Assembly: GCA_027023255.1 (NCBI GenBank)
Contig: JALVVU010000007.1
Location: forward strand, 6,888 to 70,887
Origin: Desulfurococcales archaeon
GTDB lineage: Archaea; Thermoproteota; Thermoprotei_A; Sulfolobales; NBVN01
Length of the DNA: 64,000 bases
Direction of reading: 5' to 3'
In this document: positions 1 through 64,000 of the stretch, in pieces
How positions within the stretch are numbered: position 1 is the stretch's first letter
Layout: every line of letters begins with the position of its first letter
The notes under the pieces: generated by a model
Told to the model about the DNA's origin: nothing
Database searches by the model: none
Seen by the model: only the letters and a program-made list of their open reading frames with translations
Translations under genes and position numbers: made by a program

Positions 1-1041
1 ATTGACACCACCTGCCAACGTTATTATGTCGTTTATGAATGATGTTCTACCTACAGTCCAGTAGTCTGGGTATATTTCATAGTACACCTTAACGGGTTTA
101 CTTCCTGTCTTGTTCAGGTATTCCTCAACCTTTAGCCTGGTGCTAGTTATTATGTTCCTCATCTCCTCCACAACCTTAAGTGCCTTATTGAAATGACCCG
201 TTATTAGCCCGACTGTTAGGATGTCACTAAACACGTCAGACATGTCCCTAGATGGGAGCACGAACACAGTTACGCCCATGCCAGCTAGTTCCTTAGCGTA
301 GCGCTCCTGAACACCAGTTGTCATAAACACTATGTCAGGCTTTAGCATTAATATCGCCTCAATATTTAGTGTTGAGAACCCCCCAACGACTTTGATGGTG
401 CCGTTCTTAACTAGTTCCTTAACTACTGGTGGGTAATTAGAGAACTTATCGACACCAACAACATTATTACCAGCACCAACCAGGAAGAGTATCTCGGTTA
501 TGGATGGGGCTGTTGAGACAATCCTCTGAGGCTTGTAGGGTATCGTCACCTGCCTGCCTAAGGCGTCGGTTAGCGTGAGCGGATACCTTATTGACTCAAC
601 TTGTTTCTGTACCGCCTTAATCTGATCTTGAATCAGTGTAACGTTACTTGTAACGCTCGCAAGCCTTTCAGCTAGGGACTTAACTTCAGCGGTCACGCTT
701 TTCACGGTGTTACTAAGCTTCTCGACATTACTCTGTACGCTATTAAGCCCGCTCTGAACGCTTTGAAGGTTGCTCGCCACATTACTGACACTGCTCTTCA
801 CGGAACTCACTTCACTAGCTACGCTAGACACTTTCTGCCCTATGTCCTCTATCTTTCCTGAATTACTCGCTAAGTTCTTCTCTATGCTTCCTAACTTTTG
901 GGCTAGCTTGTTTAGTTCTTCGTTCTGCCTAGCTATTAAGGACTTAAGTGACTGATTCTGCCAGTACATGAAGCCTAGCGCTATGAAGCTTAGGATTAAC
1001 GCTATGATAGCTACCCCTAAGATCGTTGCCTTCCCGGGCAT
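1..1041 (-). CDS. ABC-transporter substrate-binding protein, BtuF/FhuD-like (cluster A), C-terminus cut by the window edge; N-terminal TM anchor plus Ser/Val-rich coiled-coil stalk
   Basis: Not in the ORF track because it runs off the window. Manual minus-strand translation from ATG 1041-1039 gives MPGKATILGVAIIALILSFIALGFMYW (TM). About 110 aa of S/V/N/Q heptad-like repeats follow, then YPLTLTDALGRQVTIPYKPQRIVSTAPSITEILFLVGAGNNVVGVDKFSNYP...KPDIVFMTTG, typical of iron-siderophore/cobalamin binding proteins. Confidence 0.7.
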   Translation of the reverse strand, partial: MPGKATILGVAIIALILSFIALGFMYWQNQSLKSLIARQNEELNKLAQKLGSIEKNLASNSGKIEDIGQKVSSVASEVSSVKSSVSNVASNLQSVQSGLNSVQSNVEKLSNTVKSVTAEVKSLAERLASVTSNVTLIQDQIKAVQKQVESIRYPLTLTDALGRQVTIPYKPQRIVSTAPSITEILFLVGAGNNVVGVDKFSNYPPVVKELVKNGTIKVVGGFSTLNIEAILMLKPDIVFMTTGVQERYAKELAGMGVTVFVLPSRDMSDVFSDILTVGLITGHFNKALKVVEEMRNIITSTRLKVEEYLNKTGSKPVKVYYEIYPDYWTVGRTSFINDIITLAGGVN

Positions 1042-1141
1042 TTATTGGACACCATATCCAATATTTGGGGGAAACTAATAAAGGTAGATGCGACACAGCC
1101 AAATCGGGCTGAGTGCTTCTAATGATAGGACAAAACGCATC

Positions 1142-1933
1142 CTACGTTGGGAAAACTCTATGTATTTTACCATTAACGTTTGCGTATACCTCAACGTACT
1201 TTTGTAGACCACTAGAGAGTATTTTCGGTCTAAGGACGGCCTCCACCTGGAATAGGCCGGCGAAGTCTTCCATGAATATTTCTATACGTATTGGGGTACT
1301 GCCATCACTGTTTATCGCTACCTTCTTTATGCTTAAGGCTGAGACAGCATGCATATCTAACTTCCCCAACTTATAGGGTATACGTGCACGTCCCTCAGCC
1401 ATGTCGGTTCCGTCAGCTATTTTCACGACGCTCGCCTCCACAGTTAATGCGTTAGTGTTCATCTCGGTTGCGTAAATTGCATGCATTACTTCCTGCCTCA
1501 GCATATACTTCCTCTTACCAATGTCTGGAATCACCGTCGTTAGGATCCTGTCAATAAGGTCCTTCGCTAGGATGGCCCCTATCATCTCATGATCGATTCT
1601 ATGCACAGCATTACCTATGTCGTGTAGGTAGGATGCTAGGAGAACCACTAGCTTAGCCTCATCTATGCTACGCGCGGTCCCGAACTCGATTGTTGTTGGC
1701 TTAATGCCAGACCTAACTAGCCTGTCGAAAATCTCCAGTGCTGCCCCTGAAACTATCCTAGAGTGAATTATGCCGTGGTCGTTGTACTTTAGCCTCCCAA
1801 CAGCCATGATGTTCGCCATCTTAATGAGTTCTTGTACCTCCTCATCATGCTCTAGGATTTCGTAAGCTTTCCTCAGGAGTTCAGAGCTTTCTACATGCTT
1901 TTGAACTAGTGCGGGACTAACTAAGACACTCAT
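1142..1933 (-). CDS. HD-domain metal-dependent phosphohydrolase
   Basis: 263-aa ORF with the H...HD...D signature (GIIHSRIV, LLASYLHDIGNAVHRIDHE, IADGTD). Confidence 0.75.
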   Translation of the reverse strand: MSVLVSPALVQKHVESSELLRKAYEILEHDEEVQELIKMANIMAVGRLKYNDHGIIHSRIVSGAALEIFDRLVRSGIKPTTIEFGTARSIDEAKLVVLLASYLHDIGNAVHRIDHEMIGAILAKDLIDRILTTVIPDIGKRKYMLRQEVMHAIYATEMNTNALTVEASVVKIADGTDMAEGRARIPYKLGKLDMHAVSALSIKKVAINSDGSTPIRIEIFMEDFAGLFQVEAVLRPKILSSGLQKYVEVYANVNGKIHRVFPT

Positions 1934-2180
1934 TTATGATCACCCCTCAAGGCACACTATGTTAGGGATGTGTTGCTTTTTAAGTTAAAGTGTGTGAGTC
2001 AGCCGAGGATAATCACTTCATCAATCGAGTCGGCTCTTCTTCATCATCCTGAATTAACCTGTGTAAGACCACCTAATAATCTGAACGTCACTCACTATTA
2101 TGGAGTACCGATGAAGAGGTCAGTCGACCGAGCTACTAACTGCTATGAGGAGCCTAGACCAGGCTGAGGGCTCCTTAACT

Positions 2181-3656
2181 CTATAACTTTATTATGCGCT
2201 CAGCGTTTGTGAGTGTGTAGATTAATGGAGCTATGAACATCAGTAACCATAAACCAGTCGCGTAATTACCTAAGATAATGTTGAGGATCATCATTCCCAC
2301 TACATACGCTAGGAAGATCTTCTCTTCTAGGCACCTACTGACCAGCGCGCTCTCTGACTCACCTTTCGGCGTGACTCTGTAGCTATACCGATTCCGCAGT
2401 AAACCAATTACCGTGTACGCCAGCACTATTGGTGACAGGCTTATCGTGAATGATGATGATGAACCCATCGTACGTATAGTTAAGGATCTTGACAACCCGA
2501 CCTCCCTTAGGGAGGAGTAGAAGGAGTAACCATAAAGTCCAATAAGTACTAGTAGGAAGGCGGCAGGCACTACCCCTAGAAGCATTATGTCCTGCCTCAA
2601 AAGTAAGGCAAGTGCCGGGATGACTATGCCTGACAGGGCTAGCAGTGCATGCGGTACGTACTGCATTAGGAAGAGTGTGGCCTCCACTTTCTTAAGGAAG
2701 GGGTATGGGGAACTAAATATTCTTCTCCACCCGTTCTTCAGCGTCTCCATGGCACCGTAAGACCATCTAGCCTGCTGTAATTTCAGGGCCTCGTACCTGG
2801 AGGGTACCAGCACCTTAAGTGACACGTTATCTATGAATCCTACTCTGTACCCCTTCCACATGAGCTTAGTGCCTATGTGCATATCGTCCTGAACTATACC
2901 TTCATCCCATAACCCAACATTCAGTAAGGCGCCCCTATCAAAGGCTGTCCCAGATCCTAGAGGGAAAATGAAGAATCCCTTTGAAGCTCGCCCCCTGTAA
3001 AGCGTATCAACTAGGTACTTCATCGAGAAGCCCACCGCCCGCGCTAGCTTCGTTGATGTTATCCAGTAACCATCCCAGCGCCCCACGCAAGCTGCATTAC
3101 CCTCACGAACACACTTAACTAAGTTAGTTAGGTAACCAGGTTGCGGCCTCGTATCAACATCTAGGATAACGACTATGTCTCTAGCAAAGTTCCGGACAAC
3201 CCAGTTAAGAGCGGCGGCCCTGCCTTTCTGGCCCTCGGTTCTTATCATGAAACGCACCTTTAAGTTTAAATCTTGAGCTAATTTCTCAACACTTTTCTTT
3301 ATGGGTGCCGCCTTCTCGGGAGGATCATCGCAAACGAATACTACCTCATAATCACCGCGTAGCTCGCTTCTTAATCTCGTCATATGATTAATCATGCCAA
3401 GCATTAGGCTCTCAGGCTCATCCTTCACGGGAACTACTATCGTGACCCCGCTTAAGTTACCTCCACTATCAGCAACATTAAGCATCTGAGGATCCCTACT
3501 CCCTCTCCTTCCCTGGAAGTACAGGATGGCGTGAACGAGTCCCATTATAACCGGTGGCAGGAGGAGCGCAATGAACACTACTACCTGAGCAACACTACTA
3601 AAGAAGAGTTGCGCCCCCAGCACGCTCCTCACCCGGCAGGGACCCTCACTGTGCAT
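2181..3656 (-). CDS. Family 2 glycosyltransferase, membrane-integrated, processive (cellulose/chitin/hyaluronan-synthase-like)
   Basis: Motifs VTIVVPVKDEPE, ILDVDTRP, GSGTAFDRGAL and LQQARWSYG (Q-x-x-R-W). Hydrophobic segments lie at the N-terminus and in the C-terminal third. Confidence 0.8.
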   Translation of the reverse strand: MHSEGPCRVRSVLGAQLFFSSVAQVVVFIALLLPPVIMGLVHAILYFQGRRGSRDPQMLNVADSGGNLSGVTIVVPVKDEPESLMLGMINHMTRLRSELRGDYEVVFVCDDPPEKAAPIKKSVEKLAQDLNLKVRFMIRTEGQKGRAAALNWVVRNFARDIVVILDVDTRPQPGYLTNLVKCVREGNAACVGRWDGYWITSTKLARAVGFSMKYLVDTLYRGRASKGFFIFPLGSGTAFDRGALLNVGLWDEGIVQDDMHIGTKLMWKGYRVGFIDNVSLKVLVPSRYEALKLQQARWSYGAMETLKNGWRRIFSSPYPFLKKVEATLFLMQYVPHALLALSGIVIPALALLLRQDIMLLGVVPAAFLLVLIGLYGYSFYSSLREVGLSRSLTIRTMGSSSSFTISLSPIVLAYTVIGLLRNRYSYRVTPKGESESALVSRCLEEKIFLAYVVGMMILNIILGNYATGLWLLMFIAPLIYTLTNAERIIKL

Positions 3657-3813
3657 GCAGTAACCATGAATGTCAAGCCCTCACCACTCCACTACCTGTC
3701 ATTTGTCTTCTCGTTTAAATTTAAAAGGTAATTATCGCGAATGAGAGAAATCAGGGAATAATGGGTAAGCCTATTTTAGGAACCTCGTAGACGTTTGATT
3801 AGGTGCTAACTTC

Positions 3814-4218
3814 TTGCCTGAGATTGATGACGTGCTTGAATGGTTAAGGAAGAGGGGAGACATGTTTATTAATGCACGCAGGCTTGCGAAAGCGTTTAAG
3901 ATGAGTACAAAGCGTGCTGGTTACTTGTTGAGAAAGCTCAAAGAGAATGGCTACTTGAAAGTGCATTGCAAGAGACGTGGTCGCTTCATAGTATATAAGG
4001 TGAACCTAAACCTGCTCAACAAGGATAAGAGTGTGCGGGGAACATTAAGCCTAAAGAAAATAAAGATCAAGAATACCACTAGCCGAGAAAAGCGGAAGAG
4101 ATCCTTCCGTATTAGAGGGCAGAGAAAAACAAGCAGAATAAGGAACCATAGAGAACACGCACGCAAACTGGATCTAGAACTAAGATCCTCTAGCTCCCTA
4201 AGTAACCAGCAACCTTGA
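3814..4218 (+). CDS. Small winged-helix-like DNA/RNA-binding protein with an extremely basic C-terminal tail
   Basis: TTG start. wHTH-like LAKAFKMSTKRAGYLLRKLKENGYLKV, then a K/R-rich tail (KKIKIKNTTSREKRKRSFRIRGQRKTSRIRNHREHARK). It sits 15 nt upstream of the next gene. Confidence 0.45.
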   Translation: MPEIDDVLEWLRKRGDMFINARRLAKAFKMSTKRAGYLLRKLKENGYLKVHCKRRGRFIVYKVNLNLLNKDKSVRGTLSLKKIKIKNTTSREKRKRSFRIRGQRKTSRIRNHREHARKLDLELRSSSSLSNQQP

Positions 4219-4233
4219 GGCGCCACGTAGATC

Positions 4234-5193
4234 ATGTCAGCTAACCAGAATTACTGCTGTACTGAAGCATACTTAGAAGGCGATCTCTTAGAACTCATTG
4301 ACGGTTCCCTCTGGGTTGTGAAGGGCTGCGTCCATCCTGGTGCTCCTATCGCCGTACCTCGGCTCGTGAATGGGAAGAAAGTGAAGCGTTTGAGTGAAGC
4401 TTTCGAGATAATTACTAGGTACTACCCATTCTTTATTAAGCACGTGCCCGAGTTAGGTAGGGAAGCACCTGTCGTTAACCCTTCCTGGATAAGGCAGACC
4501 CGGAAATTCCTTCATTTCAACAACGTTGAAAGCATTACTTACGTTTCTAGGAACAAGATTAAGTCAGTAGCTATGGAATTAATCAGACTACTCCGTGAAG
4601 AATGCGAATTACGATGCGGTCCTACAGGCAGCCTTCTAGGCGGGTATGCTGGGAGGGAGTCTGACATAGACATTAATTGCGTAGAGGAGAAGCAAGGTGC
4701 GTTGGAATGCTTATGTGGTTTAAGGATTAAGGGATTCCTAAAGCCATTGTCCCTTAAGGAGTTTATTAAAGAGTTACCTTTAGTCTCTGAAACCCTCGGT
4801 TGGGGTGACATGAGTAAGTTAGTCGTACATCGTCTCACGCAAGGTGTTTTTAAGGATCTGAGATACACCCTCAGGATAATTAACTGTGACCGCATACAGG
4901 GGTTTCTTGGTCCGTATGCTCATATTATCAAGAATACGCGTGTAGTTTTTAAGGTGATGGACTTCGACTATAGGACACCATCGATATATAGGGTGGAGTT
5001 GCTCAGACCCACACTTCTTTTCTCTCGTGAAACGTACTTCATAACCCACAGAGTAAGATTTGCTGAAATGCCCTTCGGGTCCCTAGTTATTGCCAAAGGA
5101 GATGTAATGCTAAGGAACAATGACACCGCCATAGTGTCCCTTGACACACCGAACTCTAAAGTAGAAGCTATCCTCCTGCCATCCATGCCTTAA
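4234..5193 (+). CDS. Pol-beta superfamily nucleotidyltransferase-domain protein (function unknown)
   Basis: GPTGSLLGGYAGRESDIDINC matches the GS-x(9-10)-[DE]-x-D minimal NTase motif. The remaining ~200 aa are not recognised. Confidence 0.55.
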   Translation: MSANQNYCCTEAYLEGDLLELIDGSLWVVKGCVHPGAPIAVPRLVNGKKVKRLSEAFEIITRYYPFFIKHVPELGREAPVVNPSWIRQTRKFLHFNNVESITYVSRNKIKSVAMELIRLLREECELRCGPTGSLLGGYAGRESDIDINCVEEKQGALECLCGLRIKGFLKPLSLKEFIKELPLVSETLGWGDMSKLVVHRLTQGVFKDLRYTLRIINCDRIQGFLGPYAHIIKNTRVVFKVMDFDYRTPSIYRVELLRPTLLFSRETYFITHRVRFAEMPFGSLVIAKGDVMLRNNDTAIVSLDTPNSKVEAILLPSMP

Positions 5194-5288
5194 GGCATTC
5201 TTAAAAACGCAGATTACTTAAAGTAAAATAATGAGAGTCACTCGGAAACACCGAGTAACTAGCGTTTAATGTCAGTCGAGGTGAGTGT

Positions 5289-6008
5289 ATGAATGCTAAG
5301 AGAAAGCGTGTAAAAGCATACGTTGACGCCATAAGCGAGTTACTAATGGACCCTAATCCAAGTCGCGAGAAGGCTACTGAGTTAGTAAAAAAGCATTTAG
5401 AGAGTGAGGGTGTCGAACCTTTCAGAGGGGCTTCCAAACCCGATGACATTTTTGAGAAGGAACTCATAAGCCTCTATATTGTAGGGGTTCGCGGACTAGG
5501 CATAAGGGACGACTATAGCGAGATATTTAGTAAGGTCTTCGATAAGGAGGAACGGTACGAGGAAATAATCAAGCTACTAACGTCCGACCTGCCCGTGGAG
5601 AGGGTTAGAGAAGGGATAAAGTCGCTCATACCTGAGATGAGCGAGGGTGACGTTGCTAGAATACTTAGGTTTGCATTAACCCTGTACTACCTTGACTTTG
5701 AACCCTATGAGTTCGTAGTTAAAGCTATAAAGAGGATGTTAGAGGCGCTACCGGAGTTTGAGGACACCATACGTAGGTTTACGAAATTCTTCGTTGCCGT
5801 TAAGCTGGCTGAGGAGATATCCTCCGGCTCGATAAGGAATAAAGTCGAGAAGGAAATAAGGAAGCAGCTAATATCCCTCGAGACAGGGATACCTAAATCA
5901 ACACCTTCCGACAGCTACGTAGCTAAGATAGCATCCGTGACATATGAGATACCGGACAAGGTGCTGAACAATATCTTCGGGAATAAGAAATCCAGTAACA
6001 ACCATTGA
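5289..6008 (+). CDS. Hypothetical helical protein (conserved-archaeal-looking)
   Basis: 239-aa ORF. GGTGA lies 4 nt upstream of the ATG. No motif recognised. Confidence 0.55.
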   Translation: MNAKRKRVKAYVDAISELLMDPNPSREKATELVKKHLESEGVEPFRGASKPDDIFEKELISLYIVGVRGLGIRDDYSEIFSKVFDKEERYEEIIKLLTSDLPVERVREGIKSLIPEMSEGDVARILRFALTLYYLDFEPYEFVVKAIKRMLEALPEFEDTIRRFTKFFVAVKLAEEISSGSIRNKVEKEIRKQLISLETGIPKSTPSDSYVAKIASVTYEIPDKVLNNIFGNKKSSNNH

Positions 6009-6065
6009 GTTCTAAGGAGCGGTAAGGTTTAAAGGACGCTCCCTCAGAGGTAAGTGGTGTGAGGA

Positions 6066-6335
6066 ATGCTGAAGGCTACGAAGGAGGAAGCATACCTCGT
6101 GAGGAAAGGAACTGACCTCATGCTTATTGAGGTCTTGAGAACCCCTGATGGCAAGACTTTCGTAGCCATCCACAAGACCTTCAAGGGCGTATACACTAGG
6201 AAGGAGGAAGAGGAACCTAAGGAGTGGGACCTCCTAGAGCTGGATGAGTTTAAGGGTCTTAAGGACTCAGAGGTAGATTATAAGACATTACCAACCGATA
6301 TTAGGAGAGCGATTTCCTCAGCCTTCAAGTATTGA
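6066..6335 (+). CDS. Hypothetical small acidic protein
   Basis: 89-aa ORF in a coding-dense context. No motif recognised. Confidence 0.45.
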   Translation: MLKATKEEAYLVRKGTDLMLIEVLRTPDGKTFVAIHKTFKGVYTRKEEEEPKEWDLLELDEFKGLKDSEVDYKTLPTDIRRAISSAFKY

Positions 6336-6438
6336 TCCACAGTAACGCTTTTGGCATGACGTTATGGACGGCTCCGCCGCTAACTATGTTAAAACTTAAT
6401 TCTTTCCAGAAATCCCTTAGATATTAGGGTGAGATAGT

Positions 6439-7422
6439 ATGAGGACCTTAACTAAGTTGAAGGTATCGATGTTGACGACCTTAGCATTCCTTATTGGCTT
6501 ATCAACACTTATACTCACCGCGCTATTTACTTACGTGCTTACCCCCACGGCCGGATTATCGACTGTTCTTGTCCTCTCCTTAGTGTTTGTTATAGGTATA
6601 CATGTGCTTCAGTGGCTTGTGGGTCCGAAGATAATCGAGATGGCATACAACGCTGAGCCAATCATGGGCGGGAGGTATGCATGGGTTGAGGAGTTAATAG
6701 CGCGCATTGCTCGGGCCTCCAACCTAGGTTTCATTCCGAAGGCAATGATAGCCCATGTTGACGTGCCTAACGCGTTTGCTTACGGCAACAGGCTCACCGG
6801 GTACAAGGTAGCTGTTACTGAGGGCTTACTCCGCATAGCACCCCCAGAGGAAGTCGAGGCTGTCTTAGCGCATGAGATAGGCCACATAAAGCATAGGGAC
6901 GTTGAGCTAATGATGGTTATCAGCATTCTTCCGGCACTTATATTCTGGCTTGGGAGAGTACTCATGTACTTTGGCTGGTTTGGCGGCGGGGATAGGGAGG
7001 GTGAAGCATCGATCCTTCCCATCATCGGAGCTGTCCTCATGGGTGTGGCGTTCCTCTTTAACTTCGCCGTACTTTACGTGAGCAGGTTACGGGAGTACTA
7101 CGCAGACGCACACGCCGCCCTAACCGTGCCTGGCGGGGCTAGGAAGCTTCAGCGGGCACTAGCTAGGATACTCGTAGCGAGCGGTGAGTTGAAGGCGTTC
7201 GCGCCCAGTAAGGTCGCGTCCGCGAGTAAGTTTAAGGCATTCTTAATAGCGGATCCTGAGGAGGGTATTGAGGTGCGTGGATACGGCATCATCGATATTG
7301 ATGAGGTTGTTGAGTGGATTAAGTCACAGCCTAGGTTAGTGCCTACCGAGATATTCATGACTCATCCGGACCCGGCGAAGAGGCTGAGGTTCCTAGATAC
7401 GCTTGCCTCGGGAGCTACATGA
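6439..7422 (+). CDS. htpX: HtpX-like M48 zinc metalloprotease, membrane-bound
   Basis: HEIGHIKHRD (HExxH) sits between TM segments. GGTGA (6428-6432) lies 6 nt upstream of the ATG. Confidence 0.85.
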   Translation: MRTLTKLKVSMLTTLAFLIGLSTLILTALFTYVLTPTAGLSTVLVLSLVFVIGIHVLQWLVGPKIIEMAYNAEPIMGGRYAWVEELIARIARASNLGFIPKAMIAHVDVPNAFAYGNRLTGYKVAVTEGLLRIAPPEEVEAVLAHEIGHIKHRDVELMMVISILPALIFWLGRVLMYFGWFGGGDREGEASILPIIGAVLMGVAFLFNFAVLYVSRLREYYADAHAALTVPGGARKLQRALARILVASGELKAFAPSKVASASKFKAFLIADPEEGIEVRGYGIIDIDEVVEWIKSQPRLVPTEIFMTHPDPAKRLRFLDTLASGAT

Positions 7423-8194
7423 GCATGGATAGCTTCGTGTACACCTTTTCCGGCACGAAGGGAAGAACGTGTCGGGTTGTTTTCGGAGGGAGTACCTTAC
7501 CTGCCTTAACTACCTTCATTACTTCATCCTTCGTTAATCCCCTCCGCACCAGTACGTAGTCAATTTCATCTTCCTTAAGATCCTTAAGGGCATCTTCAAG
7601 CAGTCCATACCACGTCATGGTTAGCTTGCCCATTCCGGCTAACTTATCAAGCACCTTAACGACCTTCTTCTGTCCCTCTAACCAGCCGCCAAGTTTGAAG
7701 TACTTGCCGTTCTTTCCTAACATTATGAACGCGCACTCCCACTCACCGACCTTACACTTCCCCGACTCAACACTCTTTATCGCGTCCTCACCGTCCGTCC
7801 CGGTCTCTATGTTCACCCCAACCTCATTAATGAGTTCCAGGAATTCTCCTGCATCCCCTTTGAATCCAGGGTACCATGTGTACACGCGGACCTCGGGACT
7901 GAAGTAATTGATTATTATGGCCGGAACCTTTCTAGCTCCTAGCTTCTTAAGAGCTGCCCATCGATGATGTCCGTCAACTATTAGGTACTTGTTTGTCCCC
8001 GGAACAGGAGCCGCTATTATGGGCATATCGACAGCACCGAGCTCGAGGATCATGTCTAGCAACGCGTTGAGTCTTTCATGGATTATCTCCTCGTGTGGTA
8101 ATAGGTCGTTAATATTGAGAAGTGTGGGTGATACTTTTCTCTTGGGTATGCTATACTTGGGTATCTTAACGCGCACCTTAGTACTTTGTCCCAA
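7415..8194 (-). CDS. ParB/sulfiredoxin-fold protein; candidate ADP-dependent free serine kinase (SerK-like)
   Basis: LLPHEEI and IVDGHHRWAA are ParB-N-type motifs. Its size (~260 aa) and position next to serA and a class V aminotransferase resemble the SerK described in Thermococcus kodakarensis. TTG start with GGTGA 6 nt upstream. Confidence 0.55.
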   Translation of the reverse strand: MGQSTKVRVKIPKYSIPKRKVSPTLLNINDLLPHEEIIHERLNALLDMILELGAVDMPIIAAPVPGTNKYLIVDGHHRWAALKKLGARKVPAIIINYFSPEVRVYTWYPGFKGDAGEFLELINEVGVNIETGTDGEDAIKSVESGKCKVGEWECAFIMLGKNGKYFKLGGWLEGQKKVVKVLDKLAGMGKLTMTWYGLLEDALKDLKEDEIDYVLVRRGLTKDEVMKVVKAGKVLPPKTTRHVLPFVPEKVYTKLSMLM

Positions 8195-8303
8195 TAACGG
8201 TCACCTACATCATTTTCATTTAGCTATGTAGCATGCGTCCCCTTTACTAATAATGTATTTTTAATGCATTTGACAAAAAAGCCATTCCGTAGTTATTGCC
8301 TTC

Positions 8304-9245
8304 CTAAACCTTGTTTTTCAAGTATTCAATTATCTTTTGAGCCACCTCTAGACCAGCCCGGCGCTGAGCCTCCTCCGTGGAAGCCCCTATGTGCGGAGTT
8401 AGCACTACATTATCTAACTTAGTTAACGGGTGGTCAGGAGGAAGGGGCTCCTCCTCATACACGTCTAGGCCTGCTCCAGCTATCCAGCCCTCCTTCAATG
8501 CCTTAACAAGGGCGTCAGTGTCAACTACGCCTCCTCTCGAGGTGTTAATTAGTATGGCAGTTGACTTCATTTTCTTAAGTCGTTCTTCGTTGATTAGGTG
8601 CCTTGTTGATTCGAGTAGGGGCACGTGTAGCGTGATTATGTCGGCGTTCTCTATGACTTCATCGATTGACGAGAACTTCGCATTTAATTCCTTCTCAACA
8701 TCCTCTGATGCCCTGATAACGTCGTAGTACAGTATGTTCATGTTGAAGCCCTTCGAAGCTATTTTCGCTACTTCTCTTCCTATTCTACCGAAACCTATCA
8801 CGCCTAGGGTCTTACCGCTGAGTTCTGTTCCTAGGCACTTCTTCTTCACCCACTTCCCCTCACGCATATTCCTGTCGGCGTAAGCTATCTTCCTGAGAAC
8901 AGCTATTGCTAGTCCTATGACTAGCTCAGCGACACTTCTGGTTGGGGCTGCGGGGGCGTTAATTACCTTAATTCCCCTTCTTTTCGCGGCTTCTAAGTCT
9001 ATGTTGTCTAGGCCAACCCCTGCTCTAGCAATGACCTTGAGTTTCTTACCTGCCTCTATTACTTCCGCGGTTACCTTTGGTTTACTCCTAACGATGATTA
9101 CGTCAAACTCGCCGATAATGCTCTTTAACTCCTCGACGCTGGGATACTCCCTCACAACCACCTCGTAACCGGCGTCACGGAGCAGTTTAATGGCATCCTC
9201 ATGGATCGGGGCTGCCACGAGTACCTTTATCTTCCCCGTCATCAC
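8304..9245 (-). CDS. serA: D-3-phosphoglycerate dehydrogenase / D-isomer-specific 2-hydroxyacid dehydrogenase
   Basis: NAD-binding GVIGFGRIGREVAK, catalytic-region TPHIGAST, and the overall SerA short-form layout (313 aa). Confidence 0.8.
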   Translation of the reverse strand: MMTGKIKVLVAAPIHEDAIKLLRDAGYEVVVREYPSVEELKSIIGEFDVIIVRSKPKVTAEVIEAGKKLKVIARAGVGLDNIDLEAAKRRGIKVINAPAAPTRSVAELVIGLAIAVLRKIAYADRNMREGKWVKKKCLGTELSGKTLGVIGFGRIGREVAKIASKGFNMNILYYDVIRASEDVEKELNAKFSSIDEVIENADIITLHVPLLESTRHLINEERLKKMKSTAILINTSRGGVVDTDALVKALKEGWIAGAGLDVYEEEPLPPDHPLTKLDNVVLTPHIGASTEEAQRRAGLEVAQKIIEYLKNKV

Positions 9246-9262
9246 GGCTCACCCGACGAAAC

Positions 9263-10432
9263 TTACTTGCCTTTCTTTAGTTCCTCAAGCACTTCCTTTA
9301 GTGCCTTAAGCATCTCATCTATGTACTCGTCAGGCATGTAGCCCATGTGCCCTATCCTGAACGTTGTCTTCTTGAACTGCCCGTAACCCTTAGCTAACTC
9401 GTAACCCTTCTCCCTCATCCTGTTGTAAACGTCTAAGCCGTTGATTCCAGGCGGTGTCCTGACGCACGTTATGGTGGGGCTCTCGTACCCTTCCCTCGCG
9501 AATAACGTCATACCTAGGGCCTTAACTCCCGACCTTATCTTCTCCGCCCTCCTTTCATAGATCTTCAGCCACTCGTACTTACCACCGATTTTCTCGACTA
9601 CGCGCAGGATTACGTTAAGCGCTATTATCTGGGGTATTGGGGGTGTGGATGGTGTTGACCACTGCTCCTCCTGGTACTTAATGTACTTGAGTACGTCGAA
9701 GTACCATCCTCTATTCGGTATGTTCCGTGCTTTCTTCAACGCCTCCTTACTGAATACTCCTATAGCTAGGCCTGGCGGGACACCGAATGCTTTCTGGCTA
9801 CTGCTGAAGACTACGTCGAGGCCCCACTCATCAAACTTTATGTCTGCTGCCCCCATAGAGGAGACCGCGTCAACGAATACTAACTTCCCGTGCTCCTTCG
9901 CTACCTTAGCTAGCTCCTTAAGTGGGTTCAGAACGCCTGTGCTGGTTTCGTTATGCGTTATAGTTACGGCCTCGACGTCTGGGTTCTTTTTAAGTGCATC
10001 GTCTAGCTCTTCGGGTAGGACTGGGTTTCCGGGTTCTACCTCCAGTACTACGGGAACCCTGCCGTTCGACTCCACTACTTCCTTATACCGCTTCCCGAAG
10101 GACCCGATGATCGTGACGAGAACCTTCCCGCCGGGACTCACGAAGTTTCTTATGCTGGCCTCCATTACGCCAGTACCGCTACTGGGGAAGAGAAGTACGG
10201 TACCTTCCTTAGCCTCTAGGAAAGCCTTTAGTCTTTCGACTGTGTCCCTATGTAAGTCGCGGTACTCCTTCGATCTGTGGCTAAACATTTGGAAGGACAT
10301 AGCCTCCAAGACTTCGGGGAAGCACGCGACTGGCCCAGCCGTGAATAGTTTTAGGGGCTTAGGCCATACTATCTTCAGTACTTCCTTAACTATGTCTTCA
10401 CAACCCTTACCCAAGCAGTCCTCACCAAGCAT
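9263..10432 (-). CDS. Class V PLP aminotransferase (serine-pyruvate/alanine-glyoxylate type; possibly acting as phosphoserine aminotransferase)
   Basis: SSSQKAFGVPPGL (PLP lysine), TGVMEA, VTITHNETSTGV. Only 17 nt upstream of serA on the same strand. Confidence 0.85.
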   Translation of the reverse strand: MLGEDCLGKGCEDIVKEVLKIVWPKPLKLFTAGPVACFPEVLEAMSFQMFSHRSKEYRDLHRDTVERLKAFLEAKEGTVLLFPSSGTGVMEASIRNFVSPGGKVLVTIIGSFGKRYKEVVESNGRVPVVLEVEPGNPVLPEELDDALKKNPDVEAVTITHNETSTGVLNPLKELAKVAKEHGKLVFVDAVSSMGAADIKFDEWGLDVVFSSSQKAFGVPPGLAIGVFSKEALKKARNIPNRGWYFDVLKYIKYQEEQWSTPSTPPIPQIIALNVILRVVEKIGGKYEWLKIYERRAEKIRSGVKALGMTLFAREGYESPTITCVRTPPGINGLDVYNRMREKGYELAKGYGQFKKTTFRIGHMGYMPDEYIDEMLKALKEVLEELKKGK

Positions 10433-10598
10433 AATTTACTGCTGTGATTATTAATTCTCTTTTTCTTAAACTTCATAAAGCATGCAACATATTTTAAATG
10501 CATTTACAGCGTGAGTAAGCACCTTGTTCTGAATGATTGCGTGAATTATTCGTGGTTAGGAAATGCGACATTATTAACTCCTCCGTGGTAAGACTAAC

Positions 10599-11840
10599 TT
10601 GGTGCACAACGTGAATAACCCACCCACACTAGGTCTTAAGGAGTGCATTAGGGACTTACTTGGTGAACGAGGATTCGCATACATAGCTAAGGCCAAGGAA
10701 CTTAAAGCCGCTGGTAAGGATGTCATTAGCTTCGGTGTTGGTCAGCCGGACATACCTACGTTTGACCACATAGTTGAGGAGGGGATTAAGGCACTAAAGG
10801 AGCGGTTCACAGGATATACCGAGACGCAAGGCATAAAGGAGTTGCGAATCGCCATCGCTGAGTACCTTAATGAGAGGTATGGCAGCGATGTTCGGGAGGA
10901 TGAAGTTCTAGTAACGATAGGTACTAAGGGGGCCGCATTCCTTGCTCTCGCCGCGTACCTGAGGCCTGGTGATGAAGTGATAGTTCCCGAACCGACTTAC
11001 CCTGTATACTCGGAAGCCCCCAAGTTCATAGGAGCTAAGCCCGTCTACATCCCGCTTAAGTGGGAAGGAGAGGATAGGGGCTTCAGCTTAGACATCGAGG
11101 AGATCGAGAAAGCCATCTCCAGCAAGACTAGGGCCTTAGTGGTCAACAACCCCCACAATCCCACGGGAGCAATATTCAAGCCAGCGGAGCTTGAGGCCTT
11201 AATGGATCTAGCTAGGAAGCATAACCTGGTAATCTTCGTTGACGAGATTTACGATAACTTCGTTTACGAGGAAGGTACGTTTAAGTCATTCATGGAATTT
11301 CCTGACTGGCGTGACTACGTGGTTTACCTGAATGGGTTCTCGAAAACCTTCTCCATGACGGGATGGAGGGTCGGGTACTTAGTTGCTAGGAGTGACGTCG
11401 TACGTAACTTAACGAAGTTAGCCGTTAATATCTGGTCATGCCCACCATCTATGGCTCAACGTGCTGCCATCGCGGCGCTAAAGGGGGATTGGGAACCTGT
11501 AAGGAACATGGTTAACTTATTTAGAGAACGTAGAGATGTCATAGTTACCGAGTTAGGGAAAGTCCCTGGCTTCGAGGTTTGGAAGAGTGCAGGGGCTTTC
11601 TACGTGTTTCCACGGGTTAGGAAACTATTGGATAGCATCGGCATGAGTGTTGAGGAGTTCGTGGATTACCTAATAAGCACTAAGTACGTGGTTACGTTAC
11701 CAGGCACTGCCTTTCCCAATACTGCCGGCAGAGATTACGTGAGGTTTAGCTTCTGCATCTCTAAGGACAGGATAGTCAAGGGTGTGAAGAGAATTAAGGA
11801 AGCCGTTGAGAACCTGTTATCCTTGAAATCTAAGCGTTAA
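10599..11840 (+). CDS. Class I/II aminotransferase (aspartate aminotransferase-like)
   Basis: NNPHNPTG and NGFSKTFSMTGWRVGY (PLP lysine). The start could be GTG 10602 rather than TTG 10599. Confidence 0.85.
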   Translation: MVHNVNNPPTLGLKECIRDLLGERGFAYIAKAKELKAAGKDVISFGVGQPDIPTFDHIVEEGIKALKERFTGYTETQGIKELRIAIAEYLNERYGSDVREDEVLVTIGTKGAAFLALAAYLRPGDEVIVPEPTYPVYSEAPKFIGAKPVYIPLKWEGEDRGFSLDIEEIEKAISSKTRALVVNNPHNPTGAIFKPAELEALMDLARKHNLVIFVDEIYDNFVYEEGTFKSFMEFPDWRDYVVYLNGFSKTFSMTGWRVGYLVARSDVVRNLTKLAVNIWSCPPSMAQRAAIAALKGDWEPVRNMVNLFRERRDVIVTELGKVPGFEVWKSAGAFYVFPRVRKLLDSIGMSVEEFVDYLISTKYVVTLPGTAFPNTAGRDYVRFSFCISKDRIVKGVKRIKEAVENLLSLKSKR

Positions 11841-12033
11841 GGTTTTGAGATGCGAACCCTATTTTAGGGAGTGAGGACATGAAGAAAGCCGTCGCTACGG
11901 ACACCAGGATGACGAGAGAATCCCCGTCGGATTAATTTTTGCGTTGCGAAATGCATAGTCTCTTCCTAACAATAATAACCAGTTTTTTGGGAGTCTGGAG
12001 ATTACCTTAGTGCTCATCAAGGTGATGCACTAA

Positions 12034-13428
12034 ATGACTGGTAGAGTTCAAACGGTAACATATTACTTGGGGTTAGTTCTAGCAATTTTTGGAGCGGCCA
12101 ATTACGCGCCAGCTATCGTAGCCTTAGCAACTAATGATAGAGCATTCACGCCTTACCTCATGACCGGTACTTTAATGGTAGTATTGGGTTATGTCCTTCA
12201 CTTGTTTGGACGCGGTGCCTCAGGTAGGGAGCTTAAGTTCTGTGATGCTGCAACGATAGCCACTCTGTCTTTCATAGTGCCCGCGTTAGCTAATGCGTTG
12301 GTAATGTATGTTAGTAACTATGACTTCACGGATGCGTTATTTGAGAGTATCTCTGGCATCACTACCACAGGTCTTTCAATGTATACCACGTCGTCCCTTC
12401 CTCCGGTCTTTGTTTTTGCTAGGGCGTGGTTACAGTGGTTAGGTGGGGTAGGGATAGTTATACTGACTCTATCACTACTCGTAAGGCCGGGAACTGCTAC
12501 GTATCGGTTATTCTCCACTCACTTCAGAAGGGATCCCTCCCTACCCAGCTCAAGCATCCTTTCCAAGTACATCGTGTTGTTTTATGCGGGGTTGACGTCC
12601 CTAGCATTCTTGGCATACGCTATGGCGGGCATGCCGCTTTTTGATGCGTTAGTCTACTCCCTCACAACCACCTCGACGGGTGGGTTTTCCGGGTATACAA
12701 GTTTATCTGGTAACCCTGCCTTGATTGCTATGGTCTTCATGTTCCTTAGTTCGCAGAGCTTCATACTTTACTATAAGGTTCTGCGGGATAGGAGTCTCAA
12801 GCCCTTATTGAGAGGCACTCAACTTGCTTCATTCACGCTGATGACTATGCTGGGTGGAGCTACTTTATTTGTGGTGTGGCGTAGTGGCGTATCAACCGTG
12901 TTTTTCCACTTCATTTCCGCGTTGAGTACTACGGGATACTCCACCGTTAACATTGATTCACTGCCTGTTGCGGGGCAATTACTGCTTATCTTAGCCATGT
13001 TCGTTGGTGCCTCGATGGGCTCTACCGGGGGTGGTGTTAAGCAGTTCAGGGTCATCGTGGCTTTTAAGGCGTTCATAACCTCCATATTAAGGCTCACTGA
13101 GCCGAAGGAAAGAATTCACCTCGTTAAAGTTGCTAGCGAGCGAATAGAGGATTCTGAAGTCCTGACGTACTTAACCGTAATATTAACATATGCTGCCATC
13201 ATAGCGTTATCTAGCTTGATCTTCACAGCATTTGGTTACGGTCTCTTACCGTCACTCTTCTCCGTAACCTCCGCCCTAGGTACCGTGGGGCTTCAGCCAG
13301 GTATAATCACTCCCCAATTACCGACCATATTGAAGTGTGTTTTAATGATTAACATGGTTCTCGGAAGGTTAGAAGTAATTACGGTGCTTGCAGCTTTCAC
13401 TGGTTTAATTCGTCTTAGAGAAAGATAA
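12034..13428 (+). CDS. trkH: TrkH/KtrB-family K+ transporter membrane subunit
   Basis: Polytopic, with repeated pore-loop motifs (SGITTTGLS, TTTSTGGFS, LSTTGYS, GSTGGGVKQFR). Confidence 0.85.
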   Translation: MTGRVQTVTYYLGLVLAIFGAANYAPAIVALATNDRAFTPYLMTGTLMVVLGYVLHLFGRGASGRELKFCDAATIATLSFIVPALANALVMYVSNYDFTDALFESISGITTTGLSMYTTSSLPPVFVFARAWLQWLGGVGIVILTLSLLVRPGTATYRLFSTHFRRDPSLPSSSILSKYIVLFYAGLTSLAFLAYAMAGMPLFDALVYSLTTTSTGGFSGYTSLSGNPALIAMVFMFLSSQSFILYYKVLRDRSLKPLLRGTQLASFTLMTMLGGATLFVVWRSGVSTVFFHFISALSTTGYSTVNIDSLPVAGQLLLILAMFVGASMGSTGGGVKQFRVIVAFKAFITSILRLTEPKERIHLVKVASERIEDSEVLTYLTVILTYAAIIALSSLIFTAFGYGLLPSLFSVTSALGTVGLQPGIITPQLPTILKCVLMINMVLGRLEVITVLAAFTGLIRLRER

Positions 13429-13469
13429 CTTTATTTAATCAGTAACATGCACTCAGATAGTGTGATGTA

Positions 13470-14117
13470 TTGAAGGCGATAGTAGCTGGCGGAGGAGACG
13501 TGGGTAAGCTACTGGTTGAACGTCTCCAGGAAAGTAAGGCTGAGGTGACGCTCATAGAAAGTAATGCTGAACGCGCTCAATCACTAGCTGAGGAGCTAGA
13601 CTGCGCCGTTCTCCACGGTGATGCGACGTCCTTAAACGTGCTTAGGGACGCTGATTGTGCTAATGCTGATCTCTTTATCGCTGCCACGGGAGATGATAGG
13701 AGTAATATCCTCTCGGCCTTGCTCGCTAAGCAGCTCGGTGCTAAGCGTGTTGTGGTGGTACTAGAGGATCCCTCGCTTGAGGATGTGGCTAGGGGGTTAG
13801 GTCTTGGGAACGTGGTTATCCCGACAAGGCTGGCAGTCAATGAAGTCTTAGCTATTGCTAGAGGAGCTCCTCGCCCTAGTGAGGTGCTGGGTGAGGGGCT
13901 TACCCTAGTGAGGGTCCCTGTTAATGGGTTGCTATTGAGTACCAGCGTGAGTAGCCTTAAGTTGCCTGAGGGTGTTATCTTATGCGCTGTTATTCGAGGA
14001 GATAAAACTCTTCAGCCATCACAGGATTTGAAGTTAGGGGAAGGAGATGAACTCCTTTTCTTGGTGAAGGAGGAGAAACTCCCTAGCCTACGTAAAATCC
14101 TCGGAGGAGGGGATTGA
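13470..14117 (+). CDS. trkA: TrkA-type K+ transport regulatory subunit (RCK: TrkA-N + TrkA-C)
   Basis: TTG start. Rossmann motif KAIVAGGGDVGK and C-terminal GDELLFLV. Directly downstream of trkH. Confidence 0.8.
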   Translation: MKAIVAGGGDVGKLLVERLQESKAEVTLIESNAERAQSLAEELDCAVLHGDATSLNVLRDADCANADLFIAATGDDRSNILSALLAKQLGAKRVVVVLEDPSLEDVARGLGLGNVVIPTRLAVNEVLAIARGAPRPSEVLGEGLTLVRVPVNGLLLSTSVSSLKLPEGVILCAVIRGDKTLQPSQDLKLGEGDELLFLVKEEKLPSLRKILGGGD

Positions 14118-14123
14118 GGCTCT

Positions 14124-14825
14124 ATGGTTAATGAAGTTGCCGTCGTTGGTCATAGAGCAAACTCCTGGAGAGTCATTAGTTTCTATAGGTTCATTGGGGT
14201 ACCTATAGTTGAGATAGACGTCTGTCCTGGCAGTAACGGAAGGTTACTGGTTAAGCACGGTCCAAGCGAAGTTAAGCGTGCCTCACTCATTGGGAAGATG
14301 TTCTCTTACATAGATTATAAGTTATTCTATAGAGATCCCCTAATCAAGGCATCAACGCTTGAAAATCACCTTAAGTCCCTAAGCGAATTCTCCGGAGTTT
14401 TATTCGACATAAAGCGCGGCATTAACATTCAAGCCCTAGCGAATATTATAGACAGGATGCCCTACGAATACAATATAGCGTACGCATACGTATCGACACC
14501 CTACCATCCGATGATTAGAGAGCTAAAGGAATTAACGAACCGGGCAATGGTTGCTGCCACCCTCCACGACCTCCCCGTCGACCCTGTTTCGATGGTTCTT
14601 GCAGCCGATGCCGACGCCGTGTCAGCAAATTATACTCTCTTGAGCGAGGGGCTCATTAACTTATTCCACATGTCGGGAATCAAAGTATTCGCGTGGACCA
14701 TAAACGACTGTAAGTTAGCGCTCTCATTAGTAGATATGGGTGTTGATGCCATAATAACGGATAGGCCAGACATGATTATGAAGTGTTTAAGGAAGCACGG
14801 CATACGCATTAAGGGCTTTGTATGA
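14124..14825 (+). CDS. Glycerophosphodiester phosphodiesterase (GDPD) family protein
   Basis: VVGHRANS near the N-terminus and VFAWTINDCKLALSLVDMGVDAIITDRPD at the C-terminus. Starts 6 nt after the trkA stop. Confidence 0.7.
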   Translation: MVNEVAVVGHRANSWRVISFYRFIGVPIVEIDVCPGSNGRLLVKHGPSEVKRASLIGKMFSYIDYKLFYRDPLIKASTLENHLKSLSEFSGVLFDIKRGINIQALANIIDRMPYEYNIAYAYVSTPYHPMIRELKELTNRAMVAATLHDLPVDPVSMVLAADADAVSANYTLLSEGLINLFHMSGIKVFAWTINDCKLALSLVDMGVDAIITDRPDMIMKCLRKHGIRIKGFV

Positions 14826-14948
14826 CTTAATCGTCAACTGAAAGTTACTGACGTACTTAGGGTAAGAGGCAATTACTTTCACAGAACTCCCACTATGTAC
14901 AACCATACCGGATTAGCTTAAGTATACCCCTTACTGAACCACTCTCAG

Positions 14949-15131
14949 GTGGTAGCGACGAGAATCGTTACATTCAAACTCCCCGAGAACCTACTGGAAG
15001 AGCTCGACCGATACGCGTTAGTGCACGGGATGAGTAGGTCCGACGTGATAAGGCTCGCCATTCAAAAACTCATTAAAGAGACAGCACGCCCAACGCCTAG
15101 GTACAGAGTAAGGCGAGTAATACTAACGTGA
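14949..15131 (+). CDS. Ribbon-helix-helix (CopG/Arc-like) DNA-binding protein, orphan
   Basis: RIVTFKLPENLLEELDRYALVHGMSRSDVIRLAIQKLI is a classic RHH pattern. No partner toxin ORF follows. Confidence 0.6.
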   Translation: MVATRIVTFKLPENLLEELDRYALVHGMSRSDVIRLAIQKLIKETARPTPRYRVRRVILT

Positions 15132-15651
15132 ACTGTCGATTAAGGTAGACAATCCTATCAGATTACCAAGATGTGTGACCCCTAAATAATTTGGTTAAGC
15201 CAACTTAATCTCGTTCTCCTCTAATGCACTATTCGGGAAGAAATATCCTACTTTCATTATTATATCATCGGTAGTCCTAATCACACGCCTGCACATAACA
15301 CTATACATGCGCCTCGGATAACGTGCCTTTACCTAGAAGCCCTCCCACATACCTCATTGCTTGCAAAGCAAGGTACATCATCGACATCGATATTGAGCCT
15401 GTAGCCGCCACTAAACAAATATCTACCCACAAAACACCAATGATCATAAAAATTCATTTAATAAAAGTTGTAGAGGTGAGAGAAAGCTACATCCTAACAG
15501 TATCAATGAACTAAATAAAATTCATAGAACCCTACAGTGAAAAACTGAGGGAGTCCCTAGTCTAATGCTATTAAGGTGCTCAAGGAAAACAATTAAGCAT
15601 AATGAATACGTTGTACTACTTCTTTGGCGCTTCGTGGATTTATTGTTATAA

Positions 15652-15754
15652 TGGTGGGGCCGCGGGGATTTGAACCCCGGACCACGGGGGTTCCTGCCGT
15701 CTTCCGTGTGAGCGGACCCAAGCCCCGCATTCTCCCAAGCTAAACTACGGCCCC
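15652..15754 (-). tRNA. tRNA-Pro (anticodon UGG) with ~26-nt intron after position 37; CCA encoded
   Basis: Manual fold of the reverse complement: GGGGCCG-TA-GTTT..GAAT-G-CGGGG-CT-TGG-G-[intron TCCGCTCACACGGAAGACGGCAGGAA]-C-CCCCG-TGGTC-CGGGG-TTCAAAT-CCCCG-CGGCCCC-A-CCA. Confidence 0.85.
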
Positions 15755-15808
15755 ACCACTTAGGGGTTTATGTGTTAGGGATTAATTTACCTTACTTGTC
15801 TTTCTCTC

Positions 15809-16762
15809 TTACTCTTTCTGGAGGATTGCGTGCAGTAGCTGTTTTGTTGCTGTTACGGTGTCTGTTTCGCCGTGTATAGCTTGTTCGTAGATCTTCTTTG
15901 CTTCGTTATTGGTGCGTAGTGTTTGTTGAGTCTTCCTTCTTAGTGCCTCTATGAGTAGTAGTTCGAGTTCTAGTTCTCTCCTTGTTTTTCTCTTCATTCG
16001 TAGTAAGTTGATACTTTTTGCAAACTCTCTGTGTTCATCTATTGTGTTTATTAAGTCGTTTATGCCTCGCCCCATTATGGGTGATGTTAATAGTACCTTG
16101 GGCTCCCATCCCCTTCTGTTCACGCCTTTTAACACGAACTTTACTTGGGAGTACGTTAATTCGGCTTCAGGTAGGTCTGCTTTGTTTATTGCGTAGATAT
16201 CCCCTATCTCCATTATGCCTGCTTTAAGGGCCTGTATCTCGTCACCTGCTCCAGGCATTAGCACTACGACCACAGTGTCCACCGCCTTCATTACTCTTAC
16301 ACTGAATTGACCTGCTCCGGGCGTCTCTATTATGATGTACTCGTATCCAAGACCTTCGAGTACCTCGATGGCTAGGAGTGCTTTCCATGGAAGAGACTCT
16401 TCCTCGCGAGTGCTCATGGATCGTATGAAAACCTTTCCTGTGAGGCGCCGCATCCTTATCCTATCTCCTAGTAAGGCCCCGCCGCTGAAGGGTGATGACG
16501 GATCCACCGCCACTATCGCCACACTATGTCCCTCCCTAGCGAGCCTGAGTGCGACAGCTGATATTAGGGTGGACTTACCTACCCCAGCAGCCCCCGTGAA
16601 TCCTATTACGTGGGATCTAGGCTCCTTAACCCAAAGGGGCTTCAGGATCTCTGAGTTGCTGTACGGGTCCTCCTCAATTGCTGTCAGTATCTTTGCTATT
16701 GCTAGCTTATCCCCGCTCCTAGCCCTCTCAATTATCTCATGGGGATTCATTGTCGCATACAC
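15809..16762 (-). CDS. meaB: MeaB/ArgK-type G3E GTPase (methylmalonyl-CoA mutase accessory protein / LAO-AO transport ATPase family)
   Basis: P-loop GFTGAAGVGKSTLI, IIETPGAGQ and NKADL. 317 aa. Confidence 0.85.
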   Translation of the reverse strand: MYATMNPHEIIERARSGDKLAIAKILTAIEEDPYSNSEILKPLWVKEPRSHVIGFTGAAGVGKSTLISAVALRLAREGHSVAIVAVDPSSPFSGGALLGDRIRMRRLTGKVFIRSMSTREEESLPWKALLAIEVLEGLGYEYIIIETPGAGQFSVRVMKAVDTVVVVLMPGAGDEIQALKAGIMEIGDIYAINKADLPEAELTYSQVKFVLKGVNRRGWEPKVLLTSPIMGRGINDLINTIDEHREFAKSINLLRMKRKTRRELELELLLIEALRRKTQQTLRTNNEAKKIYEQAIHGETDTVTATKQLLHAILQKE

Positions 16763-16883
16763 TGCGGTCTACCAATGAGTGGTGCGTAGGGCTACTTTTA
16801 AGTGCGTTTATTCCAATACCATGGAAACGGAAACCTAAGGAATTCACCTCAGAGTAAAAAGAAAATCGTGCTTTACCTAGCTT

Positions 16884-17141
16884 TTAGACTAGAATTATTC
16901 CCTCTGCTTGGCTTAAGCCGCTATCGTCTTCTAAGTAGTCATTGTCGGTGTTAAAATGAACGTTAATTTTCATTTCGCTCTCTATCTCGGCTAGGAATTC
17001 CAAAATTGCTGAACGAACAAGCTCGCTCTTTGAAGGATAATTAAATTTCTTTGCAAATTCTTCAAGCTCCTTGTTCATGCTCAACGGAATTCTAATCGTG
17101 ACTATCCTTCTGCGGCTCTTATTTCCTGCGATGAAAGGCAT
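16884..17141 (-). CDS. Ribbon-helix-helix (CopG-like) transcriptional regulator
   Basis: RRIVTIRIPLSMNKELEEFAKKFNYPSKSELVRSAILEFL. I prefer ATG 17141 (GGTGA 5 nt upstream) over the 116-aa track ORF that starts at 17234. Confidence 0.6.
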   Translation of the reverse strand: MPFIAGNKSRRRIVTIRIPLSMNKELEEFAKKFNYPSKSELVRSAILEFLAEIESEMKINVHFNTDNDYLEDDSGLSQAEGIILV

Positions 17142-17415
17142 AAGCATCACCAAAGAATCAACGCAGTGTTTAGTAATAAAGACTAGGCCTGATGAAATAA
17201 GAGGGAATGACCCAGAACTAACACTGTTAATCAATAATACGTTTGTGAAGCATTCATGATTTAGGGCTACGTATTATTAAGAAATAATACCTTAGGTATT
17301 TGTAACGATTAAGACAATACCGTCTACTCTATAGGTAATACTTTTTGTCTTACTTGATATAAAGATAGAATAAATAAGAACATATACCATTATATCCTAA
17401 TCACTCATATTTTAA

Positions 17416-18765
17416 ATGAGAATGGGTTGGAGGGAGCAGATGAGGAGATATAGTGACTTCCGAAAGGTTAGTGAGGCTCTCTCGGATCTGCTAGTGATAT
17501 CTAAGATTATGTTCTCAGCTAATCTACTCGATATCATCGAGTCACAAGGACCGGTACTCTCTTATGACTCACCACCAAGCACCGTGGTTTTCGTGAGGTT
17601 CGACTATGGTGAGGGAATAGGTTACGTATTACTTTGCTGTAAAGACATGTTAATAGCTACGGCGGCACGTGAGAAGGGTAGGAAGGTCTTTGGCGATGAT
17701 GCTCTGAAACTGATAAGGAATAAGAAGGGTACTTCCTATATTTATAGCATACTGCTTGAGAATCTCCCCGACACACTGAGGTCAAGTGTTGAGAGGGCCG
17801 TTGGTGAATGCAGAGAGTTACATTACCCTGATTCTCTTCTTGGAACTCAACTTTATGGATTGAAGATAGGTAATAACGTATTGGTAAAGACAGAATTTAT
17901 AGTAGTGCTTCCGGCTGAGCTAGATAATCGAAAACAGATACTTGTCCTTCCATCAGATATCTTAGTAGTAAGCAAGGATGGGAAGGCCATACTTTCATCG
18001 CTAGCACTGGACTTTAGTGTCGCGCTAGCTAATGGAGTTGAGGTTTCCGGCCTCTTCATACCTAGGACGGAGTACGGTAGCGTAAACGATCTAGTGGCGG
18101 CACCCCCGTCTCTTGTAATCCCCTGGGCTAGTGCCACTTCCATGGACAACCTCATGAAGCAGGGGAATAAAGATTTTGCTAGAAGCATCCTTAAGAGAGT
18201 GACTCAGTACTTGATACGTGCACACGAGATCGGCGTAGCGCATCTCTGGTTAGATCCGAGGAAGATACTGGTAACGTCGGTTCCGGGTGTAGGGAGTTCC
18301 GTGCAGATATTCATTACTGGGTTCCTAGGAAGGTTCCCTAAGGGACTGATACGATTCGCTAATCCCTTTTATTGCGATCCATACCTCCTCCTAGGCCTTG
18401 AAGGGATACATACTGACGTCTACTCGTTAGGAATGATAGTGTTGGAGACAATGACCGGATCAACTTTAGAGTCGCGCGCAGAGATAGTGCTGGCGTTAAG
18501 GGACGCATTAGTTGGCACACAGCCCAGTGGGGCCAAAGGGAAGTCTGACCTATACTCCCTCATATTCTCTACCGCCCGTAAGGATCCCAGCAAACTTAAA
18601 GACGCGTTTGTCAAGATCATGAAGAATGACACGGTGGTTAGGCGGGATAGAGCTACCCTAGCAAAGGTAAGAGATAAGAAGTTAAGGGATGTGCTTGTAA
18701 GATGCCTCTCATTAGATATTAGTGAGAGGCCAAAGGAGGCTAAGGAATTGTTGAATGTGCTTTAA
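17416..18765 (+). CDS. Eukaryotic-like protein-kinase-fold protein, predicted catalytically dead (pseudokinase), with an unrecognised N-terminal region
   Basis: C-lobe signatures: HEIGVAHLWLDPRKILV (aligns to HRDLKPxNIL), ITGFLG (aligns to DFG), DVYSLGMIVLETMTG (subdomain IX), ERPKEAKELL (subdomain XI). The catalytic D, N and DFG-D positions are substituted. Confidence 0.6.
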   Translation: MRMGWREQMRRYSDFRKVSEALSDLLVISKIMFSANLLDIIESQGPVLSYDSPPSTVVFVRFDYGEGIGYVLLCCKDMLIATAAREKGRKVFGDDALKLIRNKKGTSYIYSILLENLPDTLRSSVERAVGECRELHYPDSLLGTQLYGLKIGNNVLVKTEFIVVLPAELDNRKQILVLPSDILVVSKDGKAILSSLALDFSVALANGVEVSGLFIPRTEYGSVNDLVAAPPSLVIPWASATSMDNLMKQGNKDFARSILKRVTQYLIRAHEIGVAHLWLDPRKILVTSVPGVGSSVQIFITGFLGRFPKGLIRFANPFYCDPYLLLGLEGIHTDVYSLGMIVLETMTGSTLESRAEIVLALRDALVGTQPSGAKGKSDLYSLIFSTARKDPSKLKDAFVKIMKNDTVVRRDRATLAKVRDKKLRDVLVRCLSLDISERPKEAKELLNVL

Positions 18766-18779
18766 TGCTGAATTGTTGA

Positions 18780-18889
18780 TGGTGCGGGGGGTGGGATTCG
18801 AACCCACGCAGGCCTCCGCCAGCGGGTCTCCCCACCTAGCCGGAAAGGTCTTGAGCCCGCCCCCTTTGGCCGAGCTCGGGCACCCCCGC
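18780..18889 (-). tRNA. tRNA-Leu (anticodon CAA), class II long variable arm, ~22-nt intron at 37/38; CCA encoded
   Basis: Reverse complement: GCGGGGG-TG-CCC..GGG-G-GCGGG-CT-CAA-G-[ACCTTTCCGGCTAGGTGGGGAG]-A-CCCGC-TGGCGGAGGCCTGC-GTGGG-TTCGAAT-CCCAC-CCCCCGC-A-CCA. Confidence 0.85.
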
Positions 18890-18976
18890 ACCAAAGAATG
18901 TCGTGTAATGGGATTAATTTGCTTTAACTCTAAACTAGACTGTACATCCACAACTATCACTTAAAGCACCTAAGAG

Positions 18977-19651
18977 CTAGTACCTCACCCATGTCCCTGC
19001 TTCTTGACGTAACTCCCACGCAAGCCTAATAGTTTCCGGCTTAAACGCGTTGACAAAGACTAGCCTTATCTTTGAACGCGCTATCACCCTCAGAGCTACA
19101 GCGTCTAGCAACTCGTAATGCCCTGGCCTGAAGTCTTGGGAACGTAACATTTCAGCGAGTTGCTGAATACTTACCTCCCTTAAGGGTTTCGCATCTGGGT
19201 ACTTGCTTGGATCTTTGTCGTAAACTCCGTCAACGTTTGTTGCGTTAATTAGCAAGTCAGCCTTTACTAGCTCGGCGATCATTGCTGAGACCGCGTTCGT
19301 TGATTGCCCGGGCTGAAGCCCTCCCAGAATCACTACCTTGCCTGTGGACAATCCTTGAAGGACTTCATCAACGCTCCTAGGTATCGGTGTATAGGCTAAT
19401 TCACTGAGCGAGGCGGCGAGGAGGAGAGCGTTAAGTCTAGATGCCTCCATACCTAGGAGGTCTAGCCACGCGTTGCTCACGCCTAATTCCTTACCTAGCT
19501 CAACATACTTTCTGGCAGTCTTACCCCCGCCAGTAATCACAACTAAGCGGTCAGTTGACGCCTTCTCCTTCAATATCTCGGTTATTTCAAGAAGTACTCG
19601 CTCGTTACCTGGCTCAAATACTTTACCTGTGAGCTTGAGCACTACGTGCAT
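18977..19651 (-). CDS. pyrH: Uridylate (UMP) kinase, archaeal type
   Basis: VVLKLTGKVF, VVITGGGKTARKY, NVDGVYDKDP. 224 aa. Confidence 0.85.
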   Translation of the reverse strand: MHVVLKLTGKVFEPGNERVLLEITEILKEKASTDRLVVITGGGKTARKYVELGKELGVSNAWLDLLGMEASRLNALLLAASLSELAYTPIPRSVDEVLQGLSTGKVVILGGLQPGQSTNAVSAMIAELVKADLLINATNVDGVYDKDPSKYPDAKPLREVSIQQLAEMLRSQDFRPGHYELLDAVALRVIARSKIRLVFVNAFKPETIRLAWELRQEAGTWVRY

Positions 19652-19705
19652 AGTACCCTCAACGAACTAAGCTTTCGACCGTATAAGTATTTGCTCGCAC
19701 ATGCG

Positions 19706-20584
19706 TTACTTAATAACAATAAATTCTAAGCCGAGGTCCTCAGCTACTTTCTTAACGGTATCACGCGCGAGTGAACCTACTTTTTTCATCACTAATGCCC
19801 TCACAGGTCTTGGCACTGACTTAGTCATTGCCTGCATAATGATGAACTCTAGCTTCTCGGGAGTTTCCCGTAGCTCCTTGAGAGCATACCTAGGTATTAT
19901 GTGTCCGAAACATATATCCTTCTTGAGAGCGAGTTCCGTAAATTTCTCCGCGTAATGGGGTCCACCGAACCCCACCGCAGGCACGCACCTTACGTGGTTT
20001 AATGCTTTTAAAGAGTCAAGCACGACCTCGCCGACCACTTCATGCGCTTCCCTAAGCCCCCATTCCCTGCTACTTGAGCCTATTTCGATGAAAGACAACG
20101 GCTTATTCAATGAAGTGGGACCGTGGTGCGTAACCTCATATACAACTTCAAACTCCTGCAGTGCACGCGCTTTAGACACTTCATTAAGGCCCCTAATGAA
20201 GTTATATGTCAGTAACGGGTAAGCTATGGAGAGTTCGCAGGGTCTGCCACCGACGGCAGCTGACGCTGTTGGGTTGCCGGTGTGATGCGTTGTCAGGGAC
20301 CTTATGCCGGACATGGCGGAGTGCTTCGATAGAAAGACATAGAACTTAGCTGAAGGAAATACCTCGTCAAGGTAGTCCATGGATATGGTCTCCTCCGGGA
20401 ATCCTGCCAGTACAGCGTCCACGTCCTTAACGTACCATGCCTTAACAGCTCTTGAAGCGCTTACATCAATGCAAGTTGTAACTTCCCTTAAGTACTCAGC
20501 TATGCCGGAGCCTGCGGGATCGTTCACACTATATACTAGGACAGCGCCATTATGCTCCTTAACATTCAATACCTGCACCCACAA
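19706..20584 (-). CDS. dtdA: D-aminoacyl-tRNA deacylase, archaeal DtdA type
   Basis: LTTHHTGNP, YEVTHHGPT, IEIGSS..EW and GFGGPHYA are characteristic of the archaeal tRNA_deacylase family. Confidence 0.8.
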   Translation of the reverse strand: MWVQVLNVKEHNGAVLVYSVNDPAGSGIAEYLREVTTCIDVSASRAVKAWYVKDVDAVLAGFPEETISMDYLDEVFPSAKFYVFLSKHSAMSGIRSLTTHHTGNPTASAAVGGRPCELSIAYPLLTYNFIRGLNEVSKARALQEFEVVYEVTHHGPTSLNKPLSFIEIGSSSREWGLREAHEVVGEVVLDSLKALNHVRCVPAVGFGGPHYAEKFTELALKKDICFGHIIPRYALKELRETPEKLEFIIMQAMTKSVPRPVRALVMKKVGSLARDTVKKVAEDLGLEFIVIK

Positions 20585-20618
20585 GAAGGACTTGAAGAGC
20601 TTAAAAAGAGGTCATGAG

Positions 20619-21170
20619 ATGAACCGAGATAAGCAAGTTAAGGTAGCGGTATGCGTTAACCCCTACTTCCTGACGGTATGCCCTAAGGAATGCTTGGAGA
20701 GACTACTGAATCTACTCCCAGCTGAGCTTACTGAGCCGGCACGGAAGTGTCGGTGGGTTGAGTTTAGTTTACGTGTCAGCACCCGCCGCGTAATTTCTGG
20801 TGTGGCGGTACTCGATTCCTGCCCGACGCGTCTGAGGGCAACGTACTTGGAACTCTACCTTGGTTACTTCATCCCGCTCCTAGTTAAACCAGATCTTCAG
20901 GCGGTTTTCCGCGACGGTCGCTTAGTGTCGTGTCGATACGGCATGCAGAGACGGTGGTTAGTCGAGGAATGCCGATTTGAGGGCGTTAAGCGTGGCGTAG
21001 ATCCTGAGGAAGCCTTAAGAATTTACAGGAGATTGCATGAATCTGAATTGATGCCCCGTAACATGCCTTTAGTTCTCCTCTATATGCCGGGAATTGATGA
21101 AATACGTGTGTTTACCCCTAGAGGAAGGAAAATTAGGATAACCGGAAATAAGTGTCACTCCTACCCCTAG
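20619..21170 (+). CDS. Hypothetical Cys-containing protein
   Basis: The track ORF 20379..21170 overlaps dtdA for 200 nt. I trimmed it to the internal ATG 20619 (MNRDKQVKVAV...). No motif recognised. Confidence 0.4.
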   Translation: MNRDKQVKVAVCVNPYFLTVCPKECLERLLNLLPAELTEPARKCRWVEFSLRVSTRRVISGVAVLDSCPTRLRATYLELYLGYFIPLLVKPDLQAVFRDGRLVSCRYGMQRRWLVEECRFEGVKRGVDPEEALRIYRRLHESELMPRNMPLVLLYMPGIDEIRVFTPRGRKIRITGNKCHSYP

Positions 21171-21203
21171 GGCTTCATGAAATACACTAAGAAGGGGATT
21201 GTG

Positions 21204-21719
21204 TTATAGTCTTATGCCGTGCGCCTTCCCACACATCTCTATCCTGGCTAATATTGCGTCAACGACGAAGAGCATCTTCGAGCCTAGCGACTTAAGTATG
21301 TCCGCGTTTTCCTCGATACTACTACGTGTTAAGGGTATCGTGATAGTGAATGACCTGAACTTCACAGATAGTTCTGAGGGCTTGATGATAACTGACGTTA
21401 CGGAGTCAGCAAACACTATCTTGTTTTCTTTTGCTGAATAAGACACCGCTAAGGCTGGCTTAACTCGTGAGGCTAAAGTCATTCCGTCATCCTTAGCAAT
21501 CACCCAATTACCGCATAGTCTTGAAACCTTTCCTCCCTCCGCCAGCTTCTCCAACTCGGCTAAGTACGCTAGTATCCGCTCGGCTCTGGAGAGGATCTCA
21601 CTGACTATGTTAAATGCAGCGACCTTAGTTATCTTAACCTCCTTCACAGCTTCAGCACGTACACCCTCGTACTTCTTTATTACGTTCTCAACGAGATTTA
21701 ATGCATCGCTGAATCCCAT
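21204..21719 (-). CDS. Hypothetical protein
   Basis: 171-aa ORF with no internal overlap conflicts. No motif recognised. Confidence 0.45.
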   Translation of the reverse strand: MGFSDALNLVENVIKKYEGVRAEAVKEVKITKVAAFNIVSEILSRAERILAYLAELEKLAEGGKVSRLCGNWVIAKDDGMTLASRVKPALAVSYSAKENKIVFADSVTSVIIKPSELSVKFRSFTITIPLTRSSIEENADILKSLGSKMLFVVDAILARIEMCGKAHGIRL

Positions 21720-21783
21720 TAAACATCACCTTGAGGATAGCACCGAGCACATTTTAAGCTTTTATTTCACAATTGCTGACGAA

Positions 21784-22113
21784 TCAATGACGTTTTCGAA
21801 TATACCTTAGCAAGTAGCTGAGTTCAGGTCTCTCACTCAGCACCTCCGGTAGGTTTTCGTAGCAAGGTGTACATACCCTTATACCGGGTTGTAGCTCGAC
21901 TGAGCATGACCTGCATATTAGTCTCCCGCAGACAATGCAGGCGTCTACTGAGAGCTTTTCACCGCAAACCTGGCACATTAGGTCAGAGCATACGCTACAT
22001 ACGCCTTTGCGTTTATTGAAGTGCTTTTCGCAAACGTTCCTGCCACAGATCCTGCACTTGTGAATTGCCAGCCTCTTACCGCATACCTCGCAGACCTTAT
22101 CCTGCGTCCTCAA
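21784..22113 (-). CDS. Tandem zinc-binding protein (two 8-ligand Cys/His modules)
   Basis: CEVCGKRLAIHKCRICGRNVCEKHFNKRKGVCSVC followed by CQVCGEKLSVDACIVCGRLICRSCSVELQPGIRVCTPC. The track ORF reaches 22347 but would overlap the divergent GGR start, so I tentatively use TTG 22113. The start is uncertain. Confidence 0.5.
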   Translation of the reverse strand: MRTQDKVCEVCGKRLAIHKCRICGRNVCEKHFNKRKGVCSVCSDLMCQVCGEKLSVDACIVCGRLICRSCSVELQPGIRVCTPCYENLPEVLSERPELSYLLRYIRKRH

Positions 22114-22286
22114 TGTCTCTAGCCTATCCCCTCTTGAGTATTGAGTTTTAATTCTTGTTACGCAAGGGATAATGGGATGACCTGACGACACCCGCTGAGT
22201 CGATGATGTAGATGGAGCGACGGGGACCGCAGTTTTCTGGTAAGCAATTAAAACTCCGCCGTAGCTTATGAGAGCGGGGTCATAAA

Positions 22287-23636
22287 GTGCCGCAGAAGTA
22301 CGATGTCCTGGTAGTGGGTGCTGGCATTGCTGGCTCAACGCTTGCATACTTTCTGAGCAAGAAGGGTGTTAAGGTGTTGCTTGTTGACATGCGTCCCTAC
22401 GCCCGTGCTGGTGATAAGGCATGCGGGGATGCCATGGGTAAACATCATTTCGACGAGCTAGGAGTGAAGTATCCAAGCGGTGAGGAACTCACGGGTACTG
22501 TGAAGGGCATAGACGTATATTCGCCTTCGGAAGGCACGAAGTATAGGGTATTAGGAGACGGATTCATGATTGATAGAATAAAGTTCACTCAGAGATTCAT
22601 TAGGGGAGCCGTTGATGCAGGTGCGGACTATTGGGAGGAGACAAGCGCCACTAAGTTAATTGTGAAGGACAGTATTGCCCAGGGAGCTGTCTTACGTAAG
22701 GGCCCCGAGAAAGTTGAGGTGCATACGCAGCTAGTGGTTGATGCTACAGGCTATGCTAGAGTTCTTGCTAATCAGGCACCTGACAATTGGCCCATTAAGG
22801 ATCCCTTGAAACCCGAGGACGCCATAGTTGCTTATCGTGAGGTCCGTAAACTTGATCGGGAAGTAGACGAGCCAGAGATCCTGCGCATATATATAAGTAA
22901 ACGCGTAGCACCCGGCGGTTACTGGTGGTTCTTCCCATATTCCCTTAAGAACGGAATAGTGAACGTTGGTTTAGGAGTACAGCATGGTGTTGGGTACCCT
23001 AACCCTAAGGACTTGCTGTATAAGTATGTCCTGACAAGACCTGAGTTCGAAGGCAGCGAGATAATTGAGGCTGGCGGCGCGCCCGCACCAACGAGGAGAC
23101 CTGTCAATACCTTGGTGTGGAACGGCTTAGCTGTCATTGGCGACGCTGCTTACGCCGTAAACCCCGTGCATGGCGGGGGAAAGGGTTCGGCAATGATAAC
23201 TTCTTGGTGCCTAGCTAACGCTTACCTAGAGGCTAACGGAGATACCTCCAATACTGCCCTCTGGAGCGCGAATAAGTGCTTCCTAGAGCACTACGGCATA
23301 AAGCAAGCCGCCCTCGACATATTCAGGATGTTCCTCCAGCAATTAAGCGACGAGGATCTTGAATACGGCATGTCCCGTAAGATCATCAAGGAATCGGACC
23401 TAAACACGGTCTCCATGAAGGGAGACCTCGAACTCTCAGTAGTGGATAAGGCAATGAGGTTACTGGCAGGGATAGGAAGACCTAGCCTACTACTTAAGTT
23501 AAGGGCGGTAGCAAAGTACATGAATAAAGCTAAGGAACTGTACCGCAATTATCCGAACAGACCCGAGGACTTAATGCATTGGATTAATGAAGTCTCTAAG
23601 CTCTACGAGGAGTATAGGACGAAAGTACTTAAGTAA
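22287..23636 (+). CDS. Geranylgeranyl reductase family FAD-dependent oxidoreductase (digeranylgeranylglycerophospholipid reductase-like)
   Basis: YDVLVVGAGIAGS dinucleotide fold, GDKACGD, VIGDAAYAVNPVHGGGKG. The ~450-aa size matches crenarchaeal GGRs. Confidence 0.85.
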   Translation: MPQKYDVLVVGAGIAGSTLAYFLSKKGVKVLLVDMRPYARAGDKACGDAMGKHHFDELGVKYPSGEELTGTVKGIDVYSPSEGTKYRVLGDGFMIDRIKFTQRFIRGAVDAGADYWEETSATKLIVKDSIAQGAVLRKGPEKVEVHTQLVVDATGYARVLANQAPDNWPIKDPLKPEDAIVAYREVRKLDREVDEPEILRIYISKRVAPGGYWWFFPYSLKNGIVNVGLGVQHGVGYPNPKDLLYKYVLTRPEFEGSEIIEAGGAPAPTRRPVNTLVWNGLAVIGDAAYAVNPVHGGGKGSAMITSWCLANAYLEANGDTSNTALWSANKCFLEHYGIKQAALDIFRMFLQQLSDEDLEYGMSRKIIKESDLNTVSMKGDLELSVVDKAMRLLAGIGRPSLLLKLRAVAKYMNKAKELYRNYPNRPEDLMHWINEVSKLYEEYRTKVLK

Positions 23637-23739
23637 CTAGACGCAAAAATGTTTTATACACAATGGTTGCCTATTACGGAGTTGTGAAACACCACAACAT
23701 TACTTTAAAGTGAATATGCCAAATTAAATTGTAGGGTTT

Positions 23740-24042
23740 ATGTTGAGAGAGGGTATGTTTGTTGCCCTCACACTAATAGTGATAGGGGTGTTAATCCTTG
23801 CGACTTGGTATGGTGTTCTATCGCTCGTTGATTTAGCCTCGATAATGCTGTGCTTTATTGGCTCCTTCATCATAGCTTCCAAACATGATTTCTTGGGGCG
23901 GTTTTGGGGAGGCGTAGTCGTGGCTACTGGCATAGCGGTATTTGTTGTGTCCCAAGTCGGCACAGGCCCCGGTATTGCCGTCTTGCTCATGGGTGTGGGG
24001 CTAGCATACGTGTTAACTAACGTAGTAAAGTCCCCTCAATAG
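23740..24042 (+). CDS. Small integral membrane protein (3 predicted TM helices)
   Basis: 100-aa ORF that is almost entirely hydrophobic. It overlaps an antisense track ORF that is less convincing. Confidence 0.45.
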   Translation: MLREGMFVALTLIVIGVLILATWYGVLSLVDLASIMLCFIGSFIIASKHDFLGRFWGGVVVATGIAVFVVSQVGTGPGIAVLLMGVGLAYVLTNVVKSPQ

Positions 24043-24125
24043 ACTTGTTTGAAAGGATTGCAGCTCCGACAAGCAGTTAAGAGAATAAAAGGGTAACTAA
24101 GATTACTCTTTGAGTAAAAGATCAG

Positions 24126-24620
24126 GTGTCGGGATTGGATAAAGAGTTAAGTCTGTTAGAGAAACTTGAGGAGATCATTCCCGGGTTCCATGGATATAAA
24201 GTTAAGGAATTGATCAGAGAGGACGATAGGTTAATCCGTAATTACATATACAATGAGTTAAAGAGCGCGCGTGATATCGTAAGGGAGTTAATGCTTGCTA
24301 CCTTAGACGGTATGTATGATGCGCCGGTCACCTACCTTGATAGGCTCTGGAAGAGGCTGGATGAGGCTAGTTCTAAGATAAAGAGCGCGCCAGCGGGATA
24401 TGCTGGTTTCTTTGATAGGGTTAAGGTGAGGGAGCGGGAGCTTGAGACGCTAAAGCGGGTTGATGCTGAGATAGCTTCGATGATTGAGAATCTGCTCACT
24501 GCTCTTCAGGAGGCGCGTAGCAACCCCGCTAAGCTGCAGGAAGTCGTGAGCCTAGTTAATAGTATACTCGACAAAATAGAATTTAGGAATAACTTATTCA
24601 AGGCTGAACCCGGTAGGTAA
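24126..24620 (+). CDS. Helical/coiled-coil protein of unknown function, coupled to the downstream SPFH gene
   Basis: 164 aa with heptad-rich, charged sequence. Its stop lies 11 nt before the SPFH gene's ATG. Confidence 0.55.
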   Translation: MSGLDKELSLLEKLEEIIPGFHGYKVKELIREDDRLIRNYIYNELKSARDIVRELMLATLDGMYDAPVTYLDRLWKRLDEASSKIKSAPAGYAGFFDRVKVRERELETLKRVDAEIASMIENLLTALQEARSNPAKLQEVVSLVNSILDKIEFRNNLFKAEPGR

Positions 24621-24631
24621 GGTGATGCTGT

Positions 24632-25627
24632 ATGCCTAAAGTAATTGAGTGGGTAAACCCGAGCCCTGACGACATAGTTTGGAAGTACCCTAATGAAGTG
24701 ATTGAGTGGGGGTCAGTCCTAATAGTTAAGGAATATGAAGCAGCGGTCTTCTACAGGGACGGTAAGGTTTACGATGTGTTTAGAGCTGGTAGGCACGTGT
24801 TAACCACGGCTACGTTACCGCTACTCACTAAGGTGCTATCGAAGGTAGCTGGGTATGAGAGAGTACCCTTCGTCGCCACAATAATTTTCATCTCGTTAAA
24901 GCAGTTCCGAGGCCTTTTTGGCGGGAGGACGCAAACAACTGAGTTAGCGCCCCTAATGTTCAGGGGCTCATACTACTTCCGAATAGCGGATCCGGCTGTA
25001 TTCGTTAATGAGGTTGTTGGAGGGCAGTCGTTATTCACTACCGACGACATTAACGACTATCTCAGAGGGTACATGAATGAGTTACTGATGAAGTACCTAT
25101 CGACGTACAGCATCGTTGACGTATTCATGAATCTCGACAGGGTAAGCACAGAGGTGAAGTTAAGAGTCATGGAGGACTTCAGGAGGCTGGGGCTCGAGCT
25201 AATTGACGTTAAGTTTGAGGGTGTCGACACTACTGAGGAGTGGCGTCAGAAGATATTCTGGATCAGGCAAACCGGTAATGCCGCTATGGTGCTTCAGATG
25301 GAGACCGTTAAGTCCGTGGCCTCCGAACTAGGCAAGTCACCTGGAGCAGCAACGGGGACAGGAATAGTTATGATACCTCCCCTACTTTACGGTCCTTACG
25401 CGCAACAACAGCCTCCGCCACCGCAGCAACAACAGCAACAGGGTGTAACCACCCCACAACCCCAGGCACAAAGGAAGTTCTACTGCCCTTACTGTGGTGC
25501 AGAAGTACCGCTTAACGCTAAGTTCTGCCCGAACTGTGGTAAGAGACTTAAGTGGTGCCCTAACGGACATCTAGTGCCGTTGGAAGCAAGGGTGTGCCCC
25601 TTCTGCGGTTATAAGTTCCCTGAGTGA
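24632..25627 (+). CDS. SPFH/band-7 superfamily protein of the YdjI / 'virion core protein-like' type, with Gln/Pro-rich linker and C-terminal double zinc ribbon
   Basis: N-terminus IEWVNPSPDDIVWKYPNEVIEWGSVLIVKEYEAAVFYRDGKVYDVFRAGRHVLTT. Linker QQQPPPPQQQQQQGVTTPQPQAQ. C-terminus CPYCGAEVPLNAKFCPNCGKRLKWCPNGHLVPLEARVCPFCG. Confidence 0.8.
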   Translation: MPKVIEWVNPSPDDIVWKYPNEVIEWGSVLIVKEYEAAVFYRDGKVYDVFRAGRHVLTTATLPLLTKVLSKVAGYERVPFVATIIFISLKQFRGLFGGRTQTTELAPLMFRGSYYFRIADPAVFVNEVVGGQSLFTTDDINDYLRGYMNELLMKYLSTYSIVDVFMNLDRVSTEVKLRVMEDFRRLGLELIDVKFEGVDTTEEWRQKIFWIRQTGNAAMVLQMETVKSVASELGKSPGAATGTGIVMIPPLLYGPYAQQQPPPPQQQQQQGVTTPQPQAQRKFYCPYCGAEVPLNAKFCPNCGKRLKWCPNGHLVPLEARVCPFCGYKFPE

Positions 25628-25737
25628 GTTGCTTAACGGAGAAAGTCTTGCAGACGCATTTTTAATTAAGAGGATACATCACCGTATTATCATTCTGTCG
25701 TGTTCGCTAAGGGAAAGTGAGTTAAAAGGGCTTGAGA

Positions 25738-27582
25738 TTATTTGTCACGAGAATGTTCCTTAAGCCATGGGTACATGTCGATCCATTTTTCGAGGAATGG
25801 GCCATATGTCTTGAGGTATAATGGGTGTGTGGTCATCTTCCTTATTAGTTCGTTGTTTCTTCTGTACTTTATTGCCTCTCCTAGGGTGTGTTCGCCTTTC
25901 ATTCTCTTCCATTCCTCTAGTGTGAACATGTACTTCTTCTGCACGTAGTCTCTGTAGACGTCGCTTAACACGTTGAAGGTGCAGAACGGTACTACCCTGC
26001 CGTCAGGCATTAGGTAATGGATGTTGCACCGCATGACTCTCTCAACGTCGTAGTTGTATAGATCCATGAAGTGCATCATCCCGAGGAATAGGAACTTGTA
26101 GTGCCACTTGCCTAGGGCTTCGTATGATTGCTTAGTGAATATCTCTAGAAGTAACTTGGGTAAGCTTTTCTTTAGCTCGGACGGTACCTCACTCCATCTT
26201 ATGAAGTCCTTGAGTATGTTTAGAAGTATTTTAGTTCCTACTAGCAACTTGTGCTTCCCTGCTTTCAGTTCCTCAGCTTTCTCGCGTAAGTACTCCATGA
26301 ATCCCTCAACGTCTATCATTCTTGGTATTGGTATGTATGTCAGTTCTCCGTTCTCTTTATGCACGTAGATGTACGTGCCTACACCACACTCTGGGTGGTT
26401 AGCCATTTCGAACTTGAATCTCCCGGCAAGCGCCTCGGCGAAGACTGATACCGGGACTGATGTGGGGACCGGGTACCAATCGTTAACGGTTATTTGCCCG
26501 TTGGTCTGCTCTTCAATTAATTTTACGGTGTCATATATCGTTACCCTAAGTTTCTGTCTCTCGGCCCTCTTTATCATGCCCGTTAACGATACTGGCTGGA
26601 AGTTCACTGCCCTAACGATATCCATGTTAAGAGCGGCAAACTTTATTATGTCCCCTAGCTCCCCCGTGTTTATACCCTTAATTACCGTAGGCACTAAGAC
26701 CACTGATGTCATTCCAGCTTTACGGAAAACCTCGAAGACAAAGGGGATTTCCCAGTGGTTCTTGGGGTTAGACTTTGGGGTTATGCCGTCGAAGCTCATG
26801 TAGACCGTGTTTACGCCGGTAGTCCTTAATGCCCTAGCGAATTTTACTGCTTCTTCCTCACCTTTCTCTAAGTACAGTCTAGCGAATTTTATTGCGTTCG
26901 TGTTTAGCTGAATGTGCTTTATGCCCATCTCCCTGAGTATCTTTATTATCTCAACGATATCCTCGCGTAGGAGAGGCTCACCACCTGTCAACTGTATTAC
27001 GGGGGTGATTCCCTGCTTAAGATATGATTTAAGCATATGCCTTATTTGCTCCTGCGTTGGCTCATAGACAAAGCCGGACTTCTCGGCGTAGAAGAAGCAA
27101 TACCAGCAGTCCAGGTCACACCTGTTAGTCAGAACTAAGTTAGCTAACGCCGTGTGGTTCTTATGCAGTGGACAGAGACCGCAGCTGAAGGGACATGGCG
27201 CTGTTAGCTCTGTGTACGCATGCCTTGGTCCGCGTCCCTCAACAAACCACTTCTCTATGCGTTTAGCCCACTCAGAGCTCCCCTGATATATCTCTTCTAT
27301 TTCACCGTGCTCCGGACAGATCTTCCTGATGTAGAGCTTATCGTCTCGCTCAACTATTATGGCTGGTAATAAGGCGTAGCAGTAAGGGCATATCGAGTTA
27401 GTGTACCTAACTAGTTTTTCGCCTTTCTTAGTTTTTGGTAGGGGGCCACCAATACGTATTTCCCTATCCGCAATCCTGATTACCCCCTTAACGGGGTCGA
27501 AGGTTGATGGCTTAATTAGCTTGTGTTCGCCCTCGGTGACGGGCTGTGACTCGCCCATTAGCCTGACCTCTAGCTTAACCAT
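25738..27582 (-). CDS. Radical SAM enzyme with extra N-terminal metal sites; candidate tetraether lipid synthase (Tes / GDGT-MAS-like)
   Basis: Radical SAM motif CDLDCWYC. It is immediately preceded by a second CxxxCxxC (CPFSCGLC) and by an N-terminal CPYC...CPEHG rubredoxin-like site. 614 aa. The family assignment is from memory and was not searched. Confidence 0.6.
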   Translation of the reverse strand: MVKLEVRLMGESQPVTEGEHKLIKPSTFDPVKGVIRIADREIRIGGPLPKTKKGEKLVRYTNSICPYCYALLPAIIVERDDKLYIRKICPEHGEIEEIYQGSSEWAKRIEKWFVEGRGPRHAYTELTAPCPFSCGLCPLHKNHTALANLVLTNRCDLDCWYCFFYAEKSGFVYEPTQEQIRHMLKSYLKQGITPVIQLTGGEPLLREDIVEIIKILREMGIKHIQLNTNAIKFARLYLEKGEEEAVKFARALRTTGVNTVYMSFDGITPKSNPKNHWEIPFVFEVFRKAGMTSVVLVPTVIKGINTGELGDIIKFAALNMDIVRAVNFQPVSLTGMIKRAERQKLRVTIYDTVKLIEEQTNGQITVNDWYPVPTSVPVSVFAEALAGRFKFEMANHPECGVGTYIYVHKENGELTYIPIPRMIDVEGFMEYLREKAEELKAGKHKLLVGTKILLNILKDFIRWSEVPSELKKSLPKLLLEIFTKQSYEALGKWHYKFLFLGMMHFMDLYNYDVERVMRCNIHYLMPDGRVVPFCTFNVLSDVYRDYVQKKYMFTLEEWKRMKGEHTLGEAIKYRRNNELIRKMTTHPLYLKTYGPFLEKWIDMYPWLKEHSRDK

Positions 27583-27613
27583 ATACTCCGTTAAAATAAA
27601 AGGTTACTCCGTA

Positions 27614-28570
27614 CTAAGTTGAGGTGAACCCCCTGAAGTTATCCCATCCTCCAAACACTTCTTTCCCTCTTAACAGCACCTTCCCAACTCCTTTCTTGGT
27701 AAGATGCCCTAGCAGGAAACCATCCCCGCAACCCTCACCTCGATTGCAAACGTAAATCACCGTATACTCTTCTCCCATAAACCTTAACACATCCTCCACA
27801 CTAATACCCGCTTCCTCCATGAACTCGGAAACGTCTCTGCAGATCGGGAGTTCCTCGGACAGCATTAGGGACAAAGAATTTGACGCGAGGAACCTTCTCA
27901 CCGAACGCAACCCGTCACTCATGTCCGTAGTTGCCTTAACTTCATCGACGTATCGTAGGAAACTTAACGGTACTTCCGGCCTACGTAACCACTCCTTAAC
28001 GCTACTCGGTATATCACCCTTAATTGTCAAGTAATGCATTAGTGCAGGAATTGCTGACCTGCCCAAGCACGATGTTACGTAGACCTTGTCACCTGCCTGC
28101 GCTCCTCTCATTCTAATAGGTTTTCTTGCCTCACCTAACATGGTTACGTCTATCCACACACCCAAGGGATCCTCGGAGGCATTGAAGTCCCCTCCCAATA
28201 CCTTAACCCCATATCGTTGAGCAAACTCGCGAATACCCGTCCCAATTAAGCGGACGTCCTCAAGGGTCCTCCCCTTAGGCACACCAAGCGATATCAACGT
28301 GTACCGAGGTCTCCCGCCTTTAGCTACAATGTCTAAGGCACTCCCAGCCAGGACACGGTAAGTTAGATCGTCTAACCCCATCCACGGGTACTTAGACGCT
28401 CGCTCCGATGTACCGTCGACTTTGATTATAGTTATGCCCTCCAAGCACAGGGCTGCAGCATCATCTAACTTATCGAGGAGACCTCCATCGAAGCTATTGC
28501 TCAAGGACTCAATTAACGTGCTTATTGCTTTGTCCTCCCCAACGTTAGCTAATTTAAGTTCTGGCTTCAA
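27614..28570 (-). CDS. thiL: Thiamine-monophosphate kinase-like PurM/AIR-synthase-superfamily protein
   Basis: LDDAAAL, LDIVAKGGRP and VLGGDFNAS match the ThiL/PurM N-domain pattern. Confidence 0.65.
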   Translation of the reverse strand: MKPELKLANVGEDKAISTLIESLSNSFDGGLLDKLDDAAALCLEGITIIKVDGTSERASKYPWMGLDDLTYRVLAGSALDIVAKGGRPRYTLISLGVPKGRTLEDVRLIGTGIREFAQRYGVKVLGGDFNASEDPLGVWIDVTMLGEARKPIRMRGAQAGDKVYVTSCLGRSAIPALMHYLTIKGDIPSSVKEWLRRPEVPLSFLRYVDEVKATTDMSDGLRSVRRFLASNSLSLMLSEELPICRDVSEFMEEAGISVEDVLRFMGEEYTVIYVCNRGEGCGDGFLLGHLTKKGVGKVLLRGKEVFGGWDNFRGFTST

Positions 28571-28641
28571 TTGTTGAACCCGCTGTGGTAGTCCCTATGT
28601 AAGTTATTAAGGCCTAGGTTATGGGACATTAGGGACTACGT

Positions 28642-30126
28642 TTGCGTGGCTCACCCCTACCGATACTGGTGCTTGCGGCAATCCTATTTTCGTTATTGCT
28701 TAGTTACCCTTCCGTGAGTACCTCAGCACAACCTAGTCACGGTAAACTACAGCACCTTAGCTTCACATTGTATGATTACGCGTACGTCGTCTTAACAAAG
28801 AACAGAACAACAGCGTACTTTGAGATACCGACAAACTACAGTGACGGCACGCTCAGTCAGACGGTATATATCGTTGCTTACGGTGGTGACGTGGCGCTCG
28901 TAGGGAACGACAGCAACGTCACCGCACAGATTAAAGTCTTCAACGGAAGCTACGGCTTCGTGGTTGTTAGGATTAAGCAGACATTCCTAAACCTAACGGG
29001 CGTAGTGCTCGAAATATCCCGTAACCCTAAGGCATTCGCAAATGTTGAGAACAAAATCCCGCAGAGCATTAGGGAAAAGTACGTGAAGAAACCTGCAAAT
29101 ATAATCAAGCAGGAGGTCGTTCCCGACTTCACCAAGTGGCTTAAGGAGAGAGGATACAGTGTTAATAACGTGTCCAAAGCATTCCTCGCCGTCCAAGCCG
29201 CCGTGTTTATCTATCTGTCAGGCTACATACACTATAGCCCAAGTGCCCTACCTAGGACGCTTGCCGATATAATTAACAAGCATCAGGGAGACTGTGACGA
29301 CATGTCCAGAGTCTTAATGAATTTGCTGTGGTACTACGGAATACCTGCCAAGATGGAGTACAGTTACGTATACCTACCACTAAACATGACCATGCCCATC
29401 GAAGGCTCGTACATGAGGTTCCTCAACGCTGGTCCCCACGCCTACACACTCATGTACATCCCGACCGTCGGTTGGGTCTCGCTGGACTTCCTAGCTGGGG
29501 CTAGGCTTAACAACCCATCATTAGTTGAGGGTGAATCACTCACTGCGGAAGTTACGGAGAAGCAATTGGAGCATGCTAAGAAGGAACTCTCTAGGATAAG
29601 GTACGCTGAAGAAGTAATGCTGTTTAAGGACAGCGAAATACCATCGAAGTTAAGGACATACAACGTCAGTAAATTAGCGACAACACTACACGACATGCTA
29701 CTTCCCCTCATCAAGAAGGTTGCGCTAGAGGCAGGGTTAAACATAACAAGCACAGCAACCTCAAGTACTACGACACAGTCCAGCACTACAGTAACAGGAA
29801 CAAACACGAGCACACCAGAGAATCGCACAGGAACAAGCTCTACTACCACGTTGGTGACGACGCAGCATACATCAACGACAAGTACGACACCATCAAGTAC
29901 GGCAACCTACTCAACGCAGGAGACAACCTGCACTACCTCCCGGACAAGTACGCCACACGGCACAAGGATAACATCAACAACTAATACAAGCACACCAAAA
30001 GTAAACATCATTAATGAGCCTGATTTCCTAGGATTCCTACTACTGCTTATCCTACTAGTAATTATCCTCGCACGATACGCCGTTAAGGCAAGCTCAGGAA
30101 CTCAGCAAGTACATCCTAGCACGTAA
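28642..30126 (+). CDS. Secreted transglutaminase-like cysteine protease-fold protein with Thr/Ser-rich stalk and C-terminal TM anchor
   Basis: Signal-like N-terminus. HQGDCDDMSRVLMNLLWYYGIPAK (Cys), GPHAYTLMYIPTVGWVSLD (His/Asp). Many N-x-S/T sequons, an ~85-aa T/S tract, then FLGFLLLLILLVIILARY. Confidence 0.75.
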   Translation: MRGSPLPILVLAAILFSLLLSYPSVSTSAQPSHGKLQHLSFTLYDYAYVVLTKNRTTAYFEIPTNYSDGTLSQTVYIVAYGGDVALVGNDSNVTAQIKVFNGSYGFVVVRIKQTFLNLTGVVLEISRNPKAFANVENKIPQSIREKYVKKPANIIKQEVVPDFTKWLKERGYSVNNVSKAFLAVQAAVFIYLSGYIHYSPSALPRTLADIINKHQGDCDDMSRVLMNLLWYYGIPAKMEYSYVYLPLNMTMPIEGSYMRFLNAGPHAYTLMYIPTVGWVSLDFLAGARLNNPSLVEGESLTAEVTEKQLEHAKKELSRIRYAEEVMLFKDSEIPSKLRTYNVSKLATTLHDMLLPLIKKVALEAGLNITSTATSSTTTQSSTTVTGTNTSTPENRTGTSSTTTLVTTQHTSTTSTTPSSTATYSTQETTCTTSRTSTPHGTRITSTTNTSTPKVNIINEPDFLGFLLLLILLVIILARYAVKASSGTQQVHPST

Positions 30127-31245
30127 CCCGCCATGCATCACGTTAATCCTACGGACTATCTTAATCCCTGCCTCATCAGCTGCCCTCTCTAACGCCCTCA
30201 CCGCGGCTGTAATTAGCGCTAATCGTGCCTCCGGGAAGCGCTCGAAAAATACCTCTAAGAACTTCCTGTAGAACATGGGTAACTTCTTCGGGTTATGAAA
30301 CCTTATTCCGTAGGGCGGATTAACAGCGGCATAACGCACTTCAGTGTCTACGAGTGAGTAAGTCTTCCGTAGCGTTGAGTCGCCTTCAATGAATGTAGTG
30401 ACCCAAGCAACGTTGGCTGACGTCGCATTTAGGCGTGCGCCGGCTAAGTGCTTTGGGCTAGCATCAATGCAGTATGCGTGAATGTCCTTCGTTAACTCTA
30501 TCCTTGAGAGGAGATCTGTGATCGTATCGCGTTCGACTTGAGGGTCGTAGAGCTTTAGCTTCTTGTAAGCGTAGTCCTGCCTGAACAGAGTGATGGGCAT
30601 AGAGAGCGCTCTGTGGGCAGCCTCAATAACTATCGTGGCCCCGCCACACATGGGGTCCAGGAACGACCCTTCCTTGTAGTCCAGTAGCTCTAGTAGCGCG
30701 GCGGCTAACGTGGTCTTGAGTGCCGCTGGGTGGTCATACACTCTATACCTACGTCTGTGGAGCGATGTGCCGGTGGTGTTGATACCTATGATTAAGTCGT
30801 CATTTATTACGAAGGCATGTACCTCAACATCAGGTCTCCTTAGGTTAACCTTCAGCCTAACACCGGTTTCGCTCGCATACGACTCAATTATGCCCGCCCC
30901 AACCTCCCGCCCCACGTCAATACTGGTGAAATCATGCGTACCTACGCGCTCGGCCCTAACAGCGAAGGTTGCATTACTCTTAATGAATTCCATGTAGCTT
31001 AAGCTTTCGGCAATCTCCCTTATGTCACGTAAGGTTCTGAATTTAGTGTGGATTAATTCAATGAAGACCCTATTCACGGTTCGTAAGGTATTATTGCCTA
31101 CGTAAGTAAAGCGTTCGTCAGCAGTGAGGAATACCTTGCCAGGCGCGGTTGACTTCACGCTGACGCCTGCCTTACTCATTTCCTTAGCTACAAGGTCTTC
31201 CGTGCCCTGCGGAGCTGTACAGAAGTATCGTAACATCCCTAGCAC
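30094..31245 (-). CDS. THUMP-domain SAM-dependent RNA (tRNA guanine-N2-type) methyltransferase
   Basis: DPMCGGATIVIEAA (SAM motif I) and NPPYG (motif IV), with an N-terminal THUMP-like region. 383 aa. Confidence 0.8.
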   Translation of the reverse strand: MLGMLRYFCTAPQGTEDLVAKEMSKAGVSVKSTAPGKVFLTADERFTYVGNNTLRTVNRVFIELIHTKFRTLRDIREIAESLSYMEFIKSNATFAVRAERVGTHDFTSIDVGREVGAGIIESYASETGVRLKVNLRRPDVEVHAFVINDDLIIGINTTGTSLHRRRYRVYDHPAALKTTLAAALLELLDYKEGSFLDPMCGGATIVIEAAHRALSMPITLFRQDYAYKKLKLYDPQVERDTITDLLSRIELTKDIHAYCIDASPKHLAGARLNATSANVAWVTTFIEGDSTLRKTYSLVDTEVRYAAVNPPYGIRFHNPKKLPMFYRKFLEVFFERFPEARLALITAAVRALERAADEAGIKIVRRINVMHGGLRARMYLLSS

Positions 31246-31296
31246 ACTCCCAACGTTTAAGGCTGATTATCGGAAGCTCTCCAACATATGTGATTA

Positions 31297-31372
<76 letters not shown>

Positions 31373-31437
31373 TCCAGTCATTTGGATTAGTGAACCCTTA
31401 TTTTCTTTTCTACCCTTTGCTCTTTAGGTGAGTTAGG

Positions 31438-32814
31438 CTGACACACGTTAAACTGATCGCGTCTCTAGGGCCCGCTTCTAAAGATTTAGAAACAGTTATC
31501 AAGTTAGTTAACGCCGGCGCGTCGGGGTTCAGGATAAACTTCGCTCACGGAGATAGTAATTTCTGGAAAACCCTCGCTGACAACGTTAGGAAGGCTGAGG
31601 AAATAACAGGCAAGCCTTTGACGCTAATAACGGATCTCGAAGGATCCTCCATAAGGTTAGGTGAGTTACCTGAGCCCCTAACCTTGAGGAAGGGTGATAT
31701 CGCCAGGTTAGTTCCGCAGCAGAGAGCCGAAGAGCCGGGCACGATACCATTCCCAAACGAGAGAGTACTTTCTGAGCTTGAGGAGGGAGACATCCTAGTC
31801 ATGGATGATGGTAGGGTTAGGTTAAGGGTTGTTAAGGTTTCAGGTGATGAAGTTGAAGTCGCAGCCCTAACTGACGCTGTCATTAAGTCTCGCAAGGGAG
31901 TTGTTGTTCAGAACAAGGAGTTCGACCTCCCGGTCCTAACCAAGAAGGATTTAGAGGATATCAAGTTCGCCTGTAGTGTTGGGGCTGACTACATAGGGCT
32001 CAGCTACGTTAGGAACGCAGATAACGTGCGGGTATTGAAGGAACTGCTTAGGGAGATGAGGTGCGATGCCGGAGTAGTGGCTAAGATAGAGACAAGGTCA
32101 GCGGTCAAGAATGTTGAGGACATAGCGCATGTAGCTGACGTGATACTGGTTGCTAGGGGGGACTTAGGAATGAACTTTGGACTAGAGGAGATACCGAGGA
32201 TTCAAAGACGAATTGTTGAGGCCTCGCTGAGAATAGGTAAGCCCGTCATAGTAGCGACGCAGCTCCTGGAATCCATGGTTGAGAACCCCGTCCCGACGCG
32301 GGCTGAGGTTGTTGATACTTACGTTGCCGTGTCTGAGGGCGTTGACGCGTTAATGCTAACCGGGGAAACAGCCGCTGGCAAATACCCCGTTGAAGCAGTG
32401 AAGTGGTTACGCCGGATAGTTAGTAAGGCTGAGGCCAGTGAAAATGTGAGGACGTACAGGGAGGGTGGCCCACTGAAGAGAAGGTACGCTAAGGGTGTTG
32501 CCGAACTTGCAGAGGACTTGAACGCCAAGATAATAATATACTCATCAACGGGGGTCACCGCCCGCCACCTAGCATCAATAAGACCCAACGTGCCTTTCTA
32601 CGTGGCTGTGCCTAACATAAAGGTCGCTAGGTCAATAAACATACTGTGGGGAGTGAATCCTATAATAACTCCCACAAAGAACCATGAAGAAGGGCTTGAG
32701 GAGGCTTTCAAGAAACTCATCAGGATGGATGAGGTCTCAATAGGCGATCTAATAGTAATGACCTACGGCATGAAAGGTGAGGAGCAGGTAATCAAGGTTA
32801 GGCGCTACGTGTAA
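31438..32814 (+). CDS. pyk: Pyruvate kinase (start proposed at CTG 31438; track ORF begins at TTG 31618)
   Basis: Track ORF motifs: VAKIETRSAV, ILVARGDLGMNFGLEEIP, ATQLLESM, MLTGETAAGKYP. The frame is open from 31432 and encodes THVKLIASLGPASKDLETVIKLVNAGASGFRINFAHGD upstream of the first canonical start. Confidence 0.85.
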   Translation: MTHVKLIASLGPASKDLETVIKLVNAGASGFRINFAHGDSNFWKTLADNVRKAEEITGKPLTLITDLEGSSIRLGELPEPLTLRKGDIARLVPQQRAEEPGTIPFPNERVLSELEEGDILVMDDGRVRLRVVKVSGDEVEVAALTDAVIKSRKGVVVQNKEFDLPVLTKKDLEDIKFACSVGADYIGLSYVRNADNVRVLKELLREMRCDAGVVAKIETRSAVKNVEDIAHVADVILVARGDLGMNFGLEEIPRIQRRIVEASLRIGKPVIVATQLLESMVENPVPTRAEVVDTYVAVSEGVDALMLTGETAAGKYPVEAVKWLRRIVSKAEASENVRTYREGGPLKRRYAKGVAELAEDLNAKIIIYSSTGVTARHLASIRPNVPFYVAVPNIKVARSINILWGVNPIITPTKNHEEGLEEAFKKLIRMDEVSIGDLIVMTYGMKGEEQVIKVRRYV

Positions 32815-32892
32815 CGTTACCGAAACCTGAAAATGATTTTATACTGAACCACATTATGTGAAGCGGCTGAAGGGGAGGCGAGGTGAGTCAAA

Positions 32893-33708
32893 CTGACCAA
32901 GAAAAGAAAAAGAAGAGATAAGGGGGCAGGTAAGGTAATCGTTAAGAAGAAAGCAAGGATTTCACCCTCTATAAGAACTAGGAAAGTTAGGTGGGACCTA
33001 ATTATAGCTGCTGCAATAGTAGTATTCATAGCTGTAGGCGTGATCTACCTCGTAACTCACGCATCGAGGGAAACACCCCATCAACTAAAGCCAGCCACGG
33101 AGAATCTTTACAAGGCGCTTGAGGAAATATACTTCACAAACAAACCCAATCCTAACGCGACCCTAGACGTATTCTACGGCGTCAGAGGTAATGTTAACCT
33201 GAACGGCACGGTCTTCGGCGTCAAGGACATCATGCAGTTCAGAATATTCTTCTACAACAGGACACTCAAAGTACCAACAAATGAGAGCGGAACTTCCGGC
33301 AACAAAACCAAAATAGTCGTGTTGAGTGGGCACGGCGTCATACCCCTCGGTGCCTACTACATCCAACCAGTGTTAGACGTATTGGGCTTCACAAGTAAAG
33401 TTGAGAATATCTCAATGCTCCTAGTTAACGTTGAAAACCTCAAAAACCATAACGTAAGTGTAGAGACAAAATACCTCGGGCACGACAAGGTCACAATACC
33501 CACGGTTAAGGAGCCTTTAGATACCGTGAAGGTACAATATACATACACTATTAAAGTACACAACAAGACTTACCACGTTAACGCTACCGTATGGTACGAG
33601 ACTAAGTATAAGTTCCCTGTAAAGGCAGTCATAAATATTAATGGGTATACCTTGACGTTTAAGCTTGAGTACGCTGAGTTAACGTACTTAAGTCAGCGAA
33701 GAATCTGA
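32893..33708 (+). CDS. Type II membrane-anchored, N-glycosylation-rich extracellular protein (start proposed at CTG 32893; track ORF begins at GTG 33040)
   Basis: Nine N-x-S/T sequons in the track ORF. The in-frame upstream region (open from 32887) encodes a K/R-rich segment plus the only TM helix (WDLIIAAAIVVFIAVGVIYLV). There is no ATG/GTG/TTG before 33040. Confidence 0.5.
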   Translation: MTKKRKRRDKGAGKVIVKKKARISPSIRTRKVRWDLIIAAAIVVFIAVGVIYLVTHASRETPHQLKPATENLYKALEEIYFTNKPNPNATLDVFYGVRGNVNLNGTVFGVKDIMQFRIFFYNRTLKVPTNESGTSGNKTKIVVLSGHGVIPLGAYYIQPVLDVLGFTSKVENISMLLVNVENLKNHNVSVETKYLGHDKVTIPTVKEPLDTVKVQYTYTIKVHNKTYHVNATVWYETKYKFPVKAVININGYTLTFKLEYAELTYLSQRRI

Positions 33709-33770
33709 GGAGTTAATCACGTACTAACACAATTACTTTTAACCTCACGAAAACACTCAGATGTAGTGAT

Positions 33771-34631
33771 GTGAGTATGGCCTCAAACCCGCCCTCAAGT
33801 AAGATAAGGATTCACATGCCGCGTGAATACTTAGAGAGGAAAAAGAAGCTCCAAGAACGAATGTCTAAGATAAGGCACAAGATAGTCATAATGTCTGGCA
33901 AAGGTGGCGTCGGGAAATCCTTCATAGCGTCCAGCCTTGCACTAACCTTCCAGAAGCTAGGTTACAGAACCGGGCTCATGGATATTGACTTCCATGGCCC
34001 CTCCGCCCCGAAGATGCTGGGATTAAGGGGAACTAGGCTAATCATGTCGGATGAAGGTATAGAGCCTGCCCTAGGACCTCTAGGACTTAAGGTGATGTCC
34101 CTAGACTTCCTACTCCCAGACGATGATTCACCAGTGATATGGCGTGGGCCAATCAAGTCTACCGCGATAACACAGTTCGTGACAGACGTTAATTGGGGAG
34201 AGCTTGATTTCCTAGTAATTGACATGCCACCAGGCACTGGTGATGAAGCACTAACCGTTGCTCAGGAGCTTCCGGAAGTGGACGGAGCCGTATTTGTGAC
34301 TATCCCTTCTGAGGTTTCGCTCCTCGTTGTCGGTAGGTCAATCGTCTTTGCTAGGAGGGTAAACATAAGACCCTTAGGAGTTATAGAGAATATGTCTGGC
34401 TTCCTCTGCCCTAAGTGTGGCTCGTTCTACAGAATCTTCGGTAAGAGCTCCGGTAGGGAAATAGCTAGCAAATATGGAATAGAGTTCCTCGGTGAAATAC
34501 CGCTAGACCCGAGGATAGCTGAATGCAATGACGCTGGAACACCATTCATACTGAAATATCCGGACTCTGAAGTGTCTAAGCGTTTTGCGGAGGCTGCCCA
34601 GCATCTAGTCAAGATAGTTAGCAATGTGTAA
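33771..34631 (+). CDS. Mrp/NBP35/ApbC-family Fe-S cluster carrier ATPase
   Basis: Deviant Walker A MSGKGGVGKS, DMPPGTGDE, and CPKCG cluster-binding cysteines. Confidence 0.85.
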   Translation: MSMASNPPSSKIRIHMPREYLERKKKLQERMSKIRHKIVIMSGKGGVGKSFIASSLALTFQKLGYRTGLMDIDFHGPSAPKMLGLRGTRLIMSDEGIEPALGPLGLKVMSLDFLLPDDDSPVIWRGPIKSTAITQFVTDVNWGELDFLVIDMPPGTGDEALTVAQELPEVDGAVFVTIPSEVSLLVVGRSIVFARRVNIRPLGVIENMSGFLCPKCGSFYRIFGKSSGREIASKYGIEFLGEIPLDPRIAECNDAGTPFILKYPDSEVSKRFAEAAQHLVKIVSNV

Positions 34632-34705
34632 AAACGCCCTCACCTAGATCTTTTCTTCACTATTGCATTCCAACCTTAAGTTAAACCTACTTATTAGTCA
34701 CCTCC

Positions 34706-36031
34706 ATGATATTTACTTGGGATGTAAACATGGGATTCGAATGGTATAACGAGTTCGTAGACAGGAACCATAAGCCAAGCAGCGATGAATTAATTGCGGT
34801 GTTTAAGGCTAAGCCTGCTGAAGGTCTCACAATGGATGACATAGCAGGAAGGATCGCGTCAGAGAGCAGCGTCGGTACTTGGACCACGCTAACGACGCTA
34901 AAGCCACACGTACGTAAGATCATGGCTAAGGCATACGTTGTCCGTGAGGACGGCTTAATTAAGGTAGCGTACCCTCTAGACCTCTTTGAACTTGGGTCAA
35001 TACCCCAGCTCTTCAGCTCAGTACTGGGTAACATCTTCGGCATGAGAGCCATAAAGAGCTTGAAAGTGCTTGACATAATGTTCCCTGAGAAATACGTCAA
35101 GTCATTCCCTGGACCCTCATTCGGTATTAGCGGCGTCCGCGACAAGCTTAAGGTCTATAAGCGCCCAATACTTGCGACAGTGCCTAAGCCTAAGGTCGGA
35201 CTAACTTCAGAAGAGTACGGTGAAGCAGCGTATGAGATCCTAAGCGGCGGGATGGACCTAGTGAAGGACGACGAGAACCTAACTAACCAACCATTCAACC
35301 GCTTCGAAAAGAGGCTAGCTGCCGTGATGAAGGCCATAGATAAGGCCGAGAAGGAGACCGGTGAGAAGAAGGGATACCTATGCAACATAACGGCACCAAC
35401 GCTGGAGGAGATGCTACGTAGGATGAAACTTGTCGCTGATTACGGTAACGAATTCATAATGCTTGACATCCTGACGGTCGGCTGGGCAGCGGTTCAGACG
35501 GCTAGGGAGCACGCAGCCGACTATAAGCTAGCAATACATGCGCACAGGGCATTCCACGCAGCATTTACTAGGCCGAAAGAACATGGAGTGAGCTTCTACC
35601 TAATAGCTAAGATATCAAGGCTTGCTGGAGTGGATCACATCCACATAGGGACTAACGTAGGTAAAATGGAAACGGACCTGAAGGAACTGAAGCTAACACA
35701 GAACGTCATAACTCAGGAAGACTTCAACCCCGAAGGTGACGAGACAAAGGAACCACAGAAGTGGTATGGCCTCAAGCCTGTCCTCCCCGTAGCATCAGGA
35801 GGGCTCCATCCTGGCGTACTACCGCAACTGCTTGACTTCATGGGTTCCGACATACTAATACAGGTAGGGGGAGGCGTTACAGGGCACCCGAGCGGTCCCA
35901 AGGCCGGAGGAATAGCGGTGCGTCAAGCCCTAGAGGCATACTATAGTGGCGTCCCGCTAGAAGAGTATGCTAAGACGCATAAGGAGCTAAGGGAAGCACT
36001 AGAGAAGTGGGGTAAGGTTAGACCTGAGTGA
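34706..36031 (+). CDS. rbcL: Ribulose-1,5-bisphosphate carboxylase/oxygenase large subunit, archaeal type III
   Basis: Collinear with my memory of the Thermococcus kodakarensis type III enzyme: ESSVGTWTTL, GNIFGM, VPKPKVGL, VKDDENLTNQ, AIHAHRAFHAAFTR, ASGGLHPG, VGGGVTGHPSGP, EYAKTHKELREALEKWG. The start may be ATG 34730. Confidence 0.9.
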   Translation: MIFTWDVNMGFEWYNEFVDRNHKPSSDELIAVFKAKPAEGLTMDDIAGRIASESSVGTWTTLTTLKPHVRKIMAKAYVVREDGLIKVAYPLDLFELGSIPQLFSSVLGNIFGMRAIKSLKVLDIMFPEKYVKSFPGPSFGISGVRDKLKVYKRPILATVPKPKVGLTSEEYGEAAYEILSGGMDLVKDDENLTNQPFNRFEKRLAAVMKAIDKAEKETGEKKGYLCNITAPTLEEMLRRMKLVADYGNEFIMLDILTVGWAAVQTAREHAADYKLAIHAHRAFHAAFTRPKEHGVSFYLIAKISRLAGVDHIHIGTNVGKMETDLKELKLTQNVITQEDFNPEGDETKEPQKWYGLKPVLPVASGGLHPGVLPQLLDFMGSDILIQVGGGVTGHPSGPKAGGIAVRQALEAYYSGVPLEEYAKTHKELREALEKWGKVRPE

Positions 36032-36074
36032 ACATAAAAAGTGTTGATTACCTTTTAACCTACTTCCTAACCCG

Positions 36075-36959
36075 TCACTCCTCCGGCACTTTCCCCAGCA
36101 ATACCTTCCCTTTAAAGAAGGAGACGTGGAGAGCTCCATCATAGAACTTTGTTTCCACGTTCCGTGATTTTAACCTACTGTTAACCTCATCCTCACTCAT
36201 TAGGGCTGGGTCGAGCGTGTCTGATGCAGCTATGAAGTTGCATGCGTACCCGAATGATGGTATCCATACCCAGTACTCTCTAACGATGCTGAAGTTCGCT
36301 TTGATATTCTCTAGTACCCTAGCATATGTTCTTGGATAGAAGAAGGAGTTACCGGCTTGAGTTACCATTATACCATCATCTTTCATTACTGACTTAACCA
36401 TGGCGTAAAACTCCTTGCTATATAGTTTTCTCGAGATTTCCGGACCGTATGGATCTGTCAGGTCTAGCACAACAACGTCGAAGTACTTCCTCGGTGCTAT
36501 ATCTTTAACGTACTTGTAGCCGTCCTCTATTAGTAACTTGCTTCTTGGATCGTTGAATGATCCTTGATGCATGAAGTCTAAGTACTTCTTTGCGAACTCA
36601 ATTAACTCGCCGTCTATATCAACCATTACCGCTTCATCGATAGATGAATGCTTTAGGATTTCCCTTAGCGTCGCTCCCTCCCCGCCTCCAATAATGAGGG
36701 CCTTCTTAGGGTGCGGGTGCGTTACGGTGATGGGATGAACTAGTGATTCGTGATATATGAACTCGTCATTCTCCGTTGATTGAATGTATCCATCAAGTAC
36801 TAGGGCCCGTCCGTACTCATAGAGCTCAAGTATCTGGACCTCTTGGTACTTCGTCCTAGCAGTCAATATGAATCTCTTCACTCTCGTCATGAATGCTGCG
36901 TTCGGTGAAACACCCTCGAAGATCACTGGACCGTATTTAAGGCCTACGTCACCCATCAT
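36075..36959 (-). CDS. speE: Spermidine synthase / aminopropyltransferase
   Basis: LIIGGGEGATLREILKH, MVDIDGELIEFAKKYL, VVVLDLTDP. Confidence 0.85.
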   Translation of the reverse strand: MMGDVGLKYGPVIFEGVSPNAAFMTRVKRFILTARTKYQEVQILELYEYGRALVLDGYIQSTENDEFIYHESLVHPITVTHPHPKKALIIGGGEGATLREILKHSSIDEAVMVDIDGELIEFAKKYLDFMHQGSFNDPRSKLLIEDGYKYVKDIAPRKYFDVVVLDLTDPYGPEISRKLYSKEFYAMVKSVMKDDGIMVTQAGNSFFYPRTYARVLENIKANFSIVREYWVWIPSFGYACNFIAASDTLDPALMSEDEVNSRLKSRNVETKFYDGALHVSFFKGKVLLGKVPEE

Positions 36960-37053
36960 CCACTACCTCAGGTACATTAACCTGCCTTACACTATTAAAG
37001 GACGCGTCCCCTAATGTTTAAACTTCCGGTAACGTTTCAAGAGAGGATGAAGG

Positions 37054-37764
37054 ATGGTTGAGGAGAGGTACTTGAGACAGTTGAGGTTGCTTGGGCGTGA
37101 AGGGCAGGAGAGACTACGTGAGGCGACAGTGCTTGTGGCTGGTCTTGGGGGATTAGGGTCGCCAGTTACGTTATACTTAAGTGCTGCTGGGGTAGGCAAG
37201 CTATTTCTAGTTGATGAGGGGAGGCTGGAGCTGAGTAACCTGAACAGGCAAGTACTTTACAGTGTTAATGACGTAGGGAAATTAAAGGCCTTAGTCGCGG
37301 CCGAGAGGGTACGTAGCCTTAATCCTGATGTTGAAGTCGAGCCTTACGTGATGAACGTGCGGGATGAGAGGTTTGAGGAACTTGTACGTCGGGCTGACGT
37401 GGTTGTTGATTGCCTTGATAATTGGGCTGGAAGGTTAACACTCGATAAACTAACGTGGATTTACTCCAAACCCCTAGTGCATGGCGGGATAGCTGAGTTC
37501 TACGGGCAGGTCACCACCGTATTAAGGGGGGTGACACACTGCCTTAAGTGTGTCCTCGGCATAACTAGCGAGCATGAAGGGGAACCGCCACAGGTGCTCG
37601 GCCCAACGCCTGGCGTTATAGGCGCTATCCAGGCTGCTGAAGTGATCAAGCTTGTGACGGGCATCGGTGAACCGCTATTCAATAGGCTCTTAATCATGGA
37701 TCTTAAGCGGGGAGAATTCACCACGCTCGAGGTTCGCGGTAATCCTGAGTGCGAATGCTGGTGA
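37054..37764 (+). CDS. ThiF/MoeB/UbaA-type E1-like adenylyltransferase
   Basis: RYLRQLRLLGREGQERL...VLVAGLGGLGSPVTLYLSAAGVGKLFLVDEGRLELSNLNRQ. Zinc-site CLKC...CEC. No rhodanese domain and no adjacent ubiquitin-like small ORF. Confidence 0.8.
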   Translation: MVEERYLRQLRLLGREGQERLREATVLVAGLGGLGSPVTLYLSAAGVGKLFLVDEGRLELSNLNRQVLYSVNDVGKLKALVAAERVRSLNPDVEVEPYVMNVRDERFEELVRRADVVVDCLDNWAGRLTLDKLTWIYSKPLVHGGIAEFYGQVTTVLRGVTHCLKCVLGITSEHEGEPPQVLGPTPGVIGAIQAAEVIKLVTGIGEPLFNRLLIMDLKRGEFTTLEVRGNPECECW

Positions 37765-37770
37765 TTCGTC

Positions 37771-38373
37771 GTGTTTTTAGAACTAAATGTAGGCGCCCTA
37801 ATCCAGGACATCATAATGCTCTTCATCGTAATTGACCCAATAACCCTTGGGATTTACGTAGGGGCTAATACCGCTGGTCTCGAGCCTAGCCTACGCAAGG
37901 AAATAGTCCTTAGGGGTGTCACCGGCGGCACCATTATCCTGCTCTTCTTCGGTTTAGTTGGGGATTACGTTATGGGTTACTTCGGCATAGAGATACAGGA
38001 CTTCATGATAGCGCTAGGCATACTCTTAATGATAGTCGCCATTCTTGACTTCATGGACATTAGGTACGCTTCAGAGCTACGCAGGGATAAACCCTCACTG
38101 GTCCCCATAGCTACTCCCCTAATAGCTGGTCCCGCAGCGATCTCCACAACAATATACATCAAGTACGCTCACGGCGTAGCCTACGCATTAATAGCCATAG
38201 CAGTTAACGTGTTCCTAACGTACATCTCCATGCTTGGCGGCGCTAAGCTCTCGGAAGTACTCGGCAAGTCCGGCTCTCAATTATTGGATAAAGTCATAGC
38301 CCTAATACTGGCTGGGCTCGCTATCTCACTTATTCGCCGTGGAGTAATCATGATTATAGCGTCGCTAAAGTAA
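37771..38373 (+). CDS. MarC-family (UPF0056) integral membrane protein
   Basis: 200 aa with about 6 TM segments. The size and layout fit MarC. The assignment is by overall resemblance only. Confidence 0.55.
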   Translation: MFLELNVGALIQDIIMLFIVIDPITLGIYVGANTAGLEPSLRKEIVLRGVTGGTIILLFFGLVGDYVMGYFGIEIQDFMIALGILLMIVAILDFMDIRYASELRRDKPSLVPIATPLIAGPAAISTTIYIKYAHGVAYALIAIAVNVFLTYISMLGGAKLSEVLGKSGSQLLDKVIALILAGLAISLIRRGVIMIIASLK

Positions 38374-38399
38374 ATCACGTAACTGTAAGGTAAGGCACA

Positions 38400-40214
38400 A
38401 TGAGGTTCCCTTACACAACAGCAAGGAAGGGTCAGCTCGAGGCCTGTAAGAGGGTGGCGGAGTCTTTAGGCACATACATAGTCCTTAAAGCTCCCACAGG
38501 CTTCGGCAAGACTATAGTCGCGTTGATCTCACACTCAGATGTTAGCCCAGTACTGTATGGTGTCAGGACGATAAATGAAATGAGTCCCGTAATACGGGAG
38601 CTACGTAGATCGGGTTTCTCCTTCACGTTCGTGTATAGTGCAGCTAAGATGTGTCCCCTAACGCAGGACTCAGGCGGTGGGAGTACGGAGGACTTCTGGG
38701 CTGCATGCAAATCGTTGAGAATGAGAAGAATGTGCCCGTATTTCTTCGGTATTGATGAGAAGCTTGATGATGTGCGGGAATTGCTTAATTCTGAGTCATC
38801 ATTTGATCCCCACGTCCTGACGTCATTGATCTCAAGTAAGGTTGGTGTTTGCCCCTTTTTCTCCCTTACTAGGTTAATCCCTGACTCACAATTTGTTGTT
38901 GTTACGTATCCTTACGTGTTTCGTGAAGAAGTGTTTGACACAGCCTTCACTGATGTCGGGCCTGATGACTTCTACTTAATCTTAGATGAATCCCATACCC
39001 TCCTCATACCTCAGTCCGTGGTTGATGAGGAGATAGATAGTATAACGGTGGAGCAAGCCTTAAAGGAGGTTAAGCAGTATGGTGAGCACTATGATGAGGT
39101 TCTAAGTTACCTGAGGAACCTCTTAGACATAGTTAGTGAGCAGAAAGGGAGGCTACTGAAGCGTGTGGATAAGACCCTAGTTCTCCCTGGCGAAGGCACG
39201 CTATTTCTCCTGGAGGATGCCCTCGCCGAGATAAGGTTGAAGAAATTGCTTAGAGCACCGAGCGTGTCGGACGCTGTTGCCTTAAGCACTAAGTTAAGTA
39301 AGGTTGTTAAGTTCCTCCGCTACTTAAAAGAGCCTGATTTCCAGTCCTACGGATACCTTTCAGAGTCTGAGGTGAGCGTTCTTAAGGCGCTTCCCTTAGG
39401 TTACGGGTTCATCAAGAGGAGGCTTTCACTGTTCAAAGGCGTCCTACTCATGTCCGGCACGATGCCTCCCACACACATATTATCGCCAATTTGCGGGAGT
39501 AACCTAACATACATCGACATAGAGTCTGAGTATGGACGTGTGTTCCCTCGCCATAATATAGCGTATATTGTCGTAACCAGCGTTACCTCCAGCTACAGGT
39601 ACCGCAGTAAGGGGATGTATGAGAGGTACGCTAAGTTAATCGAGGCAGTGTTCAATGCTGTCCCTAAGGGCGTGACGTTAGTCGTCTATCCTAGCTACAA
39701 CTTCATGAGTAACGTCCTGCAGTACTTGGTCATTAATGGTAAGCAGTTCGAGGAAGGTAGAGGAACTAAGTATGAGGAGTTGCTTAAGGCTGCTTCCACC
39801 ACCGATAAGGTATTGGTTCACTGCGTAGCAGGTGGCAAGATAACTGAGGGGTTAGAGCTACTCGACGGTAAGGGCAGGTCATTAATTAAGGCAGTAGTGG
39901 TTGCTGGCGTACCTTATCCACAGCCAGACGACTATGCTAGGGACTTTGAGAGAGTTATGGAGGGAATCGTGGGGGCCTCCGCACGCACGTACGTCATGGA
40001 GTTACCAGCTGTGATAAAGGTCATGCAGGCGGCTGGACGCGCCATAAGATCCGAACATGACGAAGCTGTGGTGGTACTCTGCGACAGAAGATACATGATG
40101 CCGAAGTTGAGGGAGTTACTTAATGAGAGGTACGACAGAATCTGCAGGGATGAAAATGAGTTAGTATCCGCTATTAGGTCATTCTTTGAAGGTAAGCTCT
40201 TAACCCGCTCATGA
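38400..40214 (+). CDS. XPD/Rad3-family (DEAD_2) Fe-S DNA helicase
   Basis: Walker A APTGFGKT and DESH box. Four-Cys Fe-S insertion (KMCPL, AACKS, RMCPYF, GVCPFF). Motif VI QAAGRAIRSEHDEAVVVLCDRR. Confidence 0.8.
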   Translation: MRFPYTTARKGQLEACKRVAESLGTYIVLKAPTGFGKTIVALISHSDVSPVLYGVRTINEMSPVIRELRRSGFSFTFVYSAAKMCPLTQDSGGGSTEDFWAACKSLRMRRMCPYFFGIDEKLDDVRELLNSESSFDPHVLTSLISSKVGVCPFFSLTRLIPDSQFVVVTYPYVFREEVFDTAFTDVGPDDFYLILDESHTLLIPQSVVDEEIDSITVEQALKEVKQYGEHYDEVLSYLRNLLDIVSEQKGRLLKRVDKTLVLPGEGTLFLLEDALAEIRLKKLLRAPSVSDAVALSTKLSKVVKFLRYLKEPDFQSYGYLSESEVSVLKALPLGYGFIKRRLSLFKGVLLMSGTMPPTHILSPICGSNLTYIDIESEYGRVFPRHNIAYIVVTSVTSSYRYRSKGMYERYAKLIEAVFNAVPKGVTLVVYPSYNFMSNVLQYLVINGKQFEEGRGTKYEELLKAASTTDKVLVHCVAGGKITEGLELLDGKGRSLIKAVVVAGVPYPQPDDYARDFERVMEGIVGASARTYVMELPAVIKVMQAAGRAIRSEHDEAVVVLCDRRYMMPKLRELLNERYDRICRDENELVSAIRSFFEGKLLTRS

Positions 40215-40797
40215 CAACGTATATCAGTATCAGGTAACCTACGATTATCGCGGTTGATGACGGTGCATACCCTATCGCGATATAGAGCCCCAGGAAGCCC
40301 ACATTCTCGACAACGCTTGACACGGATTCTGTCGTTGAACTATCCTGCAGATGTAGAGGGGCCGTACCATAGAGAGGCAACGTAATAACCCCCGCGGCCA
40401 GTAAGGCTACGGCGAGGGCCGCACGTACCTCCCTCCCGATTCCTAGGATGTCAAATATCGGGAGCAATAACGGTATTGGGGATGGGAACCCAAGTATTAG
40501 GGACACTAAGAGTAGTTCCTTTGCTGGCAACATCACGGCGATCATGGAGAGTACCGCGGACGTCATGGCAAGTACTATGGATGTCATGCCCAGCAACACG
40601 TACTTCAGTGTCTTCCCTGCTGGGGCCTTAACCATTACGGCAATAGCCGCGAGAACAACCACGATATAGGAGAGGAAGGGGGAGAGGAATAGGGTTAGCG
40701 ATAGTATGAATAACCCTACAGTGATTATTACGCCTGAACTAACTCCGTGTTCATGCGTGGCACCCTGTCCTTCTATTCCACTTAACTCCTCGCTCAT
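40174..40797 (-). CDS. Hypothetical polytopic membrane protein
   Basis: 207-aa hydrophobic ORF. Its 3' end overlaps the convergent helicase by 41 nt, and its start overlaps the stop of the upstream amidohydrolase gene by 4 nt (ATGA). Confidence 0.45.
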   Translation of the reverse strand: MSEELSGIEGQGATHEHGVSSGVIITVGLFILSLTLFLSPFLSYIVVVLAAIAVMVKAPAGKTLKYVLLGMTSIVLAMTSAVLSMIAVMLPAKELLLVSLILGFPSPIPLLLPIFDILGIGREVRAALAVALLAAGVITLPLYGTAPLHLQDSSTTESVSSVVENVGFLGLYIAIGYAPSSTAIIVGYLILIYVVMSGLRAYLQRMT

Positions 40798-42140
40798 GAC
40801 TTCACGTACCTTGGGCCCACGTTTTCCCTTATGAACTCCCTGTCCTCTATAACAACCTTACCATTCACTATTAAGTGCTTGGCCCACCCGCATAGTTCCA
40901 TACCTTCGTAGGGGGTCCAATCAACCTTATGGTGAAGCACGTCCGGCCTGACCTTAATCGTTAAGTTAGGGTCTATCAGCGCTATATCCGCATCCGAGCC
41001 TACGGTTAAGGTACCTTTCCTTGGGTAAATACCCATTATCTTAGCCGGGTTAGTGGATGTTACCTCAACATACCTCTCAATCGTCAGTAGTCCGAGCCTC
41101 TTGATACCATACGTGAATATTGCTGGGAACATCGTCTCTACCCCAGGTATTCCTCCCCAAGCACTCCACACATCAACTTCCTTCTCATCACGCGGTGAGG
41201 GAGCGTGGTCGGAAGTGACGGCGTCTATAGTCCCGTTCGCTAGGGCCCTCCATAATTCCCGTACGTCATCCTTCGTTTTCAGTGCCGGGTTCATCTTAAG
41301 GTAATTACCCCACTTCATGACGTCGTCCTTAGCGAATAGTAGGTAATGGGGGCAGGTCTCGGCAGTTACCTGTACACCGGCTTCCTTGGCTTTCCTGATG
41401 AGCCTTGCGCTTAGACCTGCTGATATGTGTGCGAAATGTATACGCATGTTCAGCATCTTCGCGATAATGAGTACTCTTGCTACGGCTGAGACCTCGGCTT
41501 CGGCTGGTCTTGACTCATGATGGGCTATTGGGTCATCCCTCCCTAACTTCCTGTACTTTTCGATGAGGTAATCTAGGATGGCGTCGTCCTCGGCATGAAT
41601 CATTACGGTTCCATCGTTTGAATTAACGGCTTCTATGACCTTCGTTATCCCAGCGTCACTTGCTGGGCGGAAGGGTTTGCAAGTGAATAACTTAAACGCC
41701 TTTACCCCTGCGTCACGCAGTTGCTTTATGTTACCGATATTCTTCTCGTTCATCATTCCGGCTATGATGCCGAAGTTGATTACTGAGTTACGTAATCCTT
41801 CCTTGACCTTTATTTCCAGTGTCTTAAGGTCTTCAACATACATTCTCAAGGGCATGTCGTATATTGTTGTTATGGAGCCATACGCTGCCGCCAGCGAGCC
41901 TGTGAAGAAATCTTCATGGTGCGTGTAGTCTGGGTCGTAAATATGTGCGTGGATCTCTATACCGCCCGGCACCGCTATTAATCCCTTGGCATCAATAACC
42001 TTGTCGTACTGATTAACGATTAATTCAGTGTCATGAGCGCTTATCTTCACTACCTTATCGTCCGCTACGTGAATATTAGCCTCCCGCAGGTAGTTACCAT
42101 TGATAAGTACTCTAGCATCCCGTATTAGGAGGGAACCCAA
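40794..42140 (-). CDS. Cyclic amidohydrolase (dihydroorotase / allantoinase / dihydropyrimidinase family)
   Basis: GGIEIHAHIY (metal His pair), GVKAFKLF (carbamylated Lys position), VMIHAED, HFAHIS, VTSDHAP. Confidence 0.8.
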   Translation of the reverse strand: MGSLLIRDARVLINGNYLREANIHVADDKVVKISAHDTELIVNQYDKVIDAKGLIAVPGGIEIHAHIYDPDYTHHEDFFTGSLAAAYGSITTIYDMPLRMYVEDLKTLEIKVKEGLRNSVINFGIIAGMMNEKNIGNIKQLRDAGVKAFKLFTCKPFRPASDAGITKVIEAVNSNDGTVMIHAEDDAILDYLIEKYRKLGRDDPIAHHESRPAEAEVSAVARVLIIAKMLNMRIHFAHISAGLSARLIRKAKEAGVQVTAETCPHYLLFAKDDVMKWGNYLKMNPALKTKDDVRELWRALANGTIDAVTSDHAPSPRDEKEVDVWSAWGGIPGVETMFPAIFTYGIKRLGLLTIERYVEVTSTNPAKIMGIYPRKGTLTVGSDADIALIDPNLTIKVRPDVLHHKVDWTPYEGMELCGWAKHLIVNGKVVIEDREFIRENVGPRYVKS

Positions 42141-42150
42141 GGCTTCCCCC

Positions 42151-44004
42151 TCACTCCTCTGCCTTAACCTCTAGGATAGGATCTATGATTTTCCCTGCGA
42201 GGACATCTACCACTCCCTTATCCGTTACCCTGACTTCAGGGATCACTGGTAGAGGGAGTAGTGCTATCGTCATGAAGCATTCATGATAGTTCATCCCCAT
42301 GGCCATGAGGGCCTTCCTGTAAGCTTCCAGCTCTTCGTAAACCTCCTCGAAGGGTTTATCAGACATTAGCCCAGCTATAGGTAACCTCACTGACCCTATC
42401 ACCGCGCCGTTCAGTACGGCAACCATGCCTCCTCCCATCTTTACTAGTTCGTTAACAGCTTTTGCCATCTCGTCCAGTGTTTTACCGACGACTACTACGT
42501 TATGGACGTCGTGAGCTATTGTTTGTGCTAACGCGCCCTTCTTTAGGCCTAAGCCAACAACTATTCCCTTGCCTATGTTGCCTGTTGCGTGGTGTCTTTC
42601 TATAGTTGCTATGTACGCGGTGTCGCCGGTAGGTAGTTCTATAATGCCTTCATTCACGTTTGCTTCTATGATCTCCTTCTTCGTTATTGCTTTCCCAGGG
42701 ACAGCCCGGATCGCTAGGAACTTTACTTTCCCTCCACTTATCGGTGCCTTTATCATTAGGTCCTCCGCTTGGATTCTACGCCCTATGTTCATGGTCTTAT
42801 AGGCTTTCTCAGGGAACCTGTAGCGCTTAGGACTTGTTGCCATATACTTTCCGTTATGAACGACTACCTTGCCGTTCACTATCACGTCCCTTATCTCGAA
42901 CTGCCTGAAGTTCTTTAGAACCACTATGTCTGCGAACCTTCCTGGAGTTACTGCACCTATCTCCGGTAGTTTTAGGTATTCTGCCGCATTTATCGTTGCC
43001 ATCTGAACAGCCGTTATCGGATCTATCCCTAATGAGACAGCCCTCCTGAGGATCCTGTCAAGGTGTCCTTCATCGACTAGGTCAGTAACTTCGATGTCAT
43101 CGCTGGCAAAAACTAGGTACCTCGTGTTGATGCGCATATACGTAAGTATCTTTGAAAGCTCATCTAGATCCTTCCACGCTGATCCCTCCCTGACGAGCAC
43201 GTGCATCCCGTTCCTGAGCTTCATCAGTGCCTCCGTTATGAAGACTGACTCGTGATCGCCTTCGATCCCGGAGGCCGCGTAAGGTACTAGCATGTCCTCC
43301 GGCAGCTGGGGTGCGTGACCATCGACTACCTTGCCAGCTAGTTTCGCGCATGATATCTTCCTCATTATCTCCTCGTCAGCGTTGATTACGCTTAGGAAGT
43401 CCATTACCTCCCCTAAACCTATCACTTCCTCCTCCTTCATCAACTCCTCAGTGTCATCAGCTGTTATTGTTGAGCCCACAGTATCGAGTCCTGCCTTAGT
43501 CGGCGGCACACATGAGGGAACGTAGAAGAAAACTCGGAGGGGAACATAACGTGATTCCTCAATGAACATCTTAATCCCATCAACGCCTAAGACATTCGCA
43601 ATTTCGTGTGGATCAGCCGCTACCGTCGTCGTTCCGTGGATTAGGGCTGCCCTACTGAATTCCTGCACCGTAAGTAGAGAGGACTCTATGTGAACATGCG
43701 GCTCTATGAATCCTGGCGTTACCATCTCGGCGTCTTTGACATCCATTATAATGGTGTTCGGTCCCCTATACTTATCCACGTCAAAATACCCTACGCGGAC
43801 CACGTAGTTATTCCATATTGCAATGTTAACCTTCTCCCTTATGTCGCCGACCACTACGTCAACTAGGTCAGCGTTAGTTATTATTAGGTCGGCCTTCACC
43901 TTGCCCTGAGCGGCGAGCACAATGTTACGCAGGGTCTGAGGGGAGTAATCCTTTCTTAACGTTTTCGTTGTAGCACCCTCACTACCCATGGTTAAATACC
44001 TCAC
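42151..44004 (-). CDS. ade: Adenine deaminase
   Basis: FIEPHVHIESS, GTTTVAADPHEIANV, VDGHAP and the ~600-aa two-domain length typical of Ade. Confidence 0.85.
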   Translation of the reverse strand: MRYLTMGSEGATTKTLRKDYSPQTLRNIVLAAQGKVKADLIITNADLVDVVVGDIREKVNIAIWNNYVVRVGYFDVDKYRGPNTIIMDVKDAEMVTPGFIEPHVHIESSLLTVQEFSRAALIHGTTTVAADPHEIANVLGVDGIKMFIEESRYVPLRVFFYVPSCVPPTKAGLDTVGSTITADDTEELMKEEEVIGLGEVMDFLSVINADEEIMRKISCAKLAGKVVDGHAPQLPEDMLVPYAASGIEGDHESVFITEALMKLRNGMHVLVREGSAWKDLDELSKILTYMRINTRYLVFASDDIEVTDLVDEGHLDRILRRAVSLGIDPITAVQMATINAAEYLKLPEIGAVTPGRFADIVVLKNFRQFEIRDVIVNGKVVVHNGKYMATSPKRYRFPEKAYKTMNIGRRIQAEDLMIKAPISGGKVKFLAIRAVPGKAITKKEIIEANVNEGIIELPTGDTAYIATIERHHATGNIGKGIVVGLGLKKGALAQTIAHDVHNVVVVGKTLDEMAKAVNELVKMGGGMVAVLNGAVIGSVRLPIAGLMSDKPFEEVYEELEAYRKALMAMGMNYHECFMTIALLPLPVIPEVRVTDKGVVDVLAGKIIDPILEVKAEE

Positions 44005-44073
44005 TTGTGTGTTAAACTGAGCAATGAGAAAATAAGGATTTATATATGATGCCTAAATTAAAAGGGGGTATCA

Positions 44074-45474
44074 TTGGCCGATATTTACGTGAGGGGCAAG
44101 TTTGTCATAACCGTGGATAAGGACAGAAAAATTATTAAGGATGGTTGCGTCGCCATCGAAGACGGTCGCATAATAGCGGTCGGTAAGTGTGAGGAGCTTG
44201 ATAAGGACTTCAAGGGCAAGGCGAAGGAGGAGATTAATGCGCCTCGCTCAATAATAATGCCTGGCCTAGTCGACACACACGTGCACTTAGTGCAGGGCAT
44301 GCTCAAGGCCTGCGCAAACTACAAGAGGCTGATTCCTTGGTTAACTAAGTGTGTATGGCCTCTTCAAGGCAACATGACGGCGGATGATGCGTTAGCTGCC
44401 GCCTCCCTCACGATGTTGGAGATGATAAAGACCGGAACGACGACGTTCCTTGAAACAGGGATGGTCGGGAGGTATGGGCCTGACCGCATAATTGAGCGAG
44501 TGCATGACGTGGGGTTAAGGGCGGCGATAGCTAGACACGTAATGGATATGACTGGCTACGCGTTAGAGGAGAACGCACTTCATCCCGGCTTAATAGAGAG
44601 CGGAGAGCAAAGTATGGGAGACACGGAGAGACTCTATAGGAAGTATCACGGGCGGGATGGCAGGATATTCGTTTGGTATGGTCCAAGAACTCCTGGAGCG
44701 GTGAGTGTTGAGCTCTATAGGGAGATATCGGCTAAGGCCAAGGAGCTTGGCACGGGAATAACGATGCACTTAGCTGAGGTTCCTGAGGACGTTGAATACA
44801 TGACGAAGGTCTTCAATAAGAAGCCTGTGGAGTTCGCTCACTGGGTTGGGTTAACTGGACCCAACGTTGTCCTAGTGCACGTCGTGTGGGCGAGTGATGA
44901 GGAAATAGGGCTCCTGGCTAAGACCGGAACACACGTTAGTCATAACCCATCAAGCAACTCCAAGCTCGGTTCCGGCATAGCTAGGGTCGCCGACATGCTG
45001 AAGGCGGGAGTGAACGTCACATTAGGGTGTGATGGCGGGCCAAGTAACGACAATTACGACCTCATAGAGGAAATGAAGATAGCTGCACTGCTACAGCCTG
45101 CAGTGAAGCGCGATGCCGAGGTCATTAGGGCTGAGGACGTAATAGAGATGGCCACCATAAGGGGTGCTCGCGCCCTAGGCCTCGAAAATGAAATAGGGTC
45201 CATAGAGGTAGGCAAGAAGGCTGACATTATCGTCATTAACTATTGGGACCCCAAGCTAATGCCCATGAATGATCCGATCTCACACATAGTGTATGCAGCT
45301 CACGGTGATGACGTTACCGACGTGATAATAGACGGTAAGATAATAATGAGAAATAGGAAGGTGCTCACTATGGATGAGGAGAAGGTTTTAGAGGACGTCC
45401 AGAAACACGCGAGGGAGTTATTCGAGCGCGCGGGAGTTTGTGTCGAACCCAACATTAAGTGGCCCATAGTGTGA
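44074..45474 (+). CDS. Amidohydrolase of the MtaD/SsnA/guanine-deaminase group (nucleoside or nucleobase deaminase)
   Basis: PGLVDTHVHL, HLAEVPEDVEY, VSHNPSSNSKLGSGIA, LGCDGGPSNDNYDL. Confidence 0.8.
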   Translation: MADIYVRGKFVITVDKDRKIIKDGCVAIEDGRIIAVGKCEELDKDFKGKAKEEINAPRSIIMPGLVDTHVHLVQGMLKACANYKRLIPWLTKCVWPLQGNMTADDALAAASLTMLEMIKTGTTTFLETGMVGRYGPDRIIERVHDVGLRAAIARHVMDMTGYALEENALHPGLIESGEQSMGDTERLYRKYHGRDGRIFVWYGPRTPGAVSVELYREISAKAKELGTGITMHLAEVPEDVEYMTKVFNKKPVEFAHWVGLTGPNVVLVHVVWASDEEIGLLAKTGTHVSHNPSSNSKLGSGIARVADMLKAGVNVTLGCDGGPSNDNYDLIEEMKIAALLQPAVKRDAEVIRAEDVIEMATIRGARALGLENEIGSIEVGKKADIIVINYWDPKLMPMNDPISHIVYAAHGDDVTDVIIDGKIIMRNRKVLTMDEEKVLEDVQKHARELFERAGVCVEPNIKWPIV

Positions 45475-45542
45475 CTTAATGAGACCTTCGACATCCGTTA
45501 AATTTTTCTCATTTCAACCCTAATCTCTCGGGGAAATAAATA

Positions 45543-46259
45543 TTGGTAAGTGACTACGTGCGTGAAATAATAGCGAAGAGAATTGCTGGAGACATCGTTA
45601 TGAGTAACGAGCACGGCTCAGCACTTCGTCGCTGGAGGGAGATATTCAACGCCACGCAACAGGAGCTAGCCAGGATAATGGGGATAAGTGCGTCAGTCAT
45701 TAGTGATTACGAGAAAGGGAGGCGCTCCCCAGGGGTTAAGTTCCTTCGTAGGTTCGTTGATGCTTTATTACTCATAGACTCTAAACGGGACTGGGCAACC
45801 GTGAAGCAGCTTGCTAGGTCCCTCAGCATAAATGTTGGTGCGATACTGGATGCTAGAGAACTCAGCATACCGTTAACGCTAGCCGAACTCGTTGACGTTG
45901 TTGAGGGCATTATCGTTAACTCGCACGCCAACCCACGTCTTGAGCTTTACGGTTACACAATAATTGATAGCATCGGAGCTATAGAGACGATGAGTGGTAA
46001 TGAGTTCTGGCAAATAATGGGCACGACCAGTCGAAGAGCATTAGTCTTCACTAAAGTGCACCTAGGGCGTTCACCAATGATAGCCGTGAGAGTTGCGCCG
46101 GTGAAGCCGGCAGCCGTCGTCTTCCACGGTTCTAGGAAGGTGGATCCGCTGGCGATCAGGCTAGCTGATAGGGAGGGTATCCCGTTAATACTGTCGCTTA
46201 AGGAGGACCCCAAGTCGCTGATTAGCGCACTACGAAACGCTACTTCACTGCATCTATGA
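45543..46259 (+). CDS. XRE-type HTH transcriptional regulator with uncharacterised C-terminal domain
   Basis: LRRWREIFNATQQELARIMGISASVISDYEKGRR (HTH_3) followed by ~150 aa that I could not recognise. Confidence 0.7.
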   Translation: MVSDYVREIIAKRIAGDIVMSNEHGSALRRWREIFNATQQELARIMGISASVISDYEKGRRSPGVKFLRRFVDALLLIDSKRDWATVKQLARSLSINVGAILDARELSIPLTLAELVDVVEGIIVNSHANPRLELYGYTIIDSIGAIETMSGNEFWQIMGTTSRRALVFTKVHLGRSPMIAVRVAPVKPAAVVFHGSRKVDPLAIRLADREGIPLILSLKEDPKSLISALRNATSLHL

Positions 46260-46268
46260 CCTTAACCT

Positions 46269-46634
46269 TCACTCACCGGATGTTAGCAGTAGGATTGCCT
46301 GAGCTATGTCACCGTCCGCCTCCTCTAATGCTTTGATGGCTTCATCCCTACTTACGCCGGTTTGCTCCATTACGAAGCGTATATCCTCCTCAGAGAACTT
46401 CACCTCCTTAATCTCAGGCGCCCTCTCAAGTACCTCCTCCTTCCCGCCCATGATCTGGTAGATCTTCTGTCCCTGCGCCTTCATCACGATTACTTGAGGC
46501 GCCCTTATGATTAGCTCTTTATCCTCCAGAGTTATAGTTACCGAGCGCACACCCTCAAGCTCCCTCACGTCAATACCTAACCGCTTCATCGCCCGCTTCA
46601 GATCCCTCGGATTCATCGAGAACATACTCATCAC
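46269..46634 (-). CDS. nac: Nascent polypeptide-associated complex protein (archaeal NAC)
   Basis: NAC domain (LKRAMKRLGIDVRELEGVRSVTITLEDKELIIRAPQVIVMKAQG) plus a C-terminal UBA-like region (VMEQTGVSRDEAIKALEEADGDIAQAILLL). Confidence 0.85.
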   Translation of the reverse strand: MMSMFSMNPRDLKRAMKRLGIDVRELEGVRSVTITLEDKELIIRAPQVIVMKAQGQKIYQIMGGKEEVLERAPEIKEVKFSEEDIRFVMEQTGVSRDEAIKALEEADGDIAQAILLLTSGE

Positions 46635-46680
46635 GACCTCAGTTCAGCTTATTACCTGCCAGAATAAAGGGTTTTCTCAG

Positions 46681-47970
46681 GTGTTAGGAGGGTTGAGTAA
46701 GTTAGAAGTAAGGATCTTGGGAAGCGGTCGTGAGGTAGGTAGGGCGGCCGTAGCCGTTGGTAGGGACGGCCGTTACGTGCTCTTAGATTACGGTGTAAAC
46801 TTTAATGAGAAGGATGAGCCGCAGTTACCACTACACATAAGGCCCGCTGACGTGACAGCTATGGCGGTGACGCACGCACACCTAGACCACATAGGAGCAA
46901 CACCAATGATGTTCACAACCTCCAAGGTGCCGTTAGTAATGACAACCACAACAAAGGAGCTCGGAGAGGTCATGATAAAGGACTTCCTGAAGTTATCTGG
47001 CTACTACCTGCCCTTCGAGGAAATAGACCTTAACACGATGATGGATAATGTAATACTTACTGATTATGGCAGGACACTATGGTTTGAGGACTTCAGTATT
47101 AGGTTAATCAATGCTGGCCATATACCTGGTAGCGCTATGATCTTAGTTGATCTCGATGGGGTTAAGGTGCTGTACACGGGTGACGTTAACACCGTGGACA
47201 CTAGGTTAGTTAAGGGTGCTGACCTTGAGGGAATCACTGCTGACGTGCTGATAATTGAGGGTACCTACGGTAACTCGATACACCCACCGAGGGAGGAGAC
47301 CGAGAAGGAATTCATTGATGCTGTGAGAGAAGTCGTTGACCAAGGAGGTAACGTCCTTGTGCCGGCCTTCAGCTTGGGACGCTCCCAAGAGATACTGGCC
47401 CTGCTTTACGAGAAAATGCCGGACGCCTCGGTGTACTACGACGGCATGATTCGTGTAATAAGCAACATCATCGTGAGTCATCCGGAACACATCAACAGGT
47501 ATGGACTTGTGGCCAAGGCGTTAAGTGAGTTTAGAGCTGTGAGAAACTCTGGGGATAGGCGGAGAATCGTGAAGGGTAAGGGAAACGTCGTGGTGTCGTC
47601 GGCAGGCATGCTTAAGGGTGGACCCGCGCAATACTATATGAAGAAAATCGCTAATGACTCTAAGAACGCAGTATACCTAGTGTCGTACCAGGCGCCGGGA
47701 ACACCTGGTCGTGAACTCCTAGAGACGGGAGTCTTCGGTAATAACGGGGGATTAATGAAGGCTAGGCTAATGTGGTTTGACTTCTCAAGCCATGCCGGGC
47801 AGGACGGGTTACTTAAGCTTGCTAAGCAAGTGAGCGGGCTTAAGAAGATAGTGCTGGTACATAGCGGTGAGGATGTGGGTCAGGAATTTAAGCAGGTGCT
47901 TGAGGACGTTGTTGGCGCTGAGAACGTGTACTTCCCGACCAACGGTGAGGTACTGTCTTTTGATGTGTAA
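46681..47970 (+). CDS. Metallo-beta-lactamase / beta-CASP RNA-metabolising nuclease (aCPSF2-like, no KH domains)
   Basis: LEVRILGSGREVG, VTHAHLDHIGA, and a C-terminal SHAG... histidine. The track ORF from 46507 overlaps nac, so I trimmed it to the in-frame GTG 46681. Confidence 0.8.
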   Translation: MLGGLSKLEVRILGSGREVGRAAVAVGRDGRYVLLDYGVNFNEKDEPQLPLHIRPADVTAMAVTHAHLDHIGATPMMFTTSKVPLVMTTTTKELGEVMIKDFLKLSGYYLPFEEIDLNTMMDNVILTDYGRTLWFEDFSIRLINAGHIPGSAMILVDLDGVKVLYTGDVNTVDTRLVKGADLEGITADVLIIEGTYGNSIHPPREETEKEFIDAVREVVDQGGNVLVPAFSLGRSQEILALLYEKMPDASVYYDGMIRVISNIIVSHPEHINRYGLVAKALSEFRAVRNSGDRRRIVKGKGNVVVSSAGMLKGGPAQYYMKKIANDSKNAVYLVSYQAPGTPGRELLETGVFGNNGGLMKARLMWFDFSSHAGQDGLLKLAKQVSGLKKIVLVHSGEDVGQEFKQVLEDVVGAENVYFPTNGEVLSFDV

Positions 47971-48009
47971 TGCTGGTTAACCCACCATGGTTTCCGGGAA
48001 TGAGTTGTG

Positions 48010-48312
48010 TTAAGTGCATTGAACTTCCTTTAACCTCTCCATTACGTAGTCAGTATCCGCATTCCTGACTAGAATCACTTTTTCACGGCTAGTGAAGCCA
48101 GAAACCATCGATACAGATTTCTTGAGGAGCTTTTTCAGAAACTTCACGAGTTCGTTGTTGGCCTTACCCTTAACGGGCGGGCTTTTCAACCTAATCACTA
48201 TTCCTTCATAGCCGGGTTCTACGCATTGGCTCCTCGAGTTAGGCACCACTGATAACTTAATCAAGATGCCCTCTGAGTCCTTGACCACGAATTCCTCACT
48301 CCTTCCAGGCAT
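48010..48312 (-). CDS. DUF167 / YggU (UPF0235) family protein
   Basis: VVPNSRS...IRLKSPPVKGKANNELVKFLKKLLK...VSGFTSREKVILV. Confidence 0.75.
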   Translation of the reverse strand: MPGRSEEFVVKDSEGILIKLSVVPNSRSQCVEPGYEGIVIRLKSPPVKGKANNELVKFLKKLLKKSVSMVSGFTSREKVILVRNADTDYVMERLKEVQCT

Positions 48313-48377
48313 GATTAGTACGCCACGAGCAGTATTAGTAACTTAGGCACTATTAATTTAAGTGGGAGGGTCGAGAA

Positions 48378-49328
48378 GTGTCTTCCGCTGTGACACTGAG
48401 TGAGTACATCATGAGTGAATTATCGTTAATTCAAAAGGTGGTTAGAGATCAGCTCAAGTTCCTCAAAGAGCTAGAGAGGCCTTCGTTAAGGAGAGGGTTA
48501 GTTACGGGTGCGGGTGACTCCCACGCAGCATCGATTTTCGCGCAACTCGTCAGTAGGCATAGTTTTCTGGCAGTTGACCCCTACGAACTTAGGCTTAAGA
48601 CCCCATTCGTTGGTGAGGGCGACCTAGTAGCAATATCAGTTAAGGGCAGGACGCGGGAGGTCGTTAAGGTTGCGGAGGCGTTACGTGGTAGGGGATGGAG
48701 GGTAATCTCCGTAACAGCTGATGAGGGATCACCCTTAGCTAGGGTCTCGGATGTTGTGATAAAGCTAGTGTATGGCGGTGGTGCCCTACCCGTCGGAATA
48801 GGTAATTTCGCGGCAGTCCTAGCTGCATTATCGTGGTTATTTGAGGGTGACACACAACCTCCAGAGATATGTGAAGTAAAACGTGGGGATCACACACTAC
48901 TTGAGTGCAGGGACGTTGTTACTGTTGGAGAGGACATTGGGGTTGTGTCTGCTTACTTCACATGTTTAAAGCTTCATGAAGTGCTCTGCATGCCATGCAG
49001 GTATTATAGCATCGAGCAGTTCCTCCACGCCATACTTTACTCCTTAAGCCCGTCCTCCCTCGTAATAATCTTCCCAGGGAAGGAGAGGAGGAAGAGCATA
49101 CAGCTAAGTAAGATCTTAGAGACCGCGAACATACCCTACATCTACGTGAACCCGCCCACCACTGACACACACTTGAGCCTAGTCTTAAGCGAGATTATAT
49201 GGGGACTAAGTACTATTATGAACGCTGTTAGGAGAAAGGGGCTTAAAGAGCCTTGCTTCATGAGTAGAAAGGATTTACTAACGCTCTCCACACCTATGAT
49301 CTACGGATGTGAAAGTACCCTTGAGTAG
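48378..49328 (+). CDS. SIS (sugar isomerase) domain protein
   Basis: VTGAGDSHAAS and ISVKGRTREVVKVAEALRGRGWRVISVTADEGSPLARVSDVVIKL follow the SIS phosphosugar-binding pattern. Confidence 0.65.
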   Translation: MSSAVTLSEYIMSELSLIQKVVRDQLKFLKELERPSLRRGLVTGAGDSHAASIFAQLVSRHSFLAVDPYELRLKTPFVGEGDLVAISVKGRTREVVKVAEALRGRGWRVISVTADEGSPLARVSDVVIKLVYGGGALPVGIGNFAAVLAALSWLFEGDTQPPEICEVKRGDHTLLECRDVVTVGEDIGVVSAYFTCLKLHEVLCMPCRYYSIEQFLHAILYSLSPSSLVIIFPGKERRKSIQLSKILETANIPYIYVNPPTTDTHLSLVLSEIIWGLSTIMNAVRRKGLKEPCFMSRKDLLTLSTPMIYGCESTLE

Positions 49329-49614
49329 CTCTAACGTCCTTGCGGAGGTTTTGAACTTACTGTGTTCTAAGGGAGCCATAACTATTGGAGAGATTGTTAG
49401 GAGGGTAGGCGTTCCGCGGAGTACCGCGGTGCAGATCATTCACGTGTTACTAGCGGAGGGAATGATAGTTAAGGCGGGCACGTGTGATGCATGTAGTGGT
49501 TGCCCGCTCAGAGATTTCTGCGGCTCACCACGTTCACACCCTACTGAAGTGTACGTCCTGACGGTTAGGGGGTTAAGGGTCTGCTCACGACATAAGAGTA
49601 AACACCGAGCTTAG
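49309..49614 (+). CDS. FeoC-like winged-helix protein with C-x2-C-x2-C-x5-C cluster motif
   Basis: LAEVLNLLCSKGAITIGEIVRRVGVPRSTAVQIIHVLLAEGMIVK followed by GTCDACSGCPLRDFC. GTG start overlaps the SIS gene by 20 nt. Confidence 0.5.
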   Translation: MKVPLSSSNVLAEVLNLLCSKGAITIGEIVRRVGVPRSTAVQIIHVLLAEGMIVKAGTCDACSGCPLRDFCGSPRSHPTEVYVLTVRGLRVCSRHKSKHRA

Positions 49615-49628
49615 GGAGTAACTCAATG

Positions 49629-49729
49629 TGGTGGGGCCGCGGGGATTTGAACCCCGGACCACGGGGACTTCCGCCGTCCGTGTGGGGTGGACCCGAACCC
49701 CGCATTCTCCCAAGCTAAACTACGGCCCC
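49629..49729 (-). tRNA. tRNA-Pro (anticodon CGG) with ~24-nt intron after position 37; CCA encoded
   Basis: Reverse complement: GGGGCCG-TA-GTTT..GAAT-G-CGGGG-TT-CGG-G-[TCCACCCCACACGGACGGCGGAAG]-T-CCCCG-TGGTC-CGGGG-TTCAAAT-CCCCG-CGGCCCC-A-CCA. The exons are near-identical to tRNA-Pro(UGG) at 15652-15754. Confidence 0.85.
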
Positions 49730-49846
49730 ACCATCTCCGCAGTAACCTCATTACTCTGGGGTTTATTTTTATTTCTGGTTCATCGCCGCGTAAGTGGCGT
49801 AACACACTCCTTTTTAGCGGTGTGAAGACTAGTTACTCCAGAAGAG

Positions 49847-51010
49847 GTGGGTACTGTGGATGCTACAGCGAAGCTTAGGAGGTTCCTGGACAGACTTCAA
49901 TCACCGTTTGTGGGCAGGGAGGAGGAAGCTAAGGTGATAGTGTTAACTCTCCTTTCCCGTGAGCATGCCGTCCTAATAGGTGAGCCAGGGACCGCTAAGT
50001 CTGCCTTAGTTAGGCGAGCTGCTGAGCTTCTCAACGCTAAGTTCTTTAAGTACCTCTTGACGAGGTTTACCGAACCTGCAGAGCTATTCGGTCCTTTAGA
50101 TATAAAGTTACTGGAGGAAGGAAGGTACGTTAGGCTTACTCAGGGTAAGCTTCCGGAAGCTGACATAGCGTTCCTAGATGAAATCTTTAAGGCTAATTCC
50201 GCAATTCTCAATGCGCTTAACTCTCTCCTACAGGAGAGAGTGCTATACGACGGCTTCACGGAGATGGACGTGCCGCTCTGGTCGCTCTTCGGCGCCAGCA
50301 ATGAAGTACCTGACGATCCTGAGGTCGAGGCACTTTACGATAGGTTCACGGTGAGGCACTTCGTAAGGCCTGTACCCGAGGATCTCTGGAGTGACTTACT
50401 GCTTAAGTCATGGGAATTTGAGAGAGCCATGTACTTTAGAGGAGGTCTTGATGGATCAAGCGTGATGAGCATCACTGACTTGAGGGCACTTCATGAGAAA
50501 GTGCTTAACGTGGATCTGGAGCCTATTAAGGGGAAGCTCGTCAAGCTATTCGCGGTTTTCGAGAGTCGAGGCGTGAAGGTCACCGACAGGAGGAAGGGCA
50601 AGTCCTTAAAGCTAATTGCCGCGAACGCAGTCCTCGAAGGCAGAGATTACGCTGATGAGCGTGACCTTATAGTGCTTAAGTACGTGATACCAAGGGATTG
50701 GGACGAGCTTGATAAGGTAAACATGATTCTCTCAGAAGAGTTGAAAACACCTTATAAGTACCTCAAGGAGTTGGAGGAAATCAGAAATAACGTGAGGGAA
50801 GTCATGAACTACGTAATATCACTTCAAGGCGTGAATAGTAGGTACCTAACCTCACGCTTCAAACTAATCCTCAAGGACCTAGAGGTAACTAAGGAGAAGG
50901 TGCGCAGCATGATGAATGAATGTAGCGACGCAAGAGTACGTAAGGTTGCTGAGGACGTGATCACCCTGATAAGTGATGTGGAGAGAGCAATTAGTAGGAG
51001 GATAAAGTAA
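49847..51010 (+). CDS. MoxR-class AAA+ ATPase, RavA-like
   Basis: LIGEPGTAKSALVRRAA (Walker A), TRFTEPAELFGPLDI, IAFLDEIFKANSAILNALNSLLQER (Walker B/sensor). This matches my memory of E. coli RavA. The start may be GTG 49856. Confidence 0.85.
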   Translation: MGTVDATAKLRRFLDRLQSPFVGREEEAKVIVLTLLSREHAVLIGEPGTAKSALVRRAAELLNAKFFKYLLTRFTEPAELFGPLDIKLLEEGRYVRLTQGKLPEADIAFLDEIFKANSAILNALNSLLQERVLYDGFTEMDVPLWSLFGASNEVPDDPEVEALYDRFTVRHFVRPVPEDLWSDLLLKSWEFERAMYFRGGLDGSSVMSITDLRALHEKVLNVDLEPIKGKLVKLFAVFESRGVKVTDRRKGKSLKLIAANAVLEGRDYADERDLIVLKYVIPRDWDELDKVNMILSEELKTPYKYLKELEEIRNNVREVMNYVISLQGVNSRYLTSRFKLILKDLEVTKEKVRSMMNECSDARVRKVAEDVITLISDVERAISRRIK

Positions 51011-51013
51011 GTT

Positions 51014-52291
51014 ATGCCGGCCCTCATCCGCGGGATTAAGCACGACGACCCCGTCGCTATCTATAGAGGTGAGAAGGTTCTCTCAGTCTCCAAGAGGCTA
51101 GGCAGGGTATGTACCGCCCTAGGTAACTTGGACTTCGCTATAGATATGTTCTACGCCCTCTACCTGCCGTACCCCATACTTCTCCCCGCCCAAGATGTTG
51201 CGGGGGAGAGCGAACTCTCGTACCGCATACTGAAATCGATTATGGAGTCAGAGGACTTCCAACACCTGCGGCTTTCAACGATAGCGAACTCCACAATAAG
51301 CACATTGGTTTCAGCTTCATTCATAGATACCTTAAGCAGGGAACTCTCCAAGGAAGGGCTACTGCTTGATAAGGAGCAAGCCGAGGCCAGCGTATCTGAG
51401 CCCTCACTAAATGCTGTGGTGAGGAGGGCATTGAGGCAAGTTGCTAAGGAAGCACATAGTATTAAGAAATTACAGCAATTAGTGGCTTTTGGAACGCAGA
51501 CAGGGACGGGGTCGGTATTTGACCTTGAGGAGCGTGGAGATGACGTAATCAGGCTTGCTAGGAACGCTGACGTGCAGAAGCTTCTTGAGGTGCTCTCCCT
51601 ACTCCCTAAGATAGCTAGGAAAGTTAGGCGTAAGGTCATGCCGTTCAGCAGGGGTGAGCTCAGGGGCTATGACATAGGTAGCGACTTAGAGAGAATAGTC
51701 CCGACAGAACTGGCCTTACCGAAACTCCTCTTCAGGATTAAATATATCGAGTCTAAGCTTCTACTTTACGAGAAATTAATACCGAAGGACATAGGGCCCC
51801 TCTACGTCCTCGTGGATAAGTCCGGCAGCATGGAGGGCAAGAAAATTAGGTGGGCAAAAGCCACCGCCTTAGCCTTACTGATTAAGGCTAGGCGTGAGGG
51901 CAGGGACTTCTTTCTGAGGTTCTTTGATGGAATACCACACGCACTTACGTGCGTCCCTAAGCGCATGAGATCTGACGAAGTAATTGACCTCTTAAAGTAT
52001 CTCTCTAGAGTCAAAAGCGGTGGCGGGACAGACATCACTAAAGCCGTCGCAACAGCGTGTGATGACCTTAGGGGTCCTAAGGTTAGGGGAGTTGCGGACG
52101 TGATACTCATAACTGATGGGGAGGACAACATATCCGACCTCCTTATTACGAGAAAACTTAGGTCTGCTAACGCTAGATTAGTTACGGTAATGGTTATGGG
52201 TGAGAACAGGAGCTTAAAGAACGTCAGTGACTCTTACTTGCGGGTGACCAAGCTAGACGAGGACGATATCCTAAGAGTTGTTGAGGCGTGA
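51014..52291 (+). CDS. von Willebrand factor A (VWA) domain protein, ViaA-like partner of the MoxR ATPase
   Basis: C-terminal VWA with MIDAS motif VLVDKSGSMEG plus GGGTD and ITDGED. It starts 3 nt after the ATPase stop. Confidence 0.8.
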   Translation: MPALIRGIKHDDPVAIYRGEKVLSVSKRLGRVCTALGNLDFAIDMFYALYLPYPILLPAQDVAGESELSYRILKSIMESEDFQHLRLSTIANSTISTLVSASFIDTLSRELSKEGLLLDKEQAEASVSEPSLNAVVRRALRQVAKEAHSIKKLQQLVAFGTQTGTGSVFDLEERGDDVIRLARNADVQKLLEVLSLLPKIARKVRRKVMPFSRGELRGYDIGSDLERIVPTELALPKLLFRIKYIESKLLLYEKLIPKDIGPLYVLVDKSGSMEGKKIRWAKATALALLIKARREGRDFFLRFFDGIPHALTCVPKRMRSDEVIDLLKYLSRVKSGGGTDITKAVATACDDLRGPKVRGVADVILITDGEDNISDLLITRKLRSANARLVTVMVMGENRSLKNVSDSYLRVTKLDEDDILRVVEA

Positions 52292-53060
52292 CGTAAAACG
52301 GTATTCTACCGTTCAGGTAATCACGTATGACAGCCTTAGCGGATTCCTGGATTATGGGTTCCTTGTCCTTCCGGTACACCCATCCCCGCATTAAGGCTAA
52401 CTCACGCAGTATCGTATCGGGGTTAGTGCTTGATATACCGTAGGCTTCCTTGAAGGCGTTTGGACTGTACTTAAGTATCTTTCTTATCAGCTCCACGGCC
52501 ATGGCCACAGGGTTTTCTAGGGAATCAACGGGTTTCTCGCGAATCTTACTTTCGATACCTCCACCCTCCGGAGGCACCAGCCCGGGAGTGTCTATTAGGT
52601 AGACACCCTCACCTATCCTGAAGGTTTGTGCGCGCTTCGTGTATCCAGGGGACCCTGGGTACGGAGACGTAGAGGCTGAGTGCCTCCCCTTCAGCGTGTT
52701 AATCAGTGTTGACTTACCTACCTTCGGGATGCCGAATATGCCGGCAGTGAGGGGCGATTTATTCTTAACAACGCGTTTAAGTACACGCCTAAGTACTAGG
52801 GTACCCATCCTTTTCTGCGCGGATATGAACACTGCCGGGTAACCCTCATCCTCGAAGTACCTTTTCCACTCCTTACTTACGGATATAGGCACTAGGTCAG
52901 CTTTGTTGAGCACTATTATTAAGGGTACACCGGATCTCTCCGCAAGCTTCTCTAACCTTCTGCTTCTCGTGGATATAGGATCCCTAATGTCAACTAACTC
53001 CAACGCAGCATCAACCGTTAGTAGTAGCTCCCTTATCAGCCTCCAGTTAGCTAGCTGCAT
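52224..53060 (-). CDS. Circularly permuted GTPase (YlqF/RbgA/YawG-type ribosome-biogenesis GTPase)
   Basis: G4 LNKADL precedes G1 GIPKVGKSTLIN and G3 DTPG, which is the permuted order. Its 3' end overlaps the convergent VWA gene by 68 nt. Confidence 0.8.
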   Translation of the reverse strand: MQLANWRLIRELLLTVDAALELVDIRDPISTRSRRLEKLAERSGVPLIIVLNKADLVPISVSKEWKRYFEDEGYPAVFISAQKRMGTLVLRRVLKRVVKNKSPLTAGIFGIPKVGKSTLINTLKGRHSASTSPYPGSPGYTKRAQTFRIGEGVYLIDTPGLVPPEGGGIESKIREKPVDSLENPVAMAVELIRKILKYSPNAFKEAYGISSTNPDTILRELALMRGWVYRKDKEPIIQESAKAVIRDYLNGRIPFYVTPQQLLGYRPRLAWSPASKSH

Positions 53061-53093
53061 TACAGTACCCCGTCCATCTTCACTACAACCTTA

Positions 53094-54464
53094 TTAGGGC
53101 TTCCTAAGACCACGCTGAAACCTTTCAAACAACTTGACATCGTCAACATATTTCTCAATCCCCTTAGCAGAGTTCAGCAAGACGTAAATCTCCCAGGAAC
53201 GCAGGGATGGGCAAACATAGCACCCGGTCCTGTAGAATCCTTCCCAGTAAAGCGGGTTTTCAGGTAGGCCTATTAACTGATTGAAGACCTGGACAGATAT
53301 TGTGGACCAATGCTTAATCGGGTATAGGTACGTGAACCGGCCCTCGCGCCTAGCGTAGGGAGCGTGTGACCTCCCTCTGGATTCAACTTCCCTATCACCT
53401 ACAACCACGGTGACGGTACCGTGTAGTCCCTCAAGGAACTCCTTAAGGGCTTTCTGCTTTAACTTCGTGCACCATCGATTATCGTGAGTTGGGAAAGGTT
53501 CCCGACCTTCACGCAGGAAAGTGCCTACAGGGGCTTCCACAGTAACTAAACGTACACTTAGTTCCTTAGCAAGTTTCTCCGCAACTTCCCTATTGCTTAT
53601 GAAGTCCACCCCCGTATCAACATATACTGCCGTGACGTTCTTACTGCCGAACGCACTAACAGCCAGGGCTAACGATGCTGCACTGTCCTTTCCTCCCGAT
53701 ACAGGCACCACTACGTTATCCGGGTCTCCGCTCAGGCTCCGTAAGTACCTTACTGATATCTCCTTCATGACCTCCATAACTTCCTTATTGCCCTCAGCAA
53801 CCTTCGTAAGGTCAACTCCCTCGAGACGATCTACTTCAGCCTTACGTTCTTCCAATACAGTTACAGGTTGGTCAAGGTCATCACTGAACCTTATTCTGAA
53901 AGCAGGCTCCTCCTTAACAAATACTATGTGTTCTCCCGCCCACCTCCTGACTAGCAGTAATGAACCACGTACCTCCTTACCTAGTACCTTAGACAGCTTC
54001 CTTACGCCATCCCCGTAGATTAGGAAAGGATCACTAACCTCGTCCTTAGGATATGGTAGGTCACAGCATCCTTCACATTTCCCTATCCTGTAGACCCGGT
54101 GTCTTGGATCCCAGGTCACCCTACTCCGGATTATTGATTTCCCCGTATTGACGGCGCTGATTATTTCATGTTGCCGTGCGTTCCTTACCTTTCTCTTGTT
54201 CATTACCACGACCGTTGCTAGCGGGGACATGTATGGGCACGTGATGTCCCCCGCAATATCCTCCCTGCCTAGCAGAGCGACTATGTATGCGTTTCTCTTG
54301 CTTAGTTCCTCACATAATGCTTCAAGTAACCTGCTTCCGCGAAGGCCTCCTAAACTGATTATTTCGTAGCCTTCCGCCCCGTAAAACTTAGCTAGTGCGT
54401 GTTTGACTGCTGACGCATCACTTCGGGAGCGCACGATTATCTTGAGCATTAATGCATCACACAC
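53094..54464 (-). CDS. PP-loop ATP pyrophosphatase of the PAPS-reductase-like family with ~240-aa uncharacterised N-terminal extension
   Basis: VVPVSGGKDSAAS (PP-loop), NRWCTKLK, GDREVESRGRS, and C-terminal GCYVCP. The N-terminal region contains CEGCC. Confidence 0.75.
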   Translation of the reverse strand: MCDALMLKIIVRSRSDASAVKHALAKFYGAEGYEIISLGGLRGSRLLEALCEELSKRNAYIVALLGREDIAGDITCPYMSPLATVVVMNKRKVRNARQHEIISAVNTGKSIIRSRVTWDPRHRVYRIGKCEGCCDLPYPKDEVSDPFLIYGDGVRKLSKVLGKEVRGSLLLVRRWAGEHIVFVKEEPAFRIRFSDDLDQPVTVLEERKAEVDRLEGVDLTKVAEGNKEVMEVMKEISVRYLRSLSGDPDNVVVPVSGGKDSAASLALAVSAFGSKNVTAVYVDTGVDFISNREVAEKLAKELSVRLVTVEAPVGTFLREGREPFPTHDNRWCTKLKQKALKEFLEGLHGTVTVVVGDREVESRGRSHAPYARREGRFTYLYPIKHWSTISVQVFNQLIGLPENPLYWEGFYRTGCYVCPSLRSWEIYVLLNSAKGIEKYVDDVKLFERFQRGLRKP

Positions 54465-55296
54465 CCTTCCCCAACGTTATCGCTACAGCCTCAGCAACCC
54501 TCCTCAGTGATTTAGGTAGTGATGGACCATAATGCGATAACGTGTTGTGCTCCAGCAACACCACCCTGTTCCTGCGTACGGCGTTGATGTGCGTTAATCC
54601 TGCAGCCTCAAACCTCTTGAGAACTAACCTCAGGTCCGGTTTCACCTCACTACCCGACTCAACGATTATTACATCCGGATCCCTTTCCGCTACTAAGTCA
54701 TAGTTAGGGGTTACGTAGGAGCTTTTGATGTCATGCATTATGTTTTCTAAGTTAATGAAGCGTAATGCATGATCCACGAACGTATGTGCCCCTATAGTTA
54801 CGGGTCCACCGAGATCAACCTCGTAGTACGCCCGCATCTTAGCCCAGGGTGTTTTAATGCTATGTAGTTCCTCATTTATCTTCTCGGCTAGCTCCCTCCC
54901 TTCATCAACCCTCCCGACAACCATGCTGGTAGTTATGACTAAGTCAATCACACCATACACGCTTACCGGTAGCGGTATTGGGAAATACCTCACCTTAGCG
55001 GCCTCTAGCGATGAGTATATGGTGCGTTGCGCACCAGTAGTTACGAGTACGAGATCCGGGTCGAGAAGCTTAAGGAGTTTAAGGTTAACGTCTAGGTAAG
55101 CGCCAACTTTCGGTTTACTCCTTGCCTCAGGTGGCTTACTACAGTACCTGCTGACGCCGACGACACTATCTCCCAGGCCAATCATGAAGAGCGTCTCCGT
55201 TATTGCTGGGGCTAACGACACTATTTTCTTGGGCTCATCAGGGACGGTTACCCAGCGTGAGAGGACTTCGCTGTACACCCGCATCCGCACACCCAC
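54457..55296 (-). CDS. BtuF/FhuD-like (periplasmic-binding-protein fold) protein lacking any signal peptide or anchor
   Basis: KKIVSLAPAITETLFMIGLGDSVVGVSRYC and DPDLVLVTTG parallel the binding domain of the gene at 1..1041, but the protein starts only ~22 aa before that core. It overlaps the downstream PP-loop gene by 8 nt. Confidence 0.65.
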   Translation of the reverse strand: MGVRMRVYSEVLSRWVTVPDEPKKIVSLAPAITETLFMIGLGDSVVGVSRYCSKPPEARSKPKVGAYLDVNLKLLKLLDPDLVLVTTGAQRTIYSSLEAAKVRYFPIPLPVSVYGVIDLVITTSMVVGRVDEGRELAEKINEELHSIKTPWAKMRAYYEVDLGGPVTIGAHTFVDHALRFINLENIMHDIKSSYVTPNYDLVAERDPDVIIVESGSEVKPDLRLVLKRFEAAGLTHINAVRRNRVVLLEHNTLSHYGPSLPKSLRRVAEAVAITLGKGV

Positions 55297-55354
55297 CTCG
55301 GACTTGACTGAGTTAATTCAGTTATAACCCTAAAAATGATAGTAATCTTGCGTG

Positions 55355-55412
55355 GTTGATGATGAGAGCGCTCTTCGATGATTCGATGATTAGAAGTCCC
55401 ATTGCTGATTTC
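55355..55412 (+). ncRNA. Candidate C/D-box sRNA (tentative)
   Basis: In an intergenic gap: ATGATGA (55359-55365, C box), 12 nt, ATGA (55378-55381, D'-like), TTC, CGATGA (55384-55389, C'-like), 15 nt, CTGA (55405-55408, D box). The spacing is imperfect and no terminal stem is visible. Confidence 0.3.
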
Positions 55413-55450
55413 TTTACGACATGCTTTAGTCTATTGAGAGAAGCGATGCT

Positions 55451-56830
55451 TTAAGGTTCCTGCCCTTTCTTGACAAACTTGTATCTCTCGTAGAGTAGCT
55501 CCACGCGCCCGTCTTTTATCTCGAATATTACTGGCACTTTGGAACCGTAGTACCCTATAGTGTAGAATTCTGCGTAGTCCTCACTTACCTTGACTGGTAC
55601 TAGCGGCGATGGCACGCCCTCAAACTCGCTTATCTCCTCCACTGCTAGGAAGTTACCTAGCCTGAATACCTTAACCCTCATCGTGCCTTTGAACGCTTCG
55701 TACACGCCAATTAGTTTCGAGTATGTCTCTTCTTCCTGTATGAACGGTAATTTCTTGGGGTCTCTTCCCGTGAGGTGCATGAGTGCGTACATACCTATCT
55801 TTGAGGGTGGGTACCCGGAAGCGTTGGATAGCACTGCAACGCCTACTCTCTTACTGGGTATGAAGCCTATGTACGCGGTGTATACTAGCACGGAGCCACC
55901 GTGCCCTATTAGTGTTCCGCCTGGGAAGTTGGGGTGTATCATTAAACCATATCCGTACGCGTCTCCTCCGAATATCTCGAAGTTTAACTTGATGTATGGC
56001 TTCCACATAAGCTCTAAGAGTTCCTTTGATACGATTTCCTTACCTTCAAATACTCCATCATTTAGGTACATCTTAATGTAGTTCGCTAGATCCAGCACGT
56101 TGCTCAGAAGCCCACCGTCAGCCTCTATTCCATATGGGAAACGACTGGGTCTTAGCTCGCCGTCCTTCATTATTATGTAGGGCGTAGCCACGTCTGGATC
56201 GCTTGCTACGCGCTCCTTAGTGAAGTATGACCTCGCCATCTTAAGGTGCTTCAGGATATTCTCCCTCACGTACTCCCGGTAAGGCATGCCTGTTACCGAC
56301 TCGATGATCTTGCCTAGGAGCACATACCCCTCATTGAGGTAGAAGAACCTGCTTCCCGGCTTAGCGACAGCCCACTTACTCGCTCCCTCCATGAAAGGTA
56401 TTATGTCCTCTGGCTTAGCTATGGGCAACCACTCACGCTTCGAGCCCAGTAACCCGCTTATTAATGCTTCCGCATACCCGAGCGCCGGTATGCCGGACGA
56501 GTGCGTTAGTAAATGATGGATGGTTACCTTACTTTCATGATGGTCTATATCCACATCAACGTAGTTAGTTACGGGATCATCCAGCGAGACCTTACCCTCG
56601 CTGACTAGTTGAAGTATTGCTAGGGCTGTGAAGGACTTCGTTATTGAGCCTATGCCGTAGATTGTTCTGGGGGTGGCTGGCTTCGTTGCCTCCACGTCCC
56701 TAAAGCCGAATCCCTTAGCGTAGATTACTTCATCATCACGTATTAGGGCTATACTTAATCCTGGTGTGCGGGTCTCAGCCATTTTCTTAATTATAAATGA
56801 GTTGAGTGCGCGGAAGGATTCTTGACTCAA
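55451..56830 (-). CDS. Serine beta-lactamase-fold hydrolase (class C beta-lactamase / family VIII esterase / D-aminopeptidase-like)
   Basis: GSITKSF (S-x-x-K), YLNEGY (Y-x-N), IGHGGS. No signal peptide is visible. Confidence 0.85.
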   Translation of the reverse strand: MSQESFRALNSFIIKKMAETRTPGLSIALIRDDEVIYAKGFGFRDVEATKPATPRTIYGIGSITKSFTALAILQLVSEGKVSLDDPVTNYVDVDIDHHESKVTIHHLLTHSSGIPALGYAEALISGLLGSKREWLPIAKPEDIIPFMEGASKWAVAKPGSRFFYLNEGYVLLGKIIESVTGMPYREYVRENILKHLKMARSYFTKERVASDPDVATPYIIMKDGELRPSRFPYGIEADGGLLSNVLDLANYIKMYLNDGVFEGKEIVSKELLELMWKPYIKLNFEIFGGDAYGYGLMIHPNFPGGTLIGHGGSVLVYTAYIGFIPSKRVGVAVLSNASGYPPSKIGMYALMHLTGRDPKKLPFIQEEETYSKLIGVYEAFKGTMRVKVFRLGNFLAVEEISEFEGVPSPLVPVKVSEDYAEFYTIGYYGSKVPVIFEIKDGRVELLYERYKFVKKGQEP

Positions 56831-56886
56831 TTTTGTTGCCCTTTGAATTACTTCTGAATATCTTAGAAAATTCTTCCGCTAATTAC

Positions 56887-57642
56887 TTACACCACGTAAA
56901 CCATCATGCCATCATACGATACGTAAACGTTGTCCCACCGTTCCCTCACGTACTTAACCAACCTACTGAAGGGTAAGTTCCTGTGGGATATATGCGTTAG
57001 GATTATTTCCTCAGCCCCTATTCTCTCGCCTATCTCAACCGCTTCGTCCACGTTATTGTGTTTAGGGTCGTGAGAACCGGGTGCTGTCGTGGCGTCAATT
57101 AGGGCAACCCTGACCCCCTTCTTCTTAAGTAGCTCCTCAGTTTCCTTAGGCAACAGCTTGGTGTCATAGAGAATAGCTATGTTTTCCTTCCTACCCACCT
57201 CAATTAAGTAGCCGAAGGTCTCGATGGTATGGTTAAGGGGGAGGGGCGTAACCTCCATGTCACCTAAGTCAATTTTCTCGAAGGGCTTAACGTACCTAAT
57301 GCGTAAGCTCTTGGGGAAGTGCCTTATCTCAGGGTCAACATCGCCTGAAGGAGCGTACAGGTCTACAGGCTTCTCGATCCACCTGAACTTATAGAGACCT
57401 GCTATGTGGTCGTGATGCCAATGAGTTATCAGAACCGCGTCCAGATACATCTCCTCAACGTACTCGGATGCGTCCAAACTCATGTCAACCATTATCGAAG
57501 TACCGTAACTCGTTACAAAGACCGAGGCAGTACGCCTTTTAGCGAAGTGGTAGATGCGTGCTTCATTGCAAGCAGGACAAACACAACCTGGTACGGGAAC
57601 TCCCTCCGAACCTCCCGTTCCTATAAGGACAGCAACTAGCAT
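56887..57642 (-). CDS. Metallo-beta-lactamase-fold hydrolase (PhnP-like)
   Basis: LITHWHHDHIAG (HxHxDH), N-terminal GTGGSEGVPVPGCVCPAC, and distal H/D ligands. Confidence 0.75.
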   Translation of the reverse strand: MLVAVLIGTGGSEGVPVPGCVCPACNEARIYHFAKRRTASVFVTSYGTSIMVDMSLDASEYVEEMYLDAVLITHWHHDHIAGLYKFRWIEKPVDLYAPSGDVDPEIRHFPKSLRIRYVKPFEKIDLGDMEVTPLPLNHTIETFGYLIEVGRKENIAILYDTKLLPKETEELLKKKGVRVALIDATTAPGSHDPKHNNVDEAVEIGERIGAEEIILTHISHRNLPFSRLVKYVRERWDNVYVSYDGMMVYVV

Positions 57643-57840
57643 ATCCGCCTCACCTTTATAGAGGCCACATCATTTACCCCTCGTCAAGACATATACGTTT
57701 TTCTTTGTAAGAAGTTGAAAGTGTTGAGGGCGTTCCTTTTTAATATCATAAATGGGTGAGTCCTCATAGTTTATTGAAGTGAAACGTACTGCGCCCAAAT
57801 TATTTTAAGATTTGATAAAAACTTTTTAGGAATCGAGCGG

Positions 57841-59592
57841 GTGCTAGTAACGATGTCTAACAAGGGTAAGAACGTATTCGTTAGGTTGATTAAGTGCCTG
57901 CTAAGGAGGTGGCAATTACTGCTGGCATCCACTATTGCCGTTATTACTTACGCTTACACTGTTAGCTTGGGACCCCTGTTACTGAGGTATGCCATAGATT
58001 ATGGTGTTTCTAAAGGTGACCTCAACAATACGGTGAGGTACTCACTGATGATCCTTGGTGTGGTCGTCTTAGGTGGTTTATCTTGGTACGTAACTAGGGA
58101 CATGACTGCCCGCCTTTCTCAAGGACTCGCCCATGACTTAAGGGTTAAGGCTTTCGCCGCCGTGCATAAGCAGTCCATGGAGTTCTTCAATAAGGTTGCG
58201 GCTGGTCAGATAATCTCGAAAATCACTAACGACACGAATAGGTTAGCTAGGGTTCTTTCATGGCAGGTACGGAATGTGGTTAACCTATCATTCACTGCCG
58301 GCATCTCGCTGTACTACATGTTTACGATGAGTCCTAGGCTTTCTTATATTGTTTTGGTCGCGCTGGCTTTGATGGCCGCGGTGAATGCTAAATACACCAC
58401 GACTATTCGACCCATCTACGATACGATCAGGCAACAACTAGGGGTTCTCGCGTCCATAGTTACGAGCAACCTAAACGGAATTAAGACCGTGAAGTCCCTG
58501 ACCCTGGAGGAAACGGAAATAAGTAAGTTTAAAAAGGAGAACAACAAGTTCGCGGACTTAAACCTAAGGGCAGCTAAGGTAAGGGCCATCTACGGTAACG
58601 CGTCGCAGTTAATCCTAGGCATCTCGATGGCGTCTATACTCTACTACGGGGGATATGCAGTCTCCGCTGGCGCGCTGAGCGTCGGTGAGTTAACAGCATT
58701 CATAACGTACTTGTCGCTCCTAATGTGGCCCATGAGGGCCTTCGGCTTCATGCTTAGTGCGACACAGAGAGCGTTAGCCGCAGCTAGCAGAGTTTTTGAG
58801 ATAATAGACATGGGGAAGGCTTCCGAACAACGCAGGGGAAGGGTGAGGCCGGCATCGCTGAGGGGTGAGGTCGTATTTAACTCAGTAACGTTCTCCTACG
58901 TCAAGGGCAAGCCAGCACTTAAGAACGTCAGCTTCAGGGTTAGGCCTGGCGAGAAACTCCTCTTAGCCGGCCCTCCAGGCTCAGGGAAGTCCACGATACT
59001 CAAGCTCATACTCAGGTTCTATGAGCCTGACCACGGTAGTGTACAGATCGATGGCGTAGATGTTAGGGAAATGGATCTGGACCTGCTTAGAAGTATCGTT
59101 GCCTATGTTCCTCAAGAGCCATTCATATTCTCTGGTTCCATAAAGGAGAATATACTTTTCGGGAACCCGGACGCCAGCATGGATGACGTTATTAGGGTGG
59201 CTAAGATCGCTAAGATACATGACTTCATAGAGTCACTGCCTCAAGGCTACGACACGCTGGTGGGTGAGAGGGGCATTACCCTCTCAGGCGGTCAAAGACA
59301 GAGAATAGCTATAGCTAGAGCACTTCTCAAGGATCCGAGGATAATGTTGCTTGATGATCCCGTATCGAACCTAGATCTGGAGACAGAGCGTTACCTAGTT
59401 GAGGATCTCAAAGAGATCTTGAGGGGACGCACAGTAATCATGGTTAGTCAGCGACCGTCCTTAGCGACCCTAGCTGATCGGGTCATAGTTCTCGAGGATG
59501 GGAGGATTGTTGATGAGGGGACTCATGAGGAGCTCTTGAGGAGGAGCACGTCATACCGCAGGCTTTGGATCGCTGAGGAGGGAGGTGGTTAA
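57841..59592 (+). CDS. ABC exporter half-transporter (TMD-NBD), degenerate-site subunit
   Basis: Walker A GPPGSGKST and signature LSGGQRQR. Walker B is MLLDDP (Asp in place of the catalytic Glu) and the H-loop is VSQR (Gln in place of His). The start may be ATG 57853. Confidence 0.9.
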   Translation: MLVTMSNKGKNVFVRLIKCLLRRWQLLLASTIAVITYAYTVSLGPLLLRYAIDYGVSKGDLNNTVRYSLMILGVVVLGGLSWYVTRDMTARLSQGLAHDLRVKAFAAVHKQSMEFFNKVAAGQIISKITNDTNRLARVLSWQVRNVVNLSFTAGISLYYMFTMSPRLSYIVLVALALMAAVNAKYTTTIRPIYDTIRQQLGVLASIVTSNLNGIKTVKSLTLEETEISKFKKENNKFADLNLRAAKVRAIYGNASQLILGISMASILYYGGYAVSAGALSVGELTAFITYLSLLMWPMRAFGFMLSATQRALAAASRVFEIIDMGKASEQRRGRVRPASLRGEVVFNSVTFSYVKGKPALKNVSFRVRPGEKLLLAGPPGSGKSTILKLILRFYEPDHGSVQIDGVDVREMDLDLLRSIVAYVPQEPFIFSGSIKENILFGNPDASMDDVIRVAKIAKIHDFIESLPQGYDTLVGERGITLSGGQRQRIAIARALLKDPRIMLLDDPVSNLDLETERYLVEDLKEILRGRTVIMVSQRPSLATLADRVIVLEDGRIVDEGTHEELLRRSTSYRRLWIAEEGGG

Positions 59593-59594
59593 GC

Positions 59595-61352
59595 ATGTAC
59601 TCTAAAGCGACTCTCTCTAGCGGCATCTCTAGTTGGGTTCTGCTGAAGCGCGTTATCCGAGACTTGCTTAGGTATAGGTTGCATGTGGCGTTGATAGTGA
59701 TCTCCATCTCGGCTTACACGCTCACAGGTTTGGCGGCTCCGTACATCTTAGGAACGATAATTGACAGGAATATCCTTGGGGGAGACTTAGCGGATCTCCC
59801 CTCGTCGGCGGCGCTCTACTTGCTTCTGATGTTGGGGCAGTGGGGGTCAATGACTGTTAATAGCTACGGGATCCAGATGATTGGGCAACTCTACCTAAGA
59901 AACCTTAGGGACACAGTATTTAGGAAGCTCCAGAGGTTATCGATGCGCTTCTACACTAAGCATAGGATAGGTGACCTCATTTCAGCCACGATTAATGATA
60001 CCTCAACACTTAACGACGTGCTCGTGTCCGGCATGTTATCGGTTGCCGGTAGTATGATTTCACTGGTGGGTGTGGTTGCTATGATGCTTTACTTAAGCCC
60101 GACGATGACCGCGGTTGCCCTGGTGAGTTTACCCGTGTTGGTGGTGATTGCTAAGGTGTTCGGAGCCAAGCTCAAGGAGGCTCACCGTAATGCGAGGAAA
60201 AGGGTTGCTGAAGCAACGATGGTTGTTGAGGAGTCAATAGCTGGTATTGAGACTATTAAGGCATTCGGCAGGGAGGCCGAGTTCCTGAGGGTCTTCTCCG
60301 GGATCTCCACAGAGACTTCGAAGGCCTATATCAGGATAGCTAGGCTTATGGGGTTATTCTGGCCTTCCATGGACGCGGCAGTCATGCTTTCAACGATACT
60401 AGTTCTGATTTACGGGGCTTACATGGTGTCCACGGGACTAATGAGCGTGGGTATGGTGGTGGCGTTCATTCAGTACGTAAATAGGTTCGGTCGACCAATA
60501 ACTCAATTCATAAACATGTACGACTCACTACAAGCAGCCGTCGCTGCCGCCGAGAGAATCTACGCTATCGTCGACTCACCCGAAGTTGAGGAAGAAGGCA
60601 AGATTGAGTTACCAAGGATTAGGGGTGAGGTCGAGTTCAGGGACGTTACTTTCGGGTACGATCCTACGAGACCTGTCCTTAAGGACGTAAACATGCGTAT
60701 AGCGCCAGGGGAGACCGTTGCTATAGTGGGTCACACCGGGGCCGGTAAGACGACATTAGTGAACCTACTTATGCGGTTCCACGAACCAAACCATGGCCAG
60801 ATACTCATTGACGGGATTGACCTAAGGGAAATCAAGCTCTCCTGCCTAAGACGCGTAATAAGCTACGTCCCTCAAGAAACGTACCTCTTCCCCGGAACGG
60901 TGCTGGACAACATAAAGCTTGGGAAACCGGACGCCAGCAATGAGGAAGTCATTGACGTCTGCCGTAAGCTAGGCATCGACGAATTCATACAGCGCCTACC
61001 AAAAGGCTACGAAACCGATGCCGGAGAGATGGGAAAGAAGCTTTCCTTGGGCGAAAAGCAACTAATAGCCATAGCAAGGGCGATGCTAAGGAACCCCCAC
61101 ATAGTAGTACTGGACGAAGCACTATCAAGCGTAGATCCCGGCACTGAAGCAATCGTGAGGAGAGCTATAAAGAGGCTCTTGAAAAACAAAACAGGGATAA
61201 TAATAGCACACCGACTAACCACAGCAAAAGAAGCCGACCGAATAATAGTGATGACCGAAGGAAGAATTACCGAGGAAGGAACACATCAAGAATTACTGAA
61301 AAAGAAAGGAACATACTATAGGTTATATACCTCCACGAATCAAAACACTTAA
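59595..61352 (+). CDS. ABC exporter half-transporter (TMD-NBD), consensus-site subunit
   Basis: Walker A GHTGAGKTT, Walker B VVLDEALS, H-loop IAHR, but a degenerate signature LSLGEKQL. It starts 2 nt after the upstream partner's stop. Confidence 0.9.
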   Translation: MYSKATLSSGISSWVLLKRVIRDLLRYRLHVALIVISISAYTLTGLAAPYILGTIIDRNILGGDLADLPSSAALYLLLMLGQWGSMTVNSYGIQMIGQLYLRNLRDTVFRKLQRLSMRFYTKHRIGDLISATINDTSTLNDVLVSGMLSVAGSMISLVGVVAMMLYLSPTMTAVALVSLPVLVVIAKVFGAKLKEAHRNARKRVAEATMVVEESIAGIETIKAFGREAEFLRVFSGISTETSKAYIRIARLMGLFWPSMDAAVMLSTILVLIYGAYMVSTGLMSVGMVVAFIQYVNRFGRPITQFINMYDSLQAAVAAAERIYAIVDSPEVEEEGKIELPRIRGEVEFRDVTFGYDPTRPVLKDVNMRIAPGETVAIVGHTGAGKTTLVNLLMRFHEPNHGQILIDGIDLREIKLSCLRRVISYVPQETYLFPGTVLDNIKLGKPDASNEEVIDVCRKLGIDEFIQRLPKGYETDAGEMGKKLSLGEKQLIAIARAMLRNPHIVVLDEALSSVDPGTEAIVRRAIKRLLKNKTGIIIAHRLTTAKEADRIIVMTEGRITEEGTHQELLKKKGTYYRLYTSTNQNT

Positions 61353-61476
61353 GCTAAACATAACTTCTGAGAGAATTACACAAAACATTCTATCCATGAT
61401 AGCTACCTAACAGTGCCTCATGTTTGCATCAATGAATCGTATCCTGATAAGCTAATGGGAAGAAAATACTAGGAAG

Positions 61477-61564
61477 TGGCGCCGGGGGCGGGATTTGAAC
61501 CCGCGCGGGGGTGTACCCCACCGGCTTAGCAGGCCGGCGCCCTACCGGGCTAGGCGACCCCGGC
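61477..61564 (-). tRNA. tRNA-Ser (anticodon GCU), class II, intron-less, CCA encoded
   Basis: Reverse complement: GCCGGGG-TC-GCCT-AGCCCGGTA-GGGC-G-CCGGC-CT-GCT-AA-GCCGG-TGGGGTACACCCCCGC-GCGGG-TTCAAAT-CCCGC-CCCCGGC-G-CCA (88 nt). Confidence 0.9.
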
Positions 61565-61576
61565 TCCGTAAGGTTC

Positions 61577-61819
61577 TTACTTGAGCGGGGTTATAAGTGT
61601 TGTTAGTGTTTGAGTTATGGTTATTTCGAGTCCCTCGTCTAGGGCTTTTAGTTTTATTGCTTTTTGTGGGCATATTGCTTCGCAGCCGCGACAGTATATG
61701 CAGTTGTTTTCGTTTATTATTAGTTTCTGGTTCACTATCTGGAAAACATTTGTTGGGCAGGTTTCCTCGCATAGGCCGCACAGGTTGCAGTTATTGTTTA
61801 CCTTGACTTCCACTTTCAT
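61577..61819 (-). CDS. 2x[4Fe-4S] dicluster ferredoxin-type protein
   Basis: CNLCGLCEETCP and CIYCRGCEAICP. Its start overlaps the 3' end of the upstream KaiC-like gene by 29 nt. Confidence 0.8.
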   Translation of the reverse strand: MKVEVKVNNNCNLCGLCEETCPTNVFQIVNQKLIINENNCIYCRGCEAICPQKAIKLKALDEGLEITITQTLTTLITPLK

Positions 61820-62636
61820 GCCTTGCTTCCTCCCCCGTTATCGCTGCTTTGTAGGCTTCAGCCTCTTTCAGCCTTTCCCTGACAAGGGCTGCTAGCTTTG
61901 CTGGATCGACGGCGTGGACCCCATCATCGATTATTGCGTAAGGTACCCATAACGGATTAGTTGGTAATCCCCTCATTTTCTTGGCCATGAGTTGCTTCAG
62001 CGGTATGCCTAACTCTATTAGGTTTGGCTCTATGCGCGTCGCTATAACGCCGTCGACAAGATATTCTAGATGTGCCGCGAGCTCCTCTAGCACTGTGGTG
62101 TTAGTGTGTAGAATCATCACTATCGTGGCTCCCTTACCCTTAGATATTATTGCCCGCATCGACTTAATGAACTCTAATACCTGCATCATCTCAAAACGGA
62201 ACATTAACTCGTTTATCGAGTCAATAACAACGAGGCTAACAACGTCGTCACTAGCTGGCGGAACCTCCTCATGCAGGGCATAAAGCATGCTGTTCAGGTC
62301 GTCGAGACGCTGCTCCCTCGTAACGCCCTTCACTGCCCTCTTTAACTTACCTAACCTGAAGCTGAAGCAGTCAATTATCTTGAACTTGCCCTCATCAATG
62401 AACTTATCTAGCCCCCACCCAAAGTTCGTGAAGAGCTCTATTAGTGCGTCGGGAGAATCATCGAGGTTAACGTAGGTTACATAACCACCTCCCTTCAGCA
62501 CGTTCCACGCTATGTGCGCAGCCAAAACCGACTTACCTGTTCCCGGCGCCCCCGTGATAGCTACCGTGGCGCTTCTAGGGAAGCCTGCAGGTAACGCGTA
62601 ATCTAGGGGCTCAATACCTGTTTTGAATGCCTTAAT
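61791..62636 (-). CDS. KaiC/RecA-superfamily single-domain ATPase (start proposed at ATT 62636; track ORF begins at TTG 62525)
   Basis: The Walker A ITGAPGTGKS and the preceding KAFKTGIEPLDYALPAGFPRSATVA lie upstream of the first canonical start in an open frame. Walker B is VVIDSINEL. Confidence 0.75.
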   Translation of the reverse strand: MKAFKTGIEPLDYALPAGFPRSATVAITGAPGTGKSVLAAHIAWNVLKGGGYVTYVNLDDSPDALIELFTNFGWGLDKFIDEGKFKIIDCFSFRLGKLKRAVKGVTREQRLDDLNSMLYALHEEVPPASDDVVSLVVIDSINELMFRFEMMQVLEFIKSMRAIISKGKGATIVMILHTNTTVLEELAAHLEYLVDGVIATRIEPNLIELGIPLKQLMAKKMRGLPTNPLWVPYAIIDDGVHAVDPAKLAALVRERLKEAEAYKAAITGEEARHESGSQGKQ

Positions 62637-62780
62637 GACCCATCACCCTCCTAGAAAGGACTTCTCACGTAAACTAACTTAACTACCTAGAATAAAACAC
62701 TAACTTCCAAGACGCGTCTATTGCATAGCTCAATGAATTATTAATTAAGCTCCCTAGGTTAGGTTAGTGGTGCTGTCATC

Positions 62781-63182
62781 TTGGGTAAGGTGATAGCGCT
62801 TAAGGTACCGGGTGGTGCCGACCCGATAAAGTTCCTTCAGGAGAAGATAAAGGAACTAGGACTTAAGCAGGGCTCCATAACCGGTGTGGGGGGCTTTAAG
62901 TGGGTTGAGGTTGGCGTGCTACGTAGGGAAGGAGGGTACGATGTAAAGCGTATGGAAGCCTCCGAAGAGTACTTCGTTGAGGTAGCTCCAGTCATAGGTA
63001 ATTACGTCACGCTACCCAACGGTGAGGTTTCGGTACACCTACACGTTACCGTAGGTAGGGAGCACGGTCTTACGTGGTGTGGTCACTTAGTTAGGGCCGA
63101 GACTTGGCCTTTCCTTGAACTCATCCTGTATGAGGCCGACAATGACGTACTAGCGGAATTCCCTCACCGCAAGGGTCGATAA
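62781..63182 (+). CDS. PPC/DUF296-domain protein
   Basis: GSITGVGGFKWVEVG...SVHLHVTVGREHGLTWCGHLVRAETWPFLELILYE resembles the PPC (DUF296) fold signature. TTG start. Confidence 0.65.
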   Translation: MGKVIALKVPGGADPIKFLQEKIKELGLKQGSITGVGGFKWVEVGVLRREGGYDVKRMEASEEYFVEVAPVIGNYVTLPNGEVSVHLHVTVGREHGLTWCGHLVRAETWPFLELILYEADNDVLAEFPHRKGR

Positions 63183-63185
63183 GCA

Positions 63186-64000
63186 ATGGATGACGAGCAC
63201 TTCAAAGTATGCGTGGTTGGGGGCGGACTAGCAGGCCTATCCGTAGCTAAGTACCTGGTGGAACTAGGGCTGAAGAGTGTGATAGTGCTTGAAGCGAGCG
63301 ATCGGGTTGGGGGACTACTTAAGTCGGAGGACGTAAGTGAGTACGTGTTTGACATGGGCGGTTCACACATAATGTTTAGCAAAAACCCTGAAGTTTTGGC
63401 GGAAATGACTGCCCTACTTAACGGTAACGTGATCTACCATAGACGCAACACCAAAATATACTACAAGGGCAGGTTCGTTAAGTACCCATTCGAGAATGGT
63501 CTCAAGGACCTCCCACCAGAGGAAAGGTACGAATGCTTGAAGGGGGTGCTAGACGCCTACATCGCGAGGCTAACTGGGAGGGCTAGGGAACCACGCAACT
63601 TCCTTGAGTGGATAAAGTACGTGTTCGGGGAGGCGATCGCCTCCAAGTACCTGATACCGTACAACAAGAAGATCTGGAAGACAAGCCTAGATAAGATCTC
63701 CCTAGACTGGGTTGGTGGGCGTGTGCCAAACCCTCCGCTGGACGACGTCATCAAGGCCGCGGTAGGGCTGGATGTGGAGGGGTATAAACACCAGTTAAAC
63801 TTCTGCTATCCGCGCGAGGGTGGCATAGAGGCCTTAGCAAGGTCGCTAGCTCGGCTGCTTAGGGTGAATGGAGCTGTGGTAAGAGTTAACACACCAGTAA
63901 CCTCTGTAGAGCGCTCGCCGCATAATGACCTAATCGAGGTGAGTTCAGAGGAATTCACGGTTAAGTGTGAGTGCGTGGTATATACGTCCCCACTGAACAG
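63186..64000 (+). CDS. FAD-dependent oxidoreductase of the amine-oxidase / protoporphyrinogen-oxidase / UDP-galactopyranose-mutase-like group, 3'-truncated by the window edge
   Basis: Not in the track (no stop in the window). Manual translation from ATG 63186: MDDEHFKVCVVGGGLAGLSVAKYLVELGLKSVIVLEASDRVGGLL...GGSHIMFSK...YPFENG...YNKKIWK. Confidence 0.7.
   Translation, partial: MDDEHFKVCVVGGGLAGLSVAKYLVELGLKSVIVLEASDRVGGLLKSEDVSEYVFDMGGSHIMFSKNPEVLAEMTALLNGNVIYHRRNTKIYYKGRFVKYPFENGLKDLPPEERYECLKGVLDAYIARLTGRAREPRNFLEWIKYVFGEAIASKYLIPYNKKIWKTSLDKISLDWVGGRVPNPPLDDVIKAAVGLDVEGYKHQLNFCYPREGGIEALARSLARLLRVNGAVVRVNTPVTSVERSPHNDLIEVSSEEFTVKCECVVYTSPLN

Follow-up and report, generated by a model that had tools for sequence, protein, structure and literature searches.

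The window, by which we mean the whole 64,000-nucleotide (64-kb) stretch of DNA analysed here, contains a gene for a predicted pseudokinase and a divergently oriented gene for an RHH protein, which share an AT-rich spacer. The initial annotation had placed this DNA in the Archaea, and the source organisms of the orthologues are Desulfurococcales archaea. The features of the locus are as follows.

16884 to 17153, minus strand: divergent RHH gene (Pfam RHH_1), 89 aa when read from TTG at 17153; later ATGs at 17147 and 17141
17233 to 17278, no strand assigned: candidate operator of the RHH protein, a perfect inverted repeat of 10 bp (AATAATACGT-N26-ACGTATTATT) within the shared spacer
17286 to 17300, no strand assigned: perfect palindrome AATACC-TTA-GGTATT, with the half-site of the inverted repeat
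17335 to 17341, no strand assigned: further GTAATAC half-site, read from the sequence
17390 to 17433, plus strand: candidate promoter and translation signals of the pseudokinase gene, read from the sequence (promoter role putative)
17390 to 17397, plus strand: TATA-like TTATATCC, conserved in close relatives
17410 to 17417, plus strand: TATA-like TTTTAAAT, read from the sequence
17429 to 17433, plus strand: GGAGG, 6 nt 5' of the ATG at 17440
17440 to 18765, plus strand: coding sequence of the predicted pseudokinase with the conserved MRRY start, 441 aa plus stop, based on orthologue starts
17440 to 17823, plus strand: N-terminal alpha/beta domain, aa 1-128 (AF2 model, pLDDT about 90)
17824 to 18135, plus strand: degenerate and shortened kinase N-lobe, aa 129-232 (alignment with PKA and active relatives, Foldseek)
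17944 to 17946, plus strand: beta3 Lys position, occupied by Val169 (alignment with PKA and active relatives)
18136 to 18762, plus strand: kinase C-lobe, aa 233-441 (Pfam and PDB sequence matches, invariant columns, pLDDT mostly >85)
18241 to 18264, plus strand: catalytic-loop remnant HLWLDPRK, aa 268-275, with Trp270, Asp272 and Lys275 invariant in orthologues
18319 to 18330, plus strand: DFG remnant GFLG, aa 294-297, with invariant Gly294 at the position of PKA D184

The 449-aa open reading frame at 17416 to 18765 on the plus strand, from which the initial annotation started, is confirmed by the ORF list of the window, and every peptide string quoted from it was found. The true start is more likely to be 17440 than 17416, because all orthologues, which are 441-444 aa long, begin with MRRY, and the eight codons added by the in-frame ATG at 17416 are present only in close relatives and fail in distant ones. 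L006 and L008 are distant orthologues in which this upstream ATG is missing or not in frame. TTATATCC, TTTTAAAT and GGAGG may act as promoter and translation signals of this gene, and the distant loci have A/T-rich elements 20-35 nt upstream of the conserved ATG. The AT-rich spacer of 274 bp described earlier corresponds to 17142-17415 if the RHH protein starts at its second ATG, and has a GC content of 30.3% compared with 48.1% for the window.

The likeness to protein kinases goes beyond chance. Searches with the single sequence gave a sub-threshold match to protein kinases (Pfam Pkinase PF00069, 16.8 bits, E=0.0046, against a gathering score of 31.7), and phmmer against PDB matched a CaMK at E=8e-5. 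Pkinase was matched by 23 of 24 aligned sequences, comprising 22 of the 23 family members and the PKA reference, the latter giving the best E-value of the set (5.5e-75). A profile of the orthologues matches 1301 proteins at E<=1e-3, and genuine Ser/Thr kinases are among the matches of the family profile, with E-values as low as 1e-23. Bacterial Ser/Thr kinases dominated a word-indexed database search with the family profile, and P0046 was the only new sequence. The AlphaFold (AF2) model built from the 24-sequence alignment has a mean pLDDT of 89.8 and a pTM of 0.72; it replaced a first model, built from 13 close orthologues and of low quality in its N-terminal half (pLDDT 61.8). In Foldseek searches of PDB, the first model had 302 matches at E<=1e-3 and the better one 1032, and the best 50 listed for each model were all protein-kinase or pseudokinase-domain structures, headed by PknI (target TM 0.67) and PknB (0.65). 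Structure prediction thus returned a kinase fold, as had been anticipated, and in the model the bilobal protein-kinase fold is complete. The alignments extend over about 320 columns, compared with 250-270 residues for kinase domains, and cover both lobes. The earlier assignment of the C-terminal 200 aa or so to a kinase C-lobe was correct as far as it went, but the kinase domain is larger, at about aa 129-441. Likewise, neither a Gly-rich loop nor a VAIK Lys could be found, as had been noted, but the N-lobe that had not been located is present at about aa 129-232 and is about 40-60 residues shorter than in active relatives.

Alignment with PKA placed Val169 at K72, Trp270 at D166, Asp272 at K168, Lys275 at N171 and Gly294 at D184. 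This bears out the three substitutions read by the initial annotation, namely HRD Asp to Trp, catalytic-loop Asn to Lys and DFG Asp to Gly. The Gly-rich loop GxGxxG is absent, and PKA G50, G52 and G55 correspond to L, T and I. Orthologues have Val, Ile or Leu at the K72 position. HRD and DFG are not retained in the orthologues; instead, the 13 orthologues, of 37-97% identity, all carry HLWLDPxK and GFLG. Residues with a structural role are kept, including D326 (PKA D220), R430 (PKA R280) and D313-P314 at the position of the APE motif, and D326, R430 and H268, the His of the HRD motif, are invariant throughout the family. Ala183 aligns with the alphaC Glu, and there is no conserved acidic residue, although this mapping depends on the alignment and is tentative. 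A pseudokinase is defined by sequence as lacking at least one of the VAIK Lys, HRD Asp and DFG Asp (PMC10211241). All three are absent here while the fold is kept, which supports the view that the gene product is a predicted pseudokinase in which none of the catalytic residues has been kept. Pseudokinases lacking all three motif residues form the non-nucleotide-binding class of the PMC8141879 scheme. The protein is presumably without catalytic activity.

The gene is under purifying selection. The dN/dS values in unsaturated pairs were 0.118, 0.189, 0.171 and 0.072, each domain was below 0.3, and intact ORFs of constant length were found in at least 13 genomes or contigs. Because the replacements are invariant in 13 orthologues and dN/dS is 0.07-0.19, this is not a decaying gene. 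The Pfam score of the single sequence below the gathering threshold might suggest a decaying pseudogene or a chance likeness to kinases, but this reading is scarcely credible given the intact ORFs, the low dN/dS, the confident kinase-fold model and the strong profile E-values to kinases. Decay, which had been named as a way in which the proposal could fail, is therefore refuted, and the central claim of a pseudokinase stands on a predicted fold, fixed substitutions and purifying selection.

The replacement residues differ from the canonical ones yet are invariant, and this points to a cleft that was remodelled rather than one that is drifting. The same invariance could equally mean an unconventional catalytic site. 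The protein would then be an enzyme with relocated catalytic residues or another chemistry, as has been the case for some proteins once classed as pseudokinases, using His268, Asp272, Lys275, Asp313 and Asp191. Conserved charged residues do lie in and around the cleft, and some pseudoenzymes with migrated catalytic residues are described in a review (PMC10211241). On the other hand, five canonical residues and the Gly-rich loop were lost together, the N-lobe is shortened, and a Trp occupies the place of the catalytic base. Pfam, NCBIfam and PADLOC gave only generic kinase similarity and no family with such a motif. We regard an unconventional enzyme as distinctly unlikely.

An exhaustive search found full-length relatives that make up a small Desulfurococcales family. 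K72, HxD, K168, N171 and D184 are all kept in 12 of the 22 tabulated relatives, and the family forms a series from active kinases through partly degenerate forms to the fully degenerate form with an RHH gene. In neighbour-joining (NJ) analysis, monophyly of all degenerate forms had a bootstrap of 75%, which fell to 16% without the motif columns, and since these values are not robust we do not claim a single origin of the degenerate forms. All loci come from metagenome-assembled genomes of one order, so that some of the synteny described below may be inherited rather than selected.

The N-terminal domain of the AF2 model consists of helices at 7-14, 17-26, 86-92 and 111-124 and strands at 28-36, 48-55, 59-66, 70-78, 81-84 and 96-105. 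It has the lowest dN/dS of the three regions (0.04-0.13). By hhalign, it matches the N-terminal domains of the active relatives with 98.3% probability (E=1.4e-14). The initial annotation compared this part of the protein with DUF4388/PATAN, a likeness that was not reproduced: DUF4388 (PF14332) had no match among 24 full-length sequences at E<=0.1. The sole curated match is to DUF2226 (PF09987), in residues 30-124 of the homologous relative P0021 (26.9 bits against a gathering score of 22). The query itself gave no DUF2226 match in Pfam scans of the full length and of the isolated domain, and ten isolated N-terminal domains matched neither DUF2226 nor DUF4388/PATAN at E<=10. A profile of the domain found nothing significant among PDB sequences, the best being cyanophycin synthase (E=0.07) and the YKT6 longin domain (E=0.23). 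From these matches, the N-terminal domain appears to resemble DUF2226, an uncharacterised archaeal domain, and the active relatives have it too.

The divergent RHH regulator of the initial annotation holds up well, scoring 24 bits against RHH_1 (gathering score 20.5) and being conserved across orthologous loci. In the protein, the RHH domain at the N-terminus is joined by an acidic linker to a hydrophobic tail at the C-terminus (IILV), which is conserved. Two NCBIfam models matched it below their cut-offs (aCcr1_fam, 25 bits, cut-off 60; CdrS, 28.4 bits, cut-off 100). A divergent orthologous RHH gene is present in each of the five fully degenerate lineages, including those with otherwise different flanks, and RHH orthologues adjoin every fully degenerate relative. 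The two active relatives whose context was checked lie in co-directional vWA-FHA-kinase operons and have no RHH gene. Conservation of the tail, beyond the DNA-binding domain, suggests that the RHH protein has a protein partner.

The motif TAATAC-N(4-32)-GTATTA occurs once in the 64 kb, in the spacer, against 0.17 expected, and 4 of the 14 RTAATAC sites of the window cluster within 17234-17341. All 11 loci of four lineages (L001-L011) have the TAATAC...GTATTA repeat in their spacers, and the 7 remaining loci (L012-L018) lack it. In the fifth lineage (L017), the RHH protein has diverged and there is one half-site only. Dinucleotide shuffles corrected for composition gave a chance of 0.004-0.008 per spacer, per lineage, and these p-values are optimistic because the repeat was both discovered and tested in one data set. 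The candidate TATA box of the pseudokinase gene is 110-160 bp downstream of the repeat, and the RHH start is 50-100 bp away from it. This position is unlike that of classic archaeal repression, as the repeat is not over the TATA box or transcription start. The inverted repeat is most likely an operator, probably bound by the RHH protein.

An RHH protein with a C-terminal tail next to a kinase-like protein also recalls a toxin-antitoxin-like or anti-virus defence pair, in which an RHH antitoxin would be joined to a kinase-fold effector. RHH proteins with such tails are typical antitoxins, there are weak RelB-family matches (15 bits), and the kinase-like protein weakly matches the defence kinases MADS6, MkoA and PD-T4-6. 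These matches are generic and far below cut-offs, however (MADS6, 24 against 460 bits). Furthermore, the two genes are divergent and not co-transcribed, the effector would have no catalytic residues, and in several lineages the locus keeps its place among housekeeping genes (MeaB, UMP kinase and DtdA) rather than lying in a variable island. We consider such a pair very improbable. As a candidate system it was rejected, since PADLOC and NCBIfam gave generic kinase matches only (MkoA 25 bits, PD-T4-6 25 bits, MADS6 24 against 460), and the RHH protein had no PADLOC match.

Taken together, the data make it reasonably probable that the protein is a conserved non-catalytic descendant of DUF2226-like Hanks-type kinases that forms a regulatory module with the divergent RHH factor. 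Its ancestor would have been a Hanks-type Ser/Thr kinase of a Desulfurococcales family with a DUF2226-like N-terminal domain. The bilobal fold is kept, and the five residues of ATP/Mg binding and phosphate transfer and the Gly-rich loop have been replaced. The genes of the pseudokinase and the divergent RHH transcription factor form a conserved pair around a spacer with the TAATAC/GTATTA repeat, a candidate operator that the RHH protein most likely binds, thereby controlling one or both genes. The pseudokinase may function as a signalling partner that does not depend on phosphorylation, with an N-terminal domain that senses or docks an input and a kinase-like body that binds a partner, most plausibly the RHH protein via its C-terminal tail, or alternatively components of a kinase/FHA/vWA network. 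Binding of the partner would modulate transcription. The pseudokinase is thus likely to be a non-catalytic regulatory partner of the RHH protein. Contact between the two proteins is suggested, although divergent pairs can persist for regulatory reasons without protein contact.

The main alternative role lies within a Ser/Thr phosphorylation network. In that case, the pseudokinase would be a scaffold, a decoy substrate or an allosteric regulator of active DUF2226-kinase paralogues and their FHA and vWA partners, and the RHH protein would regulate its transcription only, without contact. The closest active relatives have the same N-terminal domain and have FHA and vWA genes as neighbours, regulation of active paralogues is common among eukaryotic pseudokinases (PMC8141879), and a divergent layout with a shared operator is typical of a local regulator and its target. 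Against this, the window has no active paralogue, FHA or vWA gene; the pseudokinase gene was the only match when it was searched for a second kinase with the family profile. The conserved C-terminal tail of the RHH protein also suggests a protein partner. A role confined to such a network therefore seems rather unlikely to us. A bolder extension of the RHH-partner reading is that the cleft formed by HLWLDPxK and GFLG was rebuilt as a binding site for the RHH tail or a small ligand. The DUF2226-like sensor, the pseudokinase and the RHH protein would then act as a kinase-derived but phosphorylation-independent switch from signal to transcription that evolved from a vWA-FHA-kinase phospho-signalling module. 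We put this forward as an unlikely possibility; if true, no archaeal pseudokinase system would have been defined mechanistically before this one.

In eukaryotes, pseudokinases have major regulatory roles, and their exploration in bacteria is only now under way. The initial annotation regarded them as hardly described in Archaea, which is true in part. We found no characterised archaeal pseudokinase in the literature, and the main review of archaeal phosphorylation makes no mention of them, but in an earlier tree-of-life survey, cited in PMC10211241, about 2% of archaeal proteomes were counted as having pseudokinases. The present locus is a small and well-defined case, with an evolutionary series from active kinases in vWA-FHA operons to an RHH-tied degenerate form. 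The invariant replacement residues suggest a new function for the cleft, and concrete experiments are therefore possible. These bear on how a signalling enzyme turns into a non-enzymatic regulator in archaea, and a first functional handle on the DUF2226-like domain would follow.

The best structural matches, PknI and PknB of M. tuberculosis, align over about 320 columns with target-normalised TM of 0.65-0.67, and the equivalents of PKA D220 and R280 are kept in our protein. Identity is 13-17%, and in contrast to these kinases the protein has no Gly-rich loop and none of K72, D166, K168, N171 and D184, its N-lobe is shortened, and it carries an extra N-terminal domain of 128 aa. It is closer to the active DUF2226-domain kinases of Desulfurococcales and related archaea (for example P0020 and P0021), which have the same two-domain layout and full-length homology and share a family-specific Y-x-D-P motif in place of APE, as well as a PP motif. 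Unlike our protein, they retain all catalytic residues and have an N-lobe about 50-60 aa longer, and they are encoded in co-directional vWA-FHA-kinase operons without an RHH gene or TAATAC repeat. Those operons resemble, by domain content only, the ArnB/ArnA module of Sulfolobus, in which ArnB is a vWA and ArnA an FHA domain protein (PMC5007285).

A precedent for a kinase-family protein functionally linked to a small RHH factor in Thermoproteota is aCcrK (ePK2) of Sulfolobales, whose phosphorylation of the RHH repressor aCcr2 makes that repressor bind DNA less strongly (PMC13199686). The RHH protein at our locus has weak similarity to the aCcr1/CdrS families, and the GTA..TAC half-sites of the candidate operator recall the aCcr box. 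It differs from the aCcr1 family in scoring 25 bits against a cut-off of 60 and in carrying a C-terminal extension of 35 aa. Moreover, aCcrK, an ArnC homologue, is an active kinase, whereas the kinase-like protein here, judging from its residues, cannot be a conventional one. In retaining the fold, losing the triad and being under purifying selection, it is similar to the eukaryotic and bacterial pseudokinases without the VAIK Lys, HRD Asp and DFG Asp, and as with those a non-catalytic regulatory role is expected. It differs from them in its independent origin within an archaeal family, its DUF2226-like partner domain and its coupling to an RHH factor.

The open reading frame at 17416..18765 on the forward strand, proposed in the initial annotation to encode an archaeal pseudokinase, is present, encodes 449 aa and contains every peptide string cited for it. 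Only 12 homologues were found in a collection of 5.8 billion proteins; they are 441-444 aa long and all begin with MRRY. Only the closest relatives retain the 8-codon extension from ATG 17416; orthologues with 37-40% identity have it out of frame or not at all. Therefore, 17440 was taken as the conserved start, and residues are numbered from its Met. GGAGG lies 6 nt, and a TATA-like TTTTAAAT approximately 26 nt, 5' of this start. The gene is carried by metagenome-assembled genomes of Desulfurococcales archaea, and archaeal-type DtdA, a UMP-kinase-like AA_kinase and MeaB as neighbours fit an archaeal origin. An intron-containing tRNA (18783-18889, reverse strand; Rfam RF00005, 39.3 bits; no ARAGORN call), whose variable arm is long and whose anticodon loop carries a 25-nt insertion, lies 18 nt 3' of the stop codon, and because of it the ORFs at 18712-18964 are spurious. 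A sub-threshold Rfam 'tmRNA' match (15652-15754, reverse strand; 33 bits vs a gathering score of 47) sits in the gap between ORFs at 15514 and 15809. Archaea are not known to have a tmRNA, so this match is probably a further intron-bearing tRNA or a tRNA-like element.

The protein alone scores 16.8 bits against Pfam Pkinase, under the gathering score of 31.7, and gives a CaMK match among PDB sequences (E=8e-5). An orthologue profile gave 1301 matches at E<=1e-3 among 1.84 billion representative proteins, many of them evidently ordinary kinases covered in the C-lobe region alone (positions 225-360), and with the family profile genuine bacterial Ser/Thr kinases are matched at E=1e-23. Once profiles are used, the kinase-likeness of the sequence is beyond doubt. 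An AlphaFold model built on 13 close orthologues reached confidence in the C-terminal half alone and even so matched 302 kinase structures; with a family alignment of 24 sequences the model was confident throughout (mean pLDDT 89.8, pTM 0.72), had 1032 PDB matches at E<=1e-3 and shows a complete kinase fold. Its best structure matches are PknI and PknB of M. tuberculosis (target-normalised TM 0.65-0.67). Because their alignment covers ~320 columns, the predicted kinase domain is ~aa 129-441, so that the region called kinase-like in the initial annotation is kinase-like but not restricted to the C-terminal ~200 aa, the N-lobe also being present.

Residues were mapped by alignment of the protein with PKA and 22 family members.

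PKA catalytic positions and the residues aligned with them
G50/G52/G55: L/T/I, no Gly-rich loop
K72: Val169
D166: Trp270
K168: Asp272
N171: Lys275
D184: Gly294, DFG becoming GFL

No conserved acid was found at the alphaC Glu position, where Ala183 aligned in a less certain region of the alignment. Structural residues are retained at His268, Asp326 (PKA D220) and Arg430 (PKA R280), and a family-specific Y-x-D-P motif occupies the APE position. None of the sequence features tested for a competent kinase is present, and the protein is a pseudokinase under the standard sequence definition (absence of the VAIK Lys, of the HRD Asp or of the DFG Asp). HLWLDPxK and GFLG are invariant in 13 orthologues, at identities down to 37%, and no orthologue with HRD and DFG appeared among them, which upholds the original pseudokinase proposal. 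The alignment shows that every catalytic residue was lost together and that the loss is fixed; the replacement residues look to be under selection rather than drifting. A rival explanation is that the invariant His, Asp and Lys residues support an unconventional enzyme activity. For unsaturated pairs alone, dN/dS by Nei-Gojobori was 0.118 (window-L001), 0.189 (window-L002), 0.171 (L001-L002) and 0.072 (L006-L008), L-numbers being comparison loci. It was <0.3 in each of the N-terminal domain, N-lobe and C-lobe, the first being the most constrained. These ratios show purifying selection on the pseudokinase gene. A pseudogene or a chance kinase resemblance is refuted.

Full-length relatives 465-530 aa long (P-numbers) also emerged from an exhaustive search, and catalytic loss among them is graded. 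K72, H-x-D, K168, N171 and D184 are all retained in 12 of the 22 tabulated relatives; D166 to Asn is the sole replacement in P0022 and P0046; P0016-P0018 have lost D166 and K168, and some also D184; P0014, P0015, P0013 and the query clade have lost all five. The query N-lobe is ~40-60 residues shorter than that of active members, between beta3 and beta4/5. All family members share a ~130-aa N-terminal domain (query clade vs active members in profile-profile comparison, 98.3% probability, E=1.4e-14). A PATAN-like identity had been suggested for it, but Pfam scans of full-length proteins and isolated N-domains gave no DUF4388/PATAN match in any member, and the active member P0021 matches DUF2226 (26.9 bits vs a gathering score of 22). 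DUF2226-like therefore appears the better label, and PATAN is unsupported by these scans. The query clade and P0013 are joined firmly (NJ bootstrap 99-100%); adding P0014/P0015 is weaker (83%, and 46% without motif columns), and a single origin of all degenerate forms is not robust in these trees. The family is tiny, with about five clusters (50% identity) in a set of 15 billion proteins, and is, as far as could be seen, confined to Desulfurococcales-like MAGs.

The two active relatives examined, P0020 and P0021, are encoded at unrelated loci, in vWA-FHA-kinase operons of co-directional genes, and the query is shown to be descended from, or sister to, such kinases. These operons (L012 3401-6521, the one inserted among V-type ATPase subunit genes; L016 2295-5518) resemble ArnB/ArnA. 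In a rival reading, the pseudokinase would be a scaffold or decoy in a kinase/FHA/vWA network, with the RHH protein a transcriptional regulator only. Neither a divergent RHH gene nor a vWA-FHA context was found at the P0016 and P0017 loci, and the P0046 locus, the one examined for the relatives with D166 to Asn, has no RHH, vWA or FHA neighbour. A small divergent gene lies upstream in all five fully degenerate lineages, namely the query clade, the 37-40% clade (L006/L008), P0013 (L009), P0014 (L010/L011) and P0015 (L017), across a spacer of ~200-290 bp (197 bp in L017). The pairing persists despite differing flanks: L009 has an Opp transporter there, and L017 has genes for an aminotransferase and a dehydrogenase. 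A convergent DUF711 (PF05167) gene lies directly 3' of the pseudokinase with P0013, P0014 and P0015 (L009 6385-7413; L010 1984-2976; L011 1949-2971; L017 5549-6565); the window's clade has a tRNA and then UMP kinase there instead.

The small divergent proteins are orthologous RHH proteins. RRxIVTIRIP is their basic strand and YPSKSE[LF][IV]R their helix, and they also have an acidic linker and, at the C terminus, a hydrophobic tail (IILV, VVLV, VIMV or VIIY); the diverged L017 copy retains SKSEFIRR. The window protein, the divergent RHH regulator noted at the outset, passes Pfam RHH_1, and its similarity to the aCcr1 and CdrS families is sub-threshold only. It (16884-17153, reverse strand) is far more conserved than its partner: in L002 the RHH protein is identical and the pseudokinase ~85-88% identical, and in L004 the values are ~94% and 66%. 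Additional short genes of this kind are a 59-aa RHH_1 gene in L017 (3032-3211, reverse strand), just past the diverged 90-aa RHH-like partner, and a 60-aa RHH-like ORF in the window (14949-15131, forward strand; 'IVTFKLPENLLEELDRYALVHGMSRSDVIRLAIQKLI'), ~2 kb upstream of the pair, with GTAATAC at 15117-15123 inside its 3' end.

The window spacer has a GC content of about 31% vs 48% for the whole window.

Repeats in the spacer
17233-17278: perfect inverted repeat AATAATACGT-N26-ACGTATTATT
17286-17300: palindrome AATACC-TTA-GGTATT
17335-17341: further GTAATAC

The 64-kb window has a single TAATAC-N(4-32)-GTATTA, in this spacer (0.17 expected). The pattern was present in the spacer of 11/11 loci, which represent four of the five lineages, and in 0/7 other loci; the L017 spacer has one half-site only. 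Dinucleotide-preserving shuffles of four independent spacers produced the pattern in 0.4-0.8% of trials each, figures that are optimistic because the data tested are those in which the motif was discovered. Such repeated half-sites are known targets of RHH proteins. We infer that the RHH protein binds this repeat, a candidate operator. Its GTA...TAC core resembles the aCcr box (PMC13199686). A perfect palindrome, TGTAATTACA, also lies in the L010 spacer (~336-345) adjoining P0014 and matches the aCcr1-box consensus of Sulfolobales RHH cell-cycle repressors (PMC13199686).

The fold, fixed catalytic loss, purifying selection, kinase ancestry, obligate RHH pairing and conserved repeat suggest that the two genes form a module: the RHH protein would control the shared spacer and the pseudokinase, no longer phosphorylating, would be its regulatory partner. 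A direct complex of the two is plausible because conservation in the RHH protein extends past the DNA-binding domain into a tail, and the cleft of the pseudokinase is remodelled and invariant. A TA or defence pair is poorly supported. A survey across the tree of life, cited in PMC10211241, counted pseudokinases in ~2% of archaeal proteomes. We found no characterised archaeal pseudokinase in the literature, and the term is absent from the main review of archaeal phosphorylation. We rate the proteins as a new family of archaeal pseudokinases that combines a DUF2226-like domain and invariant replacement motifs with a conserved partnership with an RHH protein and its candidate operator. This would not astonish a specialist, and it offers a clean, testable way into the study of kinase signalling without catalysis in archaea. 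The vWA-FHA operons of P0020 and P0021 share their domain content with the ArnB/ArnA regulators of Sulfolobus (PMC5007285), and kinase-RHH coupling has a precedent in Sulfolobales, where aCcrK phosphorylates aCcr2 (PMC13199686).

Follow-up and report, generated by a model that had tools for sequence, protein, structure and literature searches.

Where does translation of the pyruvate kinase (PK) gene begin, when the segment that encodes the enzyme's N-terminus contains no ATG, GTG or TTG in frame? This question is raised by a 64,000-nucleotide stretch of a contig from an uncultured, thermophilic Desulfurococcales archaeon (JALVVU010000007.1, positions 6,888 to 70,887; hereafter the window). Reading of the sequence places the upstream boundary of the PK frame at TGA 31429-31431, inside the motif GGTGA 31427-31431, a motif of the archaeal Shine-Dalgarno (SD) type. 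After this stop codon the frame continues as GTT AGG CTG (31438-31440) ACA CAC GTT AAA, and its first ATG, GTG or TTG is TTG 31618, 60 codons past the CTG and 62 past the stop. The original prediction, made from the DNA letters, held that the frame is open from 31432 and that PK initiates at the CTG, 6 nt past GGTGA; the coordinates proved exact on re-reading, and the spacing was confirmed. The proposed PK initiation region includes AGGUGAGUUAGGCUG and, as RNA, AGGUGAGUUAGGCUGACACAC. Upstream lies a divergently oriented tRNA-Thr gene, and between the two an AT-rich element may serve as a promoter; its distance to the 5' end of the tRNA is ~26 nt and that to the SD of PK ~23 nt (Table 1). An Rfam search of the PK leader revealed no RNA element, the sole other match being sub-threshold and on the strand opposite the tRNA.

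Table 1 Features of the window discussed in the text, with the evidence for each.
Feature	Position	Strand	Evidence or remark
tRNA-Thr(CGU), divergent from PK	31297..31372	-	ARAGORN, Rfam, alignment; 100% conserved in relatives
TTATTTT, AT-rich, inside conserved AACCCTTATTTT block; candidate TATA box	31398..31404	.	Invariant in 7 lineages
Shine-Dalgarno AGGTGA of PK, core GGTGA 31427-31431; TGA inside is the in-frame upstream stop	31426..31431	+	
CTG, proposed PK initiation codon, 6 nt past GGTGA	31438..31440	+	Invariant in 6 lineages, spacer 5-7 nt
PK CDS as proposed, 458 codons + stop	31438..32814	+	Pfam PK and PK_C, homologues, 3QTG, dN/dS
TTG, first canonical in-frame start of PK, codon 61	31618..31620	+	Used by gene callers, not conserved
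SD GAGGTGA of gene 2, TGA in frame (core GGTGA 32882-32886)	32880..32886	+	
Gene 2, proposed start CTG 32893-32895	32893..33708	+	No Pfam match; homologous codon TTG in L007/L014
SD GGTGA of KaiC-like gene, within GGAGGGTGA, TGA in frame	62643..62647	-	
KaiC/RAD55-like ATPase CDS, proposed start ATT 62636-62634	61791..62636	-	Pfam KaiC
Comparator GGTGA-N6-ATG (ATG 6439), canonical	6428..6441	+	
Comparator GGTGA-N6-ATG (ATG 24632), canonical	24621..24634	+	
Comparator GGTGA-N6-TTG (TTG 8194), canonical	8192..8205	-	

The stop-to-stop translation of the PK frame matches Pfam PF00224 (PK barrel) over residues 5-323 (E=3e-84, profile positions 3-328 of 328) and PF02887 (PK_C, the C-terminal alpha/beta domain) over residues 353-450 (E=1.1e-19). 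As the alignment to 3QTG, the closest solved PK, likewise begins at query residue 5, the claim that the ~60 codons upstream of TTG 31618 encode the PK N-terminal segment holds. Codons 30-37, upstream of the TTG at codon 61, specify the motif G-F-R-x-N-x-x-H. In 17 homologues its residues G30, F31, R32, N34 and H37 do not vary, and in PK structures its Arg and Asn contribute to the PEP and K+ sites. For codons 1-60, dN/dS was 0, 0.08, 0.03 and 0.06 in comparisons with L008, L009, L005 and L001, respectively, against 0.04-0.07 in the remainder of the gene (dS 0.2-1.2). The ORF of 458 codons is intact in six lineages, and its upstream 60 codons carry neither stops nor frameshifts. These results show that the 60 codons upstream of TTG 31618 are under purifying selection, and point to their translation; a pseudogene, a case that the original prediction had named against itself, is excluded by the dN/dS of 0-0.08. 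Peptides contained in residues 1-60 are LIASLGPASK, DLETVIK and INFAHGDSNFWK. Across the six lineages codon 61 reads TTG, TTG, CTG, TTA, TTA and CTG, and a start at TTG 31618 appears unlikely because this codon is CTG or TTA in relatives and the invariant GFRINFAHG would be lost. The truncated PK of 398 aa is the sole form in public collections, where seven distinct calls of this length, that of the window included, fall into one 90% cluster.

The CTG itself is invariant across six lineages, comprising all relatives with at least 79% identity. In these, the distance from SD to CTG is 5, 6 or 7 nt, with indels and substitutions, while everything from the CTG onward stays in frame; the conservation boundary thus lies at the CTG. 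Conservation of a single Leu codon is on its own weak evidence, as 4 of the 40 invariant Leu positions of PK keep one codon anyway. The same CTG without a canonical start was found in L008 (98% identity), L009/L093 (95%) and L005/L006/L095 (91%), the frame in L005/L006 reading TAG GAA CTG. These are independent assemblies, made from other samples and species with different assemblers, which excludes the possibility, raised with the original prediction, that orthologues carry ATG or GTG at this codon and that the CTG is an assembly error. A canonical GTG stands directly ahead of the CTG in L001, and in L094 and L007 the GTG of the SD itself is in frame. Because these three offer an in-frame GTG, only the window, L008, L009/L093 and L005/L006/L095 would be obliged to use the CTG; the claim that it is the only sensible PK initiator therefore stands for the window and three lineages, but not for L001, L094 and L007. 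In the fetched loci 108 PK N-termini could be placed, and among these only the ones of this clade lack a canonical start. More distant relatives (at most 65% identity) have an ATG, GTG or TTG 2-3 codons ahead of the conserved K-[VIL]-IASLGP, roughly level with the CTG here.

The same start problem had been proposed at 32893 and 62636, and both cases are real, though the codon at 62636 is ATT and not CTG. Gene 2, which would start 78 nt behind the PK stop, has its CTG 32893 placed 6 nt past GGTGA 32882-32886. Its product combines a basic N-terminus with one hydrophobic, putatively membrane-spanning stretch, and the first canonical start, GTG 33040, falls inside this stretch. Seven assemblies of the clade have CTG as the proposed start codon; in a sister genus the same codon is TTG, as read in L007, where it is a called start, and in L014. 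This CTG/TTG switch strengthens the earlier argument that recurrence favours genuine near-cognate initiation over random error. In the KaiC-like gene, ATT 62636 lies 6 nt past GGTGA 62647-62643 (minus strand). The Pfam KaiC match runs from residue 5, at profile position 2, and the Walker A motif GAPGTGKS is encoded upstream of the first canonical start, TTG 62525. A relative with 94% identity (L088) has the identical GGTGAtgggtcATT, and KaiC-like relatives begin M-x-I-x-x-FKTG.

We then asked how far this geometry extends. GGTGA followed by 6 nt precedes ATG 6439, ATG 24632 and TTG 8194 (minus strand), as originally stated, and was also found at the canonical starts GTG 37771, ATG 21719, ATG 9242 and ATG 1933 (the last three on the minus strand). 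Eleven GGTGA sites of the window have a spacer-6 codon that opens at least 100 codons; seven of these codons are canonical and three are CTG, CTG and ATT, so that 10/11 are start-type codons, as compared to a summed background frequency of ~7% for ATG, GTG, TTG, CTG and ATT triplets. In these ORFs the codons at spacers 3 and 9 showed no comparable start-codon enrichment, and the canonical share at other GGTGA spacers was 0-17%. The co-occurrence of GGTGA-N6 with start-type codons is more than chance. PK, gene 2 and the KaiC-like gene are also the only window ORFs of more than 200 codons whose first canonical start lies more than 30 codons past the upstream stop. In a GT2 gene at 3674 (minus strand), the spacer-6 codon is GAC and the spacer-9 codon ATT.

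In the flanks, 38 starts are called: 22 ATG, 11 TTG and 5 GTG. Reading these by eye revealed GGTG upstream of most, with a modal distance after GGTGN of 6 nt (range 4-8). Two more canonical GGTGA-N6 starts were found in ~18 kb of flank on the same scaffold (L173, L174), which yielded no further clear near-cognate case and one ACG before a PadR gene, ambiguous because a TTG 12 codons later still gives the whole domain. An ATT at GGTGA+6 in L056 (a Mrp/ParA homologue), which would have been a fourth case and from a different lineage, was rejected, an in-frame GTG GTG lying directly upstream. Across the fetched loci L001-L092, hits among long ORFs with late canonical starts looked spurious beyond the three families. 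These spurious-looking ORFs occurred mostly in more distant MAG contigs.

Taken together, this comparative evidence supports the original interpretation. PK, gene 2 and the KaiC-like gene most likely start at CTG or ATT, six bases past a strong ribosome-binding site, and we consider it probable that PK mRNA is translated from CUG 31438 by SD-directed near-cognate initiation. AGGUGA would pair with the 16S rRNA 3' end, so that the P site of the small subunit comes to lie 6 nt downstream, at the organism's modal SD-to-start distance. Initiator Met-tRNA would then be accepted on CUG, a first-position mismatch to AUG, as on GUG and UUG, and PK would begin Met-Thr-His-Val-Lys. Initiation would proceed likewise on CUG 32893 of gene 2 and on AUU 62636 of the KaiC-like gene, the latter codon departing from AUG at its third position, and the weaker start may tune expression. 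The window contains no rRNA gene, and the initiator tRNA was not seen among its tRNAs; reading the anticodon loops by eye assigns two further tRNAs, both with introns, to Pro(UGG) and Leu(CAA). A broader reading is that start-codon selection is relaxed throughout the lineage, with a few percent of genes, those of central metabolism and ATPases among them, obligatorily using CUG or AUU (perhaps also ACG or AUH) and a strong GGUGA 5-7 nt upstream; we hold this only tentatively, and on present evidence doubt it.

Other explanations were weighed against SD-directed initiation. CUG initiation could be real but SD-independent, with ribosomes loading from the 5' end of a leaderless or very short-leader mRNA. 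By the general archaeal rule for spacing between TATA box and transcript start, the sole TATA-like element (31398-31404), ~23 nt ahead of GGTGA, would predict a 5' UTR of ~10 nt, which fits such loading. Gene 2, however, has the same geometry 78 nt behind the PK stop. In addition, seven canonical starts in the window and two in the flanks sit exactly at GGTGA+6, a regularity that speaks for ribosome placement by the motif, and non-AUG starts reportedly function poorly on leaderless mRNAs in Haloferax. We therefore regard SD-independent loading as unlikely. That a different non-canonical codon close to the 5' end (such as AGG 31435, GTT 31432 or ATC 31456) serves as the start is a somewhat fainter prospect: AGG and ATC are each one base from ATG and codon 7 is conserved as ATC/ATA, but the codon preceding the CTG varies among relatives (AGG, AGA, GGG, GAA, GTG), and the 24 nt between SD and ATC greatly exceed the 4-8 nt seen at called starts. 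Its Ile also belongs to the conserved PK strand K-[VIL]-I-A-S-L-G-P.

Recoding could take the form of a frameshift from the GTG within AGGTGA into the PK frame, or of C-to-U editing of CUG to UUG. The former is favoured by the SD's GTG being in frame in L094, L001 and L007, and by GTG AGT TAG in the window meeting a stop one base ahead of the CTG. The shift needed, however, differs between genomes: +1 for the window, +2/-1 for L005 and 0 for L094. With the SD-embedded GTG in frame 0, +1 or +2 among relatives, we found no shared slippery site of the kind expected for a programmed, prfB-like frameshift. The out-of-frame GTG ORF of gene 2 extends past its CTG, AUU cannot be edited into a canonical start, and we know of no such mRNA editing in archaea; recoding is thus very improbable. 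Nor is there much room for a truncated or dying PK, in which only the 398-aa product from TTG 31618, or none, is made and the upstream codons are a relic. Gene callers do give this form, the sole public one, but dN/dS of 0-0.08 and a reading frame free of stops and frameshifts across six lineages, with dS reaching saturation, speak against a relic, as do the CTG/TTA replacements of TTG 31618 and the invariant G-F-R-x-N-x-x-H within the segment; we rate it as highly improbable. That the start codon was misread in sequencing or assembly has nothing for it beyond the anomaly itself, and can be set aside almost entirely: the same state occurs in the window scaffold, L008, L009, L093, L005, L006 and L095, from different samples and assemblers, and behind seven distinct 398-aa calls within one cluster.

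SD-directed near-cognate initiation would have practical consequences. As these three genes have no ATG, GTG or TTG start, gene finders restricted to these codons cut or mis-extend their N-termini: PK is shortened by 60 residues, the KaiC-like protein loses its Walker A motif and the gene 2 product its basic N-terminal region, or else false N-terminal extensions are created. Forms of these kinds are all that public collections hold. Metabolic reconstruction or structure prediction for these MAGs could consequently score PK wrongly as defective. If the proposed starts are true, they are natural and conserved examples of archaeal ribosomes having no start to use but CUG or AUU. Tests of how faithfully archaea select start codons have been made mainly in vitro, and the PK, gene 2 and KaiC-like starts would offer concrete substrates for asking how the stringency of this selection is set by SD positioning and aIF1. 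Were the doubtful lineage-wide relaxation also true, all four NUG codons would be usable as starts in an archaeon, implying that aIF1, the initiator tRNA or rRNA has changed in this lineage specifically, or that weak starts are used for regulation.

Near-cognate initiation is a known type of exception, and its recurrent and conserved use in a Desulfurococcales lineage is the best explanation for these loci. In E. coli, infC and pcnB start with AUU, and translation table 11 lists CTG and ATT as alternative starts. The present genes resemble such bacterial cases in being conserved, in lacking AUG, GUG and UUG, in having a one-mismatch codon behind a well-placed SD, and in being missed by gene finders. 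They differ in that archaeal initiation factors are of eukaryotic type (aIF1, aIF1A, aIF2) rather than IF3, and no autoregulatory logic is evident here. Prodigal considers ATG, GTG and TTG only (PMC2848648), and non-canonical starts of Deinococcus deserti were found via N-terminal proteomics (PMC2830850). CUG and AUU starts are described as few across prokaryotes (PMC5622118), whereas here they would account for 3 of ~60 genes of one window.

Aeropyrum pernix belongs to the same order, and shares a GGTG ribosome-binding motif (PMC2848648) and a high tolerance of first-position mismatches: PMC5911459, citing Yamazaki 2006, gives TTG as its commonest start (52%), followed by ATG (28%) and GTG (20%). 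Only these three codons are reported for it, so that CUG, the fourth NUG codon, and AUU would be an extension here. CUG is also a reported near-cognate start in human cells (PMC4705826), and archaeal start selection employs homologous factors; eukaryotes, however, rely on scanning and Kozak context, whereas the codon here is apparently chosen by its fixed distance from the SD. Our literature search, incomplete in coverage and thus no proof of absence, returned no paper describing an archaeal gene whose only start is CTG or ATT. Ribosome profiling of Haloferax volcanii found ~30% of putative alternative initiation sites to be near-cognate (PMC7261190), indicating that archaeal ribosomes can initiate at such codons. 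Those sites are alternative and putative, and were set aside by the authors to limit false positives (PMC7261190); in the genes described here, by contrast, the near-cognate codon would be the only available start of conserved, full-length genes.

The DNA around the start of the pyruvate kinase gene (PK) reads ...ctctttAGGTGAgttaggCTGacacacgttaaactgatcgcg..., where the TGA of a Shine-Dalgarno (SD) motif, GGTGA at 31427-31431, lies in the PK frame and is followed by GTT AGG CTG and then ACA CAC GTT AAA CTG ATC GCG (T-H-V-K-L-I-A). The earliest ATG, GTG or TTG (canonical start) in this frame is TTG 31618, and a mechanical ORF list therefore yields a 398-aa product. Pfam nevertheless matches its PK barrel to the stop-to-stop translation from residue 5 (profile position 3 of 328), together with the PK C-terminal domain; the alignment to the closest solved structure, 3QTG, also begins at query residue 5, and the invariant G-F-R-x-N-x-x-H segment (codons 30-37) lies upstream of TTG 31618. 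The original prediction had described the motif, the in-frame CTG and the first canonical TTG exactly.

The window belongs to ENA scaffold JOHN19-1_SAMN10217875_METAG-scaffold_28 (140 kb), and the species representatives closest to it are MAGs of uncultured Desulfurococcales (loci L008 and L009). The gene order PK, gene 2, ParA is kept in all relatives examined, with RuBisCO next in the closer ones (L001, L005/L006). Two intron-containing tRNA genes were found by Rfam and missed by ARAGORN; reading of their anticodon loops assigns them to tRNA-Pro(UGG) and to a tRNA-Leu(CAA) whose variable arm is long; neither is the initiator tRNA.

Coordinates of the features discussed (window positions unless stated)
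Feature	Position	Strand	Remark
tRNA-Thr(CGU)		opposite to PK	55 nt upstream of PK SD
AT-rich TTATTTT	31398-31404		
PK	31438-32814	+	proposed start CTG 31438-31440
Gene 2	32893-33708	+	directly after PK; unannotated protein, basic N-terminus, one hydrophobic stretch
Mrp/ParA-type ATPase	33771-34631	+	downstream of gene 2
RuBisCO large-subunit homologue	34706-36031	+	downstream of Mrp/ParA ATPase; presumably archaeal form III
KaiC/RAD55-like ATPase	61791-62636	-	proposed start ATT
GT2 glycosyltransferase ORF	3656-3685 (start region)	-	
tRNA-Pro(UGG), by reading	15655-15754	-	intron
tRNA-Leu(CAA), by reading	18783-18889	-	intron
PadR-family gene	L173 18905-18952 (start region)	-	same scaffold, outside window
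MoxR-type AAA ATPase	L089 16109-18292	-	sister-genus MAG

Among 108 PK N-termini located across all fetched loci, a canonical start is missing in this clade only, and in relatives of no more than 65% identity an ATG, GTG or TTG stands 2-3 codons ahead of the conserved Lys. Upstream DNA of the orthologues shows that CTG without a canonical start is common to several independent assemblies from different samples, although in L001, L094 and L007 CTG is not the sole possible start. Across the intergenic region the alignment conserves the tRNA, a AACCCTTATTTT block and the GGTG core of the SD, which is AGGTGA in 6/7 lineages and GAGGTGGA in L007, while the spacer behind it carries indels (5-7 nt) and substitutions and the frame is intact from CTG on.

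PK orthologues and the codons before the conserved Lys
Loci	PK identity	Codons
Window, L008	98%	TGA GTT AGG CTG ACA
L009, L093	95%	TGA GTT AGA CTG
L094	94%	TAG GTG AGT GGG CTG
L005, L006, L095	91%	TAG GAA CTG ACT
L001, L010, L096	90%	TAG GTG AGC GTG CTG
L007	79%	GAG GTG GAT GCC CTG CCT

By the Nei-Gojobori method (dS 0.2-1.2), dN/dS over PK codons 1-60 was 0, 0.08, 0.03 and 0.06 against L008, L009, L005 and L001, and the remainder of the gene, at 0.04-0.07, was indistinguishable from this. All six lineages have CTG as codon 1, when a single codon is kept at just 4 of 40 invariant Leu positions, whereas codon 61, the TTG chosen by gene callers, reads TTG, TTG, CTG, TTA, TTA and CTG. Initiation of PK at CTG 31438 is thus supported by orthologue conservation, by purifying selection on codons 1-60 and by its geometry.

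The same observations contradict an assembly error at the start codon, a pseudogene and a start at TTG 31618: close relatives keep the CTG, dN/dS is low and codon 61 is variable. The public collection, which holds PK as the 398-aa product only (31618-32814), further counters an assembly error, since the 90% cluster of this entry contains six more 398-aa variants, besides mis-calls of 435, 442 and 461 aa. A frameshift into the PK frame from the GTG embedded in the SD would require a shift that differs between relatives, and these share no slippery site; of the other near-cognate codons, AGG lacks conservation and ATC is too distant from the SD.

Among the ORFs of the window that exceed 200 codons, only three have a gap of more than 30 codons between the upstream stop and the first canonical start, and all three (PK, gene 2 and the KaiC-like gene) show GG-TGA, with the stop in frame, then two codons and a near-cognate codon, bearing out the predicted recurrence at 32893 and 62636, where the codons are CTG and ATT. 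Gene 2 begins GAGGTGA gtcaaa CTG ACC AAG AAA, and its hydrophobic stretch contains the first canonical start, GTG 33040. Its CTG is found in the window, L008, L009, L011, L094, L005 and L001; the sister genus (L007, L014) has TTG at the homologous codon, called as the start in L007.

The KaiC-like gene reads GGAGGGTGA tgggtc ATT AAG GCA TTC AAA ACA GGT, identically in L088 (94% identity, JGI metagenome). Pfam KaiC matches the ATT-start form from residue 5 (profile position 2), and the first canonical start, TTG 62525, comes only after the Walker A motif; every related fetched assembly without an upstream in-frame GTG/ATG carries a 244-aa call lacking Walker A. In L092 and L089 the homologous Ile is encoded by ATC or ATA, 5 nt downstream of GGTGG, but both loci are ambiguous because a GTG in frame directly adjoins their SD. 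L089 also encodes an intein in its MoxR-type gene (Pfam Intein_splicing match, precomputed annotation). The SD of the KaiC-like gene contains an out-of-frame ATG (62643-62641, minus strand) reading ATG GGT CAT TAA; as deletion of one G gives ATG GTC ATT AAG, the N-terminal pattern (M-x-I-K/R-x-FKTG) of relatives, which begin M-[EK]-I-[RK]-[ST]-F-K-T-G, a 1-nt insertion may have displaced an original ATG.

On both strands, 11 GGTGA sites have a codon beginning 6 nt downstream (spacer 6) that opens at least 100 codons. That codon is ATG, GTG or TTG at seven (6439, 24632, 37771, 21719-, 9242-, 8194-, 1933-), among them the predicted ATG 6439, ATG 24632 and TTG 8194(-), is CTG, CTG and ATT at three, and GAC at one. 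Canonical codons make up 0-17% at other spacers, and nothing stands out in the same ORFs at spacers 3 and 9. With the five triplets ATG/GTG/TTG/CTG/ATT at ~7% of background combined, 10/11 is far above chance (binomial probability of order 1e-10, our arithmetic), the near-cognate sample being small at three genes in 64 kb. The GT2 ORF opens directly after GGTGA, where spacer 6 holds GAC and spacer 9 ATT, with an ATG following six codons on; its public call starts at GTG 14 codons in.

In the scaffold flanks, 38 gene calls start with ATG (22), TTG (11) or GTG (5), most behind a GGTG motif, and by reading the modal distance after GGTGN is 6 nt. About 18 kb of extra flank added two GGTGA-N6 starts of canonical type and, beyond these, a single ambiguous ACG. 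It lies in the PadR-family gene, where initiation at ACG is possible but unsupported because the PadR domain is complete even from a TTG 12 codons further on. A supposed ATT start in L056, from another lineage, was rejected as an artefact of the scan script.

Initiation at the PK CUG could instead, less probably, depend on the 5' end, given that the sole TATA-like element predicts a ~10-nt leader. This element, TTATTTT, lies inside the AACCCTTATTTT block, is invariant in 7/7 aligned lineages and sits ~26 nt from the divergent tRNA-Thr 5' end and ~23 nt from the PK SD; it is a candidate for a TATA box that is shared or acts in both directions. However, the canonical starts have exactly the GGTGA+6 register of PK, as does gene 2, which lies 78 nt beyond the PK stop; this favours SD positioning.

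SD-directed initiation is the simplest account supported by these comparisons: GGUGA pairing would set the P site 6 nt downstream, where the initiator tRNA, presumably bringing Met, would read CUG, which mismatches at the first position as GUG and UUG do, or AUU, which mismatches at the third. None of the three proteins is present in the public protein collection in its CTG/ATT-start form, consistent with Prodigal leaving such starts out of consideration (PMC2848648). These findings bear on the annotation of these MAGs, and the three proposed starts offer natural test cases for work on how archaea select start codons.

Starts at near-cognate codons preceded by a strong SD are an exception of a known kind; CUG/AUU starts are said to be few among prokaryotes (PMC5622118), and near-cognate sites detected by Haloferax ribosome profiling were set aside by its authors (PMC7261190). 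Our comparisons support PK, gene 2 and the KaiC-like gene as a new instance that recurs and is conserved in an uncultured lineage of Desulfurococcales. In Aeropyrum pernix, which belongs to the same order, the ribosome-binding motif is GGTG (PMC2848648) and TTG starts are frequent (52% of those mapped, as quoted in PMC5911459 from Yamazaki 2006); by analogy, it is plausible that the P site in this group tolerates a mismatch at the first position.

Follow-up and report, generated by a model that had tools for sequence, protein, structure and literature searches.

CTG, ATT and ATC are listed as initiators in NCBI translation table 11. In bacteria, CTG starts have been described for RepA of an E. 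coli plasmid and for RpsL and Deide_03051 of the Deinococcus-Thermus group, alongside the AUU start of bacterial infC and the ATC start of Deinococcus dnaA (PMC2830850). Reviews of archaeal initiation admit AUG, GUG and UUG only (PMC7531240, PMC4705826), which counts against a CTG start in an archaeon; GUG and UUG are frequent there (PMC7531240, PMC2830850), and in the related Aeropyrum pernix TTG is used more often than any other start codon (PMC2830850). The discrimination of S. solfataricus aIF1 against AUU in vitro (PMC4705826) likewise counts against the use of near-cognate codons. A literature search found no documented archaeal CTG start, and in a Ribo-seq study of H. volcanii about 30% near-cognate alternative sites were discarded (PMC7261190).

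The gene described here appears to begin with CTG at position 32893 of the window, by which we mean the whole 64,000-nt stretch of DNA that was analysed. Like the bacterial CTG starts, it has a near-cognate CUG that is conserved among related genomes and is preceded by a ribosome-binding site, and it was recognised through conserved N-terminal residues lying 5' of any canonical start. It differs from them in its host, a crenarchaeon with eukaryotic-type initiation factors (aIF1, aIF1A, aIF2), and in that the bacterial cases are backed by peptide evidence whereas the archaeal case is backed by comparative evidence alone. With the GUG and UUG starts of archaea it would share a tolerated first-position mismatch with the initiator tRNA, and its ancestral codon appears to have been TTG; unlike them, CUG is outside the accepted archaeal start codons. 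The comparisons thus give good support to a crenarchaeal CUG start that has been conserved and that has two probable companions nearby, of a kind already known in bacteria.

The window has a GC content of 48%, and its first canonical starts are ATG in 24 cases, GTG in 13 and TTG in 10, so that GUG and UUG together make up about half. The orthologous loci come from MAGs of uncultured Desulfurococcales in hydrothermal metagenomes. Gene order is conserved: a THUMP methyltransferase (-), tRNA-Thr (-), pyruvate kinase (+) and the membrane-protein gene (+) are followed by an Mrp/ApbC-type Fe-S carrier ATPase (+), form III RuBisCO (+) and spermidine synthase (-). The adjacency to pyruvate kinase that the original prediction had remarked upon is therefore a conserved placement, with the Mrp/ApbC-type ATPase on the other side. 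An Rfam search over 31000-33400 found no known RNA element in the leader, its matches being tRNA-Thr and a sub-threshold antisense hit; two extra Rfam tRNAs were Pro(UGG) and Leu(CAA), neither of which is the initiator tRNA. The features of the start regions are collected in Table 1.

Table 1. Positions of the features discussed, numbered along the window, with the basis for each.
Feature	Position	Strand	Basis
Pyruvate kinase cassette AGGTGAGTTAGGCTGACA	31426..31443	+	CTG 31438 6 nt after GGTGA
Putative archaeal TATA box TTTTATAC	32837..32844	+	alignment of relatives
Shine-Dalgarno sequence GAGGTGA	32880..32886	+	GGTG invariant in 8 relatives
6-nt spacer GTCAAA	32887..32892	+	sequence
Proposed initiation codon CTG	32893..32895	+	invariant in 8 lineages; aligns with TTG starts and the family Met
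Proposed corrected CDS, 271 aa	32893..33708	+	K/R tail, signal-anchor TM helix, ectodomain
Cytoplasmic tail, residues 2-34, with K-x-x-G-K (KGAGKVIVKKK)	32896..32994	+	family-invariant motif, purifying selection
Single TM helix, residues 36-54	32998..33054	+	hydropathy; AlphaFold helix 34-56
GTG of the public annotation (P0003, 222 aa)	33040..33042	+	internal Val codon, not conserved as GTG
KaiC/RecA-like ATPase, probable ATT start 62636-34	61791..62636	-	GGTGA 62647-43, 6-nt spacing

The annotated open reading frame of the membrane protein runs from GTG 33040 to 33708 and encodes 222 amino acids. The same frame is open from 32887, and the original prediction was right that no ATG, GTG or TTG lies in it between the TGA at 32884-86 and GTG 33040; the peptide that it had quoted for this segment is exactly the one encoded. 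The TGA that closes the frame upstream is formed by the last three bases of the Shine-Dalgarno (SD) sequence, which as GAGGTGA is a 7-nt match to the presumed anti-SD complement, and reading in frame after it gives GTC AAA CTG ACC AAG AAA AGA. The CTG does lie 6 nt after GGTGA (32882-86), as had been stated. Further upstream, eight close relatives share almost unchanged the block CTGAAAATGATTTTATACTGAACC, which includes the putative TATA box. In Crenarchaeota the usual TATA spacing is -26/-27, and on that basis transcription would start near 32865-32870 and leave a leader of about 25 nt. An assembly or sequencing error was ruled out, since assemblies made independently (L001, L020, L007, L008-11/L021, L012/13 and L023) agree in this sequence.

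It is practically certain, on the comparative evidence, that translation in the CTG frame covers the 49 codons preceding GTG 33040 and that the N-terminal extension is real. All 11 close homologues found by a word-indexed search share, gene-caller truncations excepted, an N-terminus of the form M-x-K-K-R-K-E-x-G-K-V-I-V-K-K followed by one transmembrane (TM) helix. The same layout was seen in 12 of the 17 cluster representatives from an exhaustive search, these 12 being the ones whose sequences were retrieved, and K12, G15 and K16 are invariant across homologues. Orthologues lacking the upstream segment, which would have spoken for a later start, were not among them: every homologue has it. 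Selection was measured over 39 gap-free codons ending just before 33040 in the eight close relatives (the window, L020, L007, L008, L012, L023, L002 and L006). Here pN/pS was 0.06-0.41 with pS of 0.1-0.76, and the variable columns were distributed 10/10/29 over codon positions 1, 2 and 3. In the aligned relatives the indels 3' of the CTG are multiples of three only, whereas the promoter block and the CTG are 33-35 nt apart, with indels in between that are not multiples of three, and the frame there differs among relatives. The reading frame therefore appears to begin at the CTG.

These observations bear directly upon the alternative that translation really begins at GTG 33040, behind a non-coding upstream frame, or that in this lineage the gene has become a pseudogene under decay. 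In favour of GTG 33040 stand its canonical codon and its choice by the gene callers (P0003), but it has no SD sequence and is not conserved, being replaced by GTA or ACG in four of the eight close relatives (L020, L008, L012, L023). The first canonical in-frame start in fact shifts from lineage to lineage (codon 45, 51, 95 or 115), which explains why the public entries for this protein differ in length (177, 222, 228 or 233 aa). A start at GTG 33040 would also delete the TM helix from a protein that has nine sequons and a weak match to a LolA-like exported-protein fold, and it would leave without explanation the pN/pS of about 0.2 and the family-wide conservation of the 39 codons upstream. Both forms of this alternative are very improbable.

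The product would be a membrane-anchored glycoprotein of 271 aa with type II (N-in) topology. It belongs to a small Desulfurococcales family, for which a search of 1.84 billion representatives gave 17 clusters at 50% identity. Residues 1-34 hold 16 K/R against 1 D/E, and a single N-terminal TM helix with such a positive cytoplasmic flank is what defines a type II signal-anchor. In the version read from the CTG, residues 36-54 are the only strong hydrophobic segment (Kyte-Doolittle mean 3.13); in the version read from GTG 33040 no segment exceeds 1.27, and that version is therefore without an anchor. The hydropathy check that had been proposed for both versions thus gives a strong TM segment from the CTG only, and GTG 33040 indeed falls inside the protein's only TM helix. 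The ectodomain of about 210 amino acids carries nine N-x-S/T sequons, candidate N-glycosylation sites, the number originally counted.

No family match for the membrane protein was found in Pfam or NCBIfam. An AlphaFold2 model built from an 8-sequence alignment (pLDDT 76.7, pTM 0.65) has the TM helix at residues 34-56 and a beta-rich ectodomain, for which the best Foldseek matches are weak and fall on half barrels like those of LolA, LolB, LprG, RseB and YmcC (E 3e-4, TM-score 0.2-0.46, rmsd above 11 A). The likeness to the half-barrel lipid-binding proteins LolA/LolB/LprG/RseB, which are exported or anchored, is at the level of the fold only; there is no sequence similarity. The modelled ectodomain could bind lipids or other ligands outside the cytoplasm, a suggestion that assigns it to no family, and such a domain would fit the need for an anchor.

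In the window, L020, L007, L008 and L012 there is no in-frame canonical start between the upstream stop and the conserved segment; in L023 the V codon of K-V-I-V is itself GTG, and the start-free stretch extends only to that codon. In L002 and L006 there is an in-frame GTG upstream, and the CTG may not be needed there. We put the probability that CTG 32893 is the initiation codon, with SD-directed initiation at CUG, at roughly 0.78. In the window, L020, L007, L008, L012 and L023 the TGA lies three codons 5' of the CTG with no ATG, GTG or TTG between the two. The outgroups L014, L016/L024 and L017 have a TTG start in alignment with the CTG; in L016/L024 and L017 this TTG comes two codons after a TGA and is the sole possible start, and in L014 the start region reads GAGGTG-N6-TTG. 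Orthologues with a canonical start thus begin at the aligned codon (TTG in L014, L016 and L017), and since the outgroup TTG aligns with it the CTG would be an ancestral TTG start that has changed. The CTG also aligns with the Met of the family-typical N-terminus M-[TSA]-K-K-R-K.

The behaviour of the codon itself is consistent with this role. Of 16 Leu columns conserved across all eight close relatives, the proposed start is codon-invariant in the eight lineages, whereas none of the other 15 is, these drifting among CTN and TTR; the spacer just before it evolves fast (GTTAAA, GTTAGG, GTCAAG and GTTGGG in relatives). Its distance from the SD, 6 nt after GGTGA, is the mode for canonical SD-led genes of the window (6 of about 10: those at 1933, 6439, 8194, 21719, 24632 and 37771). 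GGTGA-N6-DTG, where D is A, G or T, occurs 14 times in the window against 4.9 expected, a number reached in none of 100 shuffles. GGTGA-N6-CTG shows no overall enrichment in the window (4 against 2.0 expected); two of these four sites lie exactly at the opening of long conserved open reading frames without a canonical start. The interpretation of the CTG as a start, as originally proposed, is in this way supported by comparative genomics.

Reversion of the CTG to TTG was observed in no lineage, despite pS of 0.1-0.76; were TTG at least as good a start, this would count against initiation at CTG.

A start at some other non-canonical codon 3' of the CTG, such as ATC 32937 in K-V-I-V or an AAG or AGA, would keep the TM helix and shorten the tail. 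In-frame ATH codons are present, a weak AGGT lies 6 nt 5' of ATC 32937, and some distant homologues have shorter tails. AAG and AGA are, however, very poor initiators, and the downstream near-cognate codons are without a strong SD. The codons from CTG to ATC are under purifying selection, the GCN and GGN of the G-K motif varying at third positions only, and the ATC comes after the invariant K12 and G15. We therefore regard a downstream near-cognate start as improbable.

Readthrough or recoding of the in-frame TGA from a start at ATG 32833, which shares the frame, is the least probable of the alternatives and can be virtually dismissed. It would have to pass two TGAs, at 32845 and 32884, in a window where TGA is an ordinary stop that ends 19 of 50 genes, and the region in between shows indels among relatives that are not multiples of three and contains the conserved TATA block. 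Coupling to a short upstream open reading frame (GTG 32858 to TGA 32894-96, overlapping the CTG as CTGA) was rejected as a general explanation: pyruvate kinase has no such upstream frame and L023 lacks it, and its GTG, only about 14 nt after the TATA box, is probably untranscribed.

The main alternative to initiation at CTG is that translation starts at the GTG within GGTGA (GTG 32883) and at once undergoes an obligatory +1 shift (GUG A GUC). Applied to three genes of the window, this would mean a canonical GUG or AUG start with an obligatory shift at the first step (RUG-N-GUY), a form of recoding undescribed in any domain; the counterparts would be GTG 31428 for pyruvate kinase (GUG A GUU) and ATG 62643 for a KaiC-like gene (AUG G GUC). 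RTG-N-GTY is found in all three window genes and in 7 of the 8 membrane-protein-gene orthologues, and there are relatives that lack the extra base: GTG GTT GGG CTG in the membrane-protein gene of L006 and GTG AGC/AGT ... CTG in the pyruvate kinases of L002 and L006. The N-termini of KaiC orthologues, M-x-I-K/R-x-F-K-T-G, have the length of the shifted reading (M-V-I-K-A-F-K-T-G in the KaiC-like gene), and a TATA-like box 30 nt 5' of the pyruvate kinase GTG would fit a leaderless GTG start. GGAGG lies 4 nt 5' of GTG 32883, and the pyruvate kinase GTG is at the predicted transcription start site (about 31427).

Programmed +1 sites are known from yeast Ty3 (GCG_AGU_U, where the shift gives Ala-Val) and bacterial prfB (CUU_UGA_C) (PMC5009743). 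The likeness of GUG_AGU_C/U to these is formal only, consisting of the Val read in +1 and a nearby sequence that resembles an SD. Unlike at Ty3 and prfB, the ribosome would shift in the first round of elongation, with no rare codon involved and no re-pairing, which the initiator anticodon is unable to do in the +1 frame; nor is the site conserved throughout the orthologues. No conserved heptamer of the Ty3/prfB type, in which the A site holds a slow codon or a stop, was found: AGT makes up 18% of Ser codons and GGT, the most used Gly codon, 29%, and a zero-frame stop at codon 3 is present in L007, L012 and L023 only, with L006 needing no shift. GTY and the AAA/AAG/AGG/GGG after it, which would be codons two and three, are poorly conserved, the family N-termini fit M-T-K-K and not M-V-K-L-T-K-K, and in the outgroups L016 and L017 there is only the TTG at the CTG position. 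The three exact SD-N6 placements would, furthermore, have to be coincidences. On these grounds an obligatory first-step shift, whether in this gene or in all three, is given a small chance, comparable to that of a downstream near-cognate start.

Each of the three candidate genes also admits the reading RTG-N-GTY, in which one extra base follows a canonical start, and this counts at first sight against initiation at CTG. The out-of-frame GTG and the in-frame TGA follow automatically from GGTGA and a 6-nt spacer, and the pattern therefore costs the CTG reading nothing.

Returning to initiation at a near-cognate codon set by the SD, two other genes combine an SD-N6-near-cognate layout with an essential N-terminal domain lying 5' of any canonical start. 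Among window open reading frames of at least 120 codons, more than 35 codons are open 5' of the first canonical start in pyruvate kinase, the membrane-protein gene and the KaiC-like gene only, among plausible genes; the remaining candidates were discounted, as they overlap longer frames. The frame of pyruvate kinase opens at 31432 after a TGA and reads GTT AGG CTG(31438) ACA CAC GTT AAA CTG ATC GCG TCT CTA GGG CCC. The Pfam model of the enzyme is covered over 3-328 from the CTG start only; the first canonical codon, TTG 31618, begins at model position 63. The SD contains GTG 31428 in a different frame (GTG AGT TAG). The arrangement GTG A GTT AGR CTG is common to the pyruvate kinases of the window, L008/L021 and L023, while in L002 and L006 the GTG is in frame. 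Outgroup enzymes keep GGTG-N6-YTG (GAGGTG gatgtc CTG in L017, GGTG ttgagt CTG in L019, AGGTG cataac TTG in L027). Pyruvate kinase most likely uses CTG 31438 by the same mechanism as the membrane-protein gene.

The sequence AGGTGAGTnnnnCTGAC occurs exactly twice in the 64 kb, at 31426 (pyruvate kinase) and 32881 (membrane-protein gene), against 0.00 expected from 100 shuffles. The original prediction had pointed to a match between the two cassettes at 14 of 18 positions. The count is correct; as evidence the likeness is weaker than claimed, because much of it is shared function, namely the SD (6 nt), the CTG (3 nt) and the AC of a Thr codon (2 nt). Duplication or gene conversion as the source of the likeness was rejected, the similarity ending at the 18 nt.

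The third gene, encoding the KaiC-like ATPase, appears to use ATT behind a strong SD. Its open frame runs from 62642 to 61791 on the minus strand, with GGAGGGTGA placed 6 nt before ATT 62636. The first canonical start, TTG 62525, comes after the Walker A motif GAPGTGKS, and the KaiC model is covered from position 2 with the ATT start as against position 38 with the TTG start. In another metagenome there is an orthologue, 94% identical, whose start region does not differ and whose database entry is likewise truncated. The arrangement resembles the AUU of bacterial infC and the ATC of Deinococcus dnaA; in the KaiC-like case there is no sign of autoregulation.

Taken as a sequence of events, the membrane-protein gene would be transcribed from its own promoter into an mRNA with a leader of about 25 nt, GAGGUGA would pair with the 3' end of the 16S rRNA and so position the small ribosomal subunit, and CUG 32893, 6 nt 3' of the SD, would thereby be set in the P site. 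Initiator Met-tRNA would then start at CUG with a first-position mismatch, as at GUG and UUG. The codon may have arisen from an ancestral TTG by one transition and been kept through species-level divergence, and pyruvate kinase (CTG 31438) and the KaiC-like ATPase (ATT 62636) would most likely be served by the same mechanism. Judging by the first canonical starts, discrimination of the first base looks relaxed in the window. One CUG maintained through species-level divergence, with another CUG and an AUU in the same 64 kb, would mean that in this lineage a P site positioned by the SD probably tolerates all four first bases. There is a somewhat better than even chance that CUG and AUU are regular, selectively maintained starts in this archaeal clade, serving about 5% of genes, and that MAG annotations are systematically truncated as a result.

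Gene callers such as Prodigal ignore CTG, which accounts for the truncated database entries. The public entries P0003 (222 aa), P0004, P0005 and P0006 (177 aa) are N-terminally truncated and have lost the anchor, 60 residues are missing from the front of the barrel domain in the pyruvate kinase entries (398 aa), and P0012, the entry for the KaiC-like protein, is without its Walker A motif; localisation, structure and metabolism inferred from such entries would be wrong. An SD-N6-near-cognate arrangement, taken together with alignment to the N-termini of orthologues, could serve as a rule for rescuing truncated genes in archaeal MAGs.

Two smaller observations concern the bases around the SD. 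A GT after GGTGR is conserved in all orthologues of the membrane-protein gene. The spacer GTTAGG is identical in the pyruvate kinase gene of the window and in the membrane-protein gene of L012/L023, where the identity extends over 17 of 17 nt (AGGTGAGTTAGGCTGAC).

In two close relatives, the cassette (SD, spacer and start codon region) of gene 2, the membrane-anchored glycoprotein gene, reads (A/G)GGTGAGTTAGGCTGAC (L023, 2950-2970; L012, 495-515), and 16-17 nt of it are identical to the pyruvate kinase cassette of the window (31426-31442), including the 6-nt spacer GTTAGG. This identity could be due to chance, or the spacer could be under selection. For pyruvate kinase itself, translation must begin at CTG 31438 or close to it; if it began from TTG 31618, positions 1-62 of the Pfam model would be missing. 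A TATA-like box (31398-31405) is situated 30 nt upstream of GTG 31428, and because of this spacing the 5' end of the pyruvate kinase mRNA may be the SD-like GGTGA itself. In the relatives L002 and L006 a leaderless in-frame GTG may serve as the pyruvate kinase start.

The TGA closing a short out-of-frame ORF overlaps the proposed CTG start of gene 2 (CTGA). The GTG corresponding to 32858 is in frame in L002, where it is called as the start. In the window this GTG is only about 14 nt 3' of the TATA box, and is therefore probably not transcribed. The order pyruvate kinase, gene 2, Mrp is kept even where relatives share only 36-48% identity.

Features of the window discussed in the text
Feature	Position	Strand	Remark
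Pyruvate kinase cassette	31426-31443	+	
Pyruvate kinase CDS	31438-32814	+	
Short ORF, out of frame	32858-32896	+	GTG AAG CGG CTG AAG GGG AGG CGA GGT GAG TCA AAC TGA
Mrp/ApbC-type Fe-S cluster carrier ATPase	33771-34631	+	3' neighbour of gene 2
Form III RuBisCO large subunit	34706-36031	+	Downstream neighbour
Intron-containing tRNA gene	15655-15754	-	Rfam
Intron-containing tRNA gene	18783-18889	-	Rfam
KaiC/RecA-like ATPase	61791-62651	-	Walker A motif 5' of first canonical start

Non-ATG starts are very common window-wide; among about 47 long ORFs, 24 have ATG as their first canonical start, 13 have GTG and 10 have TTG. TATA-like boxes are seen about 25-30 nt 5' of many genes without an SD, suggesting that the mRNAs of these genes are leaderless. 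For the KaiC/RecA-like ATPase, where the Walker A motif lies upstream of TTG 62525, the first canonical start, translation probably begins at ATT 62636, with GGTGA 6 nt before it; alternatively, ATG 62643 would be the start, with one extra G. The L028 orthologue is 94% identical and has the same start region as the window, and its public database entry (P0012) is truncated.

ARAGORN found only tRNA-Thr(CGU) (31297-31372) and tRNA-Ser(GCU) (61477-61564) in the window and did not report the two intron-containing tRNAs, both of which Rfam detects and which, read by eye, are Pro(UGG) and Leu(CAA). A sub-threshold Rfam match to 'Plastid-ycf2 5UTR' (31299-31372, plus strand; 39 bits, where the gathering score is 65.7) is exactly antisense to tRNA-Thr, and this match is almost certainly a spurious one caused by tRNA-like structure.

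Follow-up and report, generated by a model that had tools for sequence, protein, structure and literature searches.

The window analysed here, a 64,000-nucleotide stretch of the genome of an uncultured hot-spring archaeon of the Desulfurococcales, encodes on its minus strand a KaiC-like ATPase that is probably translated from a codon other than ATG, GTG or TTG. Comparison with close and more distant relatives favours, with a probability that we put at about 0.8, Shine–Dalgarno (SD)-directed initiation at AUU 62636-62634, yielding a protein of 281 amino acids. The revised coding sequence, that of a single-domain ATPase of the KaiC/RecA superfamily, would accordingly be placed at 61791..62636 on the minus strand (281 amino acids plus stop).

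The reading frame of the ATPase is open from 62642, directly after an in-frame TGA (62643..62645), and from there reads TGG GTC ATT AAG GCA TTC AAA ACA GGT ATT GAG CCC CTA GAT..., which translates as (W)VIKAFKTGIEPLDYALPAGFPRSATVAITGAPGTGKSV. The first in-frame ATG, GTG or TTG is the TTG at 62523..62525, the codon chosen by gene callers, which encodes an internal leucine and lies 3' of the Walker A loop (P-loop, GAPGTGKS, 62529..62552); no SD is found within the 20 nt 5' of this TTG. The initial annotation had named TTG 62525 as the first canonical start and 62642 as the opening of the frame, and both coordinates are confirmed on the minus strand. The same is true of the arrangement that it described further upstream, with GGTGA (62647-62643) followed after six nt by ATT (62634..62636). 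A GGAGG lies at 62651-62647, the SD region as a whole (GGAGGGTGAT, with GGTGA as its core) spans 62642..62651, and the frame-closing TGA lies within it. No canonical start is present in the in-frame stretch between this TGA and the TAA at 62681, and readthrough of the TGA from a start further 5' is therefore ruled out.

One nucleotide out of register with the ATPase frame is an ATG (62643-62641), which opens the codons ATG GGT CAT TAA (62632..62643), the TAA overlapping the ATT by 1 nt. We judge this mini-ORF to arise incidentally from the SD together with the coding sequence ATT-AAG, since the ATG is present only because TG comes after GGTGA, adjoins the SD and leads into a three-codon dead end.

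That the region upstream of the TTG belongs to the protein is indicated by the Pfam KaiC model (PF06745), which matches the extended ORF at 111.1 bits against a cut-off of 26.6 (E = 6.9e-32), aligning residues 7-244 with HMM positions 2-226 of 231. The KaiC domain thus begins about 4 residues after the ATT, and the earlier statement that a KaiC-type N-terminus and the P-loop precede the first canonical start is borne out. Residues G30, G33, G35, K36, D140 and S141 are invariant in an alignment with 17 orthologues (A2), the last two lying in the Walker B-like motif VVIDS (62217..62231). On the Pfam score and the Walker A and B motifs, the ATPase can be assigned to the KaiC/RecA superfamily.

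In the mechanism that we propose, the SD GGAGGGUGAU (core GGUGA) would pair with the 3' end of 16S rRNA, the crenarchaeal anti-SD being complementary to GGUGAUC. Pairing would set the P site of the 30S subunit 6 nt 3' of GGUGA, where initiator Met-tRNA is predicted to read AUU, the mismatch falling at the third position. The product would be 281 amino acids in length (M-KAFKTGIEPLD...) and include the P-loop, with (M)KAFKTGIEPLDYALPAGFPR as its predicted N-terminal peptide. The transcript probably starts at about the SD, with a leader of about 11-14 nt, since an A/T-rich TATA-like block (TTAAGTTAGTTTA, 62670..62682), a putative promoter, lies upstream and the distance from TATA to GGTG across the family is 20-24 nt; this follows the usual distance rule from TATA element to transcript start. 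The same type of SD is found, at N5, in the P. abyssi aEF1A leader GGAGGUGAUUUAAAUG (PMC6237735). The S. solfataricus initiation factor aIF1 discriminates against AUU in vitro (PMC4705826, PMC6237735), and expression from the AUU may for this reason be low or sensitive to the levels of fidelity factors. It is tempting to speculate that a weak AUU start ties expression of the ATPase to initiation fidelity (aIF1) or keeps its expression low.

Much of the evidence for the AUU start comes from close relatives of the window. The clade set comprised 18 further records of uncultured Desulfurococcales from independent assemblies, including six NCBI MAG assemblies (L002, L003, L005, L009, L010, L012) and four contigs of GTDB representative genomes (L016, L017, L018, L024), the others being ENA, JGI and Logan contigs; together with the window these give 13 distinct gene sequences. 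All 18 records have the form GGAGGGTG[A/G]TG[G/A][G/A]T[C/A]-ATT-AAG, that is, GGAGGGTG, a 7-nt spacer and the ATT are kept throughout. No more than one or two codons are open 5' of the ATT, up to an in-frame TGA that in most records sits one codon away. In the register of the ORF, the sequence around the start is TGA TGG GTC ATT in the window, L001 and L017, TGG TGA GTC ATT in L007, L015, L016 and L024, TGG TGA ATC ATT in L002 and L018, and TGA TGA GTA ATT in L013. The out-of-frame ATG is replaced by GTG in six of these (L002, L007, L015, L016, L018 and L024). Between the in-frame stop and the conserved domain, no near-cognate start codon other than the ATT is shared by all clade sequences, and clade members lack a canonical start before the domain except where an internal leucine codon happens to be TTG. 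The codon before the ATT was also considered as a start and rejected, being variable (GTC, ATC or GTA, of which ATC alone is near-cognate) and at a spacing of 3 nt.

The pattern of variation around the start sets the SD and the ATT apart from their surroundings. In 10 distinct clade sequences none of the 8 columns of the SD block GGAGGGTG is variable, compared to 60 of 80 columns in two 40-nt intergenic blocks 5' of it (28/40 and 32/40). Within the clade, the 7-nt spacer between SD and ATT varies at four columns and the ATT itself, invariant in all clade sequences, at none of its three. The TATA-like block is the most conserved part of the upstream intergenic region, being the same in most members and divergent in L013 and L014.

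Downstream of the ATT, the sequence behaves as coding DNA. Over the 38 codons from the ATT to just before the TTG, the 13 sequences have 5, 1 and 23 variable sites at first, second and third codon positions (P = 5e-7 for the third-position excess), as compared to 25/16/131 in the remainder of the gene. With variation nearly confined to third positions, these N-terminal 38 codons are under purifying selection and evidently translated. The clade ORFs have neither stops nor indels, and full-length copies are all of 281 codons apart from that of L017, which stops at 273. P0001, the nearest protein in the database (94% identical, from JGI metagenome 3300028398), has likewise been called from the internal TTG, yet its DNA (L001) has an identical CTAGGAGGGTGATGGGTCATTAAGGC and differs from the window at five places in the 38 upstream codons, all of them synonymous.

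The start column can be followed well beyond the clade. Comparison with orthologues, named as a check by the initial annotation, shows that the starts of relatives coincide with the ATT or lie one codon off: among orthologues with 47-75% identity no start is more than one codon away, those of P0015 (with M) and P0030 (with TTG) being exactly at the ATT column and that of P0014 one codon earlier. At DNA level, about 19 ortholog lineages have GGTG followed after 5-7 nt by ATG, GTG, TTG, CTG, ATT, ATC or ATA, and in most of them a TATA-like octamer (TTTTAATA, ATTTTAAA, ATTTATAT) ends 20-24 nt 5' of the GGTG. The codon following GGTG is ATG in L031 and L035, GTG in L021/22 and L029/30/32/44, TTG in L025, L028/38 and L042, and CTG in L037; it is ATT in the window clade, L020, L023 and L027, ATC in L051, and ATA in L019, L052, L054, L055 and L033/34. 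A canonical start stands at the column with no GGTG within range in L026 (GTG) and L040/L041 (ATG), and L036 is ambiguous, with ACG 5 nt after GGTG and GTG three codons further 3'. The length of the spacer between GGTG and the start changes by non-multiples of three, indicating that it is non-coding. Where the column holds a valine or leucine codon, this is always GTG, TTG or CTG and never one of the other seven Val/Leu codons (joint P about 4e-5, calculated with the codon usage of this window). ATT, ATC and ATA are also synonymous isoleucine codons, and their interchange among lineages is on its own no proof of start function. Taken together, the comparisons identify the column as the likely initiation codon of the family, occupied by ATH in roughly half of the lineages.

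The ATH lineages are not all equally informative. In L033 there is an in-frame TGA just 5' of the column and no canonical alternative before the domain, and L034 has no upstream canonical start; considered together with the window clade, these sequences imply that ATH must serve as a start. Other ATH-type orthologues (L020, L023, L051, L052, L054 and L055) have a GTG or TTG in frame, either within GGTG or immediately 3' of it, and could start there if their mRNAs were nearly leaderless, in which case the ATT of the window clade would be a secondary take-over. Published calls in L019, L020, L023, L029, L037 and L051-L055 do begin at the GTG within GGTG or, 0-1 nt past it, at TTG or GTG, positions that are incompatible with SD geometry. 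As the 'residues' that these calls place before the start column vary in length, the calls are most simply explained as artefacts. A leaderless start at the GTG within GGTG was considered for the family as a whole and rejected, since the spacer may be 5, 6 or 7 nt long, so that this GTG is out of frame in many lineages.

The ATPase is not the only gene in the window for which a near-cognate start can be proposed. The initial annotation had suggested looking for ORFs whose N-termini precede the first canonical start, and a scan of 60 non-overlapping window ORFs finds three. In 57 of the 60, between 0 and 21 open codons precede the first canonical start; the remaining three have long open extensions (62, 51 and 39 codons), all beginning AGGTGA-N6-near-cognate. 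Apart from the ATPase, these are CTG 31438, at a pyruvate kinase gene whose extension encodes ...RINFAHG... and whose relatives carry the Pfam PK domain, and CTG 32893, at a membrane protein gene in which the first canonical GTG falls inside a hydrophobic stretch. The pyruvate kinase CTG is invariant in relatives while the spacer before it varies (5 nt in L048, 6 nt in the window and 7 nt in L049/50), L049/50 also having an in-frame TAG one codon 5' of the CTG; the second CTG is likewise kept in relatives.

The geometry of these three starts is that of ordinary genes in the window. GGTGA/G-N6 is the commonest arrangement at canonical starts, being found before the ATG, GTG or TTG starts at 1933, 6439, 8194, 9242, 21719, 24632, 37771 and 59595. 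There are 12 GGTGA-N6 sites in the window with a frame-closing TGA that open at least 80 codons; seven of them are canonical, three near-cognate (CTG, CTG, ATT) and two explained otherwise. That the ATT shares its geometry with the two CTG candidates and with canonical starts was pointed out in the initial annotation, and the clade-wide and family-wide comparisons support it. About 5% of window genes (3/60) may use near-cognate starts. An Rfam scan of the window at gathering thresholds returned only four tRNAs and no match at the ATPase locus.

Several other explanations for the arrangement at the ATPase start have to be weighed against direct SD-directed initiation. The closest to it keeps AUU as the start codon but has the ribosome delivered by a short upstream ORF: ribosomes would translate the 3-4 codon mini-ORF ((GTG) ATG GGT CAT TAA), terminate and restart at the AUU. 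All clade members possess RTG-NNN-NAT-TAA and its ATTAA overlap, L027 has a similar GTG...TAG overlap, and -1 and -4 nt overlaps are known to allow coupled reinitiation in both archaea and bacteria (PMC10666635). An ATT followed by a lysine or arginine codon (AAG or AGA) will always create TAA or TAG, however, so that the overlap is forced; it is missing in the ATA-start lineages L033 and L034, and the two CTG genes have no consistent mini-ORF. The RTG moreover adjoins the SD at 0 nt spacing, a poor context for initiation, and we regard reinitiation as unlikely. This same spacing weighs on a programmed +1 frameshift, in which translation would start at ATG 62643 (GTG in relatives) and shift within the first three codons, before the TAA. 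Every clade sequence does have a canonical start that is out of register by exactly 1 nt and is followed by a 0-frame stop (TAA), as in prfB. The register is nevertheless the geometric outcome of GGTG(A/G)+TG and a 6-7 nt spacer, and the ATG or GTG begins on the last base of GGTGA or GGTGG, leaving an initiation context that would be unusable. Neither sense codon of the mini-ORF after its start is conserved: the last one is CAT, or AAT in L013, and would be unable to re-pair on ATT, and the one preceding it can be GGT, AGT or AAT. L033, L034 and the CTG genes share the SD-to-start geometry without any such site, and the spacer at pyruvate kinase varies between 5, 6 and 7 nt. No frameshift model fits the CTG loci, leaving near-cognate initiation behind GGTGA as the explanation common to all three genes. 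The passages of an archaeal recoding review that bear on this (PMC8211752) give no programmed +1 case; what they describe is the -1 frameshift of the fucosidase gene from S. solfataricus. A programmed +1 shift at the ATPase gene appears decidedly improbable.

As the alternative to ATT initiation, the initial annotation had offered a start at ATG 62643-62641 with one G too many in the run ATGGG, which would imply a frameshift, a sequencing error or a pseudogene. Removing one G does produce ATG GTC ATT AAG (MVIK), which resembles the M-x-I-K/R N-termini of orthologues, and the GGG run is too short for transcriptional slippage. Against an error in sequencing or assembly, L001 and L017, which come from other samples, have an identical GGTGATGGGTCATT, and the remaining clade members have GTGAGTC, GTGAATC or ATGAGTA, all of which are also out of frame; against recent decay, purifying selection extends over the whole 281-codon ORF in the 13 distinct sequences. 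To judge from these sequences the ATPase gene is intact, and an error or a pseudogene has almost no chance of being the correct explanation. The error and pseudogene versions of the frameshift alternative are thus set aside, while its programmed version survives as an unlikely one, given an RTG that adjoins the SD and a codon that is not slippery. It is also extremely unlikely that an internal start (TTG 62525 or another Leu/Val codon) is genuine and that the protein lacks a P-loop. Such starts are used by every automatic call in the 90% cluster (22 members), each of which begins at an internal leucine or valine codon that is TTG or GTG in that strain. The calls disagree with one another, however, their lengths of 244, 236, 271 and 267 amino acids reflecting four different internal starts, and where the window has TTG 62525 the L002 group has CTG and the L007 group TTA. 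An internal start would also leave unexplained why purifying selection acts on the 38 codons 5' of the TTG, in which the Walker A motif that is invariant in the family is encoded, and the TTG has no SD of its own.

Genes initiated at near-cognate codons are already known, and the window ATPase would add one with unusually good comparative support. Close parallels among AUU- or AUA-initiated bacterial genes are E. coli infC (encoding IF3) and pcnB, together with the infC genes of Deinococcus-Thermus, which begin with ATA (PMC2830850, PMC4705826). Like these, the ATPase gene has a conserved near-cognate AUH codon behind a ribosome-binding site, and in both cases automatic annotation misplaced the start and comparative alignment pointed to the true N-terminus. 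The ATPase gene has several of the features expected of an AUH gene: no canonical start before the domain, matched SD spacing and a conserved codon accompanied by coding constraint. It differs in being crenarchaeal, with fidelity exerted via aIF1 and aIF2 rather than IF3, and in encoding a KaiC-like ATPase and not a translation factor, and no autoregulatory logic is evident. The start of the window family, unlike that of infC and pcnB, also drifts among ATT, ATC, ATA, CTG, GTG, TTG and ATG across ortholog lineages.

Proteogenomic analysis of Deinococcus deserti identified ATC as the start of dnaA and CTG as the start of rpsL and Deide_03051 (PMC2830850). Several ATC, CTG and ATA starts thus occur in one genome, just as ATT, CTG and CTG are proposed here for one window, and in both cases heterogeneous, mis-annotated N-termini become uniform once a non-canonical start is accepted. 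Whereas the D. deserti starts are backed by peptides, those in the window are known from sequence comparison; each of the window cases, in contrast to D. deserti, has a perfect GGTGA SD at N5-7 and its own TGA closing the frame. A crenarchaeal example is the fusellovirus Sulfolobus spindle-shaped virus 10, whose ORFs C34, A49 and D60 are annotated with CUG, AUU and AUA starts (PMC6080066). Near-cognate starts are there invoked at the level of annotation and for viral ORFs, whereas the ATPase is a cellular gene with clade-wide and family-wide support. A literature search, which was not exhaustive, turned up no cellular gene of a hyperthermophilic crenarchaeon for which a natural AUU, AUA or CUG start has been described. 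The prfB-type +1 frameshift offers a different comparison: the window likewise has an SD-like element 5', a 0-frame stop and a product in the +1 frame, but there is no slippery P-site codon, the SD is placed for initiation and not 3 nt before a shift site, and the 0-frame ORF has only 3 codons, with its start adjoining the SD.

The main value of the ATPase start lies in annotation, and in the entry point that it offers to start-codon stringency in Crenarchaeota. All public calls in the 90% cluster either lack the ATP-binding loop or begin at an arbitrary internal codon, and several calls in orthologues begin within the ribosome-binding site, with the consequence that function prediction, structure prediction and clustering of this ATPase family rest on wrong N-termini. 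For these MAGs a simple re-annotation rule can be suggested, namely GGTGA with a frame-closing TGA, 5-7 nt and a near-cognate codon. The three conserved GGTGA-N6 genes in 64 kb (ATT, CTG, CTG) make a testable case for AUH and CUG starts in vivo in crenarchaea, use of which would contrast with the rejection of AUU by aIF1 in vitro. They also hint that near-cognate starts are common in the lineage. The broader proposition, that near-cognate initiation (AUU, AUA, AUC, CUG) on short, SD-first leaders is routine in this Desulfurococcales lineage and perhaps in the order, is a tentative one to which we would give slightly less than even odds. If true, it would affect about 5% of genes, extrapolating from 3/60 in the window, and about half of the KaiC-like ortholog lineages, and gene callers would systematically truncate or mis-start a measurable share of proteins. 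Start stringency, as exerted by aIF1 and the initiator tRNA, would then be relaxed in these hyperthermophiles, or a strong SD at an exact spacing would prevail over it.

As to the identity of the ATPase, it scores far too low to reach the curated cut-off for any of the named NCBIfam equivalogs. It is not the double-domain circadian KaiC, having a single domain in 281 amino acids and scoring 54 against 408 bits (TIGR02655) and 38 against 546 bits (NF006799). The ArlH/FlaH equivalogs are missed (52 against 215 bits for NF052589 and 61 against 194 for NF004723), with no archaellum genes near the locus, as is thermo_KaiC_1 (TIGR03877; 88 against 307 bits). With the archaeal single-domain KaiC/RadA-like ATPases (PF06745; thermo_KaiC_1, KaiC_arch_3/4, ArlH) it shares the Walker A and B motifs, the fold signature of the RecA superfamily and the one-domain architecture of about 230-280 amino acids. 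It forms a Desulfurococcales family of its own, distinguished from the named KaiC equivalogs by an apparent operon partner, a 2x[4Fe-4S] ferredoxin. The ferredoxin gene (80 amino acids, 61577..61819, minus strand) overlaps the ATPase gene by 29 nt and the two are probably in the same operon; the overlapping pair is also present in relatives. Divergently oriented 5' of the ATPase gene lies a gene encoding a PCC-domain protein, followed by an amine oxidase gene.

Public gene calls for nine orthologs of the KaiC-like ATPase (the DNA records L019, L020, L023, L029, L037, L051, L052, L054 and L055) place the start either at the GTG within the Shine–Dalgarno (SD) core GGTG itself or at a TTG or GTG lying 0–1 nt past it. 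In these same nine records the codon found 6 or 7 nt after the SD is ATT, ATC, ATA, CTG (as in L037) or GTG, and in a further ortholog, L036, it is possibly ACG. Judged from the sequences, the N-termini of this family are probably mis-annotated in the public calls. Downstream, the KaiC-like gene overlaps by 29 nt a minus-strand gene (61577–61819) encoding an 80-amino acid 2x[4Fe–4S] ferredoxin, an overlap kept throughout the family, and a gene for tRNA-Ser(GCT) follows 13 nt beyond the ferredoxin gene on the same strand (61477–61564).

Two consecutive plus-strand genes share a similar arrangement with CTG. The pyruvate kinase gene (31438–32814) appears, from its sequence context, to use CTG 31438 as its start codon: the start region (31426–31440) comprises AGGTGA, 6 nt and the CTG, and the TGA of AGGTGA ends the open frame upstream. 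The first canonical start is TTG 31618, use of which would lose 60 conserved codons, RINFAHG among them, and one public gene call begins at the SD-internal GTG. In relatives (L048 and L049/50 compared) the CTG is unchanged, while the spacer separating it from the SD is 5, 6 or 7 nt. The next gene (32893–33708) has the same geometry, AGGTGA-GTCAAA-CTG (32881–32895), with the CTG kept in L048 and L049. Read from this CTG, the product begins (M)TKKRKRRDKGAGK and continues into a hydrophobic stretch, within which the first canonical start, GTG 33040, falls.

Upstream of the KaiC-like gene lies a TATA-like block (62670–62682, minus strand). A TATA-like octamer ends 20–24 nt upstream of GGTG in most orthologs and likewise in the pyruvate kinase gene; this distance suggests that transcripts start at or directly before the SD, with predicted leaders of ~10–14 nt carrying a 5′-terminal SD.

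Elsewhere in the window, on the minus strand, the frame of a 491-amino acid gene is opened by GGTGA-N6-GAC (start region 3656–3690); its first canonical start, ATG 3656, lies six codons past the GAC and ~24 nt from the SD. Two further minus-strand tRNAs called by Rfam, of 100 nt (15655–15754) and 107 nt (18783–18889), are absent from the ARAGORN calls and are probably intron-containing archaeal tRNAs. The latter sits within an 82-amino acid ORF (18712–18960), which is therefore probably spurious.
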